Origin: Armatimonadota bacterium
Lineage (GTDB): Bacteria > Armatimonadota > Zipacnadia > Zipacnadales > UBA5352
NCBI GenBank assembly: GCA_034722055.1
Contig: JAYENL010000178.1
Span: 1 to 32,091 of the forward strand
Direction of reading: 5' to 3'
DNA: 32,091 bases
The position numbers and the translations under genes were made by a program. Position 1 is the first letter of the stretch, and every line of letters begins with the position of its first letter. The notes below the pieces were generated by a model that saw nothing but the letters and a program-made list of their open reading frames with translations, had not been told where the DNA came from and did no database searches. Below, in pieces: positions 1-32,091 of this stretch.

Positions 1-165
1 GCCCGCCGCTCCGTACGGAATGACGCCAACGACATATGGCAACGACCGACGCAACGCGGGTCCGCGTCCTACAGCAAGCGCTGCCGTTTCCGTGCCGTTG
101 AGACCGAAGGTCTCCGAGGGGCCGCACGACGACGGGTGCAAAGCACCCGGAGGAGGCCGGCCCAA
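1..165. repeat. REP-like palindrome cluster
   Basis: Contains a GTAG-led imperfect palindrome on the minus strand (about 48-72, GTAGGACGCGG...TTGCGTC), hairpins GAGACC-GAA-GGTCTC (100-114) and CGGGTGC-AAA-GCACCCG (133-149), and a GTACGGAG motif on minus (9-16) shared with 31889-32091. Confidence 0.55.
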
Positions 166-170
166 CAAGA

Positions 171-929
171 TTACCCCACGCCGATAGAGCGCAGGAACTG
201 CACGCACTCCACGACCGCGCCGTGGCGCTGATCGCGATCCTTCCCGTGGACAACAGGCCCCTCCAACTCCAATGTCAGCGGGCCGTCGAACCCGGCGGCG
301 TCGAGGGTCCCGAAGATGCGATCCCACTCCACCACGCCCCGGCCCAGCACGGGGAAGTCGAAGGACTCGTAGTCCCCCTCGGTATCCTTCAGATGGAGGC
401 TGACCACGTGCTCGACCACCCGCTCCAGCTCGTCGGCGCTGGCCAGATCGCGGTTGTAGTAGTAGATGTTCCCGGTGTCGAAGTTGATGCCCACGTTGGG
501 GTGGCCGATGGCGTCCATGGTCGCCAGCATCCGGTCGGCGTTCGGGCAGAAGGGGCGATGCGTCTCGAGGGCGATGACCGCGCCCCGCTCCTGCGCCTCG
601 TCGGCGAGGTCTCGCAGGTCACTCATGTAGTCATCAAGCTCGCGCTCACTGCCGGACGCGCTCGTGAAGACGATCGGAATGCCGAGGGACCCGGCCGCAT
701 CCAGCGCTGCCACGTATCCCGCGACGGACTCCTCGGCGTCGAGGTTGACGTGCGTTGCCAGCGTCAGGACCTCCACCCCGTGCTCCTGGGCGCCCGCCAC
801 CACCTCCGCCAGCTCCTCCCGGGGTCGCTGGTTGGCCTCCAGGCCGTGGATCCCAGCGTGCGGCAGCAGCTCGACAGCGTCCTGCCAGCTCGGGTAGACT
901 GGTTCGCGACATGACAGCGTGCCTGACAT
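171..929 (-). CDS. Sugar phosphate isomerase/epimerase (xylose isomerase-like TIM barrel, AP_endonuc_2 family), 252 aa
   Basis: Metal-binding motifs ALETH, NFDTGN, LHLKD, G-G-V-W and TLELE. Start MSGTLS at 929 follows an AGGGAGA RBS. The upstream part of the 464-aa ORF is antisense to the methyltransferase gene. Confidence 0.9.
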   Translation of the reverse strand: MSGTLSCREPVYPSWQDAVELLPHAGIHGLEANQRPREELAEVVAGAQEHGVEVLTLATHVNLDAEESVAGYVAALDAAGSLGIPIVFTSASGSERELDDYMSDLRDLADEAQERGAVIALETHRPFCPNADRMLATMDAIGHPNVGINFDTGNIYYYNRDLASADELERVVEHVVSLHLKDTEGDYESFDFPVLGRGVVEWDRIFGTLDAAGFDGPLTLELEGPVVHGKDRDQRHGAVVECVQFLRSIGVG

Positions 930-1124
930 GATGGCTCGCTTCTCCCTGTCCTGCTCTCGATGGCTGCGCGCTGGCGTGGGTCCTTCCCCTGCACTCGCGC
1001 CATGACCTGCAATAGTCTCCGGCGCCGGCCGCGAAGGGGACCGGGGATCTTGCGCAACCACTCGCCCGTGGAATGCGGCCGACCAGCACCATCGGGGACA
1101 GCCACACTGCTGTGGAGGCAGAAC

Positions 1125-1988
1125 ATGACCCAGGCCATGTGGAGCATCGAGGACCTTCTCGCCGAGGCCATGGACGGACGCGTCGGCGACCGCTTCGGCG
1201 GACCTGAGGAGCTGGCCGCGTTCAGTCATGATGAGCTTCTCGAGGGTGCTCGAAAGGCCCTGGCTCGGCCCCAGGAGGCCAGCTTGTCGCCGGCCGCGAA
1301 GGCCCTCAACCGCCGCCTGCTGGCCGCCCAGTGGACGCTGCTGCTCGAGGGCCTCGGCCTCCCCGATCCACCGCGCGTCCTGGAGCCCTGTGCCGGCGGC
1401 AGCGACCCCGTCATCGTCGCACTCGATGCGCTCTACCGCGAGCGCGCCTCCTACGTCACCGTGAACCTCAACCGCGGTCTGGCCACCGAGCTGGCCCGCC
1501 GCGCCGCCGACCTCGATCTTCAGGTCACCATCATCGAGGATGACGCCCGCAACCTGTCCGACCACTTCGACCCATGCTCATTCGACTGCGTCTGCCTGCA
1601 CCACGCGGTCAATGACATCCTCCAGACCGCGGTCGCCGCCACGCACGGGATGGACACCCGGGAGATCGACTGGTGGCCCACCGAGCGGCAGATGATCGAG
1701 TGGATGGCCCGGCAGCACGAGGAGGATGGCCTGCGTTCCGTCGGCCTGCCGGAGCTGGAGACGATCCTCGAGGGATGCGCGCGGGTCCTGAGGCCCGGCG
1801 CGCCCATGTCCTTCGATCACTGGACCTCGAAGCACCACCTGGGCCTTGACTGGTTCCCCGGCGGGCTCTTCAACGACATGATCCCGCTCGCGCGCCGGCT
1901 GATCGCGTCGCTGTCTGTGCCTCTCGAGGAGGTCACGCCCGAGGGCCTCGACCCACGGTGGTGGATGGTCTTGCGGCGCCTCGGATAG
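1125..1988 (+). CDS. Class I SAM-dependent methyltransferase-like protein, 287 aa
   Basis: Motif I-like RVLEPCAGG, IIEDDARNL, SFDCVCL and ARVLRPG. GGAGG RBS upstream of ATG 1125. Confidence 0.7.
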   Translation: MTQAMWSIEDLLAEAMDGRVGDRFGGPEELAAFSHDELLEGARKALARPQEASLSPAAKALNRRLLAAQWTLLLEGLGLPDPPRVLEPCAGGSDPVIVALDALYRERASYVTVNLNRGLATELARRAADLDLQVTIIEDDARNLSDHFDPCSFDCVCLHHAVNDILQTAVAATHGMDTREIDWWPTERQMIEWMARQHEEDGLRSVGLPELETILEGCARVLRPGAPMSFDHWTSKHHLGLDWFPGGLFNDMIPLARRLIASLSVPLEEVTPEGLDPRWWMVLRRLG

Positions 1989-2016
1989 GCGTATACGGCC
2001 GCACTGCTCGGGGGCC

Positions 2017-3237
2017 TCACTCCCCACCGCCCGGCTGGGGCACATCAGCACCCGCCGGGGTCGGCTCTCCCTCCGGGCGCGGGTCACCGTCAAAGTCCAC
2101 CGCGCACTCCGGATGCCGCTGCACTCGCGGCACCGGCGCATCCGGCAGCAGGTGCAGGTCGCCCGAGGCGGCATCGACGAACCACGCCGGCGCCGCGGAC
2201 GTGACGTTGCCGCGAAGCTCCGCGCTGGCCTCATCGCGGCGAGTGATCGCCGCGTCGGTCAGGTTGCCGATGATCTGCACGCCGGTGGTGGCGGGAAAGC
2301 GGTACTCGATGGCATTCGGGTAGGTGCCGCTGAGCAGCACCGTGTTGTGCAGGACCCTCGTCCCCGGCGAGTTCCACACGATGATGCCGGCGTCACCCGG
2401 GGAGTCCGGCCCGCGATGGAAGATGTTGTTGCGGATCACTCCGCCCCGGTGGTCCTGCGGATTGTCTGAGGCCAGCCCGAACGCGATGCCCCGCTGGCAG
2501 TTGACGAACCAGTTGCCCTCGCAGATCGTGTCGGTGCACCCCCGCCACATGAGCACCGATGGCCCTGCCAACTGCCCCTCCGGCGCGCGGATGTTCACGA
2601 ACCGGTTGTGGCGGATGATCCAGCCCGCCCCGCCCAGCACATCCACGCCATCCGTGTAGTCGCTGCGGGCGGTGGTCTCGTAGGCCATCAGTGTGTACTC
2701 CACGACGCCCCCATCCACGCCATTGCCCGCCTTGTCCACGGTGCCCTTGATGAACTGCTGGCCGGCGTTGATCAGCCGGCAGTTGTAGATGTGCGGCCGG
2801 GCGCAGCCGCTGGGGCCGTCGAGCTGGATCGGATGGTACCACACGTCCCTGATGGTCAGATCCGCGATCAGCACGTCCTGAGCGTCGCCCACCAGGATCC
2901 CGTGAGGCACGCTCCCGTAGTCCTCGTTGGCCATCCCCCGGCCGATGATGAGCACGTCCTCGGGCCGGCCCGTCTCGCCGCGGATCGCCACGTCCTGCAC
3001 CCCGCCGGTGAGGTACAGGCACATCTCCAGCGTGTAGGTCCCCGGCGCGATCAGGATCGTGATCCCCGAGCGCGCCTCCCGTACGGCGGTCTGAAGCTGC
3101 TGCACGGTCGCCACACGTACGACCTCGCCGTCCGGCTCGGGCAGCGGCGGCGCCTCGGCGGGTGTGCTTCCGCAGCCGGACTGCGCCAGCAGGCCTGCCA
3201 GCGCGGCAGCGCCGGCGATCATCATCTGCGGGCTCAT
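2017..3237 (-). CDS. Right-handed parallel beta-helix (pectin lyase-like) protein, probable lipoprotein, 406 aa
   Basis: Hydrophobic N-terminus ending QSG-C, TILIAPGTY, repeated beta-helix motifs (IIRHNRF, CEGNWF, IRNNIF, VLHNTV), C-terminal FVDAASGDLHL...DFDGDPR...AGAD. AGGGAGG RBS. Confidence 0.85.
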   Translation of the reverse strand: MSPQMMIAGAAALAGLLAQSGCGSTPAEAPPLPEPDGEVVRVATVQQLQTAVREARSGITILIAPGTYTLEMCLYLTGGVQDVAIRGETGRPEDVLIIGRGMANEDYGSVPHGILVGDAQDVLIADLTIRDVWYHPIQLDGPSGCARPHIYNCRLINAGQQFIKGTVDKAGNGVDGGVVEYTLMAYETTARSDYTDGVDVLGGAGWIIRHNRFVNIRAPEGQLAGPSVLMWRGCTDTICEGNWFVNCQRGIAFGLASDNPQDHRGGVIRNNIFHRGPDSPGDAGIIVWNSPGTRVLHNTVLLSGTYPNAIEYRFPATTGVQIIGNLTDAAITRRDEASAELRGNVTSAAPAWFVDAASGDLHLLPDAPVPRVQRHPECAVDFDGDPRPEGEPTPAGADVPQPGGGE

Positions 3238-3261
3238 GGCAACCTCCCTGACGCTCGGCGC

Positions 3262-5562
3262 TCAGTCCGTCGGCAGGCCCAGCAGGCCAGTCGCGCTGAA
3301 CGGGCTGGCCACCCGGTGAAATGCGAACGTCTCCTCGCCCACGATCTCGCCCCCGAGGCGGAGGGCCACGCGCATCTGATACGCGCCCTCCGGCAGGTCC
3401 GCCACCTCCACCTCGAAGGGGCCCACGGTCGCCTCCGGGCTGATCGTGGCCGTCAGCGCGGGCTCGTCATCACCGCGCCCCAGGACGCTCAGCTCCAGCT
3501 TCGCCTCCGGCAGTGCGCTCTCGGCTACGCCCAGGCTGAAGTCCCCGGTCAGCGTCGTCTCGCCGAGGTATGAGACCAGGGAATCCGGCGCCACCTGCAG
3601 CGGTGGCGGCACCGTGTGAGTCACCGAGGTGGTGGAGAGGACGGTGCCATCGGCGCCGAGAAGCTCGTAGCGCAGGCGCACCTCGCCGGTCTCCTCGAAG
3701 CTGACGAGCACCTCCATCTCCCGCGTGCTGCGCGGCGCCACCGTCGCGGGGGTCTCTGCCAGCCGCTCGAGCCCCTGGGGCGTCTCCTCGCTGATGACCA
3801 GCCGGGCCTCGACGGCCTCCCGCCGGCGGTTGTCGATGGCGAAGTCTAACGCCCCCTGGCCCCAGAACACGCGCTCTGCTGCCAGCGGCCTCCCGGTGAC
3901 CGAGTTCGCGGTGGGGTCGAAGGGCAGCACCAGCCGCCCGAAGTGCTGCGGGTCGCCGAAGCCGCTCTCCACATCTACCCAGGTGTACGTCGAGCGGCCG
4001 CCGCGCTTGCTGGTACGCGCGAAGTTCGCGCCCCACGCCCGCCCCTCAGCCTCCGCCAGCCGCAGCCCGGCGAACTCCAGCTTCACCTCCGCCTGCCAGC
4101 AATCCGGCAGCACCGTCGTCGCCACCTCCACCGGCCCGTTCCAGCCAGGACCGTCCAGCTCCGGCGCACCGGCGTCCTGGTCGAAGAACACGCCTGTGGG
4201 ATTGACGATGATCTGATAGTAGGTGCGCCGGTCGCGGTTGGTGTCCAGGAACAGCTCCACCGAGTCGTCCGTCCAGACCGGCCCGTCGCGCTCCCTCACC
4301 TCCGCCACCAGGTTCTCGGTCGATGGCTCCGTGCAGATGAAGCCGAAGTAGAGGGCCTCACGGTCGGCGCAGGCCAACACCGTCGTGGAGACATCCGTGC
4401 CCGGCACGGCGAAGAACACCTCCAGGTCGCTCACCCGGCCGGCCTCCTCCCAGCAGGCATCGTCGAGCGCCCCATCCAGCACCGGCGGCTGGCGGGCCTC
4501 GCCGCAGGTAAGCACCTTCCCCTCAGGAGTCTCCTCCCGCCTGGCGGCGAAGGCCGCGCGTTCCTCCAGTTCACCCGCCTCCACCACCAGCGCGGGCAGC
4601 TCGCCCCCGGGGATCGCGATCACCGTGGCGTCATCGCAGAACACCTCGCCGGCCCCGCCCGCCAGTGAGAACCACAGCACGGCGCTGGCCGCATCCTTCG
4701 GAGCGGTGGTGGAGCCGGTCACGCGGATCCAGTCGTGCGGCTGGCGCTCTCCGCGCAGCCGCAGCATCCCCTCGTGCAGCCGGCCGTTCTCAGCGTCGCG
4801 GAACTCCAGCATGATGGAGGCGAACGCCCGACCGTCAAGCTCCGTGGCCTTCACCCACGCCGAGGCCCTGACGCCCTGACCCTCGCGCACCGGCATCGAC
4901 GGCGGCCACGTCCACCAGAAGGGCCGGTTCGTGTTATGCGGCGGCTCGCCCTCGAAGGTCCGCGCGATCTTCAGGGCCAACTCGCCCGTCCGCGCCTGCT
5001 CGTCCGTCCAGACCCGCTCGGTGGTCTCGCCAGGCTTGTCCCTGCCGCCCGCCCACCACCGCTCCGGCCACTGGGGATGCTCCGCGTTCGCCTCCTCGAA
5101 GCTCGTCTCCAGCAGCAGGCTCTCATCGCGCGGGACGAACGTCTGCTCCAGAGGCCGCCACGCATCCTCCGCACCCGGTGCGACGGTGCGGAAGTACAGA
5201 TACCACGTGCGCTCCTCGAAGGGCGCTATCGCTCCCGATGGCCACCGCAGGCGCAGGATCGGATTGCCCGACGCGTAGCGGATCACGGCGTCCTGCGCCA
5301 GCTCCAGCGGCACGGTCTCGCCCGAGCGGGCATCGATGAGCGTCAGCGAGTCCGCGGCCAGCATCCGGCTCGCCCCCAGCAGCTCGTTGAAGTCGATGAC
5401 GACCTCCAGCCTTGTCTCCTGGCGCGCGTGGAGATCGCCCTCCAGCGACAGCGGGAGCCGCGCGTCCGCCTCCTCCACCGCCCACTCCGCTCCCGCCGGC
5501 GCCGCCAGCACCATCGCCGCCAGCAGTGCCGCGGTATGAGACACGCATTGCGCTCGGATCAT
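3262..5562 (-). CDS. Secreted multidomain sugar-binding protein (CBM4/9-like jelly roll plus CBM9_1/DOMON-like domain), 766 aa
   Basis: Signal peptide ending AGA, CBM4/9-like segment (TSFEE...GEVFCDDA), CBM9_1 motifs PPVLDGALDDACW, WTDDSVELFLD, YYQIIVNPTG, WQAEVKL and WGANFAR. Start overlaps the upstream stop (TGATG). Confidence 0.75.
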   Translation of the reverse strand: MIRAQCVSHTAALLAAMVLAAPAGAEWAVEEADARLPLSLEGDLHARQETRLEVVIDFNELLGASRMLAADSLTLIDARSGETVPLELAQDAVIRYASGNPILRLRWPSGAIAPFEERTWYLYFRTVAPGAEDAWRPLEQTFVPRDESLLLETSFEEANAEHPQWPERWWAGGRDKPGETTERVWTDEQARTGELALKIARTFEGEPPHNTNRPFWWTWPPSMPVREGQGVRASAWVKATELDGRAFASIMLEFRDAENGRLHEGMLRLRGERQPHDWIRVTGSTTAPKDAASAVLWFSLAGGAGEVFCDDATVIAIPGGELPALVVEAGELEERAAFAARREETPEGKVLTCGEARQPPVLDGALDDACWEEAGRVSDLEVFFAVPGTDVSTTVLACADREALYFGFICTEPSTENLVAEVRERDGPVWTDDSVELFLDTNRDRRTYYQIIVNPTGVFFDQDAGAPELDGPGWNGPVEVATTVLPDCWQAEVKLEFAGLRLAEAEGRAWGANFARTSKRGGRSTYTWVDVESGFGDPQHFGRLVLPFDPTANSVTGRPLAAERVFWGQGALDFAIDNRRREAVEARLVISEETPQGLERLAETPATVAPRSTREMEVLVSFEETGEVRLRYELLGADGTVLSTTSVTHTVPPPLQVAPDSLVSYLGETTLTGDFSLGVAESALPEAKLELSVLGRGDDEPALTATISPEATVGPFEVEVADLPEGAYQMRVALRLGGEIVGEETFAFHRVASPFSATGLLGLPTD

Positions 5563-7943
5563 CAGCCCTCCCTCCCCAGCGCCTGATTGATCTCCATGAT
5601 GAACTGGGCCACCTGCCAGCGGTACCTGTCGAGGTCATGCACCGGCCAGAAGGCGCCCTGCACGTCCAGATCGGCCTTGGGGTCGCCGGCGATGTAATCC
5701 ACCTCGTCGGGAAGCTCGGCGAGCTTGCCGTCCAGCCACGTTCGGGCCTCGCGCGCCTTCGCGGCCGCCTCGGCCCGGCCGGATTGCTCAGCCTCAGTGA
5801 TGAGCCTGTCCAGGTTCCAGAGGTACTCATAGTCCACCGCCCCCTGGACCAGGCGCTTGAGCCAGACCGTCGGCTCGATGGTGGTCATGCTGGTGGGCAG
5901 GCCCATGGGGGGCATGGTCTCGATGTCGAAGAGGTTCCCCGGCTGGCCGTTGGCGTAGACGCCGGACTCGTAGCTGGCGCGGGTGATGCCGTGCTTGAAG
6001 CAGAACCAGCCCATGGAGAAGCGGGAGCGCGTGAAGTTGTAGGCCCACAGACGCTCGCCGGTGCGGTGCATGATCTCAAGCTCCCCGGCGTGCATCATGG
6101 CGTGGTTGGGCTGGGGGTACTTGACCAGCCCCCGCTCGATGGCGGCCATGTCCGAGGGACCGTTGCCGCGGATGGTGTTAGCCACGCCCAGGTCATGCAG
6201 CAGCGTGTGCACCTCGATGGCGAACTGCTTGCCCTGCTCCCCGTAGTTGCTGAACTCGCCGAGGCACTCGAAGGCCACCTCCGGCCAGCCCTCTGCCTTC
6301 GCACGCTCGTCGATGAGACCGATGGCCTGGGCGTAATGCTCCCGTCCCTCCTCCGTGGGGATGAACTCCACGCCCGGGTTGTCGGGCCGGTGGAAGTGCC
6401 CGCCGAAGAGGATGTTCAGGCCCCCCGTGCGGCAGATCATGGCGTTATCCCGTGGCCACGCATCCTCCTCGCGGAGGATCTGCATCAGCTTCGCGGTGTC
6501 GTCCAGATCCACGTCAACGACGCGCCCATCCTCGATCTTCACCGCGCCGCTTCCCCGGGGGATGATGCACTCCGCGCGGCAGTACTGATTGTCGCGCATG
6601 AAGCGCACCTCGGCCCGCATGGCCTCCCAGAAGCGCTCGGGGTCGAAGTCCGGGAGGTAGGCCCTCCCCTGGTAGTACATGGTGCCGAAGTACATGTATC
6701 GCTCCACGGGCGGCGTCTCCAGCGTCACCGGCACCACCCGGGCGCGCAGGTCCATGGAGGACGGGGGCGCATTGCGCGCGGAGATGGTGATGCGCCCCTC
6801 GTAGACGCCCGGCGCGGCGTCAGGCGGCGTGTTCAGCGTTATCCAGAACCGCTTGCACGTGCCGTCCCCGATGAAGGTGGGGCGCAGCGGAAGGATCAGA
6901 CACTCTCTGATGGCGAACGTCGGCGCATCCCGCCGCCCGGCATGCCAGGGCGCGAACTGCACCAGGCCGGGCTGGAAGGCCTCCGCCGGGAGCGTCGCTC
7001 CGTTCTCGGCGCGCATCTCGCCCAGTGCGAAGGTCACGTCCTCGAGGTCGCGCAGTGCGTAGACCGCGAAGGACGCCTGCTCCTGCTCCCCTGGCGTGGC
7101 GAACAGCTCGATCCGCTCGCGGCTGGCCCCAGGCGCCGGCTGCGACCAGGGGCGAGTGTCGTCCGAGCAGTGCGCCTCCGCCACCAGGTATCCCCGCTGC
7201 CGCTCCTCGGCGGAGACATCCGCCTGCGGCTCGGGCTCGGGGCGCTGCTCCTGCCAGAAGCCGTAGAAGGCCTCCCGCCGCAGGTCGTCGATCCTCCCGA
7301 TCTCCCGCCCCACGCGCTCCGACACGTCCTGCGCGGCCACCACCACCGCGTTCACGGGGAAGCCGGCGTGGTCCTGGAACCCCAGCACCAGCTTGCCCTC
7401 GGTGGCGGCCGCCTCGTGCCTCAGCCACTCGAACCGGGGCTCGATGAACACCTCCCAGATGTCGTCGCCCTGCTGCCAGTCGTAGTCGGCGACCTCAAAC
7501 AGCTTCTCCTCCGGGTAGTCGATCGTCCGCGCCACCTCGCCCTGAACCAGCAGGGCGTGGGGCGCCCGCAGGTATCGCAGCCGCCAGATATTGCCCATCG
7601 CCCCGCTCAGCACCCACACCGTGTACTCGCCGTCCGGCACATCGACCTGGAACGTGCCGGTCCGGTTCCCCAGACCGGAGATGTCGTCGATGGCCAGCGC
7701 GTCGATGTTGCTGGCCACGTGGGCCCGCATGCCCTCCGCCTCGCCCAGCCAGCCGTAGCCCCGCTCGGCGGCGTAGCTGGTCTCGAGCGTCACCTGCGCG
7801 AAGCCGGGCCAGACGGGGGAGTCCGCGCTCCCCATGTCGAACAGGTAGACGTTCGCCTCACCCGCGCACGCGGCCGGCGCCAACAGCATCAGCGCCAGGA
7901 GCAGCGTAAGCGCCACCGCCCGGCGCACCAGTCGCATATGCAT
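5562..7943 (-). CDS. Secreted putative glycoside hydrolase (galactose-binding-like N-domain, GH123/DUF6067-like middle, DUF4091-like C-terminus), 793 aa
   Basis: Signal peptide ending ACA. FDMG..SPVWPGF..VT...Y..ERGYGW resembles YesT/YxiM-type N-domains. ATPGEQEQASF and FWITL.TPPDAAPGVYEGRI resemble the GH123 N-terminal region. LKRLVQGAVDYEYL resembles DUF4091. GGAGG RBS. Confidence 0.7.
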   Translation of the reverse strand: MHMRLVRRAVALTLLLALMLLAPAACAGEANVYLFDMGSADSPVWPGFAQVTLETSYAAERGYGWLGEAEGMRAHVASNIDALAIDDISGLGNRTGTFQVDVPDGEYTVWVLSGAMGNIWRLRYLRAPHALLVQGEVARTIDYPEEKLFEVADYDWQQGDDIWEVFIEPRFEWLRHEAAATEGKLVLGFQDHAGFPVNAVVVAAQDVSERVGREIGRIDDLRREAFYGFWQEQRPEPEPQADVSAEERQRGYLVAEAHCSDDTRPWSQPAPGASRERIELFATPGEQEQASFAVYALRDLEDVTFALGEMRAENGATLPAEAFQPGLVQFAPWHAGRRDAPTFAIRECLILPLRPTFIGDGTCKRFWITLNTPPDAAPGVYEGRITISARNAPPSSMDLRARVVPVTLETPPVERYMYFGTMYYQGRAYLPDFDPERFWEAMRAEVRFMRDNQYCRAECIIPRGSGAVKIEDGRVVDVDLDDTAKLMQILREEDAWPRDNAMICRTGGLNILFGGHFHRPDNPGVEFIPTEEGREHYAQAIGLIDERAKAEGWPEVAFECLGEFSNYGEQGKQFAIEVHTLLHDLGVANTIRGNGPSDMAAIERGLVKYPQPNHAMMHAGELEIMHRTGERLWAYNFTRSRFSMGWFCFKHGITRASYESGVYANGQPGNLFDIETMPPMGLPTSMTTIEPTVWLKRLVQGAVDYEYLWNLDRLITEAEQSGRAEAAAKAREARTWLDGKLAELPDEVDYIAGDPKADLDVQGAFWPVHDLDRYRWQVAQFIMEINQALGREG

Positions 7944-7982
7944 GGTCGTGCCCCTCCATTGCCGTCACTCGATACAGGGCGC

Positions 7983-10900
7983 TCACTCGCTTGCGCTCGC
8001 CCACGCAATGATGTTGTGCAGGAACTCTCGCGCGACCTGCTCCAGCTTCCCGTCATCCAGCGCGCCCGTGACGTAGCGCTCCACGCTGGGCATCATGGCG
8101 AGGATGCGGCCCTCGCCGCACGAGGTCGCGATGATGGCCGCACGCCCCGCTTCATCCTCCATCAGCACCTGCCAGCCGTCGGCGCGCGCGATGGTGTCGT
8201 ACATCTGCATGCCCGCCAGGTCCCGGACCCGGTTCGGCGTTGTGAACAGCGCGTGCTCGGAAGCTCTGATGCGTCCGCTCGTCGCGTTCTCCTCCGCCAG
8301 CACCACCACGCCGGGCAGGAATCGCGTGCTCCAGCCATCGTCGTTGAGCTGCGAGACCACCAGCGTGCCGCCGCGGTAGACCCAGCGCAGGAGCGTCTCC
8401 GGCGACCGCGCGATGCCTGCGGCGTCGAGAGTGTGCGCCTGGGTGCCGAGATAGATCCTCGCGAAGCGCCCCAGCTCATCCAGCGCCTGGACGCGCTCGT
8501 ACTCCACGCCCAGCTCGTCCAGGGCCGGGGCCAGGAAGTCCTCCTCGCCAGCGATGAGCCCCGTCAGCCGACCGACGCCACCCGGCGCAATACAGTCCAC
8601 CAGCAGGCTGGCCTCAGCGGTCTCGTCGCCGGCCCGCATCCGGAGCAGAAGCGGCAGCGTCTCACCAGGCGCAGGGTCCAGCACCGGCAGGTCGAGTTGG
8701 ACGCTACGGACCTCGCGAGGACCCAGCGAGACGGTGAAGCCGCGGGCTGAGGCATCGCCCGGGAGTCCGGCGATCTGCAGCGCCATCTCCTGCGCCTCGT
8801 CACGGTTGCTCTCCACCAGGACCTGCAGCGCGGCGGGCGCCCCGTCGCCGACCGGCACCCAGCCGGGCGCGTGCAGGAAGGCGGCCTCCTCCCAGCGACT
8901 CGTATCCAGTGAGGTGATGCCGGCCTGCTTGAGCTTGTAGACCGCGTGTGGCGTGATGGTGAGCTGCACGCTCCCGCCCTTACCCGACCCGCCGCCCCGC
9001 GCCACAGCGTACGAGAAGCCCATGTGCGCGATCTCCAGGAACCGCTCCTCGCCGCTCAGCTCGTAGGCCCGCAGCATCGCCGCCGGCGTCCGATAGCACT
9101 CATAGCCGGGCGTCACCGAGGCGTTGAGCGTGGGGCAGGACGCGGAGCGGAAGCCCTTGCGCTCCGCGATCCACTCGTCCCGCGCCAGCCAGCGGGCCGC
9201 GCGCACGATGGTCTCGTCGATCTCGGGGTCGTGCAGATGCTGGTTCGCGAGCTCCAGCGAGGTCAGCAGCAGCCCCGCGCACCACGCGTAGCCGCCGATG
9301 GGCGTGGGCTTGACCTTGGAGTAGCCGGCCGGGATGTGCCAGTGGCCCAGCTCCTTGTCCTGCTCGGCGATGACCTCGCGGGTGATGATGTGCGCCGCGT
9401 TCAGGTAGTACTCGTCGCCGGTCGCCTCGTAGGCCGCGATGACCCCGAACAGCGGCCACGCCGTGGCCCGCTCGGCCCCCTTGCTCATCCGGAAGCCCGT
9501 GGTCAGGGGCCCGGCCAGGCACCGGGCCGTCCGCAGCGCCACCCGCATGGCGCGCTGGTCGCCGGTCAGCAGGGCGCACTCCAGGTTGCCCCGCGTCCAG
9601 ACGTGACCGGTGTTGAAGGAGCCCCGCGCGATGGCCTGCGGGTGCCGGCTCTGCGGGTAGTAGTCCCCCGTATGGCACATGCAGTGCACGTGCGGCTTGC
9701 CGACATCCTCGGCCTGCCTGGCGTGGTGGATGATGTCCACGTCGATGTTATGCCGCGCCGCCCACACCGCGTTGTCGAAGAAGTCGCGCCGGGCCGAGCG
9801 CGCGAACTGCAGGAACAGGCCATGCTGGGTGTCGTACTCGATGTTGCCCCAGTTGAAGCCGCGCTCCCCCCACCAGTCGCCGAAGTTGAGCATCCCGTAC
9901 TCCCGCTCGTCCTCCCGAACGGCGACGATCCGCTCCAGGATGCGGTCCGCCATGGCGTCGTAGCGCTCGAACTCGCCGGGGGTGCGCGGCGTGATGTCGC
10001 CGAAGGCCTTGCTGTCGGCGTACCACTCAGGCGTCGCAAAGGCCAGCGCCGGGGCCTCGGCCTGCCCCGCGACCGTGGTCAGATCGCCCGCCTTGCCGGG
10101 CGGCGAGAAGCGGATCAGCAGCTCGTGAGTCTTGGAGACGCCGGAGTGCAGCTTGTAGACCCCGCCCAGCAGGTAGTAGTAGAGCTTGTCCTCCAGCTCC
10201 GGCTCGATCTGCGCGTACTCCTCCTGCGGCAGCTCCGGCATGATGCCGATGACGGCGCCGCGGTCGTCGCATCCCAGGCTCTTGGGGTAGAGCTGCCAGA
10301 AGTTGCGGACGCCGATGAGCGCGTCCCCGCCCTCGCCACGCACGATCACCGCGCCGGGCGCTCGCCGGCCGGTGGCAGCCGCCGCACCCTCCAGGCGGAA
10401 GCTGTCATCGAAGCTCTGCACCAGCCGGGCGGCTGCCGGCAGATCGGCGGACCGGCCGTCCTCCAGCAGCACCTCGCACCCGCGGGCGCCGCCGGCCATC
10501 GGGATGCGCACGTTCATGCTGCGGACGGTCGTGAAGGTCTCCTCCACCCGGTCGTTCTCGAAGGTGTGAAAGACGTGCACCAGCGGCAGCCCGGCGTAGA
10601 AGTGCAGCCGCACCTCGTAGCGGAAGAGCGCCTGTCCTGCGCCATCACGATGCCGCCCGCGCGCAGACACCACGGCATGCAGCGGCCCGCGGCGCGTCAC
10701 CTCCAGCGACTCCGGCGCGCCGCGCGAGGTGAACTCCTCGCCGTCGAGGTCGGTGAGGACGATCCCCGCGCCCTCGGCCTCGGTGATACGCTCGTCGTCG
10801 GCGTACGTCCCGTCGCCGTCCCGGTCCAGCCAGGCCTCGCCCAGCAGGGCGAAGTCCTCGCGGCCAAGGCGCACCCTCAGCGTACCCGTGCCAACCGCGA

Positions 10901-12161
10901 TCGCCTCGTCGCTCTCGTCGATGGTCAGGCCCTGCTCGACGGCCGCGCGCCGCACCCGCCGGCCGAACTCCAGCGCGTACCTCGCTTGGCCCGAGTCCGG
11001 CACATCAGCCTGGAAGTCAAGCAGCACCCACTTCACGCTCCCGTCCGGCCAGCGCGTCACCACCTCCACCTGCGCCGGCACCTCCCTGCCATCGGGGTCC
11101 AGCACGCGGACGTGCTCCGCCGAGCCCAGCGCGCCGGGCGGGAAGGGGAGGCCGCTGGTCACCGGCCGGCGCTGGCCCGCCGCGCCGCTGACACGCAGGG
11201 GCACGCGCTCGCGCACCACGCCGTCGGCCGGCTCGGCGACAGACGTGCTGAACGTGATATCCTCGCTGGACACCAGGTCGCCCAGGTGCCCGCGCGTCCG
11301 AATCCGCAGGTGGTAGGTGCTGTCAGGCTCCAGGCCGTCGAGCACCACGCGGTGGTTCTGGGCCAGGCGCTCGGTCTGCGCCTGGCGGCCGTACTCCTCC
11401 GTCCGGCCGAACTGCACCGTGGCCTCCGTCGGCCAGGACGTGATCCAGGTGACGATGGCCCGCCGCCCGCCACTCTCGATGGGCACGCGCACCCGCACGC
11501 GCTCCAGGCGCTCCGGCGCGATGTGCATGGGATGGTCGCGCGGCAGCTTCGGTGGCGGCGCCTCGCTGGCCGCCGCCCGGGCGTCGAACCAGGGCGTCCG
11601 ATCGCTGTCCTGCGGATTCTCGCGATTCTGTATCAGCACGTAGGCGTGGCAGGCGGCCTGCTCGTCCTGCACCTTGACGTCCGCATCGAAGGCCAGGTAG
11701 AGCGAGTTGCCGTCGGCGACACTCGTGTTCCGGGGCGCGCCCGGGCATCCGAACGCCTGGACGCTGCCGGGCCGCACCATCAGGTCCGTCCCCTGGACGC
11801 TGCCTCCCTCGCGGCCGGTGCCGGGGTCGTTGTCGGCGTCCATGTAAACGATCAGCGCCACGTCGCCCCGCACCACCCACGGCTCGGTGAAGTCCAGCCG
11901 CCACACCCAGCGATCTCGCGCCACCCCGCCGAAGGCCACGCGCACCAGGTCGTGGGCCACCGTCAGGTCCGCGCCCACGCTCTCGTCGCCCTCACCCCTG
12001 GCACGGTCCTCGAACACCACCTCCAGCGGCGTGGTCAGGGCCGGATCGCTCCCTATGCCGGCCTCCACGGCGTCCGGGATGCCGTCGGAGTCGGCGTCCT
12101 GCGCGGCCGCCGGCGGCGCTCCCGCCATCGCCAGCAGCATCAGCAGCACCAGTCGTCGCAT
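7983..12161 (-). CDS. Large secreted PcRGLX/YetA-like (PL26 exo-rhamnogalacturonan lyase-like) multidomain protein, about 1392 aa
   Basis: Signal peptide MRRLVLLMLLAMAGAPPAAA, DSDGIPDAVE Ca-binding-like motif, FN3-like domain (HRVVLDGLEPDSTYHLRI), RIFT-barrel motif PVTSGLPFPPG...VPAQ...RWPDGSVKW, toroid motif YGMLNFGDW...WGNIEYD, and a C-terminal GATase-like domain (LLRWVYRGGTLVV). Start could be GTG 12170. Confidence 0.75.
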   Translation of the reverse strand: MRRLVLLMLLAMAGAPPAAAQDADSDGIPDAVEAGIGSDPALTTPLEVVFEDRARGEGDESVGADLTVAHDLVRVAFGGVARDRWVWRLDFTEPWVVRGDVALIVYMDADNDPGTGREGGSVQGTDLMVRPGSVQAFGCPGAPRNTSVADGNSLYLAFDADVKVQDEQAACHAYVLIQNRENPQDSDRTPWFDARAAASEAPPPKLPRDHPMHIAPERLERVRVRVPIESGGRRAIVTWITSWPTEATVQFGRTEEYGRQAQTERLAQNHRVVLDGLEPDSTYHLRIRTRGHLGDLVSSEDITFSTSVAEPADGVVRERVPLRVSGAAGQRRPVTSGLPFPPGALGSAEHVRVLDPDGREVPAQVEVVTRWPDGSVKWVLLDFQADVPDSGQARYALEFGRRVRRAAVEQGLTIDESDEAIAVGTGTLRVRLGREDFALLGEAWLDRDGDGTYADDERITEAEGAGIVLTDLDGEEFTSRGAPESLEVTRRGPLHAVVSARGRHRDGAGQALFRYEVRLHFYAGLPLVHVFHTFENDRVEETFTTVRSMNVRIPMAGGARGCEVLLEDGRSADLPAAARLVQSFDDSFRLEGAAAATGRRAPGAVIVRGEGGDALIGVRNFWQLYPKSLGCDDRGAVIGIMPELPQEEYAQIEPELEDKLYYYLLGGVYKLHSGVSKTHELLIRFSPPGKAGDLTTVAGQAEAPALAFATPEWYADSKAFGDITPRTPGEFERYDAMADRILERIVAVREDEREYGMLNFGDWWGERGFNWGNIEYDTQHGLFLQFARSARRDFFDNAVWAARHNIDVDIIHHARQAEDVGKPHVHCMCHTGDYYPQSRHPQAIARGSFNTGHVWTRGNLECALLTGDQRAMRVALRTARCLAGPLTTGFRMSKGAERATAWPLFGVIAAYEATGDEYYLNAAHIITREVIAEQDKELGHWHIPAGYSKVKPTPIGGYAWCAGLLLTSLELANQHLHDPEIDETIVRAARWLARDEWIAERKGFRSASCPTLNASVTPGYECYRTPAAMLRAYELSGEERFLEIAHMGFSYAVARGGGSGKGGSVQLTITPHAVYKLKQAGITSLDTSRWEEAAFLHAPGWVPVGDGAPAALQVLVESNRDEAQEMALQIAGLPGDASARGFTVSLGPREVRSVQLDLPVLDPAPGETLPLLLRMRAGDETAEASLLVDCIAPGGVGRLTGLIAGEEDFLAPALDELGVEYERVQALDELGRFARIYLGTQAHTLDAAGIARSPETLLRWVYRGGTLVVSQLNDDGWSTRFLPGVVVLAEENATSGRIRASEHALFTTPNRVRDLAGMQMYDTIARADGWQVLMEDEAGRAAIIATSCGEGRILAMMPSVERYVTGALDDGKLEQVAREFLHNIIAWASASE

Positions 12162-12184
12162 CTCGCTCACGCACCCTCTCATCG

Positions 12185-12240
12185 TCGGGCTGCCCGAACC
12201 CCAGTACTTGGTTGGGTTGCGGGCGCCCCCGCCCGCAACC
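12185..12240. repeat. REP-like intergenic palindrome
   Basis: Perfect 11-bp stem GGTTGCGGGCG-CCCC-CGCCCGCAACC (12215-12240). The GCGGGCGCCCCCGCCCGC core recurs at about 18017-18038 (reverse), 21404-21426 and 32021-32037 (reverse). Confidence 0.65.
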
Positions 12241-12266
12241 GACTCAGGTCCCACCCGCTCCCCCGC

Positions 12267-13886
12267 TCAGATCTCGTCCAGCAGGCCCTCCCAGCGGCTG
12301 CCCTCCAGCGAGCCGCCATGCTCCTTCAACCACTTCAGGTCCAGCTCCTCGATCGTGAAGGTGTCCTCCCGCGCCAGGGCCTCCTCGATGCCCCTGCCCG
12401 GCGGCTCTACCTGCCGCCGCCAGTCCTGGGGCGCATAGTCCACCCATCGCGCGAACTGGTTGTTGCGGCGGTAGGTCGGCTCCTCAACGCCGTAATCGCG
12501 GAAGTCGTCGCCGTCCAGCGAGCTCTCCGGGAGGCCGTTGGCCTGCTCCCACGCCACCAGGTCCGCGCGCATCTCGTCCGCCACCCTCCGGGCCCCCTGC
12601 TGCCCCTCCAGCAGCAGGTTGTGCACCTCCTGTGGGTCGTCGTCGAGGTTATACAGCTCCTCCCAGCCGTTGTCGCAGTAGTAGCTGTACTTCAGCGGTG
12701 GTCTCCTCAGCGACAGCCACCGGCCGGCTCCTCTGCCGTAGTCGGTCACGAACTCCGTGCGCGGCGTCTCATGCCCGCCGCCCTCCCTCTGGAGCAGACT
12801 GGTCCCCTCCAGCTCCCCCAGCACCGGATGGTCGTATCCGGCGGCATCCATGAAGGTGGGGAGCAGGTCCGTGCAGCTTACGATCCCATCGTAGACCTCG
12901 CCGGCCGCCACGCGCCCCGGCCAGCGCATCAGCATCGGCACCCGCACCGCGGGCTCGTAGGGGTTCGACTTCTGGCAGGTAAGGTAGTCGCCGAGCATCT
13001 CACCGTGGTCGCCGGTGAACACCACCAGCGTGTCGTCGGCGATGCCCAGCTCGTCCAGCACGTCCAGCATCCGCCCCACCTGATGGTCGATGAGGCTGAC
13101 CGCTGCGTAGTAGAGCGCCACGATGCGCCGCAGCCGCTGTGGCGTGGCGCTCTCGTAGTTGGCGTAGTGGCGCAGCGTTCTCAGTTGGAGGGGCATGGTC
13201 TCCTCGTCGCGGTCCGTCGCGATGGGGTCGGGGACCTCGTCCAGGTCGTACATGGACTCCCACGGGGCCGGAACGTTGTAGGGCGGGTGCGGGCCGATGA
13301 ACCCCACCCACGCGAAGAACCGCCGCTGGTGATTGAGGCGCAGGAAGTCCACCAGGCGGTCGCCGACCCACCACGTGCCGTGCATTTCCTGGGGCAGCGG
13401 CGAGGTCTGCGGCTGCGCGTAGAGCAGGTTCCGGATCCCGTGGATCTCCCGCTTGTGGCCGTAGCCCTGCTGCCGCAGCCACATCAGGTAGTCGTCATCC
13501 TGCGGCCAGTCCGGGAGCTCGGACATGATCTCCCGCCGGTGCAGGCCGTAGTGCCCCAGACGGGGGCGGAAGTGCATCTTCCCGAGGCCGTAGGTGTGAT
13601 AGCCGGCATGGCCCAGCATGGCCGGCACGGTGTCCAGCAGCGGCTCGGGATCGACGTCGTTGTTGGCGAACCGCCCCGTCTCGCCCGATCGCCGGCCGGT
13701 CATGAGGTGGTAGCGTGCGGCGATGCACACCGGCGTGGTGCTCACGCAGTGGGTGAAGCGCACGCCCTCGTCCGCCAGGCGGTCCAGGTCCGGCGTCCGG
13801 ATGGCCGGATTCCCGGCGCAGCGCATGGCGTCGGCTCGCATCTGGTCAACGTAGAGCAGGATGATGTTCGGGGCCTTATCAGCCAT
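12267..13886 (-). CDS. Formylglycine-dependent (S1) sulfatase, cytoplasmic, 539 aa
   Basis: PNIILLYVDQMRAD, TPDLDRLA.EGVRF, signature CIAAR.HLMTG, GKMHF, PHPPY, GDHGEMLG and ELYNL.DDP.E. No signal peptide. Confidence 0.93.
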   Translation of the reverse strand: MADKAPNIILLYVDQMRADAMRCAGNPAIRTPDLDRLADEGVRFTHCVSTTPVCIAARYHLMTGRRSGETGRFANNDVDPEPLLDTVPAMLGHAGYHTYGLGKMHFRPRLGHYGLHRREIMSELPDWPQDDDYLMWLRQQGYGHKREIHGIRNLLYAQPQTSPLPQEMHGTWWVGDRLVDFLRLNHQRRFFAWVGFIGPHPPYNVPAPWESMYDLDEVPDPIATDRDEETMPLQLRTLRHYANYESATPQRLRRIVALYYAAVSLIDHQVGRMLDVLDELGIADDTLVVFTGDHGEMLGDYLTCQKSNPYEPAVRVPMLMRWPGRVAAGEVYDGIVSCTDLLPTFMDAAGYDHPVLGELEGTSLLQREGGGHETPRTEFVTDYGRGAGRWLSLRRPPLKYSYYCDNGWEELYNLDDDPQEVHNLLLEGQQGARRVADEMRADLVAWEQANGLPESSLDGDDFRDYGVEEPTYRRNNQFARWVDYAPQDWRRQVEPPGRGIEEALAREDTFTIEELDLKWLKEHGGSLEGSRWEGLLDEI

Positions 13887-13992
13887 CAGTGAAGACTCCT
13901 TCGCGCGGCGGCACGTCCCACTGGGACGGAGTTTCGAGCCCTCGCGGCGCGAACCTCCACGGACGAAGGGACCCGGCCCGAGGCAGGCGAAC

Positions 13993-15450
13993 ATGGCGCA
14001 AGCCATGGCATGCGCGGAGGGTCCGGGCATCGTTGGCGGTCGCAGCCGGCTTCAGCCGGTTGCGGCGCTGCTGGTGTTCGTGATGGCGTGGGCCGCCTTC
14101 GCCTCCATGCTCCCGGCATACTGGCGGCACGACGACTTCGGCTGGCAGCACGTCGCCCGGGAGTGGGAGGAGGGGCACCAATCGCTGTGGGAGCGGGTCG
14201 GCTTCACCCCCGCGTACAACCTCCTCTACCACACGCTCCACCTGGCGGCAGGGCGAGATCCGGTTCCCTACCGCGCCGTCTTCACCACCATCCATGCGCT
14301 CACCGCGGTGGCGGTGGCGTGGCTGTGCCTCATACTCACTGACTCACGTCTGGCCGCGGCATGGGCGGGCGCACTCTTCGCGCTGCACTTCGTCCACCAC
14401 GAGGCGGTCGGATGGATCGCCGCCACCGTGCACCTGCCCGCGGCTGCCCTGGCGATTCTCGCCGTGGGCTGCTGGACCGCCGGCAGGCGGCGAGATGACG
14501 CTCGCCTGCTGGTGCTCGCGGTCGCCCTGGCGGCACTGGCGCCCATGTTCAAGGAGAGCGGCCTGGCGGTCTTCCCGCTCATCGCCGCCGCGGAGCTGGT
14601 GCTTCCGCTCCCCCGCGCCGGCTCCGGAGGGCCGGTGCTGGCGGCTCTGGCGGCGCTCCCTGCGGCCCTCTACGTCGCGTTGCGGCTCTCCGTGGGCGTC
14701 TGGACGGAGGTGGTGCCGGCAGGGGGTGAGCTTTACGACCTCGGCCCGCACGTGCTGGTCAACCTCGCCGCCTGCGTCCCGCAGATGATCGTCCCCGACA
14801 TGGCCTTCGAGAACTACCGCGCGCTGCTGGGGCGCGTCCTGACACCGGCGGTGGTGCCGGCCGCGGTCATCGCCTCCCGCGCGCTCATCGGGCTGCTGGC
14901 GGCGGCCTCGGTGTACCTGCTGGTCCGCGGCTCGGATCGCGTCCGCTTCGCGGTGGCGTGGATGTACCTGGCCTTCCTGCCCACGGCGCCCTTCGTCTAC
15001 GAGTACGCTCGGGCACCGCGGTATCTCTATCTCCCCTCCGCGGGTCTGGCCCTGCTCTTCGGCATCGCCGTGGCCTCGGCCGTCCGGCGCTGGCCCGGGC
15101 GCGGCCTGGCCATCACGGCCGTGGCGGCGGTCGTGCTTGCCGCCAACCTGGTGCCCCTGGGAGTCTTCGCACGCAGCCGGCTGCGCGACAGCCGCATCCG
15201 CAGGACCATCGCGCAGGAGCTGCCGCGCGTGCTGCCCGATCCGCGACCCGGACAACGCGTCGGCATCCGCGGGGTGCCGGGCCACATCAATGACCTGGGC
15301 CTCATGGCGTTGATGCTCTACGGCCGGCATGTCGAGATCGTCCCGCTGCCTGAAGGCGAGCCGGCCCGCAGCGTCGATAGTCTTCTGACACTCGAACGTG
15401 GTAGGCTATGGAGGGCTCAGGACCGATCTCGTCGCCAGAGCAGGGATTGA
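13993..15450 (+). CDS. Polytopic GT-C-type membrane glycosyltransferase (TMTC/DUF1736-like, without TPRs), about 485 aa
   Basis: DD motif after the first TM helix (RHDDF), HHEAVGWI, FKES, RYLYLPSAG and many hydrophobic helices. Start is uncertain (13993 or 14005). Confidence 0.7.
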   Translation: MAQAMACAEGPGIVGGRSRLQPVAALLVFVMAWAAFASMLPAYWRHDDFGWQHVAREWEEGHQSLWERVGFTPAYNLLYHTLHLAAGRDPVPYRAVFTTIHALTAVAVAWLCLILTDSRLAAAWAGALFALHFVHHEAVGWIAATVHLPAAALAILAVGCWTAGRRRDDARLLVLAVALAALAPMFKESGLAVFPLIAAAELVLPLPRAGSGGPVLAALAALPAALYVALRLSVGVWTEVVPAGGELYDLGPHVLVNLAACVPQMIVPDMAFENYRALLGRVLTPAVVPAAVIASRALIGLLAAASVYLLVRGSDRVRFAVAWMYLAFLPTAPFVYEYARAPRYLYLPSAGLALLFGIAVASAVRRWPGRGLAITAVAAVVLAANLVPLGVFARSRLRDSRIRRTIAQELPRVLPDPRPGQRVGIRGVPGHINDLGLMALMLYGRHVEIVPLPEGEPARSVDSLLTLERGRLWRAQDRSRRQSRD

Positions 15451-15478
15451 CGGCCGCTGGAGTAGGGAGGTCCGCATC

Positions 15479-15751
15479 GTGCATCGCGCAGGCCGGCGAT
15501 TGACGCTCGCGGCCATCGCCACGATGGCCGCGGCACCCCGCGTGGCGCAGTGGCAGCCTGATGAGTTCATGATCTCCCTCTGGGGGTGCCCCGACACTCC
15601 GGAGCGGGCGCGCGCGGTCGCCGGCGCCGGCTTCAATACCGTCATGTGCCCCGCCGAGCACCTGGACCTGTGCCACCGGCACGGCCGGCCCGGCGAGGGC
15701 GCGCTGCTGCGCTTTGGCGGTCGAGTGTCTCAGCCATCGGAGGGGAAGTGA
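15479..15751 (+). pseudogene. Short gene remnant (90 aa), probably an internally deleted secreted hydrolase-like gene
   Basis: AGGGAGG RBS plus GTG, a signal-like segment, then a TIM-barrel-like start (EFMISLWGCP...AGFNTVM...LDLCHRHG) that runs directly into a typical C-terminal strand (PGEGALLRF). Confidence 0.55.
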
Positions 15752-15754
15752 AGC

Positions 15755-17872
15755 ATGGCGTATCGACCCGGCGAGATCGGCGGCGGATATCCGTGGGAGC
15801 CGGTGCGCATCGAGTACCGCCCCGGCCTGCCCACCAGCTACCCCACGCGCGACGAGATGCTGCGGCTGATCGAGGAGGTGCACGCCTCGGGCGTCAGGGC
15901 CTGGTGGTACTCCTGTGCCGCCAAGGGCTCCTACCCGCTCTTCCCCAGCCGTCACCTGCCGCACGTGCCGGAGGCCGAGGCCGGGCTTTTCGAGTGGTTC
16001 ACCGATGAGTGCCACCGCCGCGGGATCATCATTATGTCCTGGGAGTACCTCGCCACCTCGCCGCTGACCACCCGCGAGCACCCTGACTGGCGCATGCAGT
16101 TCCTGCAGCCCGTCGAGGGTCAGATCCGCGGCCGGCCCCAGCGGCACGTGCAGGTCTACGGCAATCAGAACCCGTCCCCGTGCTTCAACTCTCCCTACGG
16201 CGAGCTGCTCATGGACTACTGCGTGGAGGTCATCGAGGATCTCGGCTTCAATGGCATCTGGTTCGACGGCTGCTTCATGGGCCCTGCCAACACCTGGCCC
16301 GGCGGTCGCATCGGCTGCTGTTGCCCCAGGTGCCAGCGCAGATTCCGCGACGAGACCGGCCTGGACATGCCGGCCTTCGAGGACTGGTCAGATCCCGTCT
16401 TCCGCCGCTTCATCCAGTGGCGGCAGCGCTTCTTCGCCGGATACTGGCGGCGGCTGTGCCAGCACGTGCGCGCCCACTCCCGGACCGGCCTCGTCGGCCT
16501 CAACAACTTCAACCGCTGGCCGCATCCCACCGGCTTTGGCTGCCCGCTCAACCAGGTCGGCTTCGACGGCCTCTCCTGCGCTGAGGTCAGCCAGCAGCCC
16601 TGGCAGGCGCCGCTGATGCTTAAGTACCTCCGCCAGGTCAGCGACCGCTACCCCCCGGAGCTGTGGATCCGGCACACGCCGCCGGGCCCCGGCAGCGATG
16701 CCGAGCAGATGACCTGGTTCGGTGAGCTGTGCATGACCTTCGGCGGCTTCCACTCCGAGGGCCAGCCCATCAGCCCCGGCCACAACCCGCGGGCACTCAG
16801 GGAAACCGTGAGGGCCCTCGCGCCCCGGGCTGAGTACGTCGGTGGTGAGCCACTTCGTTTCGCCGGGATCATGCTCTCGTCCAACACCAAGGACTTCGCC
16901 TTCGGCGGTGACGATGAGCCCACCTGGCGCTCTGTGCACGGCATGCACAACCTCCTGCTGGACGCGCACTGGCCGTCTGAGGTCATTCTGGACAATCAGG
17001 TGCGCGCTGAGCGCCTGCGGCCCTTTCCGCTGGTGATCCTCTCGGATGTCCGCTGCCTCAGCGACGCTCAGGCCGCCGCGCTGGAGGCCTACGTCCGCGG
17101 TGGCGGGACGCTGCTGGTGACCGCCATGACGGGGATGCTCGACGACATCGGGCGCCCCCGGCAGCGCGGGGCTCTGGACCAGCTCATGGGCATCACCACG
17201 CGCACCTCCGGGACCGGCCTTGCCCGTGCCATCGCTCCCGAGGGCGAGTGGGCTCACGACCTGCCGCCGATCGTCCGCCTGTGGCCCGATGACCGCTCGT
17301 GGGGCGCCGGTGAGGAGGAGGACCTGCCGGAGCGCTGGGCGGAGGACATCCAGGTCATGGCCTGGGGAGTGCGACCCCATGACGATCCGCGACAGGAGGC
17401 GCTGACCGAGCGCCGCGCCATCGTGGCCAGGCAGGTGGGGGAGGGGGCCGTGCTCTTCATCGATCGTGACGTGGGCGGTTTCTACTCGCAGACCGCCTGG
17501 TCAGACTACCGCCGCGTGGTCATCGCGGCGCTGGAGGTTTTCGCGCGACCTCGCGTTCGCATCGAGGCCGCCCCGCACGTGGCGGTCACCATCTGGCGCC
17601 AGGGGCATCGCCACGTGATGCACGTGCTCAGCCGACCGCACCACCTGCGCGTCGTGGCGCCCTCCGCGCATGTGGACCTGTCCGGCGTCCCCATGGCTGG
17701 CCCGGTCACCGTGGAGCTGCCGTGGCGGATCCGCCGCGCCGAGCGTCCGGTAACCGGTGGCCCGGTGCAGGTGCGCAACCGGCTCCGGCGCTGCATCGTT
17801 CACCTCCCGCACGTGCATCAGCACGACGTCGTCGTGCTGCACGGCCTGGCGTCCCGGCGACGTGAAGCCTGA
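15755..17872 (+). CDS. GHL6/GH42-like glycoside hydrolase with beta-galactosidase trimerisation (GATase-like) domain, cytoplasmic, 705 aa
   Basis: EHPDW, CFNSPY, GFNGIWFDG, CCCPRCQRRF (GH42-like Zn site), and LVILSDVRCLSDAQAAALEAYVRGGGTLLVT..TG..D. GGAGG RBS. Confidence 0.8.
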   Translation: MAYRPGEIGGGYPWEPVRIEYRPGLPTSYPTRDEMLRLIEEVHASGVRAWWYSCAAKGSYPLFPSRHLPHVPEAEAGLFEWFTDECHRRGIIIMSWEYLATSPLTTREHPDWRMQFLQPVEGQIRGRPQRHVQVYGNQNPSPCFNSPYGELLMDYCVEVIEDLGFNGIWFDGCFMGPANTWPGGRIGCCCPRCQRRFRDETGLDMPAFEDWSDPVFRRFIQWRQRFFAGYWRRLCQHVRAHSRTGLVGLNNFNRWPHPTGFGCPLNQVGFDGLSCAEVSQQPWQAPLMLKYLRQVSDRYPPELWIRHTPPGPGSDAEQMTWFGELCMTFGGFHSEGQPISPGHNPRALRETVRALAPRAEYVGGEPLRFAGIMLSSNTKDFAFGGDDEPTWRSVHGMHNLLLDAHWPSEVILDNQVRAERLRPFPLVILSDVRCLSDAQAAALEAYVRGGGTLLVTAMTGMLDDIGRPRQRGALDQLMGITTRTSGTGLARAIAPEGEWAHDLPPIVRLWPDDRSWGAGEEEDLPERWAEDIQVMAWGVRPHDDPRQEALTERRAIVARQVGEGAVLFIDRDVGGFYSQTAWSDYRRVVIAALEVFARPRVRIEAAPHVAVTIWRQGHRHVMHVLSRPHHLRVVAPSAHVDLSGVPMAGPVTVELPWRIRRAERPVTGGPVQVRNRLRRCIVHLPHVHQHDVVVLHGLASRRREA

Positions 17873-18190
17873 GCGGCAACGCTTCGCACTGATGCCGATT
17901 GCCGCAGCCGGCTGAAGCCGCCGTTGTCGTCTGTCGTTCGCCGAGCCGTTTGGAGGGGCCGGTCTCCGTCCCGGCCCGGTCGTTGTCGTTCGGCATGCAG
18001 CGGGCCTTCGGCCCGCAGGCGGGCGAGGGCGCCCGCCTCCCATGATCGTGGAACGGTTCGAACACCATGAACGGCGCACGGACACGAGCAGCCGTCCGAC
18101 GGACCGGTCTCGGTCCCGGCCCGCTCGTTGTCGTGCGCCGTTGCCGTCGCGGTCCTAGCCACCGCCCCGGGCCACGGTCCTGCGGCGGCC
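17873..18190. repeat. Mosaic REP-like cluster between convergent genes
   Basis: Two similar copies of an about 46-nt unit (17944-17989 and 18090-18134) built on GGRCCGG-N7-CCGGCCC, a GCGGGCC-TTC-GGCCCGC hairpin (18000-18016), AGGCGGGCG-AGGG-CGCCCGCCT (18017-18038) and CGTTG(T/C)CGT spacers. Confidence 0.7.
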
Positions 18191-18191
18191 C

Positions 18192-18743
18192 CTACGCGCC
18201 GATCGCTTTCACCATCGCCCGGCTGGCGTTCTCTGTCGCCGCCCGCTTGTACTCCGCGCTCCGCCGCGTCACGGTGATCAGATCCGCGATCTCCACGCCG
18301 ATGTGCGAGAACAGCCGATCCAGGCTCACGAGACATGTCGCGACGCCCCGGCCTGAGCCGCCCGCCGCCGCCACACCGATGACGGGCTTGCCCTCCAGCC
18401 CCTCGCCCTTGGCACCGGTGTTGCAGCGCCGCAGGCGGTCGCTGAAGGCCTTGACGCACTCGCTGAGGTCGCCGAAGTACACCGGCGTCACCAGCACCCA
18501 CGCGTCGGCATCCAGGACCTTCTGGCGGACGTCCGCGAACTCGTCCTCGATGACGCACCAGCCCTCCTCGCGGCACTTGAACCAGCCGTTGGCGCACTGG
18601 CCGCAGTGCACGATCTGATGGTCGGTGAGCTGGATCAGCTCCGTCGCCGCCCCGGCCTCGGCCGCCCCCGCCAGCGCCGCCTCCGCCAGACTCTGCGTCA
18701 GCCCGTCATCGTTGGGACTCCCGTGCAGCGCTACCACCTTCAT
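18192..18743 (-). CDS. Flavodoxin-fold NAD(P)H-dependent FMN reductase / iron-sulfur flavoprotein family, 183 aa
   Basis: HGSP...G.T, Cys cluster CGQC...C...C, DADAWVLVTPVYFGDLS..KAF.DRL and LEGKP. GAGGAGG RBS. Confidence 0.9.
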   Translation of the reverse strand: MKVVALHGSPNDDGLTQSLAEAALAGAAEAGAATELIQLTDHQIVHCGQCANGWFKCREEGWCVIEDEFADVRQKVLDADAWVLVTPVYFGDLSECVKAFSDRLRRCNTGAKGEGLEGKPVIGVAAAGGSGRGVATCLVSLDRLFSHIGVEIADLITVTRRSAEYKRAATENASRAMVKAIGA

Positions 18744-18761
18744 CGCGCAGCCTCCTCGTAC

Positions 18762-21215
18762 TCAGTTCTTCGGCGGATTCCAGGCCACCGCCGCCAGCGT
18801 CTCCAGCCCCGCCCACTTGCTGCCCCAGCTCGTGTACAGCAGGCCCATGCAGTCGAGCCCCTTGCGCCTGGCCTCGCCCGCCACCACGCCCCAGTTGTGG
18901 CAGCAGGTGGCGTTGTCCCACGGCGAGCCGGTGACCGTGAAGCCGTAGCGGTGGAAGTGCTCGAAGCTCTGCCGGCCGCGGTCAAGCGGCTGCGTCGCGC
19001 CGTAGAACCACACGTTCTGGATGACATCCTTCGGGACCAGGTTCAGCTCGCCTTGGTGCTCGCCGCGGAACCAGGTCCCGTTGTGGTAGGGGTTCAGCGC
19101 ATCCGCCCACATCATCAGCCGCACGTCGGGGTCGATGGAGTGCGCGAAGTCGTTGAGCTTTCGGATGTCCTCGGCCAGGAGCTGCCCGCCGGTCATGTCC
19201 CGCTTCAGGCAGCGGCTGTCGCTGTTCACGATCCTCGGCTCATCGTGCCCGATATGCACGTAGACGGGCTGCAGGTAGCTGATCGTCCTCTCAAGCGCCG
19301 GGAACATGATCTGGTAGACCGCCGGCTCCGACGGGCAGTAGGGGATGTTCCCAGAGCCCATCTTCACCGCGTAGTCGTAGCTGGCGAGGACTCTCGCCCC
19401 GTCCGCGATCCTCCCTCCCTCGATCCGCCGGACCTGGAACGGCTCCGCGTCCGGCTCGTAGGGGAAGCTCAGCTCGCCCTCGATGACCTCGTAGTCGCGG
19501 CCCTCCTGGTAGGTGGTCTGCCCATCGGCGCTGGTAATCACGATGTCGGTGGCCTCGGTGCGCAGCACGTTGTTGTGCTCCAGCGCCACGGGATCGGTGC
19601 CGCGCAGCACCAGCTCCTCGTCCCGCTGCCACGCGCCCTCGACTACGTTGGGGTTGCGCGAGAGCTGATTGCCGGCGTGGCCGAGGCTCTGCAGCTCCGG
19701 AATCGGCTCCACGCCCCACTCGCGCAGGACCCTGAACACCTCCTCGGCCCGCTGGCGGTTGTCGCCCTCGTCGAGCGCGAACCACCCGCCCCACTCCATG
19801 ACCAGCGCGTTCATCTTCAGCCGCGCCAGCCGCCGGCCCCAGCGCCCGGCGTCCTCGGCATCGGACGGTATGCCGCCGCGGTAGGTGCCGCGGAAGGGCA
19901 TCGCCGGCCAGTCCTCGATGTCGCAGGCCGGCACCATGCCCTGGCCCGCCTCCGCCAGGTCCAGCAGCGTCATCAGGCCCCACAGCGCGCCCCGCTCGGT
20001 CGGGGCGGTGATGACGATTCCGTCGCTGTCCACCGTCAGCCGGTAGCGCTCCTCCTCCGGCCAGGCCACGGCCTCGCCGGCGACGCGGACCTCGATCCGC
20101 TCCGCGCGCGGCGGCCCTTCAGCCGCCTCCGGCAGCTCCTGTAGCGTCTCGGCCACCAGGGCGGCGCCCCTCGCCAGCAGCCCCTCGTCGGCACCCGAGA
20201 CCCCCGGGGCGGCCCCACCCACCGCCACGCCCTCTGACAGCGCTCCCAGCCGCATCCGCTGCGGCGGAATCGGCAGGCTGATCTTCCCGACCGTCACGTT
20301 GTCCACCAGCGCCGTCCCCCGCCCTTCCGCGGACACACGCACGCGCAGTCGGGCGTCCGCCGGCGCTCTGAAGTTCATCCTCACCGGCGCCCAGCCGCCG
20401 GCCTCGTCCTCCGTCGAGCGGGTCGCCGAGGCCAACGTGTCGCCCGAGACCTCGTCGATCACCGACAGATCGACGGCGCTCTCCCCGGTCATCTGCCGCA
20501 GGTTCACCTCCGCCGACAGCGTGGCCAGCCGGTCGCCCCGGCCGGGAAGAGGCCTGCTCTGCGCCACCACGCCCTCCCGCGGATGCAGCGCCAGCGCCCG
20601 ATGCCCGAACTGGGGGCTGGGCCCCTCCAGGTGCGCCGTGTGCGTCAGGTTCGCGCCCAGAGCTGAGTCCTCGATGCCGTAGACCTCCGCGTAGGCGCTG
20701 CCGTCCAGGTCCTCGCTCCTCGCCCACACCTCCAGCCGGTAATCCGTGTTGGGCTCGCAGGCCACGTTCTGGTAGATTCGCCGGTGCCCCGCCGCCTGCG
20801 TCTTCGTAATGCGCGCCGAGGCCCGTCCCGCGATGGCACGCTGACCGTCCCAGAAGATCGTCTCGCCGACATCATCCTGGGCCCAGCCCACCAGGCGGTT
20901 CCCCTCCGCCTCCTCGAAGCCGGCGTTGCGCACCTGCAGGCCGGATATCTGCACCTCGTCGAACCACACGGTCCCGGTTCCGTGCTGGATGCGCAGGTAG
21001 ACCTGCAGTGTGCTGTACTCCCGGCTGTTGAACTCCGTGGAGAGCCGCTGCAGCCCGCCGAGACCCCGTATCGCGATCCAGCCACCGTCCTCTTCGACGC
21101 GCCAGCCGCTGTCCTGGGGCCGTCGCGCCTCCTCGAAGTCCTCCGCAAGCCAGGGCGCCGCACAGACGGCCCCGGCGAGGCTGAGCATGAGGATTGCGGT
21201 GATCGCGTGACGCAT
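18762..21215 (-). CDS. Secreted GH20-like beta-N-acetylhexosaminidase with N-terminal CBM4/9-like modules, about 817 aa
   Basis: Signal peptide, GH20 domain 2 (EERYRLTV...GALWGLMTL), IEDWPAMPFRG, LKMN, IPELQSLGH, catalytic HIGHDE and MMWAD. Alternative start 21242. Confidence 0.85.
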   Translation of the reverse strand: MRHAITAILMLSLAGAVCAAPWLAEDFEEARRPQDSGWRVEEDGGWIAIRGLGGLQRLSTEFNSREYSTLQVYLRIQHGTGTVWFDEVQISGLQVRNAGFEEAEGNRLVGWAQDDVGETIFWDGQRAIAGRASARITKTQAAGHRRIYQNVACEPNTDYRLEVWARSEDLDGSAYAEVYGIEDSALGANLTHTAHLEGPSPQFGHRALALHPREGVVAQSRPLPGRGDRLATLSAEVNLRQMTGESAVDLSVIDEVSGDTLASATRSTEDEAGGWAPVRMNFRAPADARLRVRVSAEGRGTALVDNVTVGKISLPIPPQRMRLGALSEGVAVGGAAPGVSGADEGLLARGAALVAETLQELPEAAEGPPRAERIEVRVAGEAVAWPEEERYRLTVDSDGIVITAPTERGALWGLMTLLDLAEAGQGMVPACDIEDWPAMPFRGTYRGGIPSDAEDAGRWGRRLARLKMNALVMEWGGWFALDEGDNRQRAEEVFRVLREWGVEPIPELQSLGHAGNQLSRNPNVVEGAWQRDEELVLRGTDPVALEHNNVLRTEATDIVITSADGQTTYQEGRDYEVIEGELSFPYEPDAEPFQVRRIEGGRIADGARVLASYDYAVKMGSGNIPYCPSEPAVYQIMFPALERTISYLQPVYVHIGHDEPRIVNSDSRCLKRDMTGGQLLAEDIRKLNDFAHSIDPDVRLMMWADALNPYHNGTWFRGEHQGELNLVPKDVIQNVWFYGATQPLDRGRQSFEHFHRYGFTVTGSPWDNATCCHNWGVVAGEARRKGLDCMGLLYTSWGSKWAGLETLAAVAWNPPKN

Positions 21216-21299
21216 CGGAATCACTCCCGAAATGAGGGTCATAAACGGTCAGTGCCCGTCTCACAATGCCGCGTGGAGTCACATAGGGCCGTCTGCTCG

Positions 21300-21535
21300 T
21301 GTTGGCGGGCATCCTTGGCCGGCATCCATTATCGGGTAGGTCGGGCATCCTTGCCCGACAGAGCCGTTGCTCAGCTTCCATCACGGCCCGCCCTGCTAAG
21401 TAGCGCGGGCGCCCCCGCCTGCGCGCCGTTTAGGCCCTCGGTAGAGCCACGTCGCGGGCCGGGGTGGAACCTTCGGCCTGTTCGCGACGCTCACAGGCCT
21501 CACCGGGCGCTGGGCGCCCGGCGGCCCCTCCATCA
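21300..21535. repeat. REP cluster with GTAG-led palindromes
   Basis: GTAG-GTCGGGCA-TCCT-TGCCCGAC (21336-21359) with a degenerate copy at 21301-21323, GTAG-CGCGGGCG-CCCC-CGCCTGCG (21400-21423), and ATGGAGGGGCC-led palindrome on minus (21503-21533). Confidence 0.75.
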
Positions 21536-21675
21536 GGCACGCCCTGGTCTCTAACGCAACCAAGCCCCGAGCGTGCTCTTCGTCACCATGCGCCGGATTG
21601 GGCAAGTCACCACTGGGCAGAGGCCTGCCGTGCGGTGCCGTGCAAGATCTGCCCCGGCCCGCGCGACTGGCCGCG

Positions 21676-22851
21676 CTACCAACCCGCCTGGATGGCCGGC
21701 TGCAGCGGCGCCGGCGCGGGGGCCTGCTCGCCCACGGTCTCCATGGCCGCCGCCCACAGGTACAGGCAGGTGTAGAACGCCGTCCGCACGTATGCTCCGA
21801 AGGCCGCCACCAGCACGAACACCAGCACCGCGATGCCGATGCCGACCAGCAGCAGCGCCGGGCTGAGCAGGTACATCGCCAGCGCCATCCCGACCCCCAG
21901 GGCAATCACGACGAAGCTGATGATCTGCGTCGCCACCATCAGGCCCAGCTCGCCGATCACGATCTGCAGCAGGTTGTGGCGGTGCAGGCTCTGGGCGCGG
22001 TCCACGGCTCGCATGAAGGGACTGTCCTCCAGGATCATCACCGGCAGCAGCAGGTAGGTGATCGCCAGCCAGCTCCGCTCCATGGCATCCGCGGCCATGT
22101 CGCGAAGCCCCCGCCGGCTCCGCCCGCGTATGGCCGAGGCGATGGCGTTGACGACCAGGGAGGCGATGGCCAGCGCGATGATCCCCCCGATGTTCTTGAG
22201 GCTGTCCGCGAACGCCGAGCCGAGCTGCGCATCCTCGCCCCGGAGGTGCACGTCCACGAGATGCACCGTCATCCCCGTGAAGAAGTAGGTCACCAGGTAG
22301 CCCACGAAGGAGCCGCCGATGATGACCACCCAGCCGATGACGCTGAGAGCGCCCTCACCGTCACCATCTCCCAGCAGGGCCTGCAGGTTGCCCGTCAGGT
22401 GTAGTATCAGTGCCAGGCCCCCCAGGAGCACGATGTTCGCCAGCACTGAGAACAGCGAGGGCAGGAAGAGGTCCTTGTCGCGCGTCGCCATCAGCAGGGA
22501 CTCGCGCAGGAAGGCCCAACTGCGCGAGAGGGCATCGAAGAAGCCCCCGCCGCCTGCGACCTGGTCGGGATGCCACGCCCGGCGGCCGGTATCGTAGCTG
22601 ACCGGCGCCTCGGCTTCCTCCGGCTCCTCCGCCTCACTCGGCCACGCCGTCTCGGGCGCCGCTTGAGGCTGCGCCGACTGCCTGGGCGGCATCTCCGGCT
22701 CGGCGGCCCCGGCTCGGCCCGCCCCCTCCGCGGCCTCCCCCACCAGTCGGCCCTCATCCAGCCGCGCCCCGCAGGAGAGGCACTGGTGGTCACCCTTGTA
22801 GATCCTCGCGCCGCAGGCGGGGCAGGTCAGCTCCTTCTCATCCGAGCCCAT
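21676..22851 (-). CDS. Membrane protein with N-terminal zinc ribbon and DUF6159-like TM domain, 391 aa
   Basis: CPACG...CLSCG, an Ala/Glu/Pro-rich linker, then about six TM helices with RDKDLFLPSLFS and LPVMILED. GGAGG RBS. Confidence 0.7.
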   Translation of the reverse strand: MGSDEKELTCPACGARIYKGDHQCLSCGARLDEGRLVGEAAEGAGRAGAAEPEMPPRQSAQPQAAPETAWPSEAEEPEEAEAPVSYDTGRRAWHPDQVAGGGGFFDALSRSWAFLRESLLMATRDKDLFLPSLFSVLANIVLLGGLALILHLTGNLQALLGDGDGEGALSVIGWVVIIGGSFVGYLVTYFFTGMTVHLVDVHLRGEDAQLGSAFADSLKNIGGIIALAIASLVVNAIASAIRGRSRRGLRDMAADAMERSWLAITYLLLPVMILEDSPFMRAVDRAQSLHRHNLLQIVIGELGLMVATQIISFVVIALGVGMALAMYLLSPALLLVGIGIAVLVFVLVAAFGAYVRTAFYTCLYLWAAAMETVGEQAPAPAPLQPAIQAGW

Positions 22852-23007
22852 CGCGTGCCCTCCATGATGCCTTGCTGTCGGTCCAGAGGCGACCGCAGAG
22901 AGCTTCTCCGAGGTCCGGGACTTCTCCTTCGGCAGCGCATCGACCTCAGCCCCATGGGCCCGGTCTGCGAGGGCCAGCGCCATCGCGGGCTCTCGGGGGC
23001 GGTACAG

Positions 23008-23040
23008 AAAAAGGCCGGCGACCTTCTTGGGCCGCCGGCC
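23008..23040 (-). terminator. Intrinsic terminator of the mini-GyrA-CTD gene
   Basis: Minus strand reads GGCCGGCGGCC-CAAGAA-GGTCGCCGGCC-TTTTT, 23 nt after the stop codon. Confidence 0.85.
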
Positions 23041-23063
23041 GCAGAGAAGCGCGTCTCGACCGG

Positions 23064-23369
23064 TTACACGGCCGCATCGACCACCGTGTCGCCTTCCGCG
23101 AGGTTAACCAGCTTGACGCCGCCGGCGGTTCGGCTGCGCTCAGAGATGTCGTCAACGGGCGTCATGATGGCCTTGCCCTGGGCCGTGTAGACGAGGACCT
23201 TCTCATCCTGTTCGGTCTTGACGTGGACAACCGCCACGACGGGCCCGCTGTCATCGGTGACCTTGTACCCGGTGACGCCGCCGCCGCCGCGCTTCTGCGA
23301 CCTGAACTCATCCGGGGACACCAGCTTCCCGTATCCATTCTCGGTGAGCACCAGTGCCATGCTTGCCAT
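23064..23369 (-). CDS. Stand-alone DNA gyrase A C-terminal beta-pinwheel repeat protein (two blades), 101 aa
   Basis: Blade 1 is LVLTENGYGK...EFRSQKRGGGGV...VVAV and blade 2 is VLVYTAQGKAI...ISERSRTAGGVKLVNLAEGDTVV. GGAGG RBS lies 8 nt upstream of ATG 23369. An in-frame TAA at 23388-23390 excludes a longer ORF. Confidence 0.85.
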   Translation of the reverse strand: MASMALVLTENGYGKLVSPDEFRSQKRGGGGVTGYKVTDDSGPVVAVVHVKTEQDEKVLVYTAQGKAIMTPVDDISERSRTAGGVKLVNLAEGDTVVDAAV

Positions 23370-23414
23370 TGTATCTGCCTCCATGTCTTAGGTGATGCGT
23401 GTTGTACTGCCGCC

Positions 23415-23443
23415 ACTGTAACCGAAATCGCCTCTCAGCGCAA
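23415..23443 (-). promoter_or_regulatory. Sigma70-type promoter for the mini-GyrA-CTD gene
   Basis: TTGCGC (-35, 23443-23438), a 17-nt spacer and TACAGT (-10, 23420-23415) in a relatively AT-rich patch. Confidence 0.6.
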
Positions 23444-23477
23444 GTCGAATCCCGCCTCATATGCCCGATTCTGGCCC

Positions 23478-26400
23478 TCAGCGGCCCTCAGAGAGCCCTA
23501 CGACCGTCAGCCCGTCGGCCTCCAGCCGCACCTCGAAGGTGCCGTCGCCAGCCAGTTCGAGGCCCTCTCCCGTGAGCACCTCCGTCAGCCTGGGCGACTG
23601 CAGGTCCAGCGCCGCCGCATCAACGGTCACCGTGGCTGCCACCGCCTCATCGGAGTCGTTGAAGGCCGTGAGGTAGACGTCACCCTCGTCGCCGGGCCCG
23701 AAGCGCTCCACGTTGACCCGCGCATCGCTGCTGCGGGCGTGCGTCACAGGCTCCCAGCCGGCCTCGCTGAGCCTCGCGCACACCGGGATGTACTTCAGGA
23801 ACACCTCCCGGTCGCGGTTGTACAGCGCCGGCCGCCGCCAGTAGGGGTCGTCCGCCGCGTTGTGTGAGAAGAAGCTGGGGAAGATGCCCCAGGCCACCGA
23901 ACGCTTGAAGTAACGCTCCACCAGCTCCGGCGGGAATTCGGCGTAGATGGTGTTCTGCAGCAGCAGATAGGGTCGCTGATAGCACATCGCCCGGCGGTAG
24001 CTCAGGGCCGCGCTGGACATCGGGCTGTACTCGCCGCCGGGGTTCCAGTTCGTCTCAATGCCCATCACGTCGCACCACGCGGCCAGCCACGGGAAGCGCG
24101 CCGGGGTGCTGTTGGCCATCAGCAGCCGCCCCTGCTGGTGGAGCTGCTCCGCGAGCCCGCGGGCGAACTCCACGGCGTTGAAGATGGTGAGCTGGCAGAC
24201 GCTGCCGTCGCGGGTGAAGGTCAGGGGCGCGGCCGCGTCCCGCCAGTGCTCGCGCCGGAAGTTGGGCGTGGTGGCCCCCATCTCCGAGGAGTCGATGTAG
24301 ATCCCATCCAGCTCCCCCGGCTCCTGCGGCTCGAATCCCGGGTTGCGCAGCAGGTTCTCATCGCTGCCCTCCTCGCGGACCTCGAGGTCATCGAAGAGCA
24401 CGCTCCCCGTCACCTCGCCGCGGAACATGGCGTAGACCGCCGCCGTGGCCACCGGCTTTGCCGGCTCGATACGCACCTCCGCCCCCTGCCACCCCTCCGT
24501 GCCGGCGTCGAAGGCGGCCCGCTGACCCCACAGATGATCCCCGTCGGCGTAGGTAATATCCACGTAGAGGCACCACTCATTCCCCGGATCGCCGTCCAGC
24601 CGCTGCGCGCGGCTCCAGCCGGACACCAGCAGCGCTCGAGGCTCCTGCTGATCGATGCTGATCGTCTGCGCGGCTCCATGCGGGCCCGGCTCGCGGGCCT
24701 CGGCGCGGATGGCTGCGCTGCCGCCCCTTCCTGCTCCCGGCGCCAGCTCGTAGGCCCCGTAGGGCCCCCAGCCCGCGAGCTTCGCGGCGTGCTCGAACGC
24801 CCGCCACACCTGGCGCCCCACGAAGCGCGCGCGGGTGAGCTGATCCGGCTGATCTGCCATCAGATGGGGGGAGGGGTTGAGGATGAACAGGGCCCCGTCG
24901 CACCACGGGGCCTTCCGCAGGTGCAGGATCATCCGTCCCGCCGGGTCGTATGCGGCCGAGGTCAGGGCGGCAGTATCCGCCTCGTGGCCCTCCTCGCCGC
25001 GCTGGCGGAGCAGCTTCACGGCCTCCTCCCGCTCCCGCGGCATCTCCGGGGGCATGTGCAGCCAGTAGCCGTTCGGCTCGCAGTAGACGAAGCTGTAGAT
25101 CCCCGCCTCATCGTCGAAGGCCACGTTGTTGTTCCCCTCGTGGAAGGCGAAGCCGAAGTCCTCCCAGCCCTGGACCGTGCTGACGTCGGTGAAGGGCATC
25201 CAGATGCCCTCGCGGTCGCTGCGCTTCGTGAAGCGCTCCGGATGCAGGGCGTAGTAGCGCCGCAGCGCATCCCGGAAGCCCCACTCGGGATCGACGGGAT
25301 ACACCTCCAGCGCGAACTCCGCCGAGGACGGGAAGCGCTCCGGCTCCGGCGCCAGCCCCAGGTGCATCGCGGCGTACAGCTCGCGGCTGGCGGCGTCGTA
25401 GGCCAGCTCCGCGATGACCGGCGCGTCCAGCGGAATCGCCACTACCGCGCCGGCCTCCTGAGTGGTCACGCAGGCCAGGGGATACCGCGAGGCCATGGCG
25501 TTCGGTCCCGCCCCGCAGGAGGTCACATTCTGGTAGGTCATGCCCGGCTCGATCTCCCGTGACGCCCGCTGGTCGTCCCACCACACTCCGCCTACTGCGT
25601 CCACGGGGATCGCCAGGTAGAGGCTGATGGCCCGGTCCTCGCCCCTCAGGTCTCGCACCCGGCCGCTCACGGCGATGCGATCGCCCCGCGGCGAGAAGCG
25701 CGCCTCAAGCTCCAGCCCCAGCTCCTCGTCGCGGGCCGCCAGCAGGGCGTCACCGCCCTCGCGCTGCACTCCTGCCCGCGGCTGGCGGAAGTCCGAGCCC
25801 GCGGCCACATCGCGCCAGAAGATGCCGGAGGCCGCGCCGTCGCCAGCCACCAGCGCGCCCGTCTTCGCGTCCAGGCGCAGCGTCAGCGCGCCGGCGCTGA
25901 GCGCCAGCGGCTCCGGGGCCTCCAGGGCCGGGCGCTGCAGGCGTACCGGCACTCCGTTGAAGGTGCTGACCCCCTCCGGCATGGTCAGCTCCACCACCCG
26001 GAAGTCGTCGAACCACGCCGTGCCGGTCTTGCCGCGGAACAGGCCATAGACCAGGAGCGTGCGTATGGGCTTGATGGGCGCGATCGGCAGCGTGCGCTGC
26101 TGCCAGTCGTGCGTGCCGCACTCGAAGGGGGCGTTCTGCCCCCAGAGGTTGGAGCCGTCCATGAACTCGATATCCACCCACAGCGAGTAGCCGCCCGTGG
26201 GCGTACCGCTGACATCCTCCGCCCGGCTCCACACCTCCGCCACCACCGGCGCGGCGCGCTCCTGGTTCAGCGCCATCTCGAAGAAGATGCCATGCTGCAC
26301 CTCCGGATCGTCGGCGCTGGCACGCGCCGACCGCCGGCCGCCCCGATGCACCCGGTCGTCGATCTCGTAGCCCGCCTGCCAGGCGCCGGCCCCCACCACC

Positions 26401-26552
26401 TCCCCCTCCCGCACGTCCTCCAGGCCGGGGTTCTCCACCAGGTTCCGGCCCTCGCCGGCCTCAGCATCGAGCGCCGGCTTGAGCACCACTGCCGCCCCCA
26501 GCGCCGGAACGGCTGCGAGCAGAAGCACGGCCAATGTCACGCCTATGCGCAT
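23478..26552 (-). CDS. Large secreted putative glycoside hydrolase with two homologous CBM4/9-like modules, 1024 aa
   Basis: Signal peptide MRIGVTLAVLLLAAVPALG, N-terminal CBM (NLVENPGLE...GTAWFDDF), beta-sandwich region, TIM-barrel-like core with YSFVYCEP, LDGIYIDS, LMANS and DVMGIE, and a C-terminal beta domain. GGAGG RBS. Confidence 0.7.
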   Translation of the reverse strand: MRIGVTLAVLLLAAVPALGAAVVLKPALDAEAGEGRNLVENPGLEDVREGEVVGAGAWQAGYEIDDRVHRGGRRSARASADDPEVQHGIFFEMALNQERAAPVVAEVWSRAEDVSGTPTGGYSLWVDIEFMDGSNLWGQNAPFECGTHDWQQRTLPIAPIKPIRTLLVYGLFRGKTGTAWFDDFRVVELTMPEGVSTFNGVPVRLQRPALEAPEPLALSAGALTLRLDAKTGALVAGDGAASGIFWRDVAAGSDFRQPRAGVQREGGDALLAARDEELGLELEARFSPRGDRIAVSGRVRDLRGEDRAISLYLAIPVDAVGGVWWDDQRASREIEPGMTYQNVTSCGAGPNAMASRYPLACVTTQEAGAVVAIPLDAPVIAELAYDAASRELYAAMHLGLAPEPERFPSSAEFALEVYPVDPEWGFRDALRRYYALHPERFTKRSDREGIWMPFTDVSTVQGWEDFGFAFHEGNNNVAFDDEAGIYSFVYCEPNGYWLHMPPEMPREREEAVKLLRQRGEEGHEADTAALTSAAYDPAGRMILHLRKAPWCDGALFILNPSPHLMADQPDQLTRARFVGRQVWRAFEHAAKLAGWGPYGAYELAPGAGRGGSAAIRAEAREPGPHGAAQTISIDQQEPRALLVSGWSRAQRLDGDPGNEWCLYVDITYADGDHLWGQRAAFDAGTEGWQGAEVRIEPAKPVATAAVYAMFRGEVTGSVLFDDLEVREEGSDENLLRNPGFEPQEPGELDGIYIDSSEMGATTPNFRREHWRDAAAPLTFTRDGSVCQLTIFNAVEFARGLAEQLHQQGRLLMANSTPARFPWLAAWCDVMGIETNWNPGGEYSPMSSAALSYRRAMCYQRPYLLLQNTIYAEFPPELVERYFKRSVAWGIFPSFFSHNAADDPYWRRPALYNRDREVFLKYIPVCARLSEAGWEPVTHARSSDARVNVERFGPGDEGDVYLTAFNDSDEAVAATVTVDAAALDLQSPRLTEVLTGEGLELAGDGTFEVRLEADGLTVVGLSEGR

Positions 26553-26904
26553 CTCATTCGCCTCCGTGTTAGCATCGGCTGCAGCGCCCGTCACGGCGCA
26601 TTTCTCGGAGGGCGCGATTCGTCCTGCGACGGCGGCGTGGAATCTGCGCCGAGGCACGCGTCCCAGTACATGACCGATGAACCATCAGCCCCGGCTTGTC
26701 GTCGGTAAGTCAATACTCACCTTTCTTGCCCAGCGGGGAGGTGCCGGTGCATCCGCCGGCGAATATACCCCCTGCCATCATCGGGCCGGCGCGGTCACTG
26801 GGCAAGCCGTCCGGGATCCAACGTTGGCCCGCTCTTATGTCGCGGTGGAGACCATGTCAGTCCAGGGGGAAGCGGTCTCCGCTCCTCGATCGGAGTTGAC
26901 GCCC

Positions 26905-28233
26905 ATGCCTGTCATTCGAGACCGACCGCGGCTGGCCGCGATGTGCGCGTTGGCGCTGCTCATCACGCTGCCAGCCTCCGCAGCGGGGCAGGAAGGGAAG
27001 AGCAAGGAGTCCGAGGTCTCCATCACGGTGGCGGACGCCGGTGTCTCCCTCTTCGCGGTGAACGCCGACGCCCACGAGCTGCTCAGCGAGCTGGCGCGCG
27101 AGACCGGTCTGCCCATCATCGTGGATGACACGGTGGACCGCACCATCACGCTGAACGTCGTTGACAAGCAGCCTCGGGAGATCCTGGCCACTATCGTGGA
27201 CACCTACGGGCTTTCGTTCGCCGAGCTGGATGGCATCTTCATCTTCTCCGAGGGCATTCCCAACTCGCCATCCTCCTACCTGCTCTCCAACATCGGCTCC
27301 TACACCACCCAGTACGTCTCCGCCGCCCAGGCTCGTGACCTCATGCCGGCATTCCTGACTCGCTACGTGAAGGTCAACGCCTCCCAGAACGCCGTCGTGC
27401 TCTCGGCTCCCGAGCCGGTCCTGCGGCGCTTCCAGGAGGACATCGAGCAGTTCGACAAGCCGCCGGCCCAGACCATGCTCGATGTGCTGGTGGTGGAGTT
27501 CACCGACGTGGACACCGAGGAGTTCGCGGCTCAGATCGGCTGGTCCAACGATGAGCTCGGGCTCCGCACGGACTCGCTCACCGGCGACCTGAACTTCACC
27601 GCCCTCGCGGAGCTGTCCACCGACTTCTTCGCCTTCCTCGACGCCCTCGTCTCCGCGCGCAAGGCCCGCGTGCGGGCGTGCCCGAGCATCGCCACCGTCA
27701 GTGGCTCGGGCGCCCGCATCTTCATCGGCACCCAGCAGTTCCTGGAGATTCCCGTGTCCCTGCCGGGGCAGGGCACGAGCAACTCCATCGACGCAGGCGT
27801 GAGCCTGGAGATGCGCCCCCTCACCGGTGGCGAGGGCGAGATCATCCTCAACATCGAGGAGGAGATCTCCACCCTTGGCGCCGTCTCGCCAGTCACGGGC
27901 CTCCCGGAGAAGACCACCCGCTCGGCGGATACCACCGTCCGTGTCAGGGACGGCCAAACGCTCATTGTCGGCGGCCTCAAGCAGGATGAGAGCCGTGAGA
28001 TACGCGGCCGCATCCCGCTGCTCAGCGACATCCCGGTGATCGGCGAGCTGTTCACATCCCGCGATGTCGAGAAGACCACCGTGGACCTCACCATCTTCGT
28101 CACCGCGCGCCTCCTGTCACAGACCGGACACCTGCCCGAGGAGCAGGAGGAGGTCATCAAGCGCCGGTTCCTGCCTCAGGGCGAGGGTCAGAGCGAGCCG
28201 GGGATACAGCCCGGCGAGGTCATCGATGAGTAG
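26905..28233 (+). CDS. Secretin 1 (N0/STN, one Secretin_N domain, secretin domain), about 442 aa
   Basis: Signal peptide ending ASA, N0-like segment (ADAHELLSELARETGLPIIVD), N-domain (NAVVLSAP...DIEQFDKP), and the signature TTVRVRDGQTLIVGGL...RIPLLSDIPVIGELF...IFVT. Alternative starts 26854 and 26941. Confidence 0.9.
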   Translation: MPVIRDRPRLAAMCALALLITLPASAAGQEGKSKESEVSITVADAGVSLFAVNADAHELLSELARETGLPIIVDDTVDRTITLNVVDKQPREILATIVDTYGLSFAELDGIFIFSEGIPNSPSSYLLSNIGSYTTQYVSAAQARDLMPAFLTRYVKVNASQNAVVLSAPEPVLRRFQEDIEQFDKPPAQTMLDVLVVEFTDVDTEEFAAQIGWSNDELGLRTDSLTGDLNFTALAELSTDFFAFLDALVSARKARVRACPSIATVSGSGARIFIGTQQFLEIPVSLPGQGTSNSIDAGVSLEMRPLTGGEGEIILNIEEEISTLGAVSPVTGLPEKTTRSADTTVRVRDGQTLIVGGLKQDESREIRGRIPLLSDIPVIGELFTSRDVEKTTVDLTIFVTARLLSQTGHLPEEQEEVIKRRFLPQGEGQSEPGIQPGEVIDE

Positions 28234-29980
28234 CCTCCGCAGGGCCGCCGGTGCGCTAGTGCTTCTCCTGGCGGTGCTCCCCGCCAGCGCGCAGACCCAG
28301 CTCGCCGTGGAGCTCACCGAGGTGGAGATCGAGCAGTTCACCAACGGCGTCGAGATCACGCTCGAGGCCGATGGCCTGCTTCAGGTGCTGGCGATCGGCG
28401 AATGGTACCACACCGATGAGGACCACAGCTTCGAGCTGGTCCTTCCTAACGCCCGATCCAGCGTCAGCACCTTCGTGGACGTCAGCCAGTATCCGGTCAA
28501 CTACCTCAAGCTGGAGACCCCGCCGCAGGAGCGCGTGGAGGAGCTCGTGCTTGAGGCGGGCGAGAGCCTGGAGTCGCTCGAGCAGTGGGAGCGCGTCGTA
28601 CAGGAGGGCGTGGGCCTGATCCTCACCGTGCGGCTGTATCTGTGGGGCCACGTGCACAGTGCGGAGCTCGATAACGTTGACTGGGGCGGCCAATGGGAGT
28701 GGGATCCGGGCGATATCGCCTATGACCTCCGCAAGTCACGCTCCGGCCGGGAGCTGGTCATCACTGTCTGGAGCGACCGCCGGGAGCTGCTGCCCGAGGA
28801 GCGCGCTCCCCGCGTCGATCAGGACCTGCCCGCGACGCTCTCGATCCAGGCCCAGGATGGGACTCTCGCTGTCGATGCCGTCAACGTGCCCCTCCAGCAG
28901 TTGATGTCTGACGTTGCGGAGCGCGCCGGCGTGAGCATCTACGTCAGCGACCGCGTCCGCCGCCTTGCAACGGTGCATCTCGCCGACACGGATGTCCCGG
29001 GCCTGATCGAGGCCGTGGCCGCCGGCCTGGGCCTGACAGCGTCCTTCGACGGCGACGCGTGGTACGTCAGCGACGGCCTGCCCAGCAGCCTGGCGCCCTT
29101 CACCTCCGGTCAGAGCCGGACCTTCCGCCTCAAGTACCTCACCGCTGATGAGGCCATCAACCTGCTGCCTGAGTTCCTGCTCCGCTACCTGCGCCCCAGT
29201 CCCACCAACGACAGCATCACGGCCCACGGGCCGCAGCAGCTTCTGGACCGCATCGAGTCCGACCTTCGCACCCTCGACCAGCCCACTCGGGCGGTGCGCC
29301 TGCGCCTGGCGGTCATCGAGGCCGCCCGGGGAAGCCTCTCGCGCCGCGTCTGGCGCCTGATGCGCGGCGGCAGCACCACCATTGACGTGGACGGCGAGGA
29401 GGGCTCCATCCGCTTCCGCCATGGCGAGGAGCCGATCGATCGCCTCATCGCGCGCGTGCGGGCGCTCAGCGAGACCGAGGACATCTCCGTGGATGTCAGA
29501 CCCAGCCTCACCGTCGAGCCCGGCCAGTGGGCGGGGCTGTTCTCGGGCGAGGAGCAGTACTACCAGTTCCTCCGCTACGGACGCCGCCTCGACCTCAACC
29601 GCGTTGAGGCCGGTGTCCAGCTCTGGGTGCGGCCCCGGGCCACCGCCGGCGAGCTGATCGAGAGCAGTGTCTCCGTGAGGGTGGCCAACTTCCGCGGGCG
29701 CCGCCAGCCGCCGATCATCGACACCAGAGAGGTCAGCAGCACCGTCCTGCTGCGCAGCGGCGACACCATGATCATCGGCGGCGGCCTCCGCCTCGCCGAC
29801 AGGTTCGAGGAGGACTCCGGCCCCATGCCCTTCCGTGACGCCTGGCTGCTGCGGGATATCACCGAACGCACTTCCGACAGCCAACGCGTCCGCGAGATCA
29901 TCTTCCTGATGTCCGCGGAGGTCGTTGAGCTGCGCCACGCCACCGGTTCTGACGAGCAGACGTCGAGAGGAGACGCATGA
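28226..29980 (+). CDS. Secretin 2 (AMIN-like, N0, N, divergent secretin domain), 584 aa
   Basis: Signal peptide ending ASA, the same N0/N motifs as its neighbours, and EAGVQLWVRP and TREVSSTVLLRSGDTMIIGG. The IP-L-DIP-IG-LF motif is degenerate. Start overlaps the secretin 1 end by 8 nt (ATGAGTAG). Confidence 0.8.
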   Translation: MSSLRRAAGALVLLLAVLPASAQTQLAVELTEVEIEQFTNGVEITLEADGLLQVLAIGEWYHTDEDHSFELVLPNARSSVSTFVDVSQYPVNYLKLETPPQERVEELVLEAGESLESLEQWERVVQEGVGLILTVRLYLWGHVHSAELDNVDWGGQWEWDPGDIAYDLRKSRSGRELVITVWSDRRELLPEERAPRVDQDLPATLSIQAQDGTLAVDAVNVPLQQLMSDVAERAGVSIYVSDRVRRLATVHLADTDVPGLIEAVAAGLGLTASFDGDAWYVSDGLPSSLAPFTSGQSRTFRLKYLTADEAINLLPEFLLRYLRPSPTNDSITAHGPQQLLDRIESDLRTLDQPTRAVRLRLAVIEAARGSLSRRVWRLMRGGSTTIDVDGEEGSIRFRHGEEPIDRLIARVRALSETEDISVDVRPSLTVEPGQWAGLFSGEEQYYQFLRYGRRLDLNRVEAGVQLWVRPRATAGELIESSVSVRVANFRGRRQPPIIDTREVSSTVLLRSGDTMIIGGGLRLADRFEEDSGPMPFRDAWLLRDITERTSDSQRVREIIFLMSAEVVELRHATGSDEQTSRGDA

Positions 29981-31821
29981 TGCTTCGCGCTTATGGCCAT
30001 CTGATCGCAATAGCGTTCTGCCTGCTGGTGGCGGCCTCGCCGCTGCTGGCGCAGGACGCCTACTGCTCCATCACCAACGTGACCACCAAGGCCCTTAGCA
30101 ACGGGGCCACCATCACCGTGGAGGCCGACGGCATGCTCCAGTACGACCTCCGCGGCCGCGATGAGCAGAGGGTCTCGGAGATCGTTATCGAGCTCGAGAA
30201 CGCCCGCTCGGCACTCGACGACGACATCATCCGCCCCGATGACGCCTATCCCATCAGCTACATCAGCTTCACCATACCCGGCGACGCCCGCAACGGCATC
30301 GGCCTGCTCATGAAGGTGGAGCTGGTGGACCCCTCCGCCTTCACCATCCCCGAGCAGTCCGACCAGCAGAAGCTGGTGGTCAACATCCGCACCGAGCGCA
30401 CCGTCCCCCGCGCCGCGGGCGAGGAGGGGGATGAGGACGAAGAGGAGGAAGAGGAGGAGGAGAAGCTGGAGGTTGCCTGCGGCGAGCAGGGCCTGGTCAC
30501 TATCCGGGCGCTGAAGTCTGACATCCACCGCGTGGTGGCCGAGCTGGCCCGTGAGGCCGGCGTGAACGTGGCCGTCGATGACGCCGTCAGCCGCAAGGTC
30601 AGCCTCAACGTGACCGGCCTCACGCCCCAGCAGGTCATGCAGGGCATCGCCTCCGGCTACGGCCTGGCGATCTCCAGCGTCGGCGATGTGCAGATGCTCT
30701 CCGAGGGCATCCCCACCGACCTGCCCACCTACGGGCGCTCCGCGACCGCCTCCTATCCCCTCACCTACCTGAAGGTCGATGACGCCGCCAGCCTCCTGCC
30801 GCCCTTCCTCATCGAGTATCTGCGGCGGAACCCCCAGCAGAACTCCATCGTGGTCACCGCACCCCGGCAGATGCTCGAGAAGATCGGCACCGACCTCAGG
30901 GCCATCGACATCGCCCCGCCGCTGATCATGGTGGAGGTCCTGGCCATGGAGATCACCCGCGACGGCTCCGCCGAGAACTTCCTGGAGTGGGCCTACTACG
31001 GCCCCGACTCCCAGTTCCGGGGCAGCACTCGCGAGGGCGAGGCGGACTACGCCGAGGGCGAGAGCTTCGGCATCTCCGGCGGCGTCGTGGACACTGAGGA
31101 GCTGTCAGTACACGTCCGCGCGCTGGTCAACTCCGGGTCCGCGCGCATCCACGCCGAGCCCCGCATGGCGGCCATGAACGGGGAGCGCGCCAGCATCTTC
31201 ATCGGCCGCGATCGGTTCATCCGCATGACCTACCTGCGCTATGGCGAGCAGCAGGAGCGGATCGAGACCGTGCGGGTGGGCGTGTCGCTGAGCATCAGGC
31301 CGTGGACCGGCGGCAACGGGGAGATCACCTCCAGCGTGGAGTGTGAGGTCTCCAACATCGTGGACATCGATCCCGAGACCGGCATCCCGCGCCTGAGCAC
31401 CCGCAAGGCCGAGGCCACCGTGCGAGCCCGCGACGGCGAGACCATCATCATCGGCGGCCTGCTCCAGCGCCAGCAGGAGAAGACCGACCGGCGAATCCCC
31501 ATCCTCTCGGACATTCCCATCATCGGCGAGCTCTTCCGCTCCTCCAACACCCGCACCACCGACAGCGAGCTGATCTTCTTCGTCACACCGCGGGTCATCG
31601 ACCCCGAGAGCGCCGGGCAGGTCGCCGACGAGGCCATCCGGCAGCTCGGCGGCCCGACGGCGGTGACCTGCCCCGCGCCGCCGGATGCCCGCCAGGAGCC
31701 CGAGCCGACAATCACCGGGCAGGAGGCCGCGGCCGAGGCGGCGACGGCGCCTGCTGAGCCACCCGAGCGAGCCGGCCCCTGGCCCGCCCCCTGGCCCCTG
31801 CGCCCCGGCCGGACCCGCTGA
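29977..31821 (+). CDS. Secretin 3 (AMIN-like, N0, N, secretin domain; PilQ-like architecture), 614 aa
   Basis: Signal peptide ending LLA, and VGVSLSIRP, ATVRARDGETIIIGGLLQ...RIPILSDIPIIGELF...ELIFFVTPRVI. ATGA overlap with secretin 2. Confidence 0.92.
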   Translation: MMLRAYGHLIAIAFCLLVAASPLLAQDAYCSITNVTTKALSNGATITVEADGMLQYDLRGRDEQRVSEIVIELENARSALDDDIIRPDDAYPISYISFTIPGDARNGIGLLMKVELVDPSAFTIPEQSDQQKLVVNIRTERTVPRAAGEEGDEDEEEEEEEEKLEVACGEQGLVTIRALKSDIHRVVAELAREAGVNVAVDDAVSRKVSLNVTGLTPQQVMQGIASGYGLAISSVGDVQMLSEGIPTDLPTYGRSATASYPLTYLKVDDAASLLPPFLIEYLRRNPQQNSIVVTAPRQMLEKIGTDLRAIDIAPPLIMVEVLAMEITRDGSAENFLEWAYYGPDSQFRGSTREGEADYAEGESFGISGGVVDTEELSVHVRALVNSGSARIHAEPRMAAMNGERASIFIGRDRFIRMTYLRYGEQQERIETVRVGVSLSIRPWTGGNGEITSSVECEVSNIVDIDPETGIPRLSTRKAEATVRARDGETIIIGGLLQRQQEKTDRRIPILSDIPIIGELFRSSNTRTTDSELIFFVTPRVIDPESAGQVADEAIRQLGGPTAVTCPAPPDARQEPEPTITGQEAAAEAATAPAEPPERAGPWPAPWPLRPGRTR

Positions 31822-31849
31822 GAGCCGCCCTTCCGACGTCAGGGTTCTG

Positions 31850-32091
31850 CAAGCGCTCGCCGTTGCCGTGCGCCATCGGCGTGATATCGTACGGAGGACC
31901 GGGCGTTCCCGCCCGCCCTGTCTTTGGCGTATGGAGGGGCCGGACCACTGTCCGGCCCGCCGTTCTTGCCCCGCGGGTGTTGTCGCGGACCGACGGGGGA
32001 GGACGACGGCAAAACGGCGTGCGGGCGGGGGCGCCGCACTACGGAGGACATACGGCAACGGCCGGCGTCCCTTTACCGGTACGGAGGGGCG
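31850..32091. repeat. REP-like cluster with TAYGGAGG-led palindromes
   Basis: TA(C/T)GGAGG occurs four times (about 31890, 31930, 32040, 32080). The first two are followed by GC stems (GGGCG-TTCC-CGCCC and GGGCCGGAC-CACT-GTCCGGCCC). GACATACGGCAACGGCC resembles GACATATGGCAACGACC at 31-47. Confidence 0.65.

Follow-up and report, generated by a model that had tools for sequence, protein, structure and literature searches.

A conserved operon-like triplet of paralogous secretins in Armatimonadota that may build a mixed outer-membrane ring

The window analysed here, 32,091 nucleotides in length, is contig C178 in full and ends at position 32091. Its last part carries three secretin genes, hereafter S1, S2 and S3, in the following setting:

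23478..26513, minus strand: divergent neighbour encoding a large secreted protein, putative glycoside hydrolase (Atlas look-alikes GH129/DUF6259)
26905..28233, plus strand: S1, compact secretin (ORF of 442 aa)
28226..28233, plus strand: 8-nt stop-start overlap of S1 and S2, read from the sequence (ATGAGTAG)
28226..29980, plus strand: S2, secretin (ORF of 584 aa)
29977..29980, plus strand: 4-nt stop-start overlap of S2 and S3, ATGA, read from the sequence
29977..31821, plus strand: S3, secretin (ORF of 614 aa)
31900..31928, plus strand: terminator-like hairpin with a T-rich tail, 3' of S3 (weak, three such sites against 1.2 expected by chance)
31928..32091, no strand assigned: REP-like repeats of the dispersed kind, reaching the end of the contig and outside the operon (blastn and local repeats)

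The first-pass annotation had described a tandem trio of secretins joined by 8- and 4-nt overlaps, and the three plus-strand open reading frames, all positive for the Pfam secretin model PF00263, confirm this description. A GGAG/GAGG-type element can be read upstream of each start, and no match to a sigma-70-type promoter was found within 26400-32091. The REP cluster previously placed 3' of the triplet is real, blastn matching the element at 31928-31964 to ~113 other places in the genome and a second element to ~50. The upstream gene is indeed divergent; its reading as a hydrolase is a lead only, drawn from GH129/DUF6259-like look-alikes, with no match in Pfam or NCBIfam. It adjoins the triplet in three same-family loci only, a family-level neighbour. 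None of the 14 other proteins of the window that were scanned matched pilus or secretion families, in line with the reported absence of ATPase, platform and pilin genes.

All three proteins pass the PF00263 cut-off of 27.5 bits (S1 118, S2 52 and S3 140 bits) and each has one stretch weakly matching Secretin_N (PF03958), with pairwise identities of 35% for S1/S3, 25% for S1/S2 and 26% for S2/S3. S1 comprises a signal peptide (called by eye), N0, one N domain, a secretin domain with the AHL motif and a conserved C-terminal helix (GHLP.EE); this layout, devoid of an AMIN domain, is based on PF00263/PF03958, the ortholog consensus and an AlphaFold2 model (mean pLDDT 81.9) whose strand pattern is that of the secretin fold. 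In S2, the signal peptide is followed by an AMIN-fold domain (~residues 25-184), N0, an N domain and a secretin domain with a degenerate AHL motif. Its model (pLDDT 83.4) finds structural matches in InvG, PilQ, GspD and pIV, and the predicted AMIN fold resembles AmiC (4bin; Z 10.5, rmsd 3.1, 106 aligned) and the B2 domain of PilQ (4aqz; Z 9.3, rmsd 2.8, 100 aligned). S3 is built of a signal peptide, an AMIN-like domain, an acidic linker, N0/STN (the STN matched in Pfam), an N domain, a secretin domain with the AHL motif and a Pro-rich tail; PF11741 weakly matches 9 of 48 S3 orthologs (best E 0.0048) and the N-terminal domain can be aligned with that of S2. The AMIN-N0-N-secretin architecture is thus seen in S2 by fold and in S3 by a weak Pfam match plus homology to S2, S1 having the same order without AMIN. 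We count this complementary anatomy, with AMIN folds in S2 and S3 and none in S1, together with the uneven AHL counts given below, in favour of a mixed ring. These data show S1, S2 and S3 to be secretin-fold proteins of an operon-like triplet.

The motif of the amphipathic helical loop (AHL), searched with a pattern that we derived from the alignments, occurs in 92/111 S1, 41/111 S2 and 90/111 S3 orthologs and in 58 of the 70 outgroup secretins; among the window copies it is present in S1 and S3 and missing from S2. According to PMC6532946, every secretin of characterised structure has this loop, which is thought to initiate membrane contact. The 41 S2 orthologs that still bear the canonical motif are counted against a mixed ring. 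A second motif had been proposed as private to all three proteins. The quoted motifs are present in the sequences, and neither S[ED]G[ILVM]P nor L[LM]P.[FY]L occurs in any of the 70 outgroup secretins; exclusivity to the whole trio is weaker, since S[ED]G[ILVM]P is retained in just 12 of 111 S2 orthologs and is therefore a mark of the S1 and S3 clades more than of the trio.

Phylogenetic reconstruction yielded well-supported clades for S1 (100/100), S3 (96/96), S2 (91/85) and S2+S3 (98/94), and separated the triplet clade from 20 other secretins (99/96). A tree with 148 rows gave the same grouping, and the sub-groups within the S1, S2 and S3 clades match each other. The genome's own pilM-linked secretin (contig C35) branches apart from the triplet clade, which lies outside the ordinary PilQ/GspD clades; the description of the three as old paralogs holds, each being a deep clade and all three jointly distinct. 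The triplet arose by two duplications, one separating S1 from the S2/S3 ancestor and a later one separating S2 from S3, both older than the divergence of the carrying lineages. The dN/dS values of 0.12-0.32 for all three genes imply purifying selection, and S2 is the fast-evolving member. Among the 88 columns conserved in both S1 and S3, 16 differ in residue.

Across 301 genomes of the phylum, S1 was found in 97 and S3 in 98, always as a single copy; both occur together in 90 genomes and neither was found in 196. Mismatched presence of S1 and S3 concerns 15 genomes, and in 14 of these a contig end, a frameshift or a split locus accounts for it. The members of the triplet are retained or lost jointly, as single copies. 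The triplet is widespread, being carried by ~1/3 of sampled Armatimonadota (with Capsulimonas corticalis, whose S3 is CCAX7_24440, as a cultured carrier), and it is also dispensable, since the 196 genomes where S1 and S3 were not found include well-assembled members of the same genera. We collected 111 distinct intact triplets. Of 61 large loci, 56 keep the order S1-S2-S3; the remaining five either run into a contig end or have a relocated S3. Conservation of the triplet and its order in related genomes extends phylum-wide. Both junctions are ≤15 nt in 39 of these 56 loci and at least one is in all 56, the S1/S2 junction being -4 or -8 in most relatives.

The neighbours of the triplet vary freely across relatives, and no conserved fourth gene was found beside it in their loci. 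No pilMNOP-type genes were seen in the window or in 60 fetched loci, nor any gsp genes at the triplet loci of the window and relatives, and the relatives have no T2SS or T4P genes beside the triplet; in four same-family loci, a sulfatase-like ORF (judged by eye) lies downstream on the opposite strand, instead of pilus genes. The label of orphan operon is supported for the locus only, because a full set of type IVa pilus genes is present in the source genome, away from the triplet. The genome has three PilB-like and three PilT-like ATPases and several platform genes, and there are PilC-like orphans on C144, C63, C316, C27 and C36 and a PilT pair on C67. In five near-closed triplet genomes, every pilM locus has its own secretin within ~8 kb, which makes the triplet an addition to the pilus secretin.

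No motor, filament or cargo gene among the candidates tested followed the triplet in its distribution. The H-X9-DG prepilin-type genes (TIGR04294) were rejected as a dedicated partner, being present in 65/65 chosen genomes whether or not these carry the triplet, with 1 to at least 111 copies in 38 triplet genomes and 2-95 in 27 where no triplet was found (hand-counted medians of 21 and 25, respectively). Two orphan PilB genes were likewise discarded: the one on C120 has close orthologs in 25/25 same-order genomes, 10 of them without the triplet, and the one on C208 has close orthologs in 10 genomes, three without the triplet, and is absent from most triplet genomes.

The operon itself can be taken apart. 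In genus g31 (G043, G071, G267 and G294), S3 has a locus of its own, although G043, G071 and G294 retain all three genes despite the move, and ~1 kb separates S1 from S2 in G253; coupling is therefore not obligatory. Broken copies occur in six genomes and may be assembly errors or decay: the closest relative (G001) has a 20-nt frameshifting deletion in S2, frameshifts affect G005 (S2), G008 (S3), G213 (S2 and S3) and G294 (S1 and S3), and in G252 S1 is intact, S2 breaks off near residue 139 and S3 could not be found. Together with the patchy distribution, these copies are what one would expect of a functionless or decaying tandem duplication, a reading that is scarcely credible and largely refuted by the selection and conservation results, namely dN/dS of 0.12-0.32, 111 distinct intact triplets and three deep clades.

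The three genes could also encode plain PilQ or GspD that serves the cell's main type IV pilus or T2SS and is simply unlinked from the rest of it. The S2 and S3 layout, with an AMIN fold, N0 and one further N domain, is PilQ-like, and the genome has the ATPases and platform genes listed above. Unlinked secretins have precedents: the models of PMC6668835 allow gspD to be a 'loner', and P. aeruginosa has an orphan secretin, XqhA, which is a single gene (PMC8619066). The secretin fold is shared with PilQ from N. meningitidis (4av2/4aqz), V. cholerae (6w6m) and P. aeruginosa (6ve2), and a PDB sequence search with the S1 profile gives GspD 5wq7 as the best match (E 1e-41). We nevertheless consider this reading very improbable. 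All three proteins fall far under the NCBIfam cut-offs for PilQ (TIGR02515; S1 102, S2 34 and S3 115 bits against 284, a weak test in this phylum since the pilM-linked secretin is also short at 213), GspD (TIGR02517; 127, 27 and 143 bits against 351), SctC, MshL and HofQ. Unlike PilQ, the triplet is made of three diverged genes without pilMNOP upstream, with S1 lacking AMIN and S2 mostly lacking AHL, in a genome whose pilM-linked secretin lies on another branch; unlike GspD, it has N0 and one N domain instead of N0-N1-N2-N3. The retention of three diverged copies would also be left unexplained. The triplet might instead let out a fibre put together by a chaperone, the genes for chaperone and subunit lying elsewhere in the genome, a role suggested by the nearest outside branch, which is formed by chaperone-like/secretin gene clusters of other phyla with the compact N0-N-secretin layout of S1. 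These secretins (L109-L111) adjoin a gene of ~400-600 aa, usually with a secreted one of ~240 aa, as do 8 of the 10 metagenome loci with high scores that we inspected (by eye), one neighbour gene weakly matches WxLIP (E 0.001), and locus L110 has two tandem secretins. This role is improbable as well: the clusters fall outside the triplet clade, profiles of their chaperone-like, subunit-like and downstream genes reached at best E 0.059 in the source genome with a blank tblastn, and none of the triplet loci had a chaperone- or subunit-like gene next to it.

There remain the readings in which the three proteins act in concert. Secretins are treated as single-protein rings, and the PDB secretin entries listed are each one sequence in many chains, as the first-pass annotation had stated. 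S1, S2 and S3 could be co-expressed and form separate homo-oligomeric pores that have distinct roles in a common process; alternatively, rings could be made of S1 and of S3, with S2 as a non-pore accessory or assembly factor. This is a possible reading that we hold for the less probable one; the joint retention and paralog-specific conservation fit it too, as do the full motif set in both S1 and S3, the 16 differing columns and the ability of the operon to split. Three independent pores would however need joint single-copy keeping and loss without linked partners, and the frequent loss of AHL in S2 with its barrel fold kept fits dependence on partners. The fixed single-copy set suggests one mixed channel, and we put at slightly above even (about 0.55) the probability that S1, S2 and S3 co-assemble into a single hetero-oligomeric secretin ring that would give the outer membrane an additional gate without a linked motor. 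Joint retention, fixed order, the lack of a conserved fourth gene, the three clades with their matching sub-groups, purifying selection, the separate secretins of the pilM loci and the keeping of all three genes where S3 has moved speak for it; the relocated S3, the broken copies, the dispensability of the triplet and the failure of any tested motor, filament or cargo gene to track it speak against it. The interpretation of the first-pass annotation is, as a whole, partly supported. A stronger form of the mixed ring is doubtful: an obligate three-subunit ring, old within Armatimonadota, through which an undescribed envelope or transport system free of any known pilus or secretion motor would cross the outer membrane.

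Under the mixed-ring reading, the three proteins would be non-redundant subunits of one channel, made in near-equal amounts through coupled translation, exported by Sec and assembled into a single ring, most simply one in which an S1-S2-S3 unit recurs four or five times (12- or 15-mer). The AHL motifs of S1 and S3 would drive outer-membrane insertion, S2 being carried along, and S2 and S3 would tether the ring to peptidoglycan through their AMIN domains. The outer membrane would then have this gated pore in addition to the pilM-linked PilQ. A shared motor of a type IV filament, encoded at another place in the genome, would most likely open it; a motor-free channel is less likely. Complex prediction with the S1/S3/S2 cores and alignments scored 0.14 against a mark of 0.32, controls not having been folded, and yields no verdict. 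Inter-protein coevolution over the 111 paired triplets was underpowered (effective number 39-77, cyclic-order statistic ~-0.02), with a positive control, the agreement of intra-chain maps, of just 0.01-0.03. No natural fusion of triplet members was scored among proteins of 1151-3285 aa, which is weak evidence as an S1-S2 fusion (~1030 aa) falls below this range.

We found no prior description of a three-secretin operon in the literature. The passage from homo-ring to obligate hetero-ring after gene duplication is known for proteasome and chaperonin rings; a mixed secretin ring, if true, would be a bacterial case of it and would show that a secretin pore can have a pattern, its gates, peptidoglycan anchors and membrane anchors differing from place to place along the circumference. 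The triplet suggests that about a third of the sampled phylum has an outer-membrane system not yet characterised. A parallel is the mitochondrial T2SS-derived system, which differs in being eukaryotic, with two paralogues, split and truncated proteins and a mixed ring not demonstrated in the part of PMC8134430 at hand; there, as in the triplet, secretin C-domain paralogues co-occur, GspD with a strongly divergent GspDL, which its authors read as pore elaboration (PMC8134430, same part).

The three secretin genes S1, S2 and S3 are the last three open reading frames of the window, which spans all of contig C178 from a 6.1-Mb genome (93% complete), and all lie on the plus strand:

26905-28233, + strand, S1, open reading frame of 442 amino acids
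28226-29980, + strand, S2, open reading frame of 584 amino acids
29977-31821, + strand, S3, open reading frame of 614 amino acids

S1 and S2 overlap by 8 nt and S2 and S3 by 4 nt, identity among the three products is 25-35%, and their Pfam Secretin scores (118, 52 and 140 bits, respectively) are all above the cut-off. The motifs quoted in the first-pass annotation were found in the three sequences; their supposed restriction to the triplet holds in part, two of them occurring in none of 70 other secretins, but they are often lost from S2 orthologs. Its description of the surroundings was largely borne out: no pilus or secretion family was matched by the 14 further proteins scanned from the window, the REP repeats are present 3' of S3 (and scattered across the whole genome), and a divergent gene lies upstream, although this “hydrolase” is only a putative glycoside hydrolase. 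A weak terminator-like hairpin is located downstream of S3. The minus-strand gene run at 171-26513 is devoted to glycan use and encodes sulfatase, PcRGLX-like lyase, GH123-like, CBM9, beta-helix, GH20b-domain and xylose-isomerase-like proteins.

S1, S2 and S3 are old, non-redundant secretin paralogs, kept together as single copies with coupled reading frames. Sixty large loci were fetched, picked for having matches, and with the window added, 56 of 61 display the order S1-S2-S3 on one strand, the remainder being four loci cut by a contig end and one with a relocated S3. Under a nearest-start rule, both junctions are ≤15 nt in 39 of these 56 loci, and every one of the 56 has at least one junction that close. 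An independent metagenome scan recovered orthologs at 51 of 72 loci, of which 43 carry at least two genes adjacent in order, seven start at or inside S3 and one is ambiguous; conservation of the triplet and its order in relatives, which the first-pass annotation had left to be checked, is thus established. In total, 111 distinct intact triplets were gathered. All-against-all clustering of neighbours revealed no conserved fourth gene at these loci: the commonest real neighbour family occurs at 11 loci in scattered positions, and immediate neighbours are varied housekeeping and sugar genes (heuristic ORF calls, read by eye). On one metagenome contig (L249 and L275), the triplet is duplicated in exact inverted form, which probably reflects an assembly artefact.

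A profile scan of genome contigs returned at least 11 S1- or S3-type loci, every taxon-named one from Armatimonadota, as are all those with a taxon name among the best 120 of 232 S3 orthologs. One S3 ortholog is recorded for Capsulimonas corticalis, a cultured species, and exactly matches the third gene in a full triplet (L061). Strict profile searches of 301 genomes of the phylum, 48 of which match by construction since the profiles were derived from them, detected S1 in 97 and S3 in 98, in exactly one copy each; 90 genomes have both, 196 neither and 15 only one, 14 of these mismatches being contig ends, frameshifts or split loci. One genome (G252, 81% complete) has S1 and a truncated S2, with S3 not found. 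S1 and S3 lie on separate contigs in 13 of the 90, 10 of them through contig breaks, two through true splits (G043, G071) and one (G274) through either a break or a split. The triplet went undetected in about two-thirds of the phylum genomes sampled: several families gave no match in the genomes searched (e.g. 0/31 in family f19), nor did some searched members of positive genera. The triplet is retained in genomes as small as 2.1-2.4 Mb. One genome of family f26 (locus L069) has all three genes placed inside f4, a family belonging to the window's order, a pattern suggesting that the triplet was transferred as a block.

Phylogenetic reconstruction supports the first-pass view of old paralogs. 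In a quick LG+G4 tree of the N-domain and secretin core (26 of the 56 triplets and 70 other secretins, among them the PilQ of the window's genome), S1, S2 and S3 form one group each and the triplet stands apart from the other 70 (SH-aLRT 100, 99, 91, 98). The same grouping is returned by a 50-row mixture-model tree (S1 100/100, S3 96/96, S2 91/85, S2+S3 98/94, triplet versus rest 99/96). Both trees are unrooted with long S2 branches, and their outgroup, chosen by similarity to S1, contains no solved secretin. Matching sub-groups appear in each of the clades, as joint inheritance would predict. The closest secretins outside the triplet sit in clusters with chaperone-like genes, which were not detected in the window's genome. 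On a Ca. Aerophobetes contig (L110, 1395-4904), two tandem secretins flanked by two chaperone-like genes group with each other, indicating a separate duplication in that branch.

The predicted S2 model (pLDDT 83) comprises a complete secretin and an N-terminal AMIN fold, a domain shared with S3 and missing from S1. Mean pairwise identity of orthologs is 55%, 31% and 53% for S1, S2 and S3, and the amphipathic helical loop (AHL) motif for membrane insertion is present in 92, 41 and 90 of 111 orthologs, respectively. A dN/dS of 0.12-0.32 against two relatives denotes purifying selection on all three. Each protein conserves a glycine (S1 G298, S2 G463, S3 G435), which we take to be the putative counterpart of the GspD gate hinge G453. 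Signal peptides were recognized by eye on all three, with no evident lipobox. Right behind that of S3, a cysteine (30064-30066; AYC.IT) is kept by the majority of S3 orthologs and by many of S2, and could conceivably form a disulfide linking N-terminal domains.

The genome holds two further secretin genes. One, the PilQ, ends a pilM...pilO...secretin-aroC cluster on contig C35; in five of five near-closed triplet genomes, a secretin gene of its own accompanies each pilM locus within ~8 kb, so the triplet exists in addition to the pilus secretin. The other, on contig C68 (L097, 8990-10114), is an orphan, short (~375 aa) and diverged, with no pilus genes seen adjoining. A pilB-pilT-pilC group with pilin-like genes lies on contig C234; other PilB, PilT and platform genes are dispersed over the genome.

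We infer, with a probability of roughly 0.55, that S1, S2 and S3 co-assemble into one ring. The heteromeric channel of the first-pass annotation is hence the most likely reading, favoured by the conserved, single-copy, coupled triplet, but the mixed ring itself is unproven. It would comprise, e.g., 4-5 S1-S2-S3 repeats, with membrane insertion supplied by S1 and S3 and the peptidoglycan anchor by S2 and S3. More tentatively, a shared type IV filament motor may serve the pore in trans; a pore working without a motor is a bolder proposal. Less likely than one mixed ring is its chief competitor, in which the proteins form separate homo-rings or S2 is an accessory. Several observations nevertheless count against one ring: the operon splits in genus g31, one genome (G253) carries an insertion between S1 and S2, 41 of 111 S2 orthologs retain the AHL motif, broken copies occur in six genomes, the closest relative included, the triplet goes undetected in much of the phylum, and no tested partner gene co-occurs with it.

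The triplet proteins are secretins working most like PilQ, but they fall below the NCBIfam cut-offs of PilQ, GspD, SctC, MshL and HofQ, whose gene contexts are absent around the triplet. The arrangement is real, phylum-wide and apparently undescribed, the protein family itself being known. Our literature search, with subscription journals mostly outside it, found neither this operon nor any mixed ring of secretins described; the sources cover a T2SS reported in Armatimonadetes, with gspD allowed as a loner (PMC6668835, whose supplements may list the genes uncommented), the secretin AHL (PMC6532946), mitochondrial GspD and GspDL (PMC8134430), XqhA (PMC8619066) and core LPS genes in Armatimonadetes (PMC5007114).

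Some further features of the genome concern other pilus-type genes. On C35 (L096, 10132-12737), a separate 272-aa STN (N0-type) protein immediately before the secretin looks like the N-terminal part of PilQ in free-standing or split-off form, and upstream of pilM lies the gene for a secreted protein of 1793 aa that matches no Pfam family. Contig C144 (L218, 5067-7092) has a PilC/GspF-type platform gene, distant from any ATPase or secretin, with a J-domain-like gene (by eye) directly behind it. Contig C316 (L220, 2357-6998) bears Tad-like genes (TadE-, CpaB- and TadB/C-like, by eye), while the PF00437 and PF00263 matches of the genome include neither a CpaF-type ATPase nor an RcpA-type secretin. 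The genome encodes 50 prepilin-type N-terminal motifs and 40 H-X9-DG matches, the latter found in 65 of 65 genomes tested, with relatives reaching at least 111 copies.
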